Source: Escherichia coli (lineage in GTDB: Bacteria > Pseudomonadota > Gammaproteobacteria > Enterobacterales > Enterobacteriaceae). From it: a stretch of 64,000 nucleotides of DNA. Below the pieces are notes generated by a model. It did not search any database. It worked only from the letters and a program-made list of their open reading frames with translations, and was not told the origin of the DNA. A program made the translations under genes and the position numbers. Location: assembly GCF_036507355.1 (NCBI RefSeq), contig NZ_AP027877.1. One strand, 5' to 3'. Of this stretch, positions 1 through 64,000 are shown piece by piece (the stretch's first letter is position 1; each line of letters opens with the position of its first letter).

Positions 1-483
1 AAACACTGTCCGCGTCCGATCGTGATGCCGCTGTCTAACCCGACGTCACGCGTGGAAGCCACACCGCAGGACATTATCGCCTGGACCGAAGGTAACGCGC
101 TGGTCGCCACGGGCAGCCCGTTTAATCCAGTGGTATGGAAAGATAAAATCTACCCTATCGCCCAGTGTAACAACGCCTTTATTTTCCCGGGCATCGGCCT
201 GGGTGTTATTGCTTCCGGCGCGTCACGTATCACCGATGAGATGCTGATGTCGGCAAGTGAAACGCTTGCACAGTATTCGCCGCTGGTCCTGAACGGCGAA
301 GGTCTGGTACTACCGGAACTAAAAGATATTCAGAAAGTCTCCCGCGCAATTGCGTTTGCGGTTGGCAAAATGGCGCAGCAGCAAGGCGTGGCGGTGAAAA
401 CGTCTGCCGAAGCCCTGCAACAGGCCATTGACGATAATTTCTGGCAAGCCGAATACCGCGACTACCGCCGTACCTCCATCTAA
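1..483 (+). CDS. maeA: NAD-dependent malic enzyme, C-terminal part (gene runs off the window start)
   Basis: ORF in frame from base 1, no start in window; C-terminal sequence recalled as MaeA/SfcA; synteny with adhP. Confidence 0.8.
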
Positions 484-616
484 GCCTGCGCCCGGTAGTG
501 AAGGCTACCGGGCAATTTCCCTCTCCCTTTTTCAGATCTCATCCATACTGGGTAGTGGCGAATAAATCTCATTTGCCTCACCTGCTATGCAGAACATCAT
601 CCGAAAAGGAGGAACT

Positions 617-1627
617 ATGAAGGCTGCAGTTGTTACGAAGGATCATCATGTTGACGTTACGGATAAAACACTGCGCTCACTGAAACATGGCGAAGCCCTG
701 CTGAAAATGGAGTGTTGTGGTGTATGTCATACCGATCTTCATGTTAAGAATGGCGATTTTGGTGACAAAACCGGCGTAATTCTGGGCCATGAAGGCATCG
801 GTGTGGTGGCAGAAGTTGGCCCAGGTGTCACCTCATTAAAACCAAGCGATCGTGCCAGCGTGGCGTGGTTTTACGAAGGATGCGGTCATTGCGAATACTG
901 TAACAGTGGTAACGAAACGCTCTGCCGTTCAGTTAAAAATGCCGGATACAGCGTTGATGGCGGGATGGCGGAAGAGTGCATCGTGGTCGCCGATTACGCG
1001 GTAAAAGTGCCAGATGGTCTGGACTCGGCGGCGGCCAGCAGCATTACCTGTGCGGGGGTCACCACCTACAAAGCCGTTAAACTGTCAAAAATTCGTCCCG
1101 GTCAGTGGATTGCTATCTACGGTCTTGGCGGTCTGGGTAACCTCGCCCTGCAATACGCGAAGAATGTCTTTAACGCGAAAGTGATCGCCATTGATGTCAA
1201 TGATGAGCAGTTAAAACTGGCAACCGAAATGGGTGCAGATTTAGCGATTAACTCACGCACCGAAGACGCCGCCAAAATTGTGCAGGAGAAAACCGGTGGC
1301 GCTCACGCTGCGGTGGTAACAGCGGTAGCTAAAGCTGCGTTTAACTCGGCAGTTGATGCTGTCCGTGCAGGTGGGCGTGTTGTGGCTGTCGGTCTGCCGC
1401 CGGAGTCTATGAGCCTGGATATCCCACGCCTTGTGCTGGATGGCATTGAAGTGGTCGGTTCGCTGGTTGGCACGCGCCAGGATTTAACTGAAGCCTTCCA
1501 GTTTGCCGCCGAAGGTAAAGTGGTGCCGAAAGTCGCCCTGCGTCCGTTAGCGGACATCAACACCATCTTTACCGAGATGGAAGAAGGCAAAATCCGTGGC
1601 CGCATGGTGATTGATTTCCGCCGCTAA
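617..1627 (+). CDS. adhP: Zn-dependent alcohol dehydrogenase (propanol-preferring)
   Basis: 336-aa ORF starting MKAAVV at ATG 617 with GGAGG-like RBS upstream; GHEGIG and Cys-rich Zn motifs of MDR family. Confidence 0.9.
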
Positions 1628-1772
1628 GAGGCCTTTGCTGCGACTGCCATGTTCGGGTCGCAGCATCGCACACTCTCCAACATGAAATGGCTAAATGGAT
1701 TATTGTTGCGTAGGAAGGAACAATAATGATAGTGTTCCCAGAGAAGGAACGCTACTGAGAGTAAAGACACTA

Positions 1773-2057
1773 ATGAAAATGGCCAATCATCCCCGCCCGG
1801 GGGACATTATTCAGGAATCACTGGACGAACTTAATGTCAGCCTGCGCGAGTTTGCCAGAGCAATGGAAATTGCTCCCTCCACGGCAAGCCGATTGCTGAC
1901 CGGAAAAGCAGCTTTGACGCCAGAAATGGCAATTAAACTTTCCGTGGTGATCGGCAGTTCGCCGCAAATGTGGCTGAATCTGCAAAACGCCTGGAGTCTG
2001 GCAGAGGCTGAAAAAACGGTGGATGTGTCGCGATTACGCCGTCTGGTTGCGCAATAA
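1773..2057 (+). CDS. yddM: XRE/HigA-family HTH DNA-binding protein
   Basis: 94-aa ORF from [11 protein letters not shown]; matches K-12 YddM by recall and by position between adhP and fdnI. Confidence 0.75.
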
Positions 2058-2085
2058 AAAATGGCGCCTTTTACAGCGCCATTTT
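2056..2085. terminator. Bidirectional hairpin terminator between convergent yddM and fdnI
   Basis: AAAAATGGCGC-loop-GCGCCATTTT perfect inverted repeat flanked by A/T runs on both sides. Confidence 0.5.
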
Positions 2086-2106
2086 CAGCTTAAAGTTCAA
2101 AAGAGA

Positions 2107-2760
2107 TTATATCCCTTCTTCACTCTCTTTTTTCGCTTCTGCCTTCTCGATTTCACGATACCAGCGTGGATGGTGTTTCTTAGCCCAGCGACGGCTCACC
2201 TTCCCTTCGATCATCCCTTTAATCGATCCTTTCACCCAGAATGCCATATACATATGGATCAGGATGGCGTGGATCAGGATGATACCCGCAGCCGCGTGGA
2301 TCAGCAGGCTGTAGCGAACAACCTGCATCGGGAAGTACTGCGCAAAGTACGGACGCCAGATAATCACCCCGGTCACCAGCAGCACGAAAATCATGCTCAT
2401 GATCGACCAGAACATCATCTTTTGCCCGGCGTTGTACTTACCAACATCCGCCACTTTATGCTCATTGCCTTTCAATACTTCGACAATGTTCAACAGCCAC
2501 GGAATATCTTTCTTATCCGGGATGTTGTGATGCACAAAACGCACAAACATAAACATCAGTGCGACGAAAATCGCAATGCCGAAGAATGGGTGCAAAATGC
2601 GTCCCATCTGCGGCGTACCGAAGGTTTGCGTCAGCCATTGCAGCGTCGGGAAGAAGAACGAAATCCCGGACAGCGCCACCAGGAAGAAGCAAATCACCAC
2701 GGTCCAGTGACAGGCGCGATCAATAAATTTGGTGCGCACAATCATTTTCGACTTACTCAT
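2107..2760 (-). CDS. fdnI: Formate dehydrogenase-N gamma subunit (cytochrome b556)
   Basis: 217-aa membrane protein from [12 protein letters not shown]; overlaps fdnH stop by 8 nt. Confidence 0.9.
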
Positions 2761-3637
2761 GATGATCCTCCTCGTCATCGTCCACTTCCTTATTCGGGCC
2801 AATACCGATGTAGTGGAAAATCAACCCGGCAAAAGTGGCAATAAAGCCAGCCGCTGCCAGCGGTTTCAACGCGCCTTTCCACAGGCTTACCGAGGTGTCG
2901 ATCTTCGGATCTTTCGGCAGACCGTGATACAGCTCCGGCTGATCGGCGTGATGCAGCACGTACATAACGTGCGTACCACCGACCCCTTCCGGGTTGTAGA
3001 CGCCAGCATGTTCGTAACCACGCGCTTTCAGTTTCGCCACGCGCTGTTCCGCCAGCTCCAGCATCTCCTTCTTGGTGCCGAAGTGGATAGCCCCGGTCGG
3101 ACAGGTTTTCACACAAGCCGGTTCCTGGCCGACGCTGACGCGATCGACGCAGAGCGTGCATTTATATACCCGGTTATCCTCTTTGTTGAGGCGCGGAATA
3201 TTAAACGGACACCCGGCAATGCAGTAACCACAGCCGATGCAGTTTTCCGACTGGAAATCGACAATCCCGTTAGCGTACTGAATGATTGCACCAGCAGACG
3301 GGCACGCCTTCAGGCAGCCGGGATCTTCACAGTGCATACAGCCGTCTTTACGGATCAGCCACTCCAGCTTGCCGTTCTGTTCGGTTTCGCTAAAGCGCAT
3401 CACCGTCCAGGACTTGGCGCTCAGATCGGCGGGGTTATCGTAAACCCCGACGCAGTGCCCCACTTCATCACGGATGTCGTTCCACTCCGAACACGCCACC
3501 TGACAGGCTTTACAGCCGATACAGGTGGAAACGTCGATAAGTTTTGCGACTTCTGCTTTGTAATCACGCACCTGAGAAGGCGGCGTGATGGAGTTAGTTG
3601 CGGACCTTTTGATAATGTCCTGCGTTTCCATAGCCAT
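2753..3637 (-). CDS. fdnH: Formate dehydrogenase-N beta subunit (4Fe-4S)
   Basis: 294-aa ORF with multiple CxxCxxCxxxCP ferredoxin motifs; synteny. Confidence 0.9.
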
Positions 3638-3649
3638 CTGTTCGCCCCC

Positions 3650-6600
3650 TTACGCCTTCTCGATGTTGACTAAGAACGCTTTATATTCCGGCGTTTGCGA
3701 GTTTGCATCACCGACATTCGGCGTCAGAGTGTTAGCGATATAACCTTTACGCGCGACACCCTCAAAGCCCCAGTGGATTGGAATACCCACCGTTTCAACC
3801 TGCTGACCATTTACATTCAGCGGTTTCAGACGACGCGTTACCACAGCCACCGCGCGGATAAAGCCACGCTTGCTTGAGACAGTGACACGATCGCCATTAT
3901 TAATGCCTTTCGCCGCCGCCAGCGTTTCGCTGATTTCCACAAACTGTTCCGGCTGAGCAATTGCGTTGAGCAATGCGTGCTTGGTCCAGGTGTGGAAGTG
4001 CTCGGTCAGACGATAGGTCGTACCCACATACGGGAACTGCTCTTTTTTACCCATCCGCAGTGCGTCTTGTTCATACAGACGAACAACCGGGTTAGACACC
4101 ACGTTCGGATGCAGCGGGTTAGTGCCCAGCGGCGTTTCAATCGGCTCGTAGTGTTCCGGGAACGGACCTTCCGCCATTTTGTTGATGGCAAACAGGCGTC
4201 CCATCCCTTCCGGCTGCATGATAAACGGCCCGGTTGGCGTACCCGGTGCGGCATTGCCGAAGTCAGGAATATCGTTACCCGTCCACTTGCTGCCGTTCCA
4301 CTGGATCAGCATCCGTTTCGGATCCCACGGTTTACCGTTGATATCCGCCGAAGCACGGTTGTACAGCACGCGACGGTTGAGCGGCCACGCCCAGGCCCAT
4401 CCCAGCGTATTCCCCAGACCGGACGGGTCGGAGTTATCGCGGTTAGCCATCTGGTTGCCCTGCTCTGTCCAGCTACCGGTGTAGATCCAGCAAGAAGATG
4501 CGGTTGTACCGTCATCACGCAGATGCGCAAAGCTACTCAGCAACTGACCTTTCTTCGCAATCAGCACGCCATTAGCATCATAGAGATCTTCCAGCGCATA
4601 GCCGTTGTTCTCTTTTGCCACTTCGTCAGATTGCGGTTCGTGCGGCTGCTTGTAGTTCCAGCTCATCTTCATCAGCGGTTCTACGCCTTTACCACCTTCG
4701 GCCTGGTACAGCTCGCGCAGATGATGGTAGATACCCGCCAGAATTTCGCCGTCGTTACGCGCTTCGCCCGGCGCGTCCTGACCTTTCCAGTGCCACTGCA
4801 ACCAGCGACCGGAGTTAGCGATAGAACCATCTTCTTCGGCAAAGCAGGTCGAAGGCAGACGGAATACTTCAGTCTGAATAGACGCCGGATCGACATCGTT
4901 CGACTCGCCGTGGTTCTGCCAGAAGGTAGAGGTTTCAGTCACCAGCGGATCGATAACCACCATGTACTTCAGTTTGCTCAGGCAGCTCACCACTTTGTTT
5001 TTGTCCGGGAAGGACGCAACCGGGTTAAAGCCCTGGCAGAAATAACCGGTGACTTTGCCTTCGTCCATCATGTTGAAATACTTGATGACGTCGTAGGTCT
5101 GGTCCCACTTCGGCAGCCAGTCATAGCCCCAGTTGTTCTCTTTCTGCGCGGCATCGCCATAGAAAGATTTCATCAGGCTAACGAAGAACTTCGGATAGTT
5201 GCTCCAGTAGTTCACCTGACCAGCCAGCGTTGCTTTCGGCGTGTTCGCTTCCAGATACGACTGCAAATCAACCTGTTTTTCTGACGGCAGCGTCAGATAA
5301 CCTGGCAGGCTGGTAGAGAGCAGGCCTAAGTCAGTCAGCCCCTGAATGTTGGAGTGACCACGCAATGCGTTCACGCCGCCACCGGCCATACCCATGTTAC
5401 CGAGTAGCAACTGGATCATCGCCATAGTACGGATGTTCTGCGCACCCACGGTGTGCTGCGTCCAGCCCAGCGCGTACAGGAAGGTGGTTGTGCGATCCGG
5501 TGCGCTGGTGGAGGCCAGCACTTCACACACTTTCAGGAAGTCGGCTTTTGGCGTACCGCAGATGTTTTCAACGACGTCCGGCGTGTAGCGGGAAACGTGC
5601 TCTTTCAGCAGGTTCCACACACAGCGCGGATGAGTCAGTGTTTCATCGCGTTTTGCATAGCCGTTTTCATCGAACTGATAGTTCCAGGACGATTTATCGT
5701 ATTGCCGTTTTTCAGCGTCGTAGCCGCTGAACAGACCGTCTTCGAAAGCAAAATCATCACGCACCAGCAAGCTGGCGTTGGTGTAATGCTTAACGTATTC
5801 AGCGTTGATTTTGTTGTTTTCGATCAGGTAGCGCAAAACGCCAGACAGGAACGTAATGTCCGTACCGGAACGAATAGGTGCGTAAATATCCGCTACAGAA
5901 GCGGTACGCGTAAAACGGGGATCGACAACGATCAAGGTTGCATCGTTGTTGTTTTTCGCTTCCATCGCCCAGCGGAAACCGACGGGATGCGCTTCAGCAG
6001 CGTTACCGCCCATTACCATTACGACGTTAGCGTTTTTGATATCCACCCAGTGGTTGGTCATCGCACCGCGACCAAATGTTGGAGCAAGACTTGCTACCGT
6101 TGGTCCGTGTCAGACGCGCGCCTGGTTGTCTACCGCCAGCATCCCGAGGGAGCGGGCAAATTTCTGGGTCAGCATCCCGGTTTCGTTGCTGGCACCGGAA
6201 GCACACAGCATACCGGTAGAAAGCCAACGGTTTACCGTTACGCCCTGCTCGTTCTTTTCAATAAAGTTAGCGTCACGGTCAGCTTTCATCAGCTTCGCAA
6301 TACGGGAGAATGCTTCTTCCCAGCTAATGCGCTGCCATTTGTCAGAACCTGGCGCACGATATTCCGGGTAGCGCAGACGGTTTTCGCTGTTGACGTAATC
6401 CAGCAAACCGGCCCCTTTCGGGCACAGCGCACCACGGCTTACCGGATGATCCGGGTCACCTTCAATGTGATAAATCGCTTCTCTGGCGTTTTTCGCGCCA
6501 TCACCCAGGCTATACATCAATAGCCCGCAACCTACGGAACAGTATGTGCAGGTGTTACGGATCTCTTTAGCGCGTAATAATTTGTAGTTTCGCGCCTGAG

Positions 6601-6697
6601 CCAGTGCTTGCTTCGGGGCAAAGCCCAATGCCGCTACTGTTGTTCCAGCCATACCGCCCGCGCAGATTTTAAAAAATTGTCTGCGACTGACGTCCAT
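3650..6697 (-). CDS. fdnG: Formate dehydrogenase-N alpha subunit, selenocysteine-containing (in-frame UGA at 6110-6112 read as Sec)
   Basis: Two same-frame ORFs (6697-6110 and 6061-3650) separated only by a TGA; Tat signal MDVSRRQFFK; total 1015 codons as in FdnG. Confidence 0.9.
6065..6112 (-). promoter_or_regulatory. Selenocysteine UGA codon plus downstream SECIS-region of fdnG mRNA
   Basis: In-frame TGA at codon 196 of fdnG; bacterial SECIS elements lie immediately 3' of the UGA (fold not computed). Confidence 0.6.
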
Positions 6698-6761
6698 TGC
6701 TTTCCTCTTTTTTCAGGGGTATTACTGCGCGAGGAAACTAACAGTAAAATTCTGAATCTTT

Positions 6762-6775
6762 TTGCGCGAAATCAA
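6762..6775 (-). promoter_or_regulatory. Putative FNR binding site of the fdnG promoter
   Basis: On the fdnG strand reads TTGATttcgCGCAA, a near-consensus FNR half-site pair (TTGAT-N4-ATCAA), about 70 bp upstream of the fdnG start. Confidence 0.5.
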
Positions 6776-6928
6776 AAAGAACACGTGTTTGCCACAAAAT
6801 AATCCGCCTTCGCAAATTGACCTACCTCAATAGCGGTAGAAAAACGCACCACTGCCTGACAGGCCAGTTAAAAAAATGCTATAAAATTCAGCTTAATTTT
6901 TAACGGCAAAAGAGACAAAACAGCGAGC

Positions 6929-7810
6929 ATGACACGACAAAAAGCAACGCTCATAGGGCTGATAGCGATCGTCCTGTGGAGCACGATGGTAGGATTGATT
7001 CGCGGTGTCAGTGAGGGGCTCGGCCCGGTCGGCGGCGCAGCTGCTATCTATTCATTAAGCGGGCTGCTGTTAATCTTCACGGTTGGATTTCCGCGTATTC
7101 GGCAAATCCCGAAAGGCTATTTACTCGCCGGGAGTCTGTTATTCGTCAGCTATGAAATCTGTCTGGCGCTTTCCTTAGGGTATGCGGCGACCCGTCATCA
7201 GGCGATTGAAGTGGGTATGGTGAACTATCTATGGCCCAGCCTGACAATTCTCTTTGCCATTCTGTTTAATGGTCAGAAAACCAACTGGCTGATTGTACCA
7301 GGATTATTATTAGCCCTCGTCGGCGTCTGTTGGGTGTTAGGCGGTGACAATGGGTTACATTATGATGAAATCATCAATAATATCACCACCAGCCCATTGA
7401 GTTATTTCCTGGCGTTCATTGGTGCGTTTATCTGGGCAGCCTACTGCACAGTAACGAATAAATACGCACGCGGATTTAACGGAATTACCGTTTTTGTCCT
7501 GCTAACGGGAGCAAGTCTGTGGGTTTACTATTTTCTTACGCCACAACCAGAAATGGTATTTAGCACGCCCGTCATGATTAAACTCATCTCTGCGGCATTT
7601 ACCTTAGGATTTGCTTATGCTGCATGGAATGTCGGTATATTGCATGGCAACGTCACCATTATGGCGGTAGGTTCGTATTTTACGCCCGTACTTTCCTCAG
7701 CGCTTGCAGCCGTGCTGCTCAGCGCCCCGCTGTCGTTCTCATTCTGGCAAGGCGCGCTAATGGTCTGCGGCGGTTCCCTGCTCTGCTGGCTGGCGACACG
7801 TCGTGGTTAA
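6929..7810 (+). CDS. yddG: Aromatic amino acid exporter (DMT superfamily)
   Basis: 293-aa polytopic membrane ORF; synteny next to fdnG. Confidence 0.85.
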   Translation: MTRQKATLIGLIAIVLWSTMVGLIRGVSEGLGPVGGAAAIYSLSGLLLIFTVGFPRIRQIPKGYLLAGSLLFVSYEICLALSLGYAATRHQAIEVGMVNYLWPSLTILFAILFNGQKTNWLIVPGLLLALVGVCWVLGGDNGLHYDEIINNITTSPLSYFLAFIGAFIWAAYCTVTNKYARGFNGITVFVLLTGASLWVYYFLTPQPEMVFSTPVMIKLISAAFTLGFAYAAWNVGILHGNVTIMAVGSYFTPVLSSALAAVLLSAPLSFSFWQGALMVCGGSLLCWLATRRG

Positions 7811-8068
7811 AATAATTGCCGGGTCTACGGCCTGGCAGTTAATCAGATAAATTCCGACAATATTAAAAAATAAATTTCGAATACCAGTAATTCACTTTAT
7901 ATCTCATTTCGACTTCGATCACATATCGATAAATAATATTATTTCATCTATTTTTCTCATTGTTTTTAATCACCATTCTATTTTAAAAACAGTATGTCAT
8001 TTATAAATGACGCCGTTTAAAATTCGTTTAGAAAATACGTTTAACGATAATTAAAAGGATTCTGTTAA

Positions 8069-9169
8069 ATGAAATTAAAAATAGTTGCGGTGGTTGTAAC
8101 TGGTTTGTTAGCTGCGAACGTAGCACACGCTGCCGAAGTCTATAACAAGGATGGTAATAAACTCGACCTTTATGGCAAGGTTACCGCTCTACGTTATTTT
8201 ACTGATGATAAGCGTGACGATGGTGATAAAACTTATGCCCGTCTCGGCTTTAAAGGAGAAACGCAAATCAATGATCAAATGATTGGTTTTGGTCACTGGG
8301 AATATGATTTTAAAGGCTATAACGATGAAGCCAACGGCTCGCGCGGCAACAAGACCCGTCTGGCCTATGCTGGTTTAAAAATTAGTGAGTTTGGCTCTCT
8401 GGACTATGGTCGTAACTACGGTGTCGGCTATGACATTGGTTCATGGACCGATATGTTGCCAGAATTTGGTGGCGATACCTGGAGTCAGAAAGATGTCTTC
8501 ATGACATACCGTACCACCGGTGTAGCAACCTATCGCAACTACGATTTCTTTGGCTTAATTGAAGGGCTGAACTTTGCCGCGCAATATCAAGGCAAAAATG
8601 AACGTACTGACAACAGTCATCTTTATGGTGCAGACTACACGCGTGCCAACGGTGACGGTTTCGGTATCTCCTCAACTTATGTTTATGATGGCTTTGGTAT
8701 CGGTGCGGTATATACCAAATCCGATCGGACAAATGCGCAGGAAAGAGCCGCTGCTAATCCTCTTAATGCCTCCGGTAAGAATGCAGAACTGTGGGCCACA
8801 GGTATAAAGTATGATGCCAACAACATCTACTTTGCAGCTAATTACGCTGAAACATTAAACATGACCACCTATGGCGATGGTTATATCTCGAACAAAGCAC
8901 AAAGTTTTGAAGTGGTGGCGCAATATCAATTCGACTTCGGCTTGCGCCCATCACTCGCTTACCTGAAATCGAAAGGCAGAGATCTGGGCCGCTACGGCGA
9001 CCAGGACATGATTGAGTATATCGACGTTGGTGCGACGTATTTCTTCAACAAAAATATGTCGACCTATGTTGATTATAAAATCAACCTGATTGATGAAAGC
9101 GACTTTACCCGTGCCGTAGATATTCGCACCGATAACATCGTCGCAACGGGCATTACCTATCAGTTCTAA
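8069..9169 (+). CDS. yddL: General porin of the OmpC/OmpF/OmpN family (intact counterpart of the K-12 yddL pseudogene)
   Basis: 366-aa ORF, signal peptide ending [20 protein letters not shown]-terminal YQF; position between yddG and the LRR genes. Confidence 0.75.
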
Positions 9170-9182
9170 CATCCTCTCCTGA

Positions 9183-9208
9183 CCAGCCCTTCTCTGGGCT
9201 GGTTTTTG
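9183..9208 (+). terminator. Rho-independent terminator after the porin gene
   Basis: CCAGCCC-ttctct-GGGCTGG stem followed by TTTTT. Confidence 0.55.
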
Positions 9209-9338
9209 ATTTAAGTGCTGCTGTATGACTCCTTAAGTAAAAATGAGCAATTTTTGATATTTCTGGTCATTCACCTCAATTAATATTATTCCATACCCTC
9301 CGGGGACATCTTACTATAATATTTATTGATGAGTGATT

Positions 9339-10598
9339 ATGACCAATATTAATACAGCTTGTGTAAAAAATAATGCCAGTTATCAATTTAATAACGCATC
9401 AACTAACAAAGAAACCATCTCCAGCAATTTTTGTGAACGACTAGAACAATGGGGTAATAAGTCGATTAATAATGGTGAAGAAAGAGCAATTGCCGTGGAG
9501 CGAATTAAAGAAGCTTACAATTCGAACATGGCATCTCTTGATTTGTCATATCTTGATTTGAGTGAGTTGCCGCCTATCCCTTCGACAGTTAATACGTTAA
9601 ATCTGGAAAACAATTGTCTAACTTGTCTTGACTTTGCTGACAATGCTAGTCTCGTCAATATCAACCTCAGCTTTAATAAAATTAACACGATAACCTTTCC
9701 AAATGAATCAAATCTGGAAAACATTTATATTGATCATAACAATCTGGAAAGTTTAGATTTAAAAAATCAGCATTCATTGGTTAATCTGGAAGCGCAAAAT
9801 AATAACCTAAAAAAAATTAATATTTCTGATAGTCATAAACTGAAATTTCTTAATCTTGATTATAACAAACTATCATCACTGGATGTCTCCCGGCAAGAGT
9901 CTCTGATTGAGTTAAGTGCCCATCACAATATGATCACTGACCTTATATTACACAATCATCCCAGGATGAAAACAATCACTTTAAACGACAACCATATTGC
10001 ACATTTAAACACCAAAACCACTACAAAACTTGAATATTTAAACTTAAGCAATAACAATTTATTGCCAACCAATGACATTGATCAACTAATATCATCAAAA
10101 CATCTTTGGCATGTATTAGTTAACGGCATCAACAATGATTCACTTGCACAAATGCAGTACTGGACTGCAGTAAGAAATATAATTGATGACACTAATGAAG
10201 TGACCATTGATTTATCTTATAATCTGGCAATCACAAATATCGATACCAGTGATGAACATCTTGTAGAAGTAAGCGATAATTCCGAAGGTAATTATATAAA
10301 AGACAATGACTCAATGTCTATTCGTTATAGATCCAAATATTATTCCAGAGAGTATACCTTAATAGAAGAAGAAACAATATTTTCTGACGCAGAATTAAAA
10401 GCTATTCTGCCTATGCGTCGCATGTACGGGGTTGGTGACTATAAGTCAAATTCCTCTTCTCTATCCTCACACTCGGGGCTCAAGGACCCAACGGGCACAC
10501 CCGTCTGTTATTATATTCATAATGAGAGTAAACCTTCCTTAGGTTATGGTCCAACATGCAATAATTGGTTAAGCCAATCCTTTACAACAGAGTTATAA
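9339..10598 (+). CDS. yddK: Leucine-rich repeat protein with IpaH/YopM-like N-terminal cap
   Basis: Repeating LxxLxLxxNxL units of ~20-22 aa; N-terminal W..W...EER..AV.RIKE..........LDLS.L.L..LP pattern; low GC; synteny (start could also be GTG 9333). Confidence 0.65.
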   Translation: MTNINTACVKNNASYQFNNASTNKETISSNFCERLEQWGNKSINNGEERAIAVERIKEAYNSNMASLDLSYLDLSELPPIPSTVNTLNLENNCLTCLDFADNASLVNINLSFNKINTITFPNESNLENIYIDHNNLESLDLKNQHSLVNLEAQNNNLKKINISDSHKLKFLNLDYNKLSSLDVSRQESLIELSAHHNMITDLILHNHPRMKTITLNDNHIAHLNTKTTTKLEYLNLSNNNLLPTNDIDQLISSKHLWHVLVNGINNDSLAQMQYWTAVRNIIDDTNEVTIDLSYNLAITNIDTSDEHLVEVSDNSEGNYIKDNDSMSIRYRSKYYSREYTLIEEETIFSDAELKAILPMRRMYGVGDYKSNSSSLSSHSGLKDPTGTPVCYYIHNESKPSLGYGPTCNNWLSQSFTTEL

Positions 10599-10660
10599 AA
10601 CACATCCTGATTTATCAAGGGTGATAAATCAGAAAAACATTGTATTACTACGGAGCAGTT

Positions 10661-21440: not shown

Positions 21441-22286
21441 TTATTTTCCCGCCTCCGGGTGCGTATCAAACGCCGCCATCACCAGCGCTAACTCATCCAC
21501 GGTAAAGCCATGTTTCGCATCATCCACGCCCAGACCAAACTGTTCTTGCATCACGGCATATAACGACGCCACATCCGGTAGATTTCGCTGCTCCACCGCG
21601 TGCCCATTTTCATAATGGGTAAAATGAAAATTGGGCAGTGTCAGCTTGCCGCCGTCCGGTAAATGGCGGCACATCAGCAAATGATGGCGAAAATGCGACT
21701 GCGGCCAGTGCGCCGACCAGAAATTGCCCATCACATAATCGCTTTGTTGCTGCTCGCAGAGATCAAAACGGTACATCGACTGCCAGTGCTGATGATGATT
21801 AAACTGCAACACCCAATCATCACCCTCCTGCAACAACCGATACTCTCCGTGTGGCGTGGTCTGCACGAGATCGGGAACTAAACGAATCGGCGCGGTTAGC
21901 GTCTGCCCACCGAAACCGACATCAGCAATCCATTTTTCCTCTTCCAGTTCCACCAACAGCAAACGATGGGTGCGCGGCGGTAATGCTGGCGGATTTGATA
22001 ACACTACGCGCCCTAACAAGCTGCGAACGTTAAACCCCAGCTCGCGTAACACCCGCTCAAACACGCCATTCTGCTCAAAACAGTAACCGCCACGACGGGC
22101 TATCACCAGTTTCTCTTCCAGCGATTGATCATCAAGCTGTATTTCCCTCGGCAGCAAAACGTCAAGGTTTTCAAACGGAATGGTGCAATTGTGTTTCAGG
22201 TGCAATGCACGAAGCGTATCAATATTGACCGCAGCAGCTCCCGACCAGTTAATACGGGCAAAATAGTGATTCAGAATGGGCGTCAT
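21441..22286 (-). CDS. nhoA: Arylamine N-acetyltransferase / N-hydroxyarylamine O-acetyltransferase
   Basis: 281-aa ORF; NAT family with catalytic Cys context GGYCFEQN. Confidence 0.9.
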   Translation of the reverse strand: MTPILNHYFARINWSGAAAVNIDTLRALHLKHNCTIPFENLDVLLPREIQLDDQSLEEKLVIARRGGYCFEQNGVFERVLRELGFNVRSLLGRVVLSNPPALPPRTHRLLLVELEEEKWIADVGFGGQTLTAPIRLVPDLVQTTPHGEYRLLQEGDDWVLQFNHHQHWQSMYRFDLCEQQQSDYVMGNFWSAHWPQSHFRHHLLMCRHLPDGGKLTLPNFHFTHYENGHAVEQRNLPDVASLYAVMQEQFGLGVDDAKHGFTVDELALVMAAFDTHPEAGK

Positions 22287-22458
22287 CAGGCGTTTCCCTT
22301 AGTGGTTTTCTCAACTTATAACCTGGAATAGACGCCGCACCGGCTATTTTGTGCGATCGCGGACATGCATCACGTTCGCAAATCGCCAATCCCGTTAATT
22401 TCGTTACTTATTGCGTTACGGACTACGCTTAAAAAAACCTTCTTCGCGAGGCGATACC

Positions 22459-23028
22459 ATGAGCCGATTCATCCCCATAGAATTACACCATGCCAGCCGT
22501 CTGTTAAATCATGGCCCAACTGTCTTGATCACCAGTTTCGATGAGCAATCCCAGCGGCGTAACATTATGGCTGCAGCCTGGTCAATGCCGGTGGAGTTTG
22601 AACCTCCACGCGTGGCGATTGTGGTAGATAAATCGACATGGACCAGGGAGTTGATTGAACATAACGGTAAATTTGGCATCGTTATCCCGGGCGTTGCAGC
22701 AACTAACTGGACGTGGGCGGTGGGAAGTGTGTCGGGGCGTGATGAAGATAAATTTAATTGCTATGGCATTCCGGTTGTGAGAGGCCCGGTATTTGGTTTG
22801 CCTCTGGTCGAGGAAAAATGTCTGGCGTGGATGGAGTGTCGATTGCTACCTGCGACTTCTGCGCAAGAAGAATACGACACGCTGTTTGGCGAAGTAGTAT
22901 CAGCAGCGGCAGACGCACGGGTATTTGTCGAAGGCCGCTGGCAGTTTGATGATGATAAGCTCAATACATTGCATCATTTAGGTGCTGGCACGTTTGTTAC
23001 TAGCGGCAAGCGTGTTACGGCGGGTTAA
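22459..23028 (+). CDS. yddH: Flavin reductase-like domain protein
   Basis: 189-aa ORF from MSRFIPIELH; synteny. Confidence 0.8.
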   Translation: MSRFIPIELHHASRLLNHGPTVLITSFDEQSQRRNIMAAAWSMPVEFEPPRVAIVVDKSTWTRELIEHNGKFGIVIPGVAATNWTWAVGSVSGRDEDKFNCYGIPVVRGPVFGLPLVEEKCLAWMECRLLPATSAQEEYDTLFGEVVSAAADARVFVEGRWQFDDDKLNTLHHLGAGTFVTSGKRVTAG

Positions 23029-23031
23029 GCA

Positions 23032-23259
23032 TTACATGCTGTAACCAGGTTTCTTTATCAAAGCCTCCATTTGGGGCGCGATTTCGGCATCCCAGATAGC
23101 TTGCCATGATTCTGGTTGAATCTGCTGTAGAGAAATGCTTATCGAGCTATCTTTACTGTTCAGATGGCGAATAATAACGTCGGTAATATCTGCAGCAAGT
23201 GCTGCTTTTTGTTGTTCGTCCAGTTCACGCGGAAAACATTTAATGTCGATGTGCGGCAT
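23032..23259 (-). CDS. pptA: Tautomerase (4-oxalocrotonate tautomerase family)
   Basis: 75-aa ORF beginning MPHIDIKCF with the catalytic N-terminal Pro typical of this family. Confidence 0.85.
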
Positions 23260-23626
23260 GATTGTGCTCCTTTTGAAAGATGTCAGTAAAATTAACACAC
23301 ATTGTGAATGTCGTGTGTCCGGTAATGCGTTTTTACGACAATAATGCCTGCTTGAAATTGTAGATATTTGCACTACACCCTTTTAAATAAAGCACCAACA
23401 AATCTTCAAATTGCAGGACATATTCTTCTGCCAATATACCATTAAGAAAACATCAAGTTCCCGGCTTGCCAATTTATTAACGCCCATTATAGACGCTGAA
23501 ACAAGCCACGGACAAAGAAGATGCCAAAATTACCGGCAATGCAGAAAAACTCAACGAACTGTTAGGTTAAATGGATAATTTTGAATTTTGGTTCAATATA
23601 GTGACACTATAAAATTACTTTGTATC

Positions 23627-23649
23627 GGGCAGGTGCCCTGCCCTTTTTT
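23627..23649 (+). terminator. Orphan rho-independent terminator (perfect 7-bp GC stem + T6)
   Basis: GGGCAGG-tgc-CCTGCCC followed by TTTTTT; overlaps a second CCCTTTTT/AAAAAGGG inverted repeat; no annotated + strand gene ends here. Confidence 0.5.
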
Positions 23650-23712
23650 AGTTAAAAAGGGCTGAAAGAAGAAATACGCATCATTCATGGAAAACTCGCC
23701 GCGATATGGTAA

Positions 23713-24015
23713 TTCGCGGCATGGCAATTAACTTGCCAGTCAGAGGATATTGTTGTCCGTTATGGTAGCGAAGATTTTGCCATCAAACTTTTTAATGCAA
23801 CATTGCCGGAAGCAGAGACGGTAGCAGCCAGAGTGAAACAAGAACTTAAACTGGCAGCTATCCCGCATCAGGCATCTGCTGTTAGTGCGTTCGTTACGGT
23901 TAGTCACGGGATTACCTGGTCTGCTCCCGCCAAAACGGCTGAACAAATTATTTCAGATGCCGACGCCGCGTTATACCGGGCGAAAGCAAGTGGGCGAAAT
24001 CGATGGGCTTTATAA
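23713..24015 (+). pseudogene. C-terminal fragment of a GGDEF-domain (diguanylate cyclase-like) protein
   Basis: In-frame translation ...RYGSEDFAIKL...SAFVTVSHGITW...ADAALYRAKASGRNRWAL matches the C-terminal half of GGDEF domains; no N-terminal part and a stop immediately upstream. Confidence 0.5.
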
Positions 24016-24078
24016 CTATTAGGGGACTGGCTAGATTACGTATCTTCGCTCTTAACAAGGACTGACGGCAGGGCAAGA

Positions 24079-24560
24079 TTACGAAAGCCCGCTCCCCGCA
24101 AGGACTGACGCCAGATAGTTTCTGTCCATGGCTGCTTTTCGCATCTTATGTCTTAACCCTGCCTTGAATACCTTATCATTCGTCAAAATATTAATAGCAA
24201 TGTGCCGTATCCCTGGAAATAATTCTGCTGCATTTCCTCTTCTTATTTTGCAGTCGTCTTCATTCATTACCACGTCCAGACGCCAGTGCAGCTTATTCTC
24301 CACGTGCCAGTGGTTTCGGATTGCTGTGGCGAACTTCTCTGCGGTTAAATCAGCAGAACTGATATAATATCTGACCGTCATTTCTGGCTCTTTCTTTTGT
24401 TCTGCTATTATGGACCGAAAGGAGACTGCCACGCATAATTTCTTCAGCCCTTTCCATTCAAACGTGAAATCAATAAGTTCATCAGGAACATCGCAAACAA
24501 TATGAAGACGGATTTCTTCTCTGCCGTGACTAAAATGCGAATTATTTAGTACAAAAAAAG
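24079..24560 (-). pseudogene. 3' remnant of an H-repeat / ISAs1-family transposase gene
   Basis: ORF 24079-24432 encodes ...[43 protein letters not shown]..., the conserved C-terminus of H-repeat proteins such as YdcC; further matching residues continue upstream in a shifted frame; N-terminal two-thirds absent. Confidence 0.6.
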
Positions 24561-24636
24561 CGGCGCACCTTGTTCTTTCCCAGATTCCTAATATGGCAAC
24601 TTTAAGTTATCGCCGTCTATACTTATAGAAATTTCA

Positions 24637-25092
24637 TCAGGGGTGACATAAATAGAATTTTTTTTCATCCTCAATTGCCCATAACTGATTAATAAAAAAG
24701 TGTTTTTTATCATCTAATAACAAATCATCACATGTAGTAAAATTATTAATATCAAAAAAATCATCAGCACAATTAATTTTTAAATTTAAAAAATAAAGAA
24801 AAATATTATTGATTGATTTGAGTGTAAACCACTTGTCATTAACAAATTTATAGCCAGATGATTTTATAAAATAATAATTATCTCCTGGTATAAAGGCATA
24901 CATATCATTTAAGGTTATACTCAACAAAAAACTACGACCTGGTTTAATAGTATTCCAGCGTTCAGGATTCGTATTAATTTCAAAAGGACATGAACCACCT
25001 AAGTAGTCCAACGTGATATTCCCAGAGTTGATCCTGGATGGTTTTTTGCATATCGCATCATATTCATCTCCTTTTCCATCTTTTACTTTCAT
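24637..25092 (-). CDS. Hypothetical protein (151 aa), AT-rich, translationally coupled to the upstream small ORF
   Basis: Start ATG overlaps the stop of the upstream ORF (ATGA at 25089-25092); no recognisable motif. Confidence 0.4.
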   Translation of the reverse strand: MKVKDGKGDEYDAICKKPSRINSGNITLDYLGGSCPFEINTNPERWNTIKPGRSFLLSITLNDMYAFIPGDNYYFIKSSGYKFVNDKWFTLKSINNIFLYFLNLKINCADDFFDINNFTTCDDLLLDDKKHFFINQLWAIEDEKKFYLCHP

Positions 25093-25379
25093 AGGTAGAT
25101 AATATTTAGAAAAAAATACGTGGTAGAGCTATTGTTAGTAAAGGTTATGTTAGCAAAAATCCTGTTATTTTTTTTACTCATAGCTAATTGAGCATTGACA
25201 TCCGCTATATAATTTATATGATTACATTTTTTCTTACACTCATCATAATTTTCGATAGGATAAATTAATGGCCTTCCTTTGATATCTCTCTCAAGCCCAA
25301 ACCCGTATTTTTTTATTAAAACCATTTCATCCGCAGTCGATTGAAAGGAATAGAAAAATATAATATTTACGATTGTCAT
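25089..25379 (-). CDS. Hypothetical small protein (96 aa), AT-rich
   Basis: ORF only; hydrophobic N-terminus; coupled to the downstream ORF. Confidence 0.35.
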   Translation of the reverse strand: MTIVNIIFFYSFQSTADEMVLIKKYGFGLERDIKGRPLIYPIENYDECKKKCNHINYIADVNAQLAMSKKNNRIFANITFTNNSSTTYFFLNIIYL

Positions 25380-25431
25380 TATTATGATTTTTTTATAGCT
25401 TGCAGCATTAATATATTTCTCGACTTATTAG

Positions 25432-26280
25432 TTAATGGAGAAGTGTTTTTTCTAATTCCGCTATTTTTTTCTTAACTGAATTGCTTAATATTTCATCATT
25501 AATCGAGTCTATCTCACTTTCAATTAATCTTATTTCAAAATATCTTTCTATGTTATATGCATTCTCAAATATTTGATCTTTTTGTTTAGAGATCAGTTTA
25601 GTTGCAATACGGATATGTTCGTCATATGAAACTTCATCCTCTTTGCACGTTGAATATTTATCAGTAGTTGTATAATCCTGTGACCACATACCACCTTTTT
25701 TATTATCCCCATAATACCACTGAATATGAGACATTTCATGACATAAAGTAGCAACATGAGAATCCTTTCCCGTTACTGGATTTTTTTTGCCATCTCTATA
25801 CTCAAATTTTGCGCCTATGTTAATTATATAGGGCATATCCTTACTTGGGCTGACGAATGCTGCAAATTCATTACAACCTGTATAATTTATAAAACTGCTC
25901 ATTGTTAAATCATTAGCTATAATCATTAATCTTCTCACGCCATCCATCATAAGAAATCTAGCATTCATGCGCCTACCTGTATTATGTCCATATTTTCTTA
26001 TATTAACTTCCTTATTTCCTTTAACACCAAAGATCTTACTGAAATAATATTCCTCCTGTGCTCCCCATCTCAAAAGATCATCTGCTCTTTTTATCAAAAC
26101 CAACTTTTGTGCCTTACGAGCCTTATCAATCATTATTTTAAAATGATCAGTTATTTTTTGCTCTTTCACACATTCTTCTGGCTCTGGCTTTGGTTGTCCA
26201 GAAGTTTGATTATTATCGTCCATAGTGTCCTTCCATTGAGAGAAAATCATCATTCGCAAATAGCAACTAAAAAGCAGCAT
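25432..26280 (-). CDS. Hypothetical protein with HExxH motif (putative zincin-like metallopeptidase or toxin domain)
   Basis: Motif ATLCHEMSHIQWYYG; ~30% GC; true start may be the internal MDDNNQ (26223); function inferred from motif only. Confidence 0.45.
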   Translation of the reverse strand: MLLFSCYLRMMIFSQWKDTMDDNNQTSGQPKPEPEECVKEQKITDHFKIMIDKARKAQKLVLIKRADDLLRWGAQEEYYFSKIFGVKGNKEVNIRKYGHNTGRRMNARFLMMDGVRRLMIIANDLTMSSFINYTGCNEFAAFVSPSKDMPYIINIGAKFEYRDGKKNPVTGKDSHVATLCHEMSHIQWYYGDNKKGGMWSQDYTTTDKYSTCKEDEVSYDEHIRIATKLISKQKDQIFENAYNIERYFEIRLIESEIDSINDEILSNSVKKKIAELEKTLLH

Positions 26281-26410
26281 TACTTGACCTTTCCCTGCAT
26301 AACAATATTTATAAAATAATACGTTTTATGATCTCACCTTGGGCTCCCAACAAGATAATTTCAGTTTTAAAGACTTTCACGAAAAAAATATAGAAATACC
26401 TCACCACCCT

Positions 26411-26701
26411 TCACTTACCAATTAATCTCACAGGAAATCCAACTTCCTTACCACAAATACAATCCCAAGTAACACCTCCCAAAATTTTTGATACTTTAGG
26501 CTGCAATGGCATTATTGACATTATAAATTTATCAAGTTCTTCGCTATATTTAATTCCCTTTATATTTCTTATTATTGATATTCTAGCAGTAAAGATAGCC
26601 GTCTCTCCATCTACACTAAAAGTGTAATTACAATTTTTTGTAATCTCATCAAATTCAACCGATAACAAATCAATATTATGGTTTGTAAACACTATGCCCA
26701 T
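26411..26701 (-). CDS. Putative immunity protein for the upstream effector
   Basis: 96-aa ORF whose start overlaps the effector 3' end by 26 nt; call rests on position and size only. Confidence 0.4.
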   Translation of the reverse strand: MGIVFTNHNIDLLSVEFDEITKNCNYTFSVDGETAIFTARISIIRNIKGIKYSEELDKFIMSIMPLQPKVSKILGGVTWDCICGKEVGFPVRLIGK

Positions 26702-28115
26702 TCCATACCTCCTTAAATTCCTGTTCAGTCATCAGATATCGACTCCCTTGATATGGATCATATATTATCACATTCCCAGCATCATCAACACCCTTAACAA
26801 GTACCCAATGCCCTACTTTACTTCCAGAATCCCACATCATTGCTCCCCATGAACCAGTATTACTGAGGGCATATAAACTAGATTCGCTCACTGCATTCCC
26901 TTCCCAGCCGACATCAAATTTATTAAGCTTGTTTGCCAGCGACGTCATAGATGTTAATTCTGTTCCAATTACATTTTGCGTGACAAAAATATACCTATCC
27001 CTAAGCAACATTTCCCCACAGGCCGCTCCACAGCCTGTTAAAGTCAATTGCTTTATTACATTTGAATCTAAAACCTCATCAAATACTGTCCAATTGCCAC
27101 CAGCACCACCTTCTAAAACTACCGGCTCTACAAATACTTTCCCAGAGATATTTTCTTCTGGTATTTTTGCGGGTATCATAAAGCCCCATAAAAAGCTGGC
27201 AAAATGCTCCAGAGCAATCTGATCACCATTATTTGCATCCATTATCATTTTTTTAAGTGCATCCCATGCTTGCCCATTTATCAATGAATCACTAATATTA
27301 AATAAAGCCTGTTCTTTTTCGTTTAAATTTATATTTGCCTGTTCACATAACCCATCTTCGCCTATCGGGCAAGCAACCGTTGCCGTTGCCGTATCTAACA
27401 GAGCATCGAATGTAACTAAGGCTAAATCCGCCACACCATGTAAAGTGGTGATTGCTCCATTCCCCATTTGAGTAAGTGTGTTCTCTACAAACCATTCTCT
27501 AATTTGAGATTTATCTCCTTCAATATCATTCCTGAGAGATTCTCTGATATTCTTTATTGAAAAAAACTCCCCCCATGATTGGTCAGGATCTTTTATTTGG
27601 AATAAATCATTTTTAACCTCAGGTGAAATATCTCCGTCAAAAATATTACCAACAGAGAGGAGATCCTTCAGAAGCAGTAAATCGTGTATTACTTCAGCAG
27701 TCCTTTCATAATTAAAAGTTCTATCAATGACAGAAATCATTGGTGATTTTATTTTGGTATATAATTTACCAAGGCAGTTATGGTTATTAATCCCAACAAC
27801 TGAACCATGATAAGCGACAGGTCTCCCCTCTATTGTTACAGTCGGACTTCCCGTTAAAATAACGCAGTCACCTGTTCCTTGAGATGTACCAGATATGACA
27901 CCTTTACCGGCATTACTTTGAGTTCCAGCAATCACTGAACCAACATTTAAAGCTCTGCATCCACGCGCCCATACCGTTGAACTGTACTGCCTTTCACTAT
28001 CTAAAGTCTGGTAACTGTCAAAAGGAACCTTGTCACCTCCTACTTCACATACATCTGGTGAAGAGCACACGACTTTAAATCTACATTCACCATCCCCGAT
28101 ATGATAGCTACCCAT
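26676..28115 (-). CDS. Putative T6SS effector: N-terminal DUF4150-type PAAR-like domain, C-terminal C39-like papain-fold Cys peptidase domain
   Basis: N-term SPDVC...VPFDSY...GKGVISGTSQG...TVTIEGRPVAYHGSVVGINNHN resembles the DUF4150 pattern; C-term GCGAACGEML and GHWVLVKGVDD...IIYDP resemble Cys and His motifs of C39/papain-like peptidases; downstream of vgrG. Confidence 0.6.
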   Translation of the reverse strand: MGSYHIGDGECRFKVVCSSPDVCEVGGDKVPFDSYQTLDSERQYSSTVWARGCRALNVGSVIAGTQSNAGKGVISGTSQGTGDCVILTGSPTVTIEGRPVAYHGSVVGINNHNCLGKLYTKIKSPMISVIDRTFNYERTAEVIHDLLLLKDLLSVGNIFDGDISPEVKNDLFQIKDPDQSWGEFFSIKNIRESLRNDIEGDKSQIREWFVENTLTQMGNGAITTLHGVADLALVTFDALLDTATATVACPIGEDGLCEQANINLNEKEQALFNISDSLINGQAWDALKKMIMDANNGDQIALEHFASFLWGFMIPAKIPEENISGKVFVEPVVLEGGAGGNWTVFDEVLDSNVIKQLTLTGCGAACGEMLLRDRYIFVTQNVIGTELTSMTSLANKLNKFDVGWEGNAVSESSLYALSNTGSWGAMMWDSGSKVGHWVLVKGVDDAGNVIIYDPYQGSRYLMTEQEFKEVWNGHSVYKP

Positions 28116-28698
28116 AATATTTTTTTCCTATACATTCAGGAATAATACAACTCAGCACTCCTTCTTTCATTCCAAAAAAATCAGGTATTGTCAATCTCCA
28201 GGTAAGGTATATTTCCTGTCGATTTAAATCGATAACCATTGTATCCGCAACAGGTAAGAACATATGAGATGTATTATGCTTGGTTTTTAATATAAGTACA
28301 GGTCGTATACCTGGCAATTTTGTCTTAACAACCTGTTCAAATTTAAAAAAACCTTCAAGAGTGATGTTTTCATCGCCAGAGAGAAACCCCGCGTATATCA
28401 TATCCGGATGAGCACTATTGTAGAACCTCTCATCAAAATCATCCGGCAAATAGGGATAGCGCTTTTCACGCCATACTTCATTGTAGGTTCCTGCATACTG
28501 GAGGCGACTTTTCCACCATCGAGATACAGGGCCAACGCCTTGAAAAAAGTCAGATTCCCCATTAAAAATGGTAGCGTTTTCTGACAAAGCAGAGCTGGTT
28601 ATTTGTGGGAGTTTATATTGACAACTTGTATTAAGTTGGGAAATATCAGGATAATATCCACAACCTACAGGGTTTGCTGAAAAAACCAATTTTCCCAT
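28108..28698 (-). CDS. Hypothetical protein in adaptor/chaperone position between vgrG and the effector
   Basis: 196-aa ORF; stop overlaps effector start by 8 nt; adaptor role (DUF2169-type by analogy) inferred from gene order only. Confidence 0.35.
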   Translation of the reverse strand: MGKLVFSANPVGCGYYPDISQLNTSCQYKLPQITSSALSENATIFNGESDFFQGVGPVSRWWKSRLQYAGTYNEVWREKRYPYLPDDFDERFYNSAHPDMIYAGFLSGDENITLEGFFKFEQVVKTKLPGIRPVLILKTKHNTSHMFLPVADTMVIDLNRQEIYLTWRLTIPDFFGMKEGVLSCIIPECIGKKYYG

Positions 28699-29560
28699 AC
28701 CATCTGGTTGCCAAATACCACCGTAAGCAAGCTCATAGCGTAGAGGAATATTAATAATTTTATCGTGAGATGCTGATCGTTCGCTACCACAATCTTCTGA
28801 TCATGACTGCCTTCCTTCTTACTCCCAACATTCACCGTCTGACCCACACCCACCGTAATTTTCTGGTTATTGGTTATGGTTTCCGTGTGGTCGTGTTTCA
28901 CCGTCGTCGTCCGGTCATTCAGCACCTCCGTATCCATGTTCTTCTGCGCATGGATATACACCTGCTCATTACTGGTGGCGTCTTCAAACCGCAGCTCGTT
29001 AAATCCGCTTCCTTTATAGGTTTTTGACCGGATGGTCATCTGCGTCTTCGTTCCCGGCAGGTCGCCCGGCGAACGGTTGTCCTCATGGTAGGTCCGCCCC
29101 ATGATTATCGGCTGGTCCGGGTCGCCGTTCAGAAAATCAACAATCACCTCCTGGCCCACCCGCGGTATCGCCAGGTTACCGAACCCCGGCCCCGCCCACG
29201 CCTGCGATACCCGCACCCAGCATGAACTCGCCTCCGTCATCCCGTGATAACGGTCCCAGTGGAACTTCACCCGTACCCGGCCATGTTCATCGCAGAAGAT
29301 TTCCTCTCCCGCAGGCCCGGTGACAATGGCACTCTGCGGCCCGTCCACCTTCGGTTTGCTTTGCAGCCGTGGACGCCACGTCCGGTCCGCCGGTATCACC
29401 TCTAACTGATTTCCCAGCGTGGTTCCTCTCCCTTGGCTGCCGTGCAGCGCCTGCGGCTGGTTTCCTGACAGAATGCTCTGTACCACCTGCCATTCACGGT
29501 TCAGCATCTTCTGCGGATGAGGTGTACTGGCAATAGCGGACACTACCATTTGTTCTTTTT

Positions 29561-30379
29561 TTAAGCAGCCATCTGATGATATTTTTCCCTGAAGGCTGCC
29601 GGGGAGATATTCCCCAGACGAGAGTGACGACGCTGACGATTGTAGAAAATCTCAATGTATTCCCGTATTACTGAGATGGCTTCATCCCGGTTATTAAAAC
29701 GATAGTGGCTCAGGCTCTCATTTTTCAGCGTTCCCCAGAAGCTTTCCATCGGAGCGTTGTCGTAACAGTTACCTTTACGCGACATTGATGTTTTCAGACC
29801 AAACTGCTCCTGTATGACCCGGTAATCGTATGCGCAGTACTGTGAACCTCGATCAGAGTGGTGGATTAGCCCGGCAGGTGGGCGCTGTCTCCTGAGCGCC
29901 ATAAACAGGGCTTTACCTGTCAGCTCTTTTGTCATGCGCTCTCCCATGGCGTAGCCGACAATTTCGCACGTATAAACATCTTTGATGCCAGCGAGGTACA
30001 ACCATCCCTCCTGTGTGGCAACATACGTCAGGTCCGCCACCCAGACCTGATTTGGTGCTGTAGGAGCGAACGTCTGGTTCAGCAGATTTGGCGCAACTGG
30101 CAGATTGTGGTTCGAGTTCGTAGTCGCTCTGAACTTGCGTTTCTGCTTACAGCGTAGCCTTAGCTCCTTACGAAGACGTGCCAGTCGGTCACGACCAACG
30201 ATGATGCCATTCTCTGCCAGCTCCGTCTGGAGCCGCCGGGTTCCATATGTTTCGCGAGTGCGGATATGTGCCACCTTAATCTCCAGTTTTAGCCGCTCAT
30301 CACTTTGTTTTCTGTCTGAGGGTTCATGCTGTACCCAGTTGTAATAACCGCTCCTGGATACACCAAATACCTGACACAT
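29561..30379 (-). CDS. IS600-like transposase OrfB (DDE integrase core)
   Basis: 272-aa ORF with IS3-family OrfB sequence; normally expressed as an OrfAB fusion by -1 frameshifting. Confidence 0.8.
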   Translation of the reverse strand: MCQVFGVSRSGYYNWVQHEPSDRKQSDERLKLEIKVAHIRTRETYGTRRLQTELAENGIIVGRDRLARLRKELRLRCKQKRKFRATTNSNHNLPVAPNLLNQTFAPTAPNQVWVADLTYVATQEGWLYLAGIKDVYTCEIVGYAMGERMTKELTGKALFMALRRQRPPAGLIHHSDRGSQYCAYDYRVIQEQFGLKTSMSRKGNCYDNAPMESFWGTLKNESLSHYRFNNRDEAISVIREYIEIFYNRQRRHSRLGNISPAAFREKYHQMAA

Positions 30380-30414
30380 CGCTTCAATGGGAAATTGTTG
30401 TCGCCATTGTTCGA

Positions 30415-30717
30415 TTAACGCGTATTTTTCAGCGACTCCTGTGCAAAATACGCTGTTGCTTTTTTTAATATATCTCGCTCAAGGCGAGCTTCATTTAACG
30501 CCTTACGCAGTTGCAGAATTTCAGATTCCAGTTCAGCCACCGTGCGGGAACCAGGAGTACCGAGCCCTTTTCTGGCGGCGGTAACCCATTGTCCTAAAGT
30601 GCCTTCAGGAAGAGATAATCGGGAAGCGCCTTCACTGATCGAAAGTTGATTTTCAAGAACCGTTCTGACAGCTTCGGCTTTGAACTCTTTAGAGTAACGT
30701 TGGGTTTTTCTGCTCAT
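30415..30717 (-). CDS. IS600-like transposase OrfA (HTH)
   Basis: 100-aa ORF MSRKTQRYSKEFKAEAVR... typical of IS3-family OrfA. Confidence 0.8.
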   Translation of the reverse strand: MSRKTQRYSKEFKAEAVRTVLENQLSISEGASRLSLPEGTLGQWVTAARKGLGTPGSRTVAELESEILQLRKALNEARLERDILKKATAYFAQESLKNTR

Positions 30718-31725
30718 TATTAGCTCCTTCTGATGCCATTCTATTTCAGGAAGGAGTGTCCGTTAAACTCAGGCTACCTCAGGATGCCCCGTCAGCGTAA
30801 ACCGCGTTCCCGGCCACAGCCTCGGCGAATTACTCTGCCCTGTGGCCTTTTCCGCATCACTGCGCAGGCTCTCCATCTGGTACAGCGTGAAATCCTTGCC
30901 GTGCTGCTCATCCTTGAACCTTCCCGGATAATCAAATATTTCATACTGCGCCAGCTGTCCGTTCAGGTTCTCACCCTGCTGCTCATACATCCCCGGCCAG
31001 TCCGGCACCTTAAACGTGTAATCCTGGCTCTGCACCGACGACGGGCGGACATGCGCCTCATAACGGAACATACTGAGACACTCCGTCTCCGCTCCTGCCG
31101 ATGTGTCCGGGTTAAACGGAAGCTCTCCCGCCTGTGACAGCCCCGCCACATCGTCGCACAGCGTCAGCTTCTGCTCCGGACTGTCCGCCGCAAACCGCTC
31201 AAAGAAGAAAATTCCCTCCTCCGCCCACAGCCGGGACAGAAACGCCAGGTCGCTTTCCCCGTACTGGACACAGAACTCCCGCGCCGGATGGTCCTCATAA
31301 AACAGCGGCGTCCACTCCGTGACGCCGTTCTCGTTCAGTAACGTGGCCGATATCGTCCGGATATCCTGCTGCTGGAAGATACGGAAGTTCTGCCGCAGCC
31401 CGCACCGCCATAACGGCGGCTCAATACGCAGGTGATAACGCATCTGCCAGCCGTTATTCTCCTGCATACCAAAACCCGCCACCACGCCGGTGACATAACG
31501 CTGCGCCACTGCGCCCTGCCAGATGGTCAGCGTCGCCTTCTTCTCCAGCAGCATCTCCGCCGTCTGCATAAAAGAGTCGCTGGCAACATCCACACTCATC
31601 ACAAACGGATATGACTGGCTCTGGATTAACCGGAAGCTCACCACTGCAAAGGTGTCCGGCTCCTGGCCGTCAACCTCCAGCGTAAAGCGAAGACCTTTTA
31701 ATGACATAAATACCTCTCAGACATA

Positions 31726-32010
31726 TCAGCCTATATTTACCGTGCCGCCACCGATAACCACGCCGCCGCAGTCAACAGCATCACCGCTTCTGGCGGCGGG
31801 CAGACCGTCAATAAAGACGGTTGAAGAACCTCTGGCGATTTTTCGGGGATGAGGGGGATGCTTCGGTTTAGCATGCGGCGTCAGCGGATCTCCCTGACGG
31901 GCTGCGGGAAGACCATCGATAAAGACGGTGGATGACCCGGCGGTGATGACGGTCTCGTAATAACCGTCGTGCTGGGTGCCTTTGTCGGTGAGTTTGGCTG
32001 CTAAAGGCAT
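31726..32010 (-). CDS. PAAR-repeat protein (T6SS spike tip)
   Basis: 94-aa ORF containing GLPAARQGD and GLPAARSGD; immediately upstream of vgrG on the same strand. Confidence 0.8.
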   Translation of the reverse strand: MPLAAKLTDKGTQHDGYYETVITAGSSTVFIDGLPAARQGDPLTPHAKPKHPPHPRKIARGSSTVFIDGLPAARSGDAVDCGGVVIGGGTVNIG

Positions 32011-32340
32011 AATTCCTCCTGTTCAGAATTTCTACAGCAGCAGGTTTCAAAAATCCGGAGAAATATTCAACGAAATATTAATCACTTCACCGGATATTCT
32101 GATACGTACCTTCACTGGTCTATTTAAGTAATACAAATTGTTGGCGTGTATTAAGTTCCATTTTGTTCTCCTTAATTATGTAAGGAGTATTTGATCATGT
32201 ATAAGCAATAAAAACAGCTTCAGGAAATAAGGAATATCGCAATTTTTAAACATAAAATGCGAATCGTTCAATACAAAAAAGCAGCGTTGCGTAATCTTTC
32301 CCTGATTAAATACGCTACCGCCCTACTCTGATGACATGAT

Positions 32341-32397
32341 CTGCACTGCACTGCACTGCACTGCACTGCACTGCACTGCACTGCACTGCACTGCACT
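32341..32397. repeat. Pentanucleotide tandem repeat (CTGCA) x 11.4
   Basis: Perfect direct repeat read from the sequence; intergenic, ~330 bp upstream of the PAAR start. Confidence 0.95.
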
Positions 32398-32594
32398 ATC
32401 ATATCGACATGTTTCTCTACATGCGAAGAGATGTTTTATTTTCGGATTATATTAAATTGATATTTCATATAAAAAACGAAATTACATCAATCATATAAAT
32501 AATTGTATCAACTTTAATTACTATTCATAGCAAACAAATGGATATCCAGTTAACTACGCCAGTGATTCATTAACATTAACCTCCGGCATTATTG

Positions 32595-33212
32595 TTAAAT
32601 AATGACATTCCTTTTTAATACTTCTTGTAATTTCGGTAACTGACATACAGCATCAGCAATCGCACTGATATTCGTGGCATTATCCTGAAACCATTCATGC
32701 CCAGGCCCCCATGTGCGCATAGTGCAAAGATAACAGTCCACCAGCGTTAGTTGCTCACCAAACGCATAAGGTTCAGCGGTCAATTGTGAATTCAGCCAGA
32801 TATAAAGCGATTTACGATATTCAATAACATTCTTCTTTAACTGTTCGGGTGCGTCAGGAGCCCAACGCTCAGGGTAATCGGCGAAAGTGAATGTTGGATA
32901 GACATTAGCAACCAGCCAGACCAATAGCCGTTGAAACTGCTGACGTTCGGCGCGCCCAACCGGTGGCGCAAGGTCCGGGCGACGATCGAGAACCATCAAT
33001 GCAATCGCCGCTGTCTCCGTCATAATCTCGTCATTTTCCAGCGCCAGTGTCGGAATCTGACACAACGGGTTCAGGGTTTTCAATAACTCGCGTGAAGTTC
33101 CCTCGTGGTCAAAACCACTGACATCAACGAACTGATAAGGAATATCAGCCAGTGTTAGCATCAGCTCACTGATTGTAGAGCCCCATCCGGGTACGCCATA
33201 CACCTTAATCAT
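32595..33212 (-). CDS. yncG: Glutathione S-transferase-like protein
   Basis: 205-aa ORF; synteny next to ansP. Confidence 0.8.
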   Translation of the reverse strand: MIKVYGVPGWGSTISELMLTLADIPYQFVDVSGFDHEGTSRELLKTLNPLCQIPTLALENDEIMTETAAIALMVLDRRPDLAPPVGRAERQQFQRLLVWLVANVYPTFTFADYPERWAPDAPEQLKKNVIEYRKSLYIWLNSQLTAEPYAFGEQLTLVDCYLCTMRTWGPGHEWFQDNATNISAIADAVCQLPKLQEVLKRNVII

Positions 33213-33478
33213 ATGCCCCTCACAATCTTTTAAAGATTAAGTGTAGGACAGTACACAGGTTAACCAGCAAAAGGATTTGTCATTTTTTCGTCAGTTGTAT
33301 TAATCCCCTTCAGGATTGTAAGGGGATGTTTTGCATCGTTTATCGATAACGGGTAGGATGCTGCGCCGATAGTTTTATACCCATAAAGAATAATGGTGAT
33401 AACTATCATCGCCAGGATGAATAAACATTGTTCATGGCAACTTATATGACTTTTTCATTAAAGCAATCAGGGAGAGCA

Positions 33479-34978
33479 ATGAGTAAACACGACACCGACA
33501 CTTCAGATCAACACGCCGCGAAACGCCGCTGGCTTAATGCCCACGAAGAGGGGTATCACAAAGCGATGGGCAATCGCCAGGTACAGATGATCGCCATTGG
33601 CGGCGCGATTGGCACCGGCTTGTTTTTAGGTGCAGGAGCCCGACTGCAAATGGCGGGTCCAGCACTGGCACTGGTTTATTTAATTTGTGGCTTGTTTTCG
33701 TTTTTTATTCTGCGTGCATTGGGTGAGCTGGTGCTACACCGCCCTTCCAGTGGCAGTTTTGTCTCTTATGCCCGTGAGTTTTTGGGTGAGAAAGCCGCTT
33801 ATGTTGCTGGCTGGATGTACTTCATCAACTGGGCGATGACGGGGATTGTTGATATTACCGCCGTCGCTCTGTATATGCATTACTGGGGTGCGTTTGGCGG
33901 CGTGCCGCAGTGGGTCTTTGCGCTCGCTGCGCTGACCATCGTTGGCACCATGAATATGATCGGTGTGAAATGGTTTGCGGAGATGGAGTTCTGGTTTGCG
34001 CTTATTAAAGTGCTCGCCATTGTGACCTTTTTGGTCGTGGGTACAGTGTTCCTCGGTAGTGGTCAGCCGCTGGATGGCAACACGACTGGCTTACATTTAA
34101 TTACCGATAACGGCGGCTTCTTCCCCCACGGTTTGCTGCCTGCTCTGGTATTGATTCAGGGCGTAGTGTTTGCTTTTGCCTCCATTGAAATGGTGGGTAC
34201 AGCTGCCGGAGAATGTAAAGATCCGCAGACCATGGTGCCTAAAGCGATTAACAGTGTGATTTGGCGTATTGGCCTGTTTTACGTCGGCTCCGTGGTGTTG
34301 CTGGTTATGTTATTGCCGTGGAGCGCGTATCAGGCGGGGCAAAGTCCGTTCGTGACGTTTTTCTCTAAACTGGGTGTGCCATATATCGGCAGCATTATGA
34401 ACATTGTGGTGCTGACCGCTGCCCTCTCCAGCCTGAACTCAGGTCTGTACTGCACCGGACGTATTCTGCGCTCAATGGCGATGGGCGGTTCCGCACCGAG
34501 TTTTATGGCGAAAATGAGTCGTCAGCATGTGCCGTATGCTGGGATTCTGGCGACACTGGTTGTGTATGTCGTCGGCGTATTCCTCAACTATCTGGTGCCG
34601 TCGCGCGTATTTGAGATTGTGTTGAACTTCGCGTCGCTGGGAATCATCGCTTCATGGACGTTTATCATCGTGTGTCAGATGCGCCTGCGTAAAGCGATTA
34701 AAGAAGGCAAAGCAGCGGATGTCAGTTTTAAACTGCCTGGCGCGCCCTTCACTTCCTGGCTGACATTACTGTTTTTACTGAGTGTCCTTGTGCTGATGGC
34801 GTTCGATTACCCGAACGGGACTTATACTATCGCGGCGCTGCCGATTATCGGTATTCTGCTGGTTATAGGCTGGTTTGGTGTGCGCAAACGCGTTGCTGAA
34901 ATTCACAGCACTGCGCCAGTCGTCGAGGAAGATGAAGAAAAACAGGAAATTGTGTTTAAGCCTGAAACGGCGAGCTAA
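33479..34978 (+). CDS. ansP: L-asparagine permease (APC family)
   Basis: 499-aa 12-TM ORF from MSKHDTDTSDQ. Confidence 0.9.
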   Translation: MSKHDTDTSDQHAAKRRWLNAHEEGYHKAMGNRQVQMIAIGGAIGTGLFLGAGARLQMAGPALALVYLICGLFSFFILRALGELVLHRPSSGSFVSYAREFLGEKAAYVAGWMYFINWAMTGIVDITAVALYMHYWGAFGGVPQWVFALAALTIVGTMNMIGVKWFAEMEFWFALIKVLAIVTFLVVGTVFLGSGQPLDGNTTGLHLITDNGGFFPHGLLPALVLIQGVVFAFASIEMVGTAAGECKDPQTMVPKAINSVIWRIGLFYVGSVVLLVMLLPWSAYQAGQSPFVTFFSKLGVPYIGSIMNIVVLTAALSSLNSGLYCTGRILRSMAMGGSAPSFMAKMSRQHVPYAGILATLVVYVVGVFLNYLVPSRVFEIVLNFASLGIIASWTFIIVCQMRLRKAIKEGKAADVSFKLPGAPFTSWLTLLFLLSVLVLMAFDYPNGTYTIAALPIIGILLVIGWFGVRKRVAEIHSTAPVVEEDEEKQEIVFKPETAS

Positions 34979-35090
34979 TTGCAAAATTGCCCGGCTACGT
35001 GCCGGGCAAATTTAGATTACTGACGAAGGTGCCGCATGCGGCGTGATAAAAGTCAGGCAAGTCTCTCCGTTTTCACCCTCGCCATATCTA

Positions 35091-36152
35091 TTACAGCGCA
35101 ATACGAATCACATCGTCCGGCTGGGTAGCTTCCTGCTGTTTAGTGGATTTTTGTTTCACACTGACATACAGCGTTTTGCCATCGGCAGACAGCGCCAGGC
35201 TGTTTGGATGAGTCGGCGTATCGAACGTTTTCACCACTTTATAGCTTTTCGCGTCAATCACACTGACTTTACCTGCCTGACGATGCGTTACGTAGGCTTC
35301 ATTACGCGCTGAGTTAAACAGCACAGCCAGTGATTCCGGTGCCGCAACCTTCGCCAGAATATTGCCATTACGGGTATCGACCACTAACACTTCTGCGGCT
35401 TTAGAATCGGTGATAAATGCACGCTGCCTGGCGGTATCAAGGCTAATGTTGATAAAGAAGTGCTCTTTGCCGTCATCCAGCAGCTTTTTACGGCTGAGGA
35501 TTTTATTGTCGGCGGTGTCGATGGTAATCAATTCGCCGTCAGCGTTAGTGGTGTAAAGACGTTTGCCTTTGCTATCCAGCGCCAGACCGGTACTCATTTT
35601 ACCGGTGTTCTGGATGGCGGTTTTCAGTTTGATATTCTCGCCATCAACGACCCAAATCACGCTCTCTTTACCAATACCACTGATGTAAACGGTGTTCGTG
35701 GCATCATCAGCTACCAGCTCACGCGGTTGCAGCGGGCGCACCTCTTCCGTGCGCTTACGATCATCCAGCACCAGACGGCCTTTCACTTCGCCCGTTTTGG
35801 CATCTATCGCCGTGACCGCGCTGTTTACGGTGTTACCAAACCACAACGTCTGAGTCGTGTTATTGATGGTGGCACCAAACGGCTTGAGATCGTTATGGAT
35901 CGCCTGCGTCACTTCCAGAGTGACCGGATCAAGACGATAAACCACGCCACCTTTATCCAGTTTGCGGCTTTGCGAAGTGGCGAGCCACAGCGCGTTTTCT
36001 TGCTGGCTATAAGCCATTTCGTAGGCACCTTTACCTACCGCTTTACGCAGCATTTCTTCTGCGGCCTGCGTACTGAATGATGAAGCAACAAGCAATGAAC
36101 CTAACAGTAATGAACCACGCAGGCGCAATGAAAACAGATGACGTAAATGCAT
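35091..36152 (-). CDS. yncE: Periplasmic seven-bladed beta-propeller protein
   Basis: 353-aa ORF with signal peptide ending TQA-AEEM; synteny. Confidence 0.85.
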   Translation of the reverse strand: MHLRHLFSLRLRGSLLLGSLLVASSFSTQAAEEMLRKAVGKGAYEMAYSQQENALWLATSQSRKLDKGGVVYRLDPVTLEVTQAIHNDLKPFGATINNTTQTLWFGNTVNSAVTAIDAKTGEVKGRLVLDDRKRTEEVRPLQPRELVADDATNTVYISGIGKESVIWVVDGENIKLKTAIQNTGKMSTGLALDSKGKRLYTTNADGELITIDTADNKILSRKKLLDDGKEHFFINISLDTARQRAFITDSKAAEVLVVDTRNGNILAKVAAPESLAVLFNSARNEAYVTHRQAGKVSVIDAKSYKVVKTFDTPTHPNSLALSADGKTLYVSVKQKSTKQQEATQPDDVIRIAL

Positions 36153-36237
36153 GACGACTCCCTTTGATGAACCGATATTTTTGCTGCTTCACAATGCTTC
36201 GCTAAGCGTAATCATCGTTACGCTCTTGTTATAAATG

Positions 36238-36257
36238 GGAATGGTAATCATTATTTA
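36238..36257. promoter_or_regulatory. Putative Fur box in the yncE–yncD divergent intergenic region
   Basis: GGAATGGTAATCATTATTTA resembles the Fur consensus GATAATGATAATCATTATC; second weaker match GTAATCATCGTTAC at 36207-36224. Confidence 0.45.
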
Positions 36258-36393
36258 CTCAAATGTGGAGCATTTCTTGCCGTTACGACTACAATTTTCT
36301 CATTTACTTAACGTATTGTGCCGTTTCATTTTCCATAAATTTACAATTTCATTACCATGACGGCGTTTTCCCATTCTTAACCTGGCTTTTTTC

Positions 36394-38496
36394 ATGAAGA
36401 TTTTTTCCGTCCGACAGACCGTTTTGCCCGCACTGCTTGTCCTTTCCCCCGTTGTTTTTGCCGCTGATGAACAGACCATGATTGTCAGTGCCGCGCCGCA
36501 GGTGGTTTCAGAACTGGATACCCCTGCAGCAGTAAGCGTGGTGGATGGCGAGGAGATGCGCCTGGCAACACCGCGCATTAACTTGTCCGAATCACTGACC
36601 GGCGTGCCTGGTTTGCAGGTACAAAACCGGCAGAACTATGCGCAAGATTTACAGCTGTCGATTCGCGGATTTGGCTCCCGTTCCACTTACGGAATTCGCG
36701 GTATTCGCCTGTATGTGGACGGTATTCCCGCCACCATGCCCGACGGGCAAGGGCAAACATCCAACATCGATTTAAGCAGTGTGCAAAATGTGGAAGTGCT
36801 GCGTGGCCCCTTTTCTGCCCTGTATGGCAACGCGTCTGGCGGTGTAATGAATGTCACCACCCAGACCGGACAACAGCCACCAACCATTGAAGCCAGTAGT
36901 TACTACGGCAGTTTTGGCAGCTGGCGCTATGGGCTGAAAGCAACGGGCGCAACGGGAGACGGCACACAGCCCGGCGATGTTGATTACACCGTCTCAACCA
37001 CGCGTTTTACGACCCACGGCTATCGTGACCATAGTGGCGCACAGAAAAATTTAGCCAATGCCAAACTGGGCGTACGCATTGATGAAGCCAGCAAATTAAG
37101 CCTGATTTTCAATAGTGTGGATATCAAAGCAGATGACCCAGGTGGGCTAACCAAAGCAGAATGGAAGGCGAATCCACAACAAGCGCCTCGTGCAGAACAG
37201 TACGACACGCGAAAAACCATCAAGCAAACTCAGGCTGGGTTGCGCTATGAACGTAGCCTGAGTTCGCGGGATGATATGAGTGTGATGATGTATGCCGGAG
37301 AGCGAGAAACGACCCAGTACCAGTCAATACCCATGGCACCACAACTTAACCCGTCACATGCGGGCGGCGTGATTACCCTGCAACGCCATTACCAGGGAAT
37401 AGACAGCCGCTGGACACACCGTGGTGAACTGGGCGTTCCGGTCACGTTCACTACCGGCCTGAACTACGAAAACATGAGTGAAAACCGCAAGGGCTACAAT
37501 AACTTCCGCCTGAATAGCGGCATGCCGGAGTACGGGCAAAAAGGTGAGTTGCGTCGCGACGAACGCAATCTGATGTGGAACATCGATCCCTATTTACAGA
37601 CGCAGTGGCAGCTGAGCGAAAAACTGTCGCTGGATGCTGGCGTGCGCTACAGCTCCGTGTGGTTTGATTCCAACGACCATTACGTTACTCCGGGTAACGG
37701 CGATGACAGCGGTGATGCCAGTTATCACAAATGGCTACCTGCCGGATCGCTAAAATATGCAATGACCGATGCCTGGAATATCTATCTGGCAGCCGGGCGT
37801 GGTTTTGAAACGCCGACGATTAATGAGCTGTCTTATCGCGCTGATGGGCAAAGCGGTATGAACTTTGGTTTAAAACCATCCACCAACGATACAATTGAGA
37901 TCGGCAGTAAAACGCGTATTGGTGATGGGCTGCTTAGTCTCGCATTGTTCCAGACCGACACCGATGATGAAATTGTTGTCGATAGCAGTAGCGGTGGGCG
38001 TACGACTTACAAAAATGCTGGAAAGACCCGTCGTCAAGGTGCTGAACTGGCATGGGATCAACGTTTCGCGGGAGATTTTCGCGTAAACGCGTCCTGGACC
38101 TGGCTTGATGCGACCTATCGCAGCAATGTTTGCAATGAACAGGATTGTAACGGTAATCGGATGCCTGGGATCGCCCGTAATATGGGCTTTGCGTCGATAG
38201 GTTATGTACCGGAAGATGGCTGGTATGCAGGCACGGAAGCGCGTTATATGGGCGATATTATGGCAGATGATGAAAATACGGCCAAAGCGCCGTCTTATAC
38301 TCTCATCGGCTTATTCACCGGGTATAAATACAATTACCACAATTTAACTGTGGATTTATTTGGTCGTGTCGATAATTTATTCGATAAAGAATACGTTGGT
38401 TCTGTCATTGTCAATGAGTCAAACGGGCGATATTACGAACCTGCGCCCGGGCGAAATTATGGTGTCGGCGTGAATATCGCATGGCGATTTGAGTAA
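36394..38496 (+). CDS. yncD: TonB-dependent outer membrane receptor
   Basis: 700-aa ORF with signal peptide, plug domain and C-terminal aromatic residue (AWRFE). Confidence 0.85.
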   Translation: MKIFSVRQTVLPALLVLSPVVFAADEQTMIVSAAPQVVSELDTPAAVSVVDGEEMRLATPRINLSESLTGVPGLQVQNRQNYAQDLQLSIRGFGSRSTYGIRGIRLYVDGIPATMPDGQGQTSNIDLSSVQNVEVLRGPFSALYGNASGGVMNVTTQTGQQPPTIEASSYYGSFGSWRYGLKATGATGDGTQPGDVDYTVSTTRFTTHGYRDHSGAQKNLANAKLGVRIDEASKLSLIFNSVDIKADDPGGLTKAEWKANPQQAPRAEQYDTRKTIKQTQAGLRYERSLSSRDDMSVMMYAGERETTQYQSIPMAPQLNPSHAGGVITLQRHYQGIDSRWTHRGELGVPVTFTTGLNYENMSENRKGYNNFRLNSGMPEYGQKGELRRDERNLMWNIDPYLQTQWQLSEKLSLDAGVRYSSVWFDSNDHYVTPGNGDDSGDASYHKWLPAGSLKYAMTDAWNIYLAAGRGFETPTINELSYRADGQSGMNFGLKPSTNDTIEIGSKTRIGDGLLSLALFQTDTDDEIVVDSSSGGRTTYKNAGKTRRQGAELAWDQRFAGDFRVNASWTWLDATYRSNVCNEQDCNGNRMPGIARNMGFASIGYVPEDGWYAGTEARYMGDIMADDENTAKAPSYTLIGLFTGYKYNYHNLTVDLFGRVDNLFDKEYVGSVIVNESNGRYYEPAPGRNYGVGVNIAWRFE

Positions 38497-38531
38497 TTAC
38501 CTTGATGCCCGGTATTTGCCGGGCATTTACT

Positions 38532-39197
38532 TTAACGATTGTATTGCTGGTATAAAATAGCAATATTTTGTTGCATAATTTCAGCAAGACAATGTCTGCA
38601 TCCCTCTTTGTCTTTTGCTTTTAACGCAGCGAGTAACAGATGATAGTTTTCTATATGCTCCCGTAATTCCGCTGGATTAATCGCTTCATAGAGATAATGT
38701 AAACCAGGTCCCATCCTGACCCACAGTTGCTCAATCATCTCACACAGGATGGGCATATTTGAGCGATGATAAATCGCTAAGCGAAATAGCCTGTTTACAT
38801 TAATGATTTGTTCCATGTCGCCCTTTTCTTGCGCCTGCTGTAATTTCTCGAGCAATTCCTGGAGTTCCGCCAGGTCTTGCGGGGTGAGGTTTTCAACAGC
38901 CAGAGCAACTGCCATTAATTCCAGTTCGTAGCGGATCCGATTGATTTCGTCTAATTGACGTTTCCCCACTTCCGGAACTGTAAATGCTTGCGCTGGTGCG
39001 ACAGAAAGCGCATTCACCGAAACCAGACGTAATAATGCTTCACGCACAGGTGTAATACTCATACCTAATTGCTCCGCCAGATTTTTAGTAATCAGGCGTG
39101 CGCCAGGTTTTAGTGCGCCAATACTAAGCTGATGTTTCAGGTCGTTCTCAACCTGCAGAGTCAAACTGACATGTTTCATTTTTTCCGTTCCAGGCAT
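38532..39197 (-). CDS. mcbR: GntR-family transcriptional regulator
   Basis: 221-aa ORF from MPGTEKMKH; N-terminal HTH; synteny. Confidence 0.8.
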   Translation of the reverse strand: MPGTEKMKHVSLTLQVENDLKHQLSIGALKPGARLITKNLAEQLGMSITPVREALLRLVSVNALSVAPAQAFTVPEVGKRQLDEINRIRYELELMAVALAVENLTPQDLAELQELLEKLQQAQEKGDMEQIINVNRLFRLAIYHRSNMPILCEMIEQLWVRMGPGLHYLYEAINPAELREHIENYHLLLAALKAKDKEGCRHCLAEIMQQNIAILYQQYNR

Positions 39198-39394
39198 TTT
39201 AATTCCTTCGCGTGTTTTCTGTCCAACCCTGCCTGCATGGCAGAAGGAATTCACCTGGTGTATTAAAGTGAATAATCATAAACCACTCACCTTTGTTGTT
39301 ATTAGCAGCAGAACAATGATGTGGTTAGTTAATTAAAGCTGAAAATAAGCTTTTTGCCTGGATTTTTATGGCGGCTTACGCCGCCGTTGAAACT

Positions 39395-40432
39395 TTAATC
39401 ATCACCCGCCACGCGGATCACCACTTTGCCGAAGTTTTTACCCTTCAGCAGGCCGATAAACGTCTGTGGCGCATTCTCTAAACCGTCAGTAATTTCTTCG
39501 CGGTAGTGGATTTTATCCTCTTTCACCCATTGCCCCATCTCCTTCTGAAACTCATGGATGCGGTGACCATAATCCTGAGCGATAATAAACCCTTGCAAGC
39601 GAATACGTTTTTTCAGCACCGTTGCCATCAACAGGGGTAAACGATCCGGACCGGGTGGTAGCTCTGTAGCGTTATAGCTGCTCACTAAGCCACAAACGGG
39701 AATGCGCGCAGATGTATTAAGTAATGGTAGCACTGCATCAAATACCTTACCGCCCACGTTTTCATAATAGATATCAATACCTTTTGGGCACGCTTTCGCC
39801 AGTTGTTCGGCAAAATCGTCCGCGTGGTGATCAAGGCAAACATCGAAGCCTAACACCTCGGTAGCATGGCGGCATTTTTCCGCGCCACCGGCTACCCCCA
39901 CCACTCTGCAACCTTTAAGTTTGCCGATTTGCCCCACCGTCGCCCCCACTGGTCCTGTCGCCGCAGCTACCACCAACGTTTCGCCCTCTTTAGGCTGACC
40001 GATATCCAGTAGGCCCATATAAGCGGTAAAGCCTGGCATCCCTAGCACACCCAGCGACCACGATGGATTTTGCGGATGATCGCCAAGTTTCACCAGATCA
40101 TCACCACTGGATATGTCATAGTCTTGCCATCCACTGTAGCCCAGCACCCAGTCGCCAGACTGATAATCAGGATGATTCGACTCCACGACACGGCTCACCG
40201 TACCGCCGACCATCACGCCGCCAATATCAACCGGCGGTGAATAAGATGGCTCATCGCTCATACGTCCACGCATATACGGGTCCAGTGACAAATAAACTGT
40301 GCGTAGTAACACCTGACTTTCACCCGGTGTGGCGACATCATCTTCTTCAAGACGGAAATTCTCCGGAACCGGCGCGCCATGCGGACGCGAGGCCAGAACC
40401 CAACGTCGATTACGCTTCTTTTGTTGCCCCAT
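39395..40432 (-). CDS. curA: NADPH-dependent curcumin/dihydrocurcumin reductase (MDR family)
   Basis: 345-aa ORF from MGQQKK; synteny. Confidence 0.85.
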   Translation of the reverse strand: MGQQKKRNRRWVLASRPHGAPVPENFRLEEDDVATPGESQVLLRTVYLSLDPYMRGRMSDEPSYSPPVDIGGVMVGGTVSRVVESNHPDYQSGDWVLGYSGWQDYDISSGDDLVKLGDHPQNPSWSLGVLGMPGFTAYMGLLDIGQPKEGETLVVAAATGPVGATVGQIGKLKGCRVVGVAGGAEKCRHATEVLGFDVCLDHHADDFAEQLAKACPKGIDIYYENVGGKVFDAVLPLLNTSARIPVCGLVSSYNATELPPGPDRLPLLMATVLKKRIRLQGFIIAQDYGHRIHEFQKEMGQWVKEDKIHYREEITDGLENAPQTFIGLLKGKNFGKVVIRVAGDD

Positions 40433-40612
40433 AATGCTCTCCTGTGCTTTTGGCATGAATCCATCAATAGTAGCAGGCTCGCAGGATTGGTTTTGTTTGC
40501 AGCCGTCACATCCCCTCTGCAACACGCAATAATTTCATCGAGGAATCCGTTGCTTCGGGCTGTTTTCGATAGTATTGATAACATCATCATCATTATTTTA
40601 TTGAGGCCAGAC

Positions 40613-41131
40613 ATGTCCATCCGTTTTGCCCGCAAAGCCGACTGTGCTGCCATTGCGGAAATTTATAACCACGCCGTGTTGTATACGGCGGCTATCTGGA
40701 ATGACCAAACGGTGGATGCAGATAACCGCATTGCCTGGTTTGAAGCGCGGACCATAGCAGGTTATCCGGTGCTGGTAAGTGAAGAAGATGGCGTAGTGAC
40801 GGGATATGCCTCATTTGGCGACTGGCGTAGTTTCGATGGTTTTCGCCATACCGTGGAACATTCGGTTTATGTCCATCCCGATCATCAGGGCAAAGGTCTG
40901 GGGCGTAAATTGTTAAGCCGATTGATTGATGAAGCGCGGGATTGCGGGAAGCATGTCATGGTCGCCGGGATCGAATCGCAAAATCAGGCCTCGCTGCATC
41001 TGCACCAGTCGCTGGGATTTGTCGTCACCGCACAAATGCCGCAGGTGGGCACTAAATTTGGGCGCTGGCTGGATCTGACATTTATGCAGTTGCAACTCGA
41101 CGAACGCACTGAACCGGACGCGATTGGATGA
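40613..41131 (+). CDS. mnaT: GNAT N-acetyltransferase (L-amino acid / methionine derivative N-acyltransferase)
   Basis: 172-aa ORF from MSIRFARKADCAAIAEIYNH; GNAT motifs. Confidence 0.85.
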   Translation: MSIRFARKADCAAIAEIYNHAVLYTAAIWNDQTVDADNRIAWFEARTIAGYPVLVSEEDGVVTGYASFGDWRSFDGFRHTVEHSVYVHPDHQGKGLGRKLLSRLIDEARDCGKHVMVAGIESQNQASLHLHQSLGFVVTAQMPQVGTKFGRWLDLTFMQLQLDERTEPDAIG

Positions 41132-41577
41132 ATCAGTCGCTCACCCTTACCTTTTTGATTGCCGCCGGAATTGGTCTGGTAGTCCAGAACACGCTGATGG
41201 TGCGCATCACCCAGACATCCTCTACCATTCTCATCGCCATGTTGCTGAACTCACTGGTGGGGATTGTGCTCTTTGTTTCTATTTTATGGTTTAAACAAGG
41301 TATGGCGGGGTTTGGCGAACTGGTGTCCAGCGTGCGCTGGTGGACACTTATACCTGGCTTGCTGGGTTCGTTTTTTGTCTTCGCCAGTATCAGCGGGTAT
41401 CAGAATGTAGGGGCGGCGACAACTATTGCAGTACTGGTCGCCAGCCAGCTGATTGGCGGTCTGGTTCTGGATATCTTCCGCAGTCATGGCGTACCACTAC
41501 GGGCGTTGTTCGGCCCAATTTGTGGCGCAATTTTACTTGTGGTTGGCGCCTGGTTGGTGGCCAGACGCTCATTTTAA
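41128..41577 (+). CDS. ydcZ: Inner membrane protein, DMT-like
   Basis: 149-aa 4-TM ORF; ATGA overlap with mnaT. Confidence 0.8.
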   Translation: MNQSLTLTFLIAAGIGLVVQNTLMVRITQTSSTILIAMLLNSLVGIVLFVSILWFKQGMAGFGELVSSVRWWTLIPGLLGSFFVFASISGYQNVGAATTIAVLVASQLIGGLVLDIFRSHGVPLRALFGPICGAILLVVGAWLVARRSF

Positions 41578-41811
41578 TCACAGGATGGTGCCGCCTTTGG
41601 TTAACTGTTCATGGCGCGCTTCCATATCTTCTTTATGCTTGCGACCGTGATGAGCAATAGCGGTGCGCAAACGCTGCTGCTGGGTGTAGCGATCTTCCCG
41701 ACTTAACTCCGCGTCATCGCTCAGGGCGATTAATAATTCGTTCATATGGGCAATGACGCTCTCTTCAATCGCGGCATCCACGCGCGCGATGACTTCATCC
41801 AGATGCGACAT
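41578..41811 (-). CDS. ydcY: Small uncharacterised protein
   Basis: 77-aa ORF; synteny. Confidence 0.75.
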   Translation of the reverse strand: MSHLDEVIARVDAAIEESVIAHMNELLIALSDDAELSREDRYTQQQRLRTAIAHHGRKHKEDMEARHEQLTKGGTIL

Positions 41812-41896
41812 ACTTTCTCCTTAGCCACTTGTGAAATTTATCGATTCATCCAAATGATATAAGTCTGCGTGGTGACGTCAAGCCAGTGAGTAAGAT

Positions 41897-42070
41897 TTAA
41901 AACAGTGAAAACAACAGCGCCACCGGGAAACTCATCGGCCATGTTGCCCCCACCAGAAAGGCGCTTAAGAAACGGATGCGTTTCTTATCGTGAGAAAGAA
42001 ACCAAGTGATAAGAAATGCGATTGCTGCCATAACCGCATAAAAAACAAGCATGTGTTGATAGAGAGACAT
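41897..42070 (-). CDS. ortT: Small membrane toxin OrtT (orphan toxin related to TisB)
   Basis: 57-aa hydrophobic ORF MSLYQHMLVFYAVMAAIAFLITWF... Confidence 0.75.
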   Translation of the reverse strand: MSLYQHMLVFYAVMAAIAFLITWFLSHDKKRIRFLSAFLVGATWPMSFPVALLFSLF

Positions 42071-42758
42071 GTACGGGCGTCCAGCCAGATGAATAAAACG
42101 CGCGCAAATATGCGTCATTTTTTGACGTGCATCAAGTTTTTTAACCGGTTTGAGAAAAAAACATCAAACAGCAACTTGCCCTTATCCATCTTCAGAATGA
42201 GTATTATTGCGGATTTTCTTAACCCGTACTATACACATAGGGGCAATGATAAAAGGTGGCAAAAATGAATGTTTCCAGTAGAACTGTAGTACTGATAAAT
42301 GTCTTTGCTGCTGGTTTGTTTACTCTTATCTCTATGAGATTTGGCTGGTTTATTTGATGTAGTGATTTTGCACGCAGCACGTACTGTCAGAGAAATCAAC
42401 TCTCTGACAGTACGCAAGATCTTCTCATACTCTCCAGGTTTACAACATTATCCTTAATATTTACTTCTTTTTGCTGGCATCTACATTGAAATGAGTAGAA
42501 AACATCCCCCTACTGTCGTCTATACAAACAGCTTACTGATTCAAAGGGAATCTTGTTTTCACATTTTTCTATCATGAATACTTTATACGCGCGGGAGTCT
42601 ATAAATGCTTTATACTTTCAAGGAATAACGTAAATATAAAAAGATGGCGTGAAGTATATGCATGGCAGGATGTTTGCAACCTCCTTGATGACGCTGCCCC
42701 ATTGAAATTGCAAACCCCGCCCTGGTTATCTTGCCCATTTATCATGCAAAACAGATAA

Positions 42759-43568
42759 TTATAGGCCTCTGAATACCTCAGAAAGATTGAATTTTTTATA
42801 GTCCCTCTCTTGAATATTTCCATTTGATATCAATCGATTCATCTCTTCAACAAAATAATTTATATCATCACACTTGTTATTATCCGGAAGATCTGAGTAG
42901 TTATAATTCCACCATTTTATTCTCAACAGTTCATCAATAACATTTGAATCAAACCTAAATCTGATTATTTTTGCAGGAACTCCTGCAACTATGGCATATG
43001 GGGGCACATCTTTGGTAACAACGGAATTGGCAGCAATAACAGCACCATCACCTATTGCGATGCCACCTTTCAATACAACATCATTTCCTATCCAGACATC
43101 ATTTCCTATAATCGGATTTTCAGGTTTGGTAATGAATGGTTTCAATGTCCAGCTACGTTCAAACTCACTCATAGCAAACTTATCAAATTCACCGTTATAA
43201 GTCATCATGTGAGTAGTAAAACGATTCAAAGGATGATTTCCACCCATTATTTTTACATTTGATGCAATACTACAAAATCGACCTATACGTATATTCCCTG
43301 AAAAATGACAGGTCGGAAATGAAAAAGCGCCGACACTGGAGAAATTTTTTACAGGCATTGTTGAATATTCTTCAGCAATAACATTATCTTCAATTGTTAT
43401 CTTGTCACCTTTTGAGAAAAGAAATAAATTCCTTTCTTTATACGACTTCTTCCCCTTATGATTTAAAAAGATTTTATTATCCATACAAAACTCAAAGTGT
43501 TTTTTCGTCCATCTGAAGGTAAGGGTTTTATTTTTATCTTCCGTGAATTTGTACAATTGAACTTTCAT
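42759..43568 (-). CDS. Hexapeptide-repeat (left-handed beta-helix) acetyltransferase, XAT/Vat-like
   Basis: Repeating [LIV]-G-x-x-x-x units (IGNDVWIGNDVVLKGGIAIGDGAVIAANSVV) and PPY motif; ~33% GC versus ~52% flanks; no gene annotated between ortT and patD in K-12. Confidence 0.6.
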   Translation of the reverse strand: MKVQLYKFTEDKNKTLTFRWTKKHFEFCMDNKIFLNHKGKKSYKERNLFLFSKGDKITIEDNVIAEEYSTMPVKNFSSVGAFSFPTCHFSGNIRIGRFCSIASNVKIMGGNHPLNRFTTHMMTYNGEFDKFAMSEFERSWTLKPFITKPENPIIGNDVWIGNDVVLKGGIAIGDGAVIAANSVVTKDVPPYAIVAGVPAKIIRFRFDSNVIDELLRIKWWNYNYSDLPDNNKCDDINYFVEEMNRLISNGNIQERDYKKFNLSEVFRGL

Positions 43569-43777
43569 TGTTAATACTTCTACTTATAAATTATTAATTT
43601 AATAACGATACTCTAAAGCCTTATGCTAATCAACTGTGACAGGATGAAAAATCGCCATCAAACATTTAGCCTAATTTTTACGCTAGTTATTAATGTAATC
43701 ATTCTAATACTTAACCGCCATTAAACTCAGAACCTAAAACGATAGTGGCCGTCCTATAACAGCCACTAACATCTAAC

Positions 43778-45202
43778 TTAATGTTTAACCATGACGTGGC
43801 GGACGACGGTGTAATCCTCCAGCCCATAAAGTGACATATCCTTGCCGTAACCAGAAAGTTTCTGCCCACCGTGCGGCATTTCACTTACCAGCATGAAATG
43901 GGTATTGACCCAGGTACAACCATATTGCAGCCGTGCACTGACGCGATGCGCCCTGCCCACATCTTTCGTCCATACCGAAGATGCAAGTCCGTACTGGCTG
44001 TCATTCGCCCAGTTTACCACCTGTTCTTCGTTGTCGAAGAGCGTAACACTCACTACTGGACCAAATACCTCTTTTTGCACGATGGCATCGTCCTGTAATG
44101 CGCCAGCCAGCAGCGTCGGCGCATAGTAATAGCCATTACCCTTGCGCTTTTCACCGCCAGTGATCACTTTGATGTGCCCTGTCGCTTTCGCCTCTTCTAC
44201 TGCCTTGCTGACGCGTTCGAGATGCGCCAGCGAGCTTAAAGGCCCAAGCTCCGTAGACTCGTCATCCGGCGCACCCGATTTTAACGTTGCCACCGCAGCA
44301 CCGAGTTTTTCCACCAGCGTATCGTAAATGCCTTTTTGCGCGTAGATCCGACAGGCCGCAGTACAATCCTGTCCGGCATTGTAATAGCCAAATGTACGTA
44401 CACCTTCGACCACTGCTTCAATATCCGCATCATCAAAAACAATCACTGGCGCTTTGCCACCAAGTTCCATATGAGTATGCTTAATGGAGGGCGCGGTATG
44501 GCTGATGATGTGCTCGCCGGTGGCGATAGAGCCCGTCAGCGACACCATCCGCACTTTGGGATGACCGGTCAGCGGATCGCCCACCGTTTTGCCTCTGCCA
44601 AACAGTACGTTAATCACGCCTGCCGGGAAGATATCTTTCGCCAGCTCTGCCAACTTCAACGCGGTCAGCGGGGTAATTTCTGATGGTTTAAGCACTACGC
44701 AGTTCCCTGCCGCCAGCGCCGGAGCAAGTTTCCACGCTGCCATCATCAGCGGATAATTCCACGGTGCGATAGAAGCCACGACCCCCAACGGATCGCGACG
44801 GATCATCGAAGTATGACCTTCAAGATATTCACCTGCCGCCAGACCATTCAGACAGCGCGCCGCACCCGCGAAAAAGCGAAAAACATCGACAATCGCCGGG
44901 ATTTCATCATTGAACGCACTATGCAGCGGTTTGCCACAATTACGGGACTCCAGTTCGGCAAAAACCTGACCATTTTCTTCGATTACATCAGCCAGTTTCA
45001 GCAGACATTCCGCACGCACTTTCGGCGTGGTTTGCCCCCATTCGGCAAATGCTGCATCTGCCGCGCGCACAGCAGCATCGACCTGCTCTGCGGATGCCTC
45101 GGCAATCTCCAGTAAAACGTCCCCCGTTGCCGGATTATAGACAGGCTGTTTTTCCCCTTCGCCGCTAACCAGTTCTCCGTTAATCAGTAACTTATGTTGC
45201 AT
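43778..45202 (-). CDS. patD: Gamma-aminobutyraldehyde dehydrogenase
   Basis: 474-aa aldehyde dehydrogenase family ORF; synteny. Confidence 0.9.
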
Positions 45203-45223
45203 AGCATATTCCTGTATCAGTGG

Positions 45224-46018
45224 TTATTGACCATTGTCGCCTTCGCGGGTTAGCCACCAGGCCCCCAGGATCGGCAAGGTTGTTACCAACATAACCAGCA
45301 GTGCCACCACGTTAGTTACCGGTACATCACGCGGTCGCCCAAGCTGATTGAGCAACCACAACGGTAACGTTCGTTCATGACCTGCCGTAAAGGTCGTAAC
45401 GATGATTTCATCGAACGACAAGGCAAACGCCAGCATTCCTCCTGCCAGTAACGCCGAACTGAGATTCGGCAACACTACGTAGCGGAAGGTTTGCCAGCCA
45501 TTGGCCCCAAGATCCATTGACGCCTCAACCAGACTCCACGAGGTGCGGCGAAAACGGGCGATGACATTGTTAAACACCACAACTACACAAAAAGTCGCAT
45601 GACCGACCACGATGGTGAAAAATCCCGGCTCCAGATTGATGGTTTTAAAAGCGGTTAATAGCGCCAGACCAGTGACAATGCCCGGCAGCGCAATGGGCAG
45701 CAGCAGTAACAGCGAAATGGCGTTTTTGCCGAAAAAGTCTCGTCGCCACAGCGCGGCAGCTGCAAGCGTCCCTAACACCAGCGCGATTAATGTCGCCAGC
45801 GCCGCCACTTTAAGTGACAGTGTCACGGCATCAAGAATATCACTACGCTGTGCTGCCACGCTAAACCAGCGCAGCGTCAGGCCTTGCGGTGGAAAACTAA
45901 ACGCCGCATCTTCAGTGTTAAACGCATAGGCGGCGATAATCAGGATAGGAAAATGTAGGAAAACTACGCCGCCCCAGGCCGCCAGTTTGAGGAAAAACGG
46001 TGCGCGTTCAGAGTGCAT
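45224..46018 (-). CDS. ydcV: ABC transporter permease
   Basis: 264-aa membrane ORF; ydcSTUV operon order. Confidence 0.85.
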
Positions 46019-46949
46019 CGAACGCTCCCAGACGTTTCACGAACGCCAGGTACAGTGCGATGAGAACAATCGGCACAAGGGTGAATGCCGCCGCCATCGG
46101 CATATTGCCAATCGCCCCCTGCTGGGAATAAACCATATTGCCGATAAAATATCCTGGAGGGCCAACCAGTTGCGGGACGATAAAATCACCCAGTGTGAGT
46201 GAGAAGGTAAAGATAGAGCCAGCGGCAATACCCGGGATCGCCAGCGGCAGCACCACATAGCGAAAGGTTTGTCGTGGACGCGCACCGAGATCAGCCGACG
46301 CCTGCAACAATGACGGCGGCAAACGCTCAAGCGCCGCCTGCACGGGCAGGATCATGAACGGCAACCAGATATAGAGAAACACCAGAAAGCGCCCCAGCCC
46401 GGAAGTTGACAGCGTATTGCCGCCCACCGCAGGTAATGTAAGGAACGCAGTCAGCAGTGGTTCCAGCCCAAGATGTTGTAAAAACCACTGCGCCACGCCA
46501 TCTTTTGCCAGCAATAACGTCCAGGCATAGGCTTTAACAATGTAGCTCGCCCACATCGGCAACATTACCGCAATATAAAAAAACGCTTTCATTTTCCCGC
46601 TGGTATAGCGCGCCATATACCACGCCATTGGAAAAGCCAGAATGGCGCTGGCGATAGTGACTGCCACAGCCATAGTCAGCGTGCGGAGAATGATGTCGTA
46701 ATTCGCCGGATTAAACAGCGCACGGATATTCGCCAGCGTCAGTTCCGGCGTTACCGACATGGTGAAATCGTCAAAAGTATAAAATCCCTGCCATAACAGT
46801 GTCAGCAGCGAGCCGAAATAGACAATGCCAAACCACATTAGCGGGCCAAGCAGCAGTAAAAACAGCCCCAGCCCCGGATTACGCCAGAAGAAACCGGACA
46901 CCTTACCCAGACCTGGACGTGAAGGTGATTGCAATACGTTCATCGCCAT
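46008..46949 (-). CDS. ydcU: ABC transporter permease
   Basis: 313-aa membrane ORF; overlaps ydcV. Confidence 0.85.
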
Positions 46950-47963
46950 TCACCTCTCCTCAACCAGCGGCACCATCACATCACGCGACCAGGAAACCAT
47001 CACCTGTTGTCCGGGCGTGAGCGTGGCAGGCAGTTCTTCGCCTGTCATATTGGCCTGACTCACCAGCAGTTTTTCACCGCCGTTCAGTCTCAGTTCAAAA
47101 CGGGTCGCCGCGCCCTGATATTGCACCGCCTGGATCGTGCCATTAGCCTGCACTTCGCCGGGGGTGTTGAAGCGGATATGTTCCGGTCGCAGGGCGAAGC
47201 TTCCCGTCATGCCGCAAAGATTCTCGGCCATTAGCGGATCAAAAACGTTGGATGTCCCGACGAATCCGGCAACAAACGGCGTGCGCGGGCGCATATAGAG
47301 ATCGCGCGGGGAATCGACCTGCTCAATGCGTCCATTATTGAAAACCGCCACACGATCGGACATCGATAACGCTTCGCCCTGATCGTGGGTAACGAAGATA
47401 AAAGTGATACCGAGAGACTGTTGCAGTTTTTTCAGTTCCAGCTGCATCTGCTCACGCAATTTGAGATCCAGTGCGCCGAGCGGTTCATCCAACAGCAATA
47501 CGCGCGGTTCATTCACCAATGCTCTGGCGATAGCAACCCGCTGGCGCTGACCACCAGAAAGTTGTGACGGTTTACGTTGCTGTACAAACCCCAACGCCAC
47601 TTTCTCCAGCGCCTCTTGCGCCATTGCGTGCCGCTGCTTTTTATTCACGCCTTTGACCATCAGCCCATAGGCGACATTGTCAAGAATCGACATATGCGGA
47701 AATAGCGCGTAGTCCTGAAAGACAGTATTCACGTCCCGCTCCCACGGTGGCAGATTGCTGGCGGGTTTACCAAAGATAGAGATAGCCCCGCCGGAAAGCT
47801 GTTCGAAGCCAGCAATCAGGCGCAGGCAGGTGGTTTTGCCGGAGCCGGACGGCCCCAGCATAGAGAAGAACTCACCATCTTTTATCGCAATACTGACGCC
47901 ATCTACTGCGCGCACGTCACCGTACAACCGCGAGACGTTGTCAAACTCCACTGCGTACGTCAT
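46950..47963 (-). CDS. ydcT: ABC transporter ATP-binding protein
   Basis: Walker A GPSGSGKTT, signature LSGGQRQR, Walker B LLLDEP. Confidence 0.9.
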   Translation of the reverse strand: MTYAVEFDNVSRLYGDVRAVDGVSIAIKDGEFFSMLGPSGSGKTTCLRLIAGFEQLSGGAISIFGKPASNLPPWERDVNTVFQDYALFPHMSILDNVAYGLMVKGVNKKQRHAMAQEALEKVALGFVQQRKPSQLSGGQRQRVAIARALVNEPRVLLLDEPLGALDLKLREQMQLELKKLQQSLGITFIFVTHDQGEALSMSDRVAVFNNGRIEQVDSPRDLYMRPRTPFVAGFVGTSNVFDPLMAENLCGMTGSFALRPEHIRFNTPGEVQANGTIQAVQYQGAATRFELRLNGGEKLLVSQANMTGEELPATLTPGQQVMVSWSRDVMVPLVEER

Positions 47964-47980
47964 AAAGCACCCCAGCGAAG

Positions 47981-49126
47981 TTAGCGACCGCCCATAATGG
48001 CAATGTAATCCTGCGTCCAGCGACTGTAGGGAATAAACTTGCCCCCTTCTGCTATAGGCGTTTTCCAGAAGGCGATTTTGTCGAAATAGTTAAAACCGTT
48101 GGTTTCACAACCTTTTTCGCCTAATAACGGACTGGCTTTACACCCTTGCGGCACTACCGGTAACGAGCCAAACCAGGCCGCCACATCGCCCTGCACTTTT
48201 GGCGTTAATGACCAGTTCATCCATTTGTAGGCGCAAACCGGATGTTTCGCTTCGCTATGCAGCATGGTGGTATCAGCCCAACCGGTAACACCCTCCTTCG
48301 GGAAAACGGTAGCAACAGGCTGGCCTTCGGCTTTCAGGGCGTTGGCCTGATAGGGCCAGGCACTGGAAGCAACCACACCCTCGTTTTTGAAATCGCTCAT
48401 TTGCACGGTAGTGTCATGCCAGTAGCGATGGATCAAACTGTGTTGAGCGCGCAGCACTTTCAGCACCGCCTGGTACTGTTCTTCGGTGAGTTGATACGGA
48501 TCGCTGATGCCCAACTGCGGCTGAGTGGCTTTAACGAACAACGCAGCGTCCGCAATATAGATAGGGCCATCATAAGCCTGAACGCGGCCTTTATTGCTCT
48601 TGCCGTCCGGCAGATTTTGCTCAACAAAAACCACTTGCCAGCTATCCGGCGGCGTCGGGAAGGTTTTAGTGTTGTACATCAGCAGGTTCGGCCCCCATTG
48701 GTAAGGTGTGCCGTAAACTTTGCCGCCAACGTTAAACCAGTCGCCTTTAACCACGCGCGGATCGAGCGTTTTCCAGTTGGGAATCAAGGCGGTATTAATC
48801 GGCTGCACGCGTTTACCCATAATCAAACGCAGCGAGGCATCGCCGGACGCCGTGACCAGATCGTAACCTCCTTTGGTCATCAGGCTGACCATTTCATCGG
48901 AAGTCGCGGCAGTTTTAACATTCACCGCGCAGCCTGTCTCTTTTTCGAACTGCGTTACCCAGTCGTATTGTTTATCAGTTTGTCCGCGTTCGATGTATCC
49001 CGGCCAGGCGATAATATCCAGTCGCCCTTCCGGTTTATCTAAATTGGTAGGCGGTTCGGCGGCGTGAGCGGTCATTATTGTCATGCTGAGCGCACACAGG
49101 CTGCTGCGGGCAAATGTCTTGCTCAT
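47981..49126 (-). CDS. ydcS: Periplasmic substrate-binding protein (polyamine-type)
   Basis: 381-aa ORF with signal peptide; operon position. Confidence 0.85.
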   Translation of the reverse strand: MSKTFARSSLCALSMTIMTAHAAEPPTNLDKPEGRLDIIAWPGYIERGQTDKQYDWVTQFEKETGCAVNVKTAATSDEMVSLMTKGGYDLVTASGDASLRLIMGKRVQPINTALIPNWKTLDPRVVKGDWFNVGGKVYGTPYQWGPNLLMYNTKTFPTPPDSWQVVFVEQNLPDGKSNKGRVQAYDGPIYIADAALFVKATQPQLGISDPYQLTEEQYQAVLKVLRAQHSLIHRYWHDTTVQMSDFKNEGVVASSAWPYQANALKAEGQPVATVFPKEGVTGWADTTMLHSEAKHPVCAYKWMNWSLTPKVQGDVAAWFGSLPVVPQGCKASPLLGEKGCETNGFNYFDKIAFWKTPIAEGGKFIPYSRWTQDYIAIMGGR

Positions 49127-49370
49127 AAGGTCTTACTCCTGTCGTAATTAATTGTTCAGCCGCCGTGCCGTAAAAATATCTCCTTGTTTAACCATAGACG
49201 GCGGCTTGCAGGCACACCTTCGCCCCTGAGAAAATTTAATCAGGTTGTGAGCTACCGCGCATTATGCCGTCTGTAAGGTTATCTTCTGGAGTATAGACAA
49301 GGAGTTAGGAAATATGACTGCTATTCGAAATTCATATTACCCAACCTAAGAGGAATTAAATTAAACGCTA

Positions 49371-50777
49371 TTACAGCCGTTCTTGAATAAGTTTGCCTAA
49401 TTGTTTTACCGCCTGTTCTTCACGTTCTCCCCACTGCCACGCGGTATTAAAACGAAAAAAACGTGACCAGTTTTCACCGGTAGAAAACATTTTACCCGGC
49501 GCAATACTGATATGATGCGTCAGTGCCGCCAGGCTTAATTCGCCGGCATCTAACGGCTCGGGGAGCTCCAGCCAGAGAAAATAACCGCTGTCATTATGAT
49601 GAATTTTCACTTCCGCAGGCAGATAACGCAGCAGTGCCTGCCAGGCACGTTGTTTACGTTCCGCAAGCTGGCGACGCAGGCGACGAAGATGGGCGTCGTA
49701 TCGGCGCGTGGAAAGGTAATCCACCAGCGCAAGCTGCATCGGTGAGCTGGTGGAAAGCGTACTCATCAACTGCAATCGTTGAATTTTACGTGCATGTTTT
49801 CCGGCGGCGACCCAACCAATACGAAAACCAGGCACCAGACATTTCGAAAACGAAGAGCAATGCAAAACGCCATCGTGGCGATCCCACGCTTTCGCAGGCA
49901 GCGGTTTTTCCCGTCCAAAATAAAGTTCGCTGTAAACGTCATCTTCAATCAGCGTTACGTTGTACTGATTGAGCAACGCCACCAGTTGTGCTTTTTTTTG
50001 CGGCGTTAAGGTAAATCCGAGTGGATTCTGGCTATTAGTCATCAGCCAGCACGCTTTCACCGGATACTCCTGCAACGCCAGTTCCAACGCCTGAAGATCG
50101 ATCCCTTCTTTAACATCCGTCGCCACCGATAACGCCTTCAGCCGTAGCCGCTCCAGCGCCTGCAACGCACCGTAGAAACAAGGATTCTCTACTATCACCC
50201 AATCGCCCGGTTCAGTTACCGCTTGCAAACTGAGGTTTAATGCCTCTAACGCCCCGGCAGTAATGACAATTTCATCAGGAGAAATGGTGATCCCCTGTAA
50301 GGCATAGCGACGAGCAATAGCCTGACGCAGTTCTGCGTTTCCTGGCGGTAAGTTTTCAATCACGCTCATCGCTGTGGCGGTTTTGCTTACCTGCGCCAGC
50401 GAGCGGTTTAGTTGTTGGAGGGGGAAAAGTCGCGGGTCGGGAAAGGCCGAGGCAAACGGAACGACCGACGGATCGCGACTGGCCTGCAACATATCAAAAA
50501 TATAAGTGTTGATATCGACTGCTTCATCTCGAGTGACTGGAATGACTGGCGCTTTCGGCATTTTTATTGCCTGTGGCGCAACGTAATAACCCGACTGCGG
50601 TCGTGCGATAATATATCCCTGACTTTCGAGCAACTGATAGGCATGGCTGACAGTCATAAAGCTCATGCCAGAAAGCGCCACCTGGTCACGCAACGAAGGC
50701 AAACGATCGCCGGGTTGCCAGATACCCGACGCAATCTGCTCGCGTAATTGTTCTGCAAGCTGCTGGTATTTTTTCAT
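49371..50777 (-). CDS. ydcR: MocR/GntR-family regulator with aminotransferase-like domain
   Basis: 468-aa ORF; N-terminal HTH plus PLP-fold domain. Confidence 0.85.
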   Translation of the reverse strand: MKKYQQLAEQLREQIASGIWQPGDRLPSLRDQVALSGMSFMTVSHAYQLLESQGYIIARPQSGYYVAPQAIKMPKAPVIPVTRDEAVDINTYIFDMLQASRDPSVVPFASAFPDPRLFPLQQLNRSLAQVSKTATAMSVIENLPPGNAELRQAIARRYALQGITISPDEIVITAGALEALNLSLQAVTEPGDWVIVENPCFYGALQALERLRLKALSVATDVKEGIDLQALELALQEYPVKACWLMTNSQNPLGFTLTPQKKAQLVALLNQYNVTLIEDDVYSELYFGREKPLPAKAWDRHDGVLHCSSFSKCLVPGFRIGWVAAGKHARKIQRLQLMSTLSTSSPMQLALVDYLSTRRYDAHLRRLRRQLAERKQRAWQALLRYLPAEVKIHHNDSGYFLWLELPEPLDAGELSLAALTHHISIAPGKMFSTGENWSRFFRFNTAWQWGEREEQAVKQLGKLIQERL

Positions 50778-50855
50778 TATCGAATCGTAATTATGTGCAG
50801 ATGATTCGGCAGTCTATATCAGTTGTTAAAAATGACAACTTTTCGTTAACTGTAA

Positions 50856-51293
<438 letters not shown>

Positions 51294-51317
51294 GTCATTA
51301 ACCTTTTTAATTGGCGA

Positions 51318-51494
51318 TTAACTCAAACCGAGTTGTTTCAGGATTGCTTTACGCAATGGTTCTTTAATCTCATCGCAGGGGTGACGCGGCATGACACTGC
51401 GCCTCCCATGAAACCTGAGTTTCAAATGGTTGCTGCCATTCGCTACATCGACGCCCTGAGATTCGAGCCAACGTCTGAACTCGCTTTGTTTCAC
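51318..51494 (-). CDS. hicA: HicA mRNA interferase toxin (58 aa, GTG start)
   Basis: Hand translation gives VKQSEFRRWLESQGVDVANGSNHLKLRFHGRRSVMPRHPCDEIKEPLRKAILKQLGLS; below the 60-aa cutoff of the ORF track. Confidence 0.8.
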   Translation of the reverse strand: MKQSEFRRWLESQGVDVANGSNHLKLRFHGRRSVMPRHPCDEIKEPLRKAILKQLGLS

Positions 51495-51715
51495 ATCGCC
51501 TCCCTGCCGCTGAGTATATCAACAAAGTAAACATTAGTGTTTACCTCCGTGTGTAATTTGCTCGAAAATAGCACTAAATCGCCGCAACGGCAGAATGCAA
51601 TGCAAAATCAGGAAGGAAGATTCCAGAATTTCTTTGCGCTAATTTGCAAAACTGAATAATAACCTCAAGAAACGATCGGCATCATAGCGGCAAAAGGTAA
51701 GAAAAAGGTGGCAGG

Positions 51716-51946
51716 ATGTTTACGAAGGCGTTATCGGTTGTCTTATTAACGTGTGCGCTGTTCTCAGGACAACTCATGGCAGGGCACAAAGGACATGAAT
51801 TTGTGTGGGTAAAGAATGTGGATCATCAGCTGCGTCATGAAGCGGACAGCGATGAATTGCGTGCTGTGGCGGAAGAGTCGGCGGAAGGTTTGCGCGAGCA
51901 TTTTTACTGGCAAAAATCGCGCAAACCAGAAGCGGGACAACGTTGA
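51716..51946 (+). CDS. yncJ: Small secreted protein
   Basis: 76-aa ORF with signal peptide; synteny. Confidence 0.75.
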   Translation: MFTKALSVVLLTCALFSGQLMAGHKGHEFVWVKNVDHQLRHEADSDELRAVAEESAEGLREHFYWQKSRKPEAGQR

Positions 51947-52037
51947 GTCGTTTGATGCCGGATGCGGCGTGACGCCTTACCCGGCAGGCAATATCATGCA
52001 GATTCAATGAGTGGTGAGTAACCAGAAAACTGGCGTT

Positions 52038-53999
52038 TTACCCTTTTCGCTTCGGCAATGTTTTCAGCAGCTCATCCGGACTTACGGATGCCACTACGCT
52101 TCCCGGTAAAGGCATTTTCAGTATGTGATTTTTGATTTTGCCAATGACGTGCATCTCGCATGGGCGGCAATCAAACTTTAGCGTTAATACTTCATCGCCG
52201 TTAACCAGTTGCATTGGCGTAGCCTTCCAGCTTTTGATATTGCCTTTCGCCTGTTTCGGGCACAAATTAAAGGCAAAGCGCAGACAATGCTTGGTGATCA
52301 TCACCGGGACTTCGCCTTTCTCTTCATGTGCCTCATACGCCGCGTCAATCAGCTGCACACCATAGCGATGATAAAATTCACGCGCTTTCTGGTTGTAAAC
52401 GTTCGCGAGGAAACTCAGATGCGTTTGCGGATAAACCGGCGCAGGATCAGCAACCGGTTTACGGCTGCCGCGCTGGTAACTGGCAAGACGTGCAGCATCC
52501 AGCATGTCGGCGGCTTCGCGGCGGAACTGGTTTAACAGACTGTTTGGTACAAACAGCGCACCCGGCAAATTAATTTGCACATCGCGGGCGTAATAGATGG
52601 TTTGACCCAGTTTTGCCAGACCATCCTTTAGATTGTTCATTGCTTTTTCGGCGTTATTGGCTTCGTCGAACTGCCCGTCCAGCGTATGCGTGATGCTGAC
52701 ACCCTCTTCACTGGTGAGGGTCAGAATCAGTTGTTCCTGCCAGCCGCCCAGTTCAATGTCTACCGCCACCCGACGTTCGCTGGAGGTTTTTGTCAGTGCC
52801 TGCTGCCAGTTATGATCAAGATTACGGTTTAGTGGGTGATGCGGGCGAATTTTGTGCAAATCTGCTGGCATTTCATTGGGCCAGACGCGGTACTGATTTT
52901 CTCCGGTTTTCTCGACCGTATTGGCACGAAAACCGACGACTTCACGTTTAATCAACACGTTCAGGCCATCGCCATTTGCCAGTGGATCGGTAACGGCAAC
53001 ATCGAGATGATCTTTCGCCACTTTCAATACTTCGCCTACCGGCAGGCCGATAAATTTCGGCGAATCGAACGCGCCAATATCGCCTTTACGGGCATTCACA
53101 AAATAATCTGTGCTACCACGGTGGAAAGTCTTTTCCGTCGATGGAACAAAGAAATGTTCAGTACGACCTGATGAAGCGCGCGCCAGATCGCCACGTTCTT
53201 CAATAATGGCATCCAGCATCTGGCGATAATGGGCGGTGATATTCTTCACGTAGCTCATATCTTTGTAACGCCCTTCAATCTTGAAGGAGCGTACGCCAGC
53301 ATCAATCAGCGCGCCGAGGTTGGCAGTCTGATCGTTATCTTTCATCGACAGCAGATGTTTTTCATAGGAAACCACCCGCCCCTGATCGTCTTTCAATGTG
53401 TATGGCAAACGGCACGCCTGCGAGCAATCGCCACGGTTGGCGCTACGCCCTGTTTGCGCATGAGAAATGTAGCACTGACCCGAATAGGCCACGCACAGTG
53501 CCCCATGAATAAAGAATTCAATGGTCGCGTCCGTGGCCTGGTGAATCGCGCGGATCTGCTCAAGATTCAGCTCTCGCGCCAGCACAATCTGCGTGAAGCC
53601 AACATCAGAGAGGAACTTCGCTTTTTCTACTGTACGAATGTCGCACTGCGTACTGGCGTGCAGTTCAATCGGCGGAATATCAAGTTCCAGAATCCCCATA
53701 TCCTGAACAATCAGCGCATCGACACCGGTCTGGTAGAGGTCAGTAATCAGCCGTTGCGCGGGTTCCAGCTCATCATCATGCAAAATGGTGTTAAGCGTGA
53801 CGAAAATTTTTGCACCATAACGATGGGCAAACGGTACCAGCTCGGCAATATCTTTCAGGCTATTACTGGCATTATGACGGGCACCAAAACCAGGGCCGCC
53901 GATATAAACAGCATCGGCACCGTGCAAAATAGCTTCGCGGGCAATGGCGGCATCGCGTGCCGGGCTTAACAGTTCAAGTCGATGAGAAGATACGGTCAC
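52038..53999 (-). CDS. rlhA: U32-family peptidase-like protein (23S rRNA hydroxycytidine synthase, formerly ydcP)
   Basis: ~653-aa ORF; U32 family; start may be GTG at 53999 or ATG at 54041. Confidence 0.75.
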   Translation of the reverse strand: MTVSSHRLELLSPARDAAIAREAILHGADAVYIGGPGFGARHNASNSLKDIAELVPFAHRYGAKIFVTLNTILHDDELEPAQRLITDLYQTGVDALIVQDMGILELDIPPIELHASTQCDIRTVEKAKFLSDVGFTQIVLARELNLEQIRAIHQATDATIEFFIHGALCVAYSGQCYISHAQTGRSANRGDCSQACRLPYTLKDDQGRVVSYEKHLLSMKDNDQTANLGALIDAGVRSFKIEGRYKDMSYVKNITAHYRQMLDAIIEERGDLARASSGRTEHFFVPSTEKTFHRGSTDYFVNARKGDIGAFDSPKFIGLPVGEVLKVAKDHLDVAVTDPLANGDGLNVLIKREVVGFRANTVEKTGENQYRVWPNEMPADLHKIRPHHPLNRNLDHNWQQALTKTSSERRVAVDIELGGWQEQLILTLTSEEGVSITHTLDGQFDEANNAEKAMNNLKDGLAKLGQTIYYARDVQINLPGALFVPNSLLNQFRREAADMLDAARLASYQRGSRKPVADPAPVYPQTHLSFLANVYNQKAREFYHRYGVQLIDAAYEAHEEKGEVPVMITKHCLRFAFNLCPKQAKGNIKSWKATPMQLVNGDEVLTLKFDCRPCEMHVIGKIKNHILKMPLPGSVVASVSPDELLKTLPKRKG

Positions 54000-54071
54000 A
54001 TTCTTATCCAGTAGCTGAAAAATGGCGGCTATTTTAGCCACAAGCGCGACGTTGCGAAATAGTTTTCCCGC

Positions 54072-54608
54072 TTAACTGCGCGGGTAATGGATGAGGGAAT
54101 GAAAATGTACGGTTTGCTCCCCACCATTACGATAGACATGCGTGACGTCTGCAGCAAATCGAGCGCCTTCCCCACAATTAAGGCTCTTCCATTCACCATC
54201 AACGCACAGATCAAGTTGTCCATCAATGACGACGACATGTTCGATTACCCCCTTCTCATGGGGCGTCGATTCGCTTATTGCACCGGGTGCCATCTGAATC
54301 GAGAAGTGTTCAAAGCAGAGTTGTGGATCATAAGGAAACAGCGAAGTGATCACCATCGCCTGCTGTTGTGGATCATAAACTGAAGGCGTAGCGGACTGTG
54401 GCGGAGAAATAAATGTCGAAAATGGCACGTTCAACCCGGTAGCAATTTTCCATAATGTCGCGACCGTCGGGCTGGACTCATTACGCTCAATCTGTCCTAA
54501 CATTGCTTTAGAAACGCCCGTCGCTTCTGCCAGTCGCGAAAGACTCCAGCCGCGCTGCTGACGTAGTTGTTTAAGTGTGGTGGATAAAAAGCGAGCGAGA
54601 TTTTCCAT
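54072..54608 (-). CDS. sutR: HTH (XRE) plus cupin-domain transcriptional regulator
   Basis: 178-aa ORF MENLARFLSTTLKQLRQQRGWS...; synteny. Confidence 0.8.
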   Translation of the reverse strand: MENLARFLSTTLKQLRQQRGWSLSRLAEATGVSKAMLGQIERNESSPTVATLWKIATGLNVPFSTFISPPQSATPSVYDPQQQAMVITSLFPYDPQLCFEHFSIQMAPGAISESTPHEKGVIEHVVVIDGQLDLCVDGEWKSLNCGEGARFAADVTHVYRNGGEQTVHFHSLIHYPRS

Positions 54609-54699
54609 GCGACTCCTCCGGCAAAACGGAAGTTTATCACTTGTGCGTTATAACGGACAAATGCTACGGTGCCTGTACGCTATAACGCACGAGGTGACT

Positions 54700-55872
54700 A
54701 TGCGTCTGTTTTCTATTCCTCCACCCACGCTACTGGCGGGGTTTCTGGCGGTATTAATTGGCTACGCCAGTTCAGCGGCAATAATCTGGCAAGCAGCGAT
54801 TGTCGCCGGAGCCACCACTGCACAAATCTCTGGCTGGATGACGGCGCTGGGGCTGGCAATGGGCGTCAGTACGCTGACTCTGACATTATGGTATCGCGTA
54901 CCTGTTCTCACCGCATGGTCAACGCCTGGCGCGGCTTTGTTGGTCACCGGATTGCAGGGACTAACACTTAACGAAGCCATCGGCGTTTTTATTGTCACCA
55001 ACGCGTTAATAGTCCTCTGCGGCATAACGGGACTCTTTGCTCGTCTGATGCGCATTATTCCGCACTCGCTTGCGGCGGCAATGCTTGCCGGGATTTTATT
55101 ACGCTTTGGTTTACAGGCGTTTGCCAGTCTGGACGGTCAATTTACGTTGTGTGGAAGTATGTTGCTGGTATGGCTGGCAACCAAGGCCGTTGCGCCGCGC
55201 TATGCGGTAATTGCCGCGATGATTATTGGGATCGTGATCGTTATCGCGCAAGGTGACGTTGTCACAACTGATGTTGTCTTTAAACCCGTTCTCCCCTCTT
55301 ATATTACCCCTGATTTTTCGTTTGCTCACAGCCTGAGCGTTGCACTCCCCCTTTTTCTGGTGACGATGGCATCGCAAAACGCACCGGGTATCGCAGCAAT
55401 GAAAGCAGCCGGATATTCAGCTCCTGTTTCACCATTAATTGTATTTACTGGATTGCTGGCACTGGTTTTTTCCCCTTTCGGCGTTTATTCCGTCGGTATT
55501 GCGGCAATCACCGCGGCTATTTGCCAAAGCCCGGAAGCGCATCCGGATAAAGATCAACGTTGGCTGGCAGCTGCCGTTGCAGGCATTTTCTATTTGCTCG
55601 CAGGTCTGTTTGGTAGTGCCATTACCGGGATGATGGCTGCCCTGCCCGTAAGTTGGATCCAGATGCTGGCAGGTCTGGCGCTGTTAAGTACCATTGGCGG
55701 CAGTTTGTATCAGGCGCTGCATAATGAGCGTGAGCGCGACGCGGCGGTGGTGGCATTTCTGGTAACGGCAAGTGGATTGACGCTGGTCGGGATTGGTTCT
55801 GCGTTTTGGGGATTAATTGCCGGAGGTGTTTGTTACGTGGTGTTGAATTTAATCGCTGACAGAAACCGATAA
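54700..55872 (+). CDS. ydcO: BenE-family membrane transporter
   Basis: ~390-aa polytopic membrane ORF from MRLFSIPPPTLLAGF. Confidence 0.8.
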   Translation: MRLFSIPPPTLLAGFLAVLIGYASSAAIIWQAAIVAGATTAQISGWMTALGLAMGVSTLTLTLWYRVPVLTAWSTPGAALLVTGLQGLTLNEAIGVFIVTNALIVLCGITGLFARLMRIIPHSLAAAMLAGILLRFGLQAFASLDGQFTLCGSMLLVWLATKAVAPRYAVIAAMIIGIVIVIAQGDVVTTDVVFKPVLPSYITPDFSFAHSLSVALPLFLVTMASQNAPGIAAMKAAGYSAPVSPLIVFTGLLALVFSPFGVYSVGIAAITAAICQSPEAHPDKDQRWLAAAVAGIFYLLAGLFGSAITGMMAALPVSWIQMLAGLALLSTIGGSLYQALHNERERDAAVVAFLVTASGLTLVGIGSAFWGLIAGGVCYVVLNLIADRNR

Positions 55873-55875
55873 TAA

Positions 55876-55899
55876 AAAGCGCCATCTAACGATGGCGCG
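55876..55899. terminator. Bidirectional hairpin between convergent ydcO and ydcL
   Basis: GCGCCATC-taac-GATGGCGC perfect 8-bp stem. Confidence 0.5.
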
Positions 55900-55906
55900 T
55901 CTGGAA

Positions 55907-56575
55907 CTACTTTTTGTTAACGTCAAACATGGTGGCATCGGTCGCCATGTCATCAATAACTTGTTTAATATTTTCGAAAGCCATTGGCGTACTTTCGTTA
56001 TTCAGGTCTTTACCTTCGCCCTGACGAACGACTTTGATAACCGGTTTATTAGTCGCTGCATCAATCAGCTCACCTTCAAAATACAAGCGAGTATCCATGG
56101 TACGGTGGCCTGTAGCCATTTGCGTCCCCGCAACCACTAATGCAACAGGAACCACTTCATAGAATTGCAGCCCTTCTTTGCTGGTATCTACACCGGTAAT
56201 GGCCCCACGGAAAATCAGACTACGCGGCCCCGCGGTGGTAACCAGTGGTTTACGCTGCGCTATCGCTTCTTTCATTTCGGTGTTGGTATAGTTCAAAATT
56301 TTATCCAGAACTTTCTGCCCTACCTGGGTCGAAGGTTTCGGTACCGGATAATAAGTGATTGGGTTCCAGACGATGCTGTCATATTTGCTTTGATCAAAAC
56401 TCGGGTCTACCCAACGTAAAACCGGTTTACCTGTAGCCGAGGTTGTTTCTTTTAAATCAGAGTAATTGTTTAAAAAACCAGAATATTTATCTGGCTGGGT
56501 GATTTTAGAGGCACAACCAGACAGAGCCAACAAGCCGCATAAAGCTGCAACTTTCGCAAATGATGTGGTACGCAT
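55907..56575 (-). CDS. ydcL: Lipoprotein (DUF3313 family)
   Basis: 222-aa ORF with lipobox LALSGC. Confidence 0.8.
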   Translation of the reverse strand: MRTTSFAKVAALCGLLALSGCASKITQPDKYSGFLNNYSDLKETTSATGKPVLRWVDPSFDQSKYDSIVWNPITYYPVPKPSTQVGQKVLDKILNYTNTEMKEAIAQRKPLVTTAGPRSLIFRGAITGVDTSKEGLQFYEVVPVALVVAGTQMATGHRTMDTRLYFEGELIDAATNKPVIKVVRQGEGKDLNNESTPMAFENIKQVIDDMATDATMFDVNKK

Positions 56576-56878
56576 GAATAGTTTCCTGAGATGATTATAT
56601 TACTTTTTAAGTTATAGCAAAAAGCGCCGCTTCGTGTTGTGGCAAAAAAAGTGTTGGTGAAAATAAATTTTTTTAGCCCCTTTTCAGACGACATAGTCAA
56701 TGCCGAAAAAGGGGCTAAGTCAATCATCAGTAGTTAAATTTCAGTAAGTTAAGCTGCTAAAAAACTTCGACTACCGTGATTAATTTCACATCCCTTCGAT
56801 AAAAAATATGCTTACCGAAAAGAAGGACAGTAAACCATCTCAGCGTGGGGAATTTTCACGCGCTTTGTTCTTACCGGG

Positions 56879-57472
56879 TCATTTTTTACGTGCCAGCATC
56901 GTGGCGAAACGCAGTTTAATACGATTACCGTTGGCGTCGGTGCGGTGCAGCTCGCCGACGTCTTCATTGTATTTCACCATCTCCCAGCCTTCGTAATATC
57001 GACGTAATTCTCTCTCTTTGAAGGCAAACGGGAAGCCGACGGTACATGGATAATCAGCGGTATCCATCGCCGCCACAATCAGGTTGTAACCGCCAGGTTT
57101 CGTGCAACGTTGCATATTGGCAATCAGCCCTGGGATGGTTTTAGCCTCAAGGAACATCAGCACCACAGTCGAAAGAATAAAATCGTACTGTCCAGCAAAT
57201 GTGAGGTTATTCAGATCAACGACCCGAGTGTGTAAATTATCCAGATTTTCAATAGATTTAATGCGCTCGACGTTGGCGATACTCATGGCATTTTTATCCC
57301 ATGCGTCAACATCATAACCATTGGCTGCCAGGTAAAGACTGTTACGACCATTGCCACAGCCCAGATCCAGCGTTTTACCCGGTTTAACCACTTTCACCGC
57401 TTCCAGTACTTCAGAGTGTGTGCGGGTTAATTCATATTTATCAGTAAAATAGTTTTCGTCACGAATGATCAT
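56879..57472 (-). CDS. tehB: Tellurite methyltransferase (SAM-dependent)
   Basis: 197-aa ORF with SAM-binding motif [11 protein letters not shown]. Confidence 0.9.
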
Positions 57473-58461
57473 TCTTTGTCCTCTGCTTTCATTAAAACGG
57501 CGCGCTCGGTTCTGACTAACAATTTTCCCTGCATCAGAAGTGCAAAAGTACGGATGAGCAGTATTGCAATAATAAAATTGGTAAAGATAAACAGCGGCAC
57601 CGCCAGCGTATGGAAAAATCCATTATCGCTGCCACTCCCCAGATGCAAACCGGTGGTTGCCAGTGCAGATACGCCGAACGAGAAACTCCAGAATGAAGCA
57701 TTAAATGGCTGGGAGAGATACCATGGCATCAGACGTAGCATAAACAGCAGTTGCAGCAGTCCATAACCGAAAAGCATTTTCGCCAGCGTGTCACCCTCGC
57801 CGCCGTTGACGCTCAGCCAGGCACTACAGGCCACCAGCGCAGGAGCGAGCTGAATGCCGAGTGATGTCCGCAGTGCCGTGGGTAATTCTCCCGAACTGCG
57901 CAGACGCTGCAAGATCACCGGTTCAAGGCTTAGCCATGAGAAAACGCCTGCGCCTAAAAACACCAGACCGGCGTCGGTGTAGCCCAACGCACCACAGGCC
58001 ATTGCGCTGATAAAGTTGTTGGCAACTGTCGGCAGATACAGTCCAGGCGTGGTAGCTTCTTCAGGGTGAGATCCGCGCCATAATCCCGCAGTTTGCCAGG
58101 CGGCATAAGCCAACTGAACCACGACACCAAAACTGAACAGGCACACCGCCAGTGGGCGAAACCACGGAACAAAACCAATCGCCACCAGCATCGTCGTTGC
58201 CGGAAACAAACTCACAAAACTGCTCAGCACTGGATGGCGAACTTCCGCCAGCACGCTATGCGGAAAGCGTATGAGTCGGGCAATAAATGCGCTAGTCAAT
58301 AATCCCCAGATGATCATCGCCAGAATCACCAGCCCATCCCCTAACCAGTGGCTGACCTGCCAAACCTGGCTGGCATAGCGCCAGGCAAATCCCATCCCTA
58401 TCGTCCCCAACACAATACCAAAGTAGCCTGCCGGCAAATTGAGCACTTTATCGCTCTGCAT
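57469..58461 (-). CDS. tehA: Tellurite resistance / dicarboxylate exporter family membrane protein
   Basis: 330-aa membrane ORF from [15 protein letters not shown]; ATGA overlap with tehB. Confidence 0.85.
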
Positions 58462-58584
58462 CTTCTTACTCATTTTGTTTAATTTATAAAGTATATTTGA
58501 AATGCATTTTATGGAATTTTCTCGAGCATAGCCAGAGCCGCAGAATTTGCTACGGTTATAGTAAGTCACCTGTGGGAAAACGCT

Positions 58585-59565
58585 ATGCGCAAATATCGTC
58601 TAAGTGAAGAACAGCGAGCCTTTAGTTATCAGGAAGATGGCACTAAAAAAAATGTGTTATTACGGCAGATTATCGCCATTAGCGATTTTAACGATGTGAT
58701 AGCAGGAACCGCTGGCGGCTGGATCGATCGCGAAACGGTGTTAGCACAGGAAGGAAATTGCTGGATTTACGACCAGAATGCTATTGCGTTCGGCGGAGCG
58801 GTGATTTCCGGTAATACGCGCATCACCGGCACCAGCGTGCTGTGGGGAGAGGTTTACGCAACGGATAATGTCTGGATCGATAATAGTGAAATCAGCCAGG
58901 GTGCATATATAAGTGACAGCGTCACCATTCATGAATCACTGGTTTGCGGGCAATGTAGAATATTTGGTCACGCCTTAATTAATCAACATTCTATGATCGT
59001 CGCCGCACAAGGCTTAACGCCCGACCATCAACTCCTGCTACAAATTTATGATCGCGCAAGGGTTAGCGCCTCGCGTATTGTTCACCAGGCACAAATTTAT
59101 GGCGATGCCGTCGTCCGGTATGCTTTTATTGAACATCGCGCCGAAGTTTTTGATTTTGCCAGTGTTGAAGGTAATGAAGAGAACAACGTCTGGCTATGCG
59201 ATTGCGCTAAAGTTTACGGTCACGCGCAGGTTAAAGCTGGCATAGAAGAAGATGCCATTCCGACGATTCATTACAGTTCACAGGTGGCGGAATATGCCAT
59301 TGTGGAAGGTAATTGTGTGTTAAAACATCATGTTTTGATTGGCGGAAATGCCGTGGTACGTGGCGGACCGATTCTGCTCGACGAGCACGTTGTAATACAA
59401 GGTGAGAGCCGTATTACAGGTGCGGTGATAATTGAAAACCATGTGGAGTTAACCGACCACGCCGTCGTTGAAGCCTTTGATGGCGACACGGTTCATGTCC
59501 GTGGTCCAAAAGTCATTAACGGCGAGGAGCGCATTACGCGAACGCCGCTGGCAGGGTTATTGTGA
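58585..59565 (+). CDS. ydcK: Hexapeptide-repeat protein
   Basis: 326-aa ORF; synteny. Confidence 0.8.
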
Positions 59566-60096
59566 ATCGATAATACGCGCGTATAAGTTCACATCATCAT
59601 AGGCATCATTCAGGAACTCAGCCTGTTTCAGGCAACCTTCAAGGATAAAACCATTGCGCAAAGCGACCTGGTTGCTTTGCGGATTGTCCACCCGACATTT
59701 GATCACGAAGCGTCTAAGTTCACCAGACTGGGCGTAATGATGAATCAGTGCCTGCAGCGCCTGAGAAATGATCCCCTGCCCCTGATGAGATTCGTCCAGC
59801 CAGTAGCCGATTTCAGCGGTTTTATTCAGTGGTTCAATACGATTAAACGAGATAACGCCGATAAGTTCATCTTCTTTGAAAATCATGAACATTTTGGCAT
59901 AGCCGCGTTGATGCAACATCACATTACCCTGCACCGTTTTTCGCGTGTCCTCTTCAATCTGAACGAACTGCGGCCAGTTTAGCGACTGCTGTAACCAGGT
60001 TTTATTTTTACAGATTAACTGATAAAGAGGAGTGACGTGATTTTCTGCAACAGCATGTAATTCAAGTGATTCGCTTACTTTTATCGTTTCAGTCAT
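59557..60096 (-). CDS. rimL: Ribosomal protein bL12 serine acetyltransferase (GNAT)
   Basis: 179-aa ORF from [16 protein letters not shown]; convergent overlap with ydcK. Confidence 0.85.
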
Positions 60097-60158
60097 CTTA
60101 TCTCCAGTCAATCCATGCAGTTGTTAAAAAAGCCGCCTGGCTGGCGGCTTAGGAAAGT

Positions 60159-60383
60159 TTACACCTCTTTGACGCTCTCATGCTGCAGGATTTTGAGCAT
60201 CTCATCTTTTAACTGTAGCTTTTGTTTTTTCATGCGGACCACTTCCGCATTGTACCCTCGACCGTCGGAACCTTCCTTTCTGGCAATTTCATGATCAAGT
60301 TTATTGTGTTTATCGAACAAGGACATAAAGCGAGGATTTTCGTTTTTCAGACGGGATATTAAATCTCGGTATTCTGGAAACAT
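60159..60383 (-). CDS. ydcH: Small DUF465-like protein
   Basis: 74-aa ORF; synteny. Confidence 0.75.
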   Translation of the reverse strand: MFPEYRDLISRLKNENPRFMSLFDKHNKLDHEIARKEGSDGRGYNAEVVRMKKQKLQLKDEMLKILQHESVKEV

Positions 60384-60522
60384 ACGCACTCCCTGTTAGT
60401 GGCTGACAAGGTGTATCTGAAATACACACCATCAGATTACTCATTTAACTTAGGGAAAAATGCGAGCGGGATCGTGTTTAACCAGACGGCACCTCCCGAA
60501 GAAGGTGCCGAAGAAAAAACGA

Positions 60523-62178
60523 TTAACTCATCACGCGGTCGTCAACATACTGACGTTTATCCGGCGCTGGCGGGAAATACTGATACAGCCATGTTTCACT
60601 GATAGCGTCACCCTGACAACGCAGATACATCCGCATATCGACCGGATCAGTGGAGTCCGAAGTCGGATACCAGTCAAACTGAATACGATAACCATCAATG
60701 GGTTCAATATAGAGAATTTCGATTTGCTTCGCTTCCCCACTGGAAAGCGTAATCACCGGCTCAATGCCTTTTGGTGCGGCAGCTTTCAGATCACCACCAA
60801 CGAAATCGACGGCAAAACGACGCGCCCATTTTTCGGGATAGTGTTCACCTGGTGCCCAACCTTCCGGGAAACCGCCCATGCCGGTACGCGTCGCCATAAC
60901 GCGCGCTAATGGGCAATGAACAGGCGGTTGCGCACTCCAGTACAGACGATACTGGAATGCAAACTCATCACCCGCCTTTACAGCTTTTTCTGGCTGCCAG
61001 AAGCAGACAATGTTATCCAGCGTTTCGCCCGTTGTTGGGATTTCCATCAGGCCGATAGTGCCCTTACCCCACTTGTTACGCGGTTCCACCCACAGACTTG
61101 GGCGTTTGTTATACCAGCCCATAATGTCCTGATAATGGGAGAAATCACGATCCAGCTGCAATAAACCAAACCCTTTCGGGTTGTTGTCGGTGTAAGCATT
61201 GAACTGCAATTTTTGCGGATTATTCAGCGGACGGCAAATCCACTCGCCGTTGCCCCGCCACATGGACAGACGATCAGAGTCATGAATTTGCGGATGAATG
61301 GTGTCGCACATCCGACGTTCATTAGTACCGCAGCTGAACATACTGGTCATCGGCGCAATGCCCAGCTGTTTAATGTCTTTGCGCGCATACAGGTGATTTT
61401 CCACATCCATAATCACCTGACTTTTCTCACAATGGATAGTGAACTTATAGGCACCAGTAATGCTGGCGCTATCGAGCAACGCATAAACGGTAAAGGTAGT
61501 TGCCCCCGGTTTTACCGTATCAAACCAGAAGGCGGTAAAGTCGGGGAACTCTTCTTTACTGTCGGTGTAAGTGTCAATCGCCAGGCCGCGGGCCGACAAA
61601 CCGTATTGATATGTGTCATCAACGGCGCGGAAATAACTCGCTCCGAGGAATGATACTACATCACGGCGCGCCAGTTCGGGGGCTTTAAACACGCGAAAAC
61701 CGGCAAAGCCGAGATCGCTTTGCCCTTCTAATTGTTTGGTATCAACACCTGCATCGTTGTATTTGAACAACTCCGGGCGAAAGTGAATTTCACGCGCCAG
61801 ATGTGTTGCTGGATCTACAGAAAACATACGAACGCGGCGACGGAATCCCATTCCCATATGGAAGAACTGAGCGTCCAGTTGACGGTTCTCAACGTTATGC
61901 CAGAGCGATTTTTCGGCGTCGTATTGAATACTGTTATAAGCCTGCGGCGTCATTGTCGCCAGAGTGTCAGGTAACGGACGAGGCGCACCACGCCACGCTG
62001 TTTGCGCTAAGTCATGCGCCATTGACTGTAGAATGGAGAAGTCAAAACGCTGGGTTTGCCCGTCGGCAATATCAGAATCTGCCGCGAATGCCGCCTGAGA
62101 AAAAAGAGAAGCAATGCCGCTGGTACCGCACACGGCGGCCATAGCCATTGAACCTTTAATAAATCGTCTACGATCCAT
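60523..62178 (-). CDS. opgD: Periplasmic glucans biosynthesis protein D
   Basis: 551-aa ORF with Tat signal [16 protein letters not shown]...AFA. Confidence 0.9.
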
Positions 62179-62402
62179 ACCTGAAAGTGAGTCCTTCTGG
62201 TGTTGTGAATGGTCCCGCGCTGGTCGTTTTCAGCGGCAAGAAAGTGCTTATTTATGACCGCTCACTCTAGACAATATTTATTAATAATCCAATTGTTGAA
62301 CTGAGAGAATATGCATAAATCGGCATTTTTTTTATGTCGATGGGATGAGCCTGATTCGTTTGTAAAATCAGGCAAATTTTTGCAAAGGCGGATGGTCAGA
62401 AT

Positions 62403-63746
62403 TTAAAGCAAACCACAGCGACGTTTACTGCGTTCTTCCGCTTCCTGATAAAGCTGGAACTCATCCAAAACCGGACAACCCAACGCCTGCTCAAATGCTT
62501 CGCGACTGGCATTACCGTGGCTGCGTGCCTGCGTTTCATTACCCAGATTTGACTGGAAGATCCCCGCCGCGCTAACGGGCAAGAAATCTTCATAGGTAAT
62601 GGGTTGCGCCGCGACCCAACCACGTTCAATTAAGGGCTGTGGATCGTCTCCGGGATGAATCGCCTGACGATGCGCCTCACCTGAAGGCGTCAGACGGTAC
62701 CGGAACCATGCCAGTCCTTGCTGACGCATTAAAAACTCACTGTCAGGAAAAGTGCGGAAGGTTTCCTGTAAATGCATTTGGTGAGTGAGATTATCCTGCC
62801 CGGTTCCAGCGTTACGCAGAAGATCATCATACAGTTGTCGACCTTTCGGCGTTAATGCCACGCCACGCTGCTCAATTTCACCAAAGCGCGCAGTATGCGT
62901 GCCCTGTTTCTGCCCCGCAAACAACACCGTCTCTTCCAGTGCTTTAAAGCTGGTCTGGCGTAGTAAAATCGGTACCTCGCGGCGCGGCGGCCCTTCGATC
63001 AGAATTTTTGGTTCAATCCCGCATTCAGGCATCATCGACTGCACCCGGTCAATATCCAGCGTACGTGGCGTCAGGTGGTTGATATGGCATCCAGGGAAAC
63101 AGACCACATCAGCAATCAACCGATGTTCGTTGTGCAAGGCGCGATAGGTTTCTTCATCTACCGTTGCTGACTGGTGCCAACGGAACGTTTCCAGGGCCTC
63201 CTGCACAAACTCCTGTGCCTGTGTTTCGTTAAAACCGCCCCGCTGGTCATACTCCTCTAACAGTTGTCGACAACGTGGGGTGAAGATATCGCGCTGACGC
63301 AGAATCTCCGCCGCTTTCTGGCGCAAAATTTCGTTCTCGATAAGCTCAAGGCGGAGTAATGAAGTAAAAACGCGGAAGGGATTACGCGCCAGAGAAGCAT
63401 CATCAATGGGCCGAAATGCTGTGGAATGTACCGGCACCCCTGCCTGCGAGAGATCGTAATAGCTCACCGGGTACATCCCCATAATGGCAAACATCCGCCG
63501 AAGAGTAGCAAGCTCTTGTGCAGTCCCAACGCGAATCGCCCCATGACGTTCAACATTCAGTCGCGCCAGCTCGTCTGCATTTACCATTTTTTCGTGCAGT
63601 TGAGGATTGTTTTCCAGCACAGCCAGATTCACATCAGCTACCAGTTCCAGCAGCGTGCCGTACTGCGGAACTTCTTGCTGGTACATGGCTGACATTGCCT
63701 GCGAAAACTGTTCCCGAATCTCATCCGCCGTGATGCTGTTCGCCAT
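62403..63746 (-). CDS. ydcJ: DUF1338-family metalloenzyme-like protein
   Basis: 447-aa ORF from MANSITADEIREQF; synteny. Confidence 0.85.
   Translation of the reverse strand: MANSITADEIREQFSQAMSAMYQQEVPQYGTLLELVADVNLAVLENNPQLHEKMVNADELARLNVERHGAIRVGTAQELATLRRMFAIMGMYPVSYYDLSQAGVPVHSTAFRPIDDASLARNPFRVFTSLLRLELIENEILRQKAAEILRQRDIFTPRCRQLLEEYDQRGGFNETQAQEFVQEALETFRWHQSATVDEETYRALHNEHRLIADVVCFPGCHINHLTPRTLDIDRVQSMMPECGIEPKILIEGPPRREVPILLRQTSFKALEETVLFAGQKQGTHTARFGEIEQRGVALTPKGRQLYDDLLRNAGTGQDNLTHQMHLQETFRTFPDSEFLMRQQGLAWFRYRLTPSGEAHRQAIHPGDDPQPLIERGWVAAQPITYEDFLPVSAAGIFQSNLGNETQARSHGNASREAFEQALGCPVLDEFQLYQEAEERSKRRCGLL

Positions 63747-64000: not shown

Follow-up and report, generated by a model that had tools for sequence, protein, structure and literature searches.

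The canonical intrinsic terminator of E. coli is a stable, GC-cored RNA stem-loop on the transcribed strand, co-directional with the operon and past its last stop codon, with a loop of 3–8 nt, a stem of ∼5–14 bp and a U-tract that starts 0–2 nt after the stem. Release is factor-independent and leaves a 3′ end 7–9 nt after the stem, and with E. coli RNA polymerase a hairpin drives release efficiently only when an rU:dA hybrid is present. REP elements (e.g., that of malE-malF) are intercistronic or 3′ stabiliser hairpins. A further class was described by Dar & Sorek in 2018, who reported that, in Rho-dependent transcripts of E. coli, the 3′ ends seen at steady state closely follow stable stem-loops, which have intrinsic terminator-like stems, reduced U, no upstream A-tract and a mild downstream excess of C over G, and which shield the transcript against PNPase and RNase II (PMC6061677). 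Here we describe a hairpin downstream of tehAB, the tellurite-resistance operon, which we tentatively liken to the last of these classes.

The DNA analyzed (hereafter the window) is a 64-kb stretch of E. coli chromosome; the 341 bp around the hairpin had a match in 5,412 of 5,426 complete E. coli genomes, with 95–100% identity and with tehB and ydcL as the annotated genes. On the minus strand of the window lie tehA (57469–58569), tehB (56879–57472), which is the upstream gene and whose transcript contains the hairpin, and ydcL (55907–56575), the downstream gene, which has its own promoter. The whole stem-loop occupies 56673–56718 on the same strand, so that its RNA sense is that of tehAB and ydcL, and it sits where the preliminary description had put it, within the 303-bp tehB-ydcL spacer, 160 nt past the tehB stop codon and 97 nt ahead of the ydcL ATG. 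Its sequence, TTAGCCCCTTTT-cagacgacatagtcaatgccga-AAAAGGGGCTAA, is likewise as first described, with two perfect 12-nt arms around a 22-nt spacer; the 12-nt-arm inverted-repeat pattern had a single match in the window and none in 100 dinucleotide-preserving shuffles. It is one of four perfect inverted repeats with arms of at least 11 nt and spacing of at most 40 nt in the window, and it is unannotated in K-12 MG1655 (NC_000913.3, ∼1502315–1502360, plus strand) and in all RefSeq records sampled.

More than 99% of 5,426 E. coli genomes carry the hairpin, at a median of one place per genome (5,406 genomes) and always at the tehB-ydcL locus. Several alleles exist, of which the perfect 12-bp version is one; the exact 71-mer that contains it was found in only 22 of ∼5,400 E. 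coli genomes. The K-12 allele has CTGA in place of CTAA (CUGA in the RNA), so that the base of the stem is a U.G pair; the A-run after the stem comprises five to seven A depending on the strain; and the variants also include rare point changes and one internal duplication. In E. coli FCI1 (L086, NZ_CM172811.1, ∼247–360), short segments within the hairpin are tandemly duplicated (GCCCCTTTTTCGGCA twice and TTTTTCGGCATTGACTATGTC twice), which reflects either slippage of replication at the palindrome or an error of assembly. A palindromic intergenic element with IS609 one gene away in K-12 might be taken for a dispersed repeat or mobile remnant, for example a REP/BIME unit, a MITE or a subterminal hairpin of the IS200/IS605 type that is related to IS609, but this reading is effectively refuted by the single-copy result, and all that the element shares with IS609, with the rest of the window or with the K-12 locus are chance words of 8–11 nt. 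REP stabilisers are comparable in that they too are stable intergenic hairpins between co-directional genes that could block 3′ exonucleases; they differ in that the tehAB hairpin is single-copy and without a REP consensus, and in that ydcL has a promoter of its own.

As had been proposed as a check, we folded the RNA, and a stable stem-loop was obtained on the tehAB sense strand, at −24.4 kcal/mol (z = −7.0), as compared to −18.2 kcal/mol (z = −4.2) for RNA of the opposite strand. In the sense fold, the lower helix pairs a 5′ arm with sense sequence UUAGCCCCUUUU (56707–56718) and a 3′ arm with sense sequence AAAAGGGGCUAA (56673–56684), both on the minus strand, and six extra pairs form inside the 22-nt spacer. 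These six make up an upper helix, CGGCAU/AUGUCG (56689–56705, minus strand), which includes a G.U pair, closes a 5-nt loop (UGACU) and is confined to the sense RNA of E. coli proper, so that the whole is an 18-bp interrupted stem with a 3-nt bulge. The loop of about 20 nt given in the preliminary description thus agrees with the DNA spacer but not with the sense RNA, in which that spacer is partly paired and only five nucleotides are left in the loop; with 18 pairs, the structure is indeed larger than typical intrinsic terminators, as had been remarked. The energy advantage of the sense strand is −7.7 kcal/mol in K-12 and −8.6 kcal/mol in the closest relative, L003, but only −0.9 to −2.7 kcal/mol elsewhere in Escherichia, and a strand-neutral 100-nt folding test gave a modest overall sense bias, with none for L004–L007, in which the upper helix is not conserved. 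Two further structures were considered and rejected. A pseudoknot between the U-run and the A-run is geometrically impossible because the connecting loop would have 0–1 nt in which to cross a stem of 12–13 bp, and an alternative upstream stem partner that would turn the internal U5 into a U-tract fails for want of a GGGGC upstream to pair.

The hairpin resembles canonical terminators in having a stable GC-cored stem-loop in the co-directional RNA past the last stop codon of its operon, and in occupying the position at which other genera have a typical terminator. It departs from them at the 3′ side of the stem, where the sense tail is AAAAAAAUUUAUUUU (in longer form AAAAAAAUUUAUUUUCACC) and where, in the place of the missing U-tract, an A-run followed by a T-run (sense AAAAAUUUAUUUU; 56660–56672, minus strand) abuts the stem. 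The U-tract-less tail is common to all Escherichia lineages examined, and on the opposite strand a U-tract after the hairpin is also absent. By a d'Aubenton-Carafa-type measure, the tail scores 1.58–2.36 (1.6 after the full stem and 2.3 after GGGGC), which is random-like, arbitrary sequence scoring 1.7 and the ydcL terminator 5.19. The standard predictors are silent as well: a consensus terminator scan called the ydcL terminator and left the hairpin uncalled on both strands, and a published genome-wide TransTermHP table assigns two terminators to b1431|b1432 but none to the b1430|b1431 spacer (PMC4634151). Set beside canonical dimensions, the sense RNA has a 5-nt loop but an unusually long, bulged stem of 18 pairs; the DNA spacer measures 22 nt, and the upper helix is unconserved elsewhere in Escherichia. 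Because the U-tract is missing after the stem, we do not regard the hairpin as a classical self-sufficient terminator. The earlier suggestion that it is probably the tehAB terminator is therefore partly supported: the hairpin is co-directional, lies downstream of tehB at the terminator position of related genera and indeed marks where the tehAB unit ends, yet it does not belong to the canonical intrinsic terminators.

The main rival to the explanation that we favor is nevertheless some form of weak, non-canonical intrinsic termination, in which the strong hairpin alone, perhaps assisted by NusA/NusG and by a fairly weak rA:dT hybrid, releases some of the polymerases. Such a role would suit a very stable, GC-cored stem that is co-directional with tehAB, stands directly before the next promoter and holds a site held by canonical terminators in other genera, and it would insulate the ydcL promoter from tehAB read-through. 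The requirement of E. coli RNA polymerase for an rU:dA hybrid counts against it, however, as do the lack of a U-tract within 7–8 nt of the stem, the random-like tail score and the failure of both the consensus scan and TransTermHP to call the site, and we consider it unlikely, if the most serious of the alternatives.

The anatomy is matched better by the stem-loops of Dar & Sorek, and on this likeness we favor, with less than even confidence, the explanation that the tehAB sense strand gives rise to an RNA stem-loop, which marks and protects the 3′ end of the tehAB mRNA upstream of the ydcL promoter. The stem is stable, its 3′ side is not U-rich, its upstream flank (CUGAUGAUUGAC) has no A-tract, and C exceeds G downstream, with a C/G ratio of 2.1 (17 C, 8 G) in the 78 nt after the hairpin (56666–56589) as compared to 0.62 in the upstream untranslated region, although this excess is mild and confounded by the ydcL promoter block. 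Polymerase would thus transcribe through the hairpin, and the transcript end would be made slightly downstream, either by Rho acting on the C-rich, G-poor 78 nt or by endonucleolytic cleavage in the A/U-rich strand abutting the stem; the stem-loop would then block exonucleases and so define the tehAB 3′ end. The A/T run at 56660–56672 could serve as an RNase E-type A/U-rich single strand, as an UP element-like part of the ydcL promoter, or as both; the hairpin of Citrobacter has a homologous A-run after it. The composition argument is not an independent one because the A/T tract and the C-rich block belong to the conserved ydcL promoter region, which could by itself explain the modest excess of C. 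Moreover, there would be little room for Rho because only ∼95 nt lie between the hairpin and the translated ydcL open reading frame, and this short untranslated space, which is also a promoter, sets the locus apart from the Dar & Sorek cases. For the tehAB hairpin, the structure, its strand preference in E. coli, its conservation, its position and the missing U-tract are observed, and from these we infer a protective role and the involvement of Rho or an RNase. The Term-seq and bicyclomycin tables of Adams et al. (2021) have no entry between 1499587 and 1503424 on the plus strand, and neither they nor TERMITe list a 3′ end for tehB or ydcL. This silence is weak evidence because the canonical ydcL terminator is also missing from the Adams tables; tehAB and ydcL were probably too poorly expressed under the conditions used.

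For comparison among relatives, 80 ydcL loci (L003–L082) were fetched, one genome per species. The hairpin was found in all five non-coli Escherichia lineages, with a nearly invariant core (GCCCCUUUU/AAAAGGGGC). Across five Escherichia lineages, 70% of hairpin columns are invariant, as compared to 27% in the tehB-proximal 3′ untranslated region, 84% in a CRP-like site within that region and 91% in the ydcL promoter block. The 160 nt of tehB 3′ untranslated region upstream of the hairpin (56719–56878, minus strand) are poorly conserved except for the CRP-like site. Pairing was preserved in 90% of the Escherichia pair cells, versus 38–65% when partners were slid, and the sense RNA, but not its complement, can accommodate several one-sided substitutions as wobble pairs (in L006 C>U, in K-12 A>G, in L003 U>C together with A>G). 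Covariation within Escherichia, on the other hand, was not significant, with one compensatory pair and with shuffles that often equaled the observed values. In L003 (Escherichia sp. MOD1-EC7003, 2823–3001), a 126-bp deletion has removed most of the tehB 3′ untranslated region, the CRP-like site included, but spares the hairpin, which now stands ∼30 nt from the tehB stop codon.

These data bear on whether the hairpin has any function at all. It could be what is left of a former terminator after decay or rearrangement, not yet erased owing to the small divergence among Escherichia species, and the non-significant covariation would be in keeping with this, as would the several stem-base and upper-stem positions that are broken in some Escherichia species and the high conservation of the entire stretch from hairpin to ydcL, which would allow the hairpin to hitch-hike with the promoter block. 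A functionless relic is harder to reconcile with the excess of invariant columns over the neighboring untranslated region, with survival of the adjacent deletion in L003, with near-universal presence in E. coli and with a counterpart in sister genera that is clearly under selection for pairing (see below), and we judge it rather unlikely.

Across the 80 loci, a hairpin lies ∼95–105 nt before the ydcL ATG in nearly every case, both where tehB is the upstream gene and where an unrelated gene of ∼535 codons takes its place, which is what one would predict if the upstream transcription unit ends there. Textbook terminators, with a U-tract and with the conserved block of the ydcL promoter (AATTTGTGC...TTTTTGTCACAAC...TTTGCTATAAC) after them, occupy the site in Enterobacter, Klebsiella, Leclercia, Trabulsiella, Yokenella and others, whereas in Escherichia and in Citrobacter/Salmonella an A-run follows the hairpin and the U-tract is absent. 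The locus thus exemplifies terminator turnover at a fixed position. The Citrobacter/Salmonella hairpin (CTGCGTTCAGCA-U7-TGCTGAGCGCAG, then an A-run) lies ∼95–103 nt from ydcL and shares with that of Escherichia the order X, U-run, X′, A-run, the lack of a U-tract after the stem and the occurrence of sense-strand G.U pairs. Its stem sequence is unrelated, however, and its U-run forms the loop rather than part of the stem; a U6–7 loop is conserved in the post-tehB hairpins of L008–L027 (∼2880–2915; Citrobacter and Salmonella arizonae and diarizonae), with the A-run after it. The two also differ in covariation, which is not demonstrable in Escherichia but strong in Citrobacter/Salmonella, where six of eight pairs show compensatory double changes, 94.7% of cells are paired (28–43% with slid partners), none of 500 shuffles reached the observed values, and many U.G pairs are possible only in the sense RNA. 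A U-less sense-strand hairpin is thus kept by selection at this position in the sister clade, which lends a function of the Escherichia hairpin more plausibility than could be drawn from the few variants of that hairpin itself.

The ydcL promoter and leader block (56576–56659, minus strand) comprises CACCAACACTTTTTTTGCCACAAC, a sigma-S-like GCTATAAC (56611–56618), TATAAT (56594–56599) and the Shine-Dalgarno sequence AGGAA. The ydcL upstream block, TTTTTG(C/T)CACAAC ... TTTGCTATAAC, is conserved across many enterobacterial genera and includes a sigma-S-type −10 element with C at −13, in agreement with a SELEX peak for the RpoS holoenzyme in the tehB-ydcL spacer (PMC5493296). In most non-Escherichia genera, the ydcL leader has a TGCATA-N-TGCA palindrome where Escherichia has TATAAT.

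With this promoter ∼70–115 bp downstream of the repeat, with the sigma-S polymerase peak in the same spacer (PMC5493296) and with the spacer sequence CATTGACTAT invariant in Escherichia, the repeat might instead act as DNA, as a protein-binding operator or as part of the upstream regulatory region of ydcL. We regard a DNA-level role as improbable. The arm centers are 34 bp apart, which would be unusual for an operator, and the DNA symmetry is not conserved across relatives, since the one-sided changes break it yet preserve wobble pairs in the RNA, and since the sister genera have a quite different, unrelated stem in the same place. Covariation in those genera without conservation of sequence is the signature of a structure and not of a recognition sequence. 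A promoter inside or beside the hairpin was also considered and rejected: the two conserved TTGACT words have no usable −10 element at 16–18 nt, and the promoter scan called none.

The CRP-like site (56775–56790; sense TGTGA-AATTAA-TCACG) belongs to the tehB 3′ untranslated region and has its center 64 nt upstream of the hairpin. The motif is perfect (TGTGA-N6-TCACA) in K-12 as well as in four further Escherichia lineages and is conserved inside an otherwise variable stretch, although one match of this kind in the window is not unusual by chance. It raises the further alternative that a CRP-dependent promoter in the spacer starts a sense transcript just upstream of the hairpin, which would then stabilise the 5′ end or form the body of a short RNA. 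No promoter could be placed at class I or class II spacing from the site on either strand, the distance to any −10-like hexamer being wrong for both, so that a CRP-driven sense promoter was rejected, and none was called by the scan. A small RNA would, moreover, lack a U-tail to end it, and in an Rfam 15 scan of the spacer the best scores (13–21 bits, E ≥ 0.14) were far under the gathering scores and are noise. A leader or small RNA is accordingly very improbable. A small open reading frame that runs from ATGATTGAC through the hairpin (56470–56727, minus strand) was rejected because its frame shifts with the strain-dependent length of the A-run, E. albertii lacks its ATG and a Shine-Dalgarno sequence is missing. 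On the plus strand, antisense to the tehB 3′ end, the scan called a promoter-like site (56785–56812) overlapping the CRP-like site and, ∼30 nt on, a terminator-like hairpin (56843–56861); this pair is probably due to chance because the terminator-like hairpin is unconserved in other Escherichia species.

Taken as a protective 3′ stem-loop, the hairpin is an ordinary feature of a known kind, one more well-conserved example among the U-less 3′ stem-loops of E. coli. Its description refines the map of the tehAB and ydcL units (tehAB without a canonical terminator, ydcL with a conserved promoter of its own) and has little import beyond annotation. Because Escherichia and Citrobacter/Salmonella share the layout of a GC segment, a U-run, a complementary segment and an A-run, with selection on pairing in the sister clade, one may speculate that the layout is a distinct conditional device, such as a processing or termination switch that sets tehAB read-through into the sigma-S-dependent ydcL and that is possibly linked to the CRP-like site, but we give this only a slight chance.

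Two observations concern the DNA beyond ydcL. The window has an empty IS609 site at 55872–55907, and ydcL and ydcO are 34 bp apart, whereas in K-12 and in strain EC1515 IS609 (insQ and a tnpA pseudogene) stands directly after the bidirectional ydcL/ydcO terminator GCGCCATCGTTAGATGGCGC (55879–55898). Further on, the divergent ydcN(sutR)-ydcO spacer contains a 20-nt imperfect inverted repeat (54635–54693; CTTGTGCGTTATAACGGACA / TGTACGCTATAACGCACGAG), which is operator-like and perhaps a putative site for SutR.
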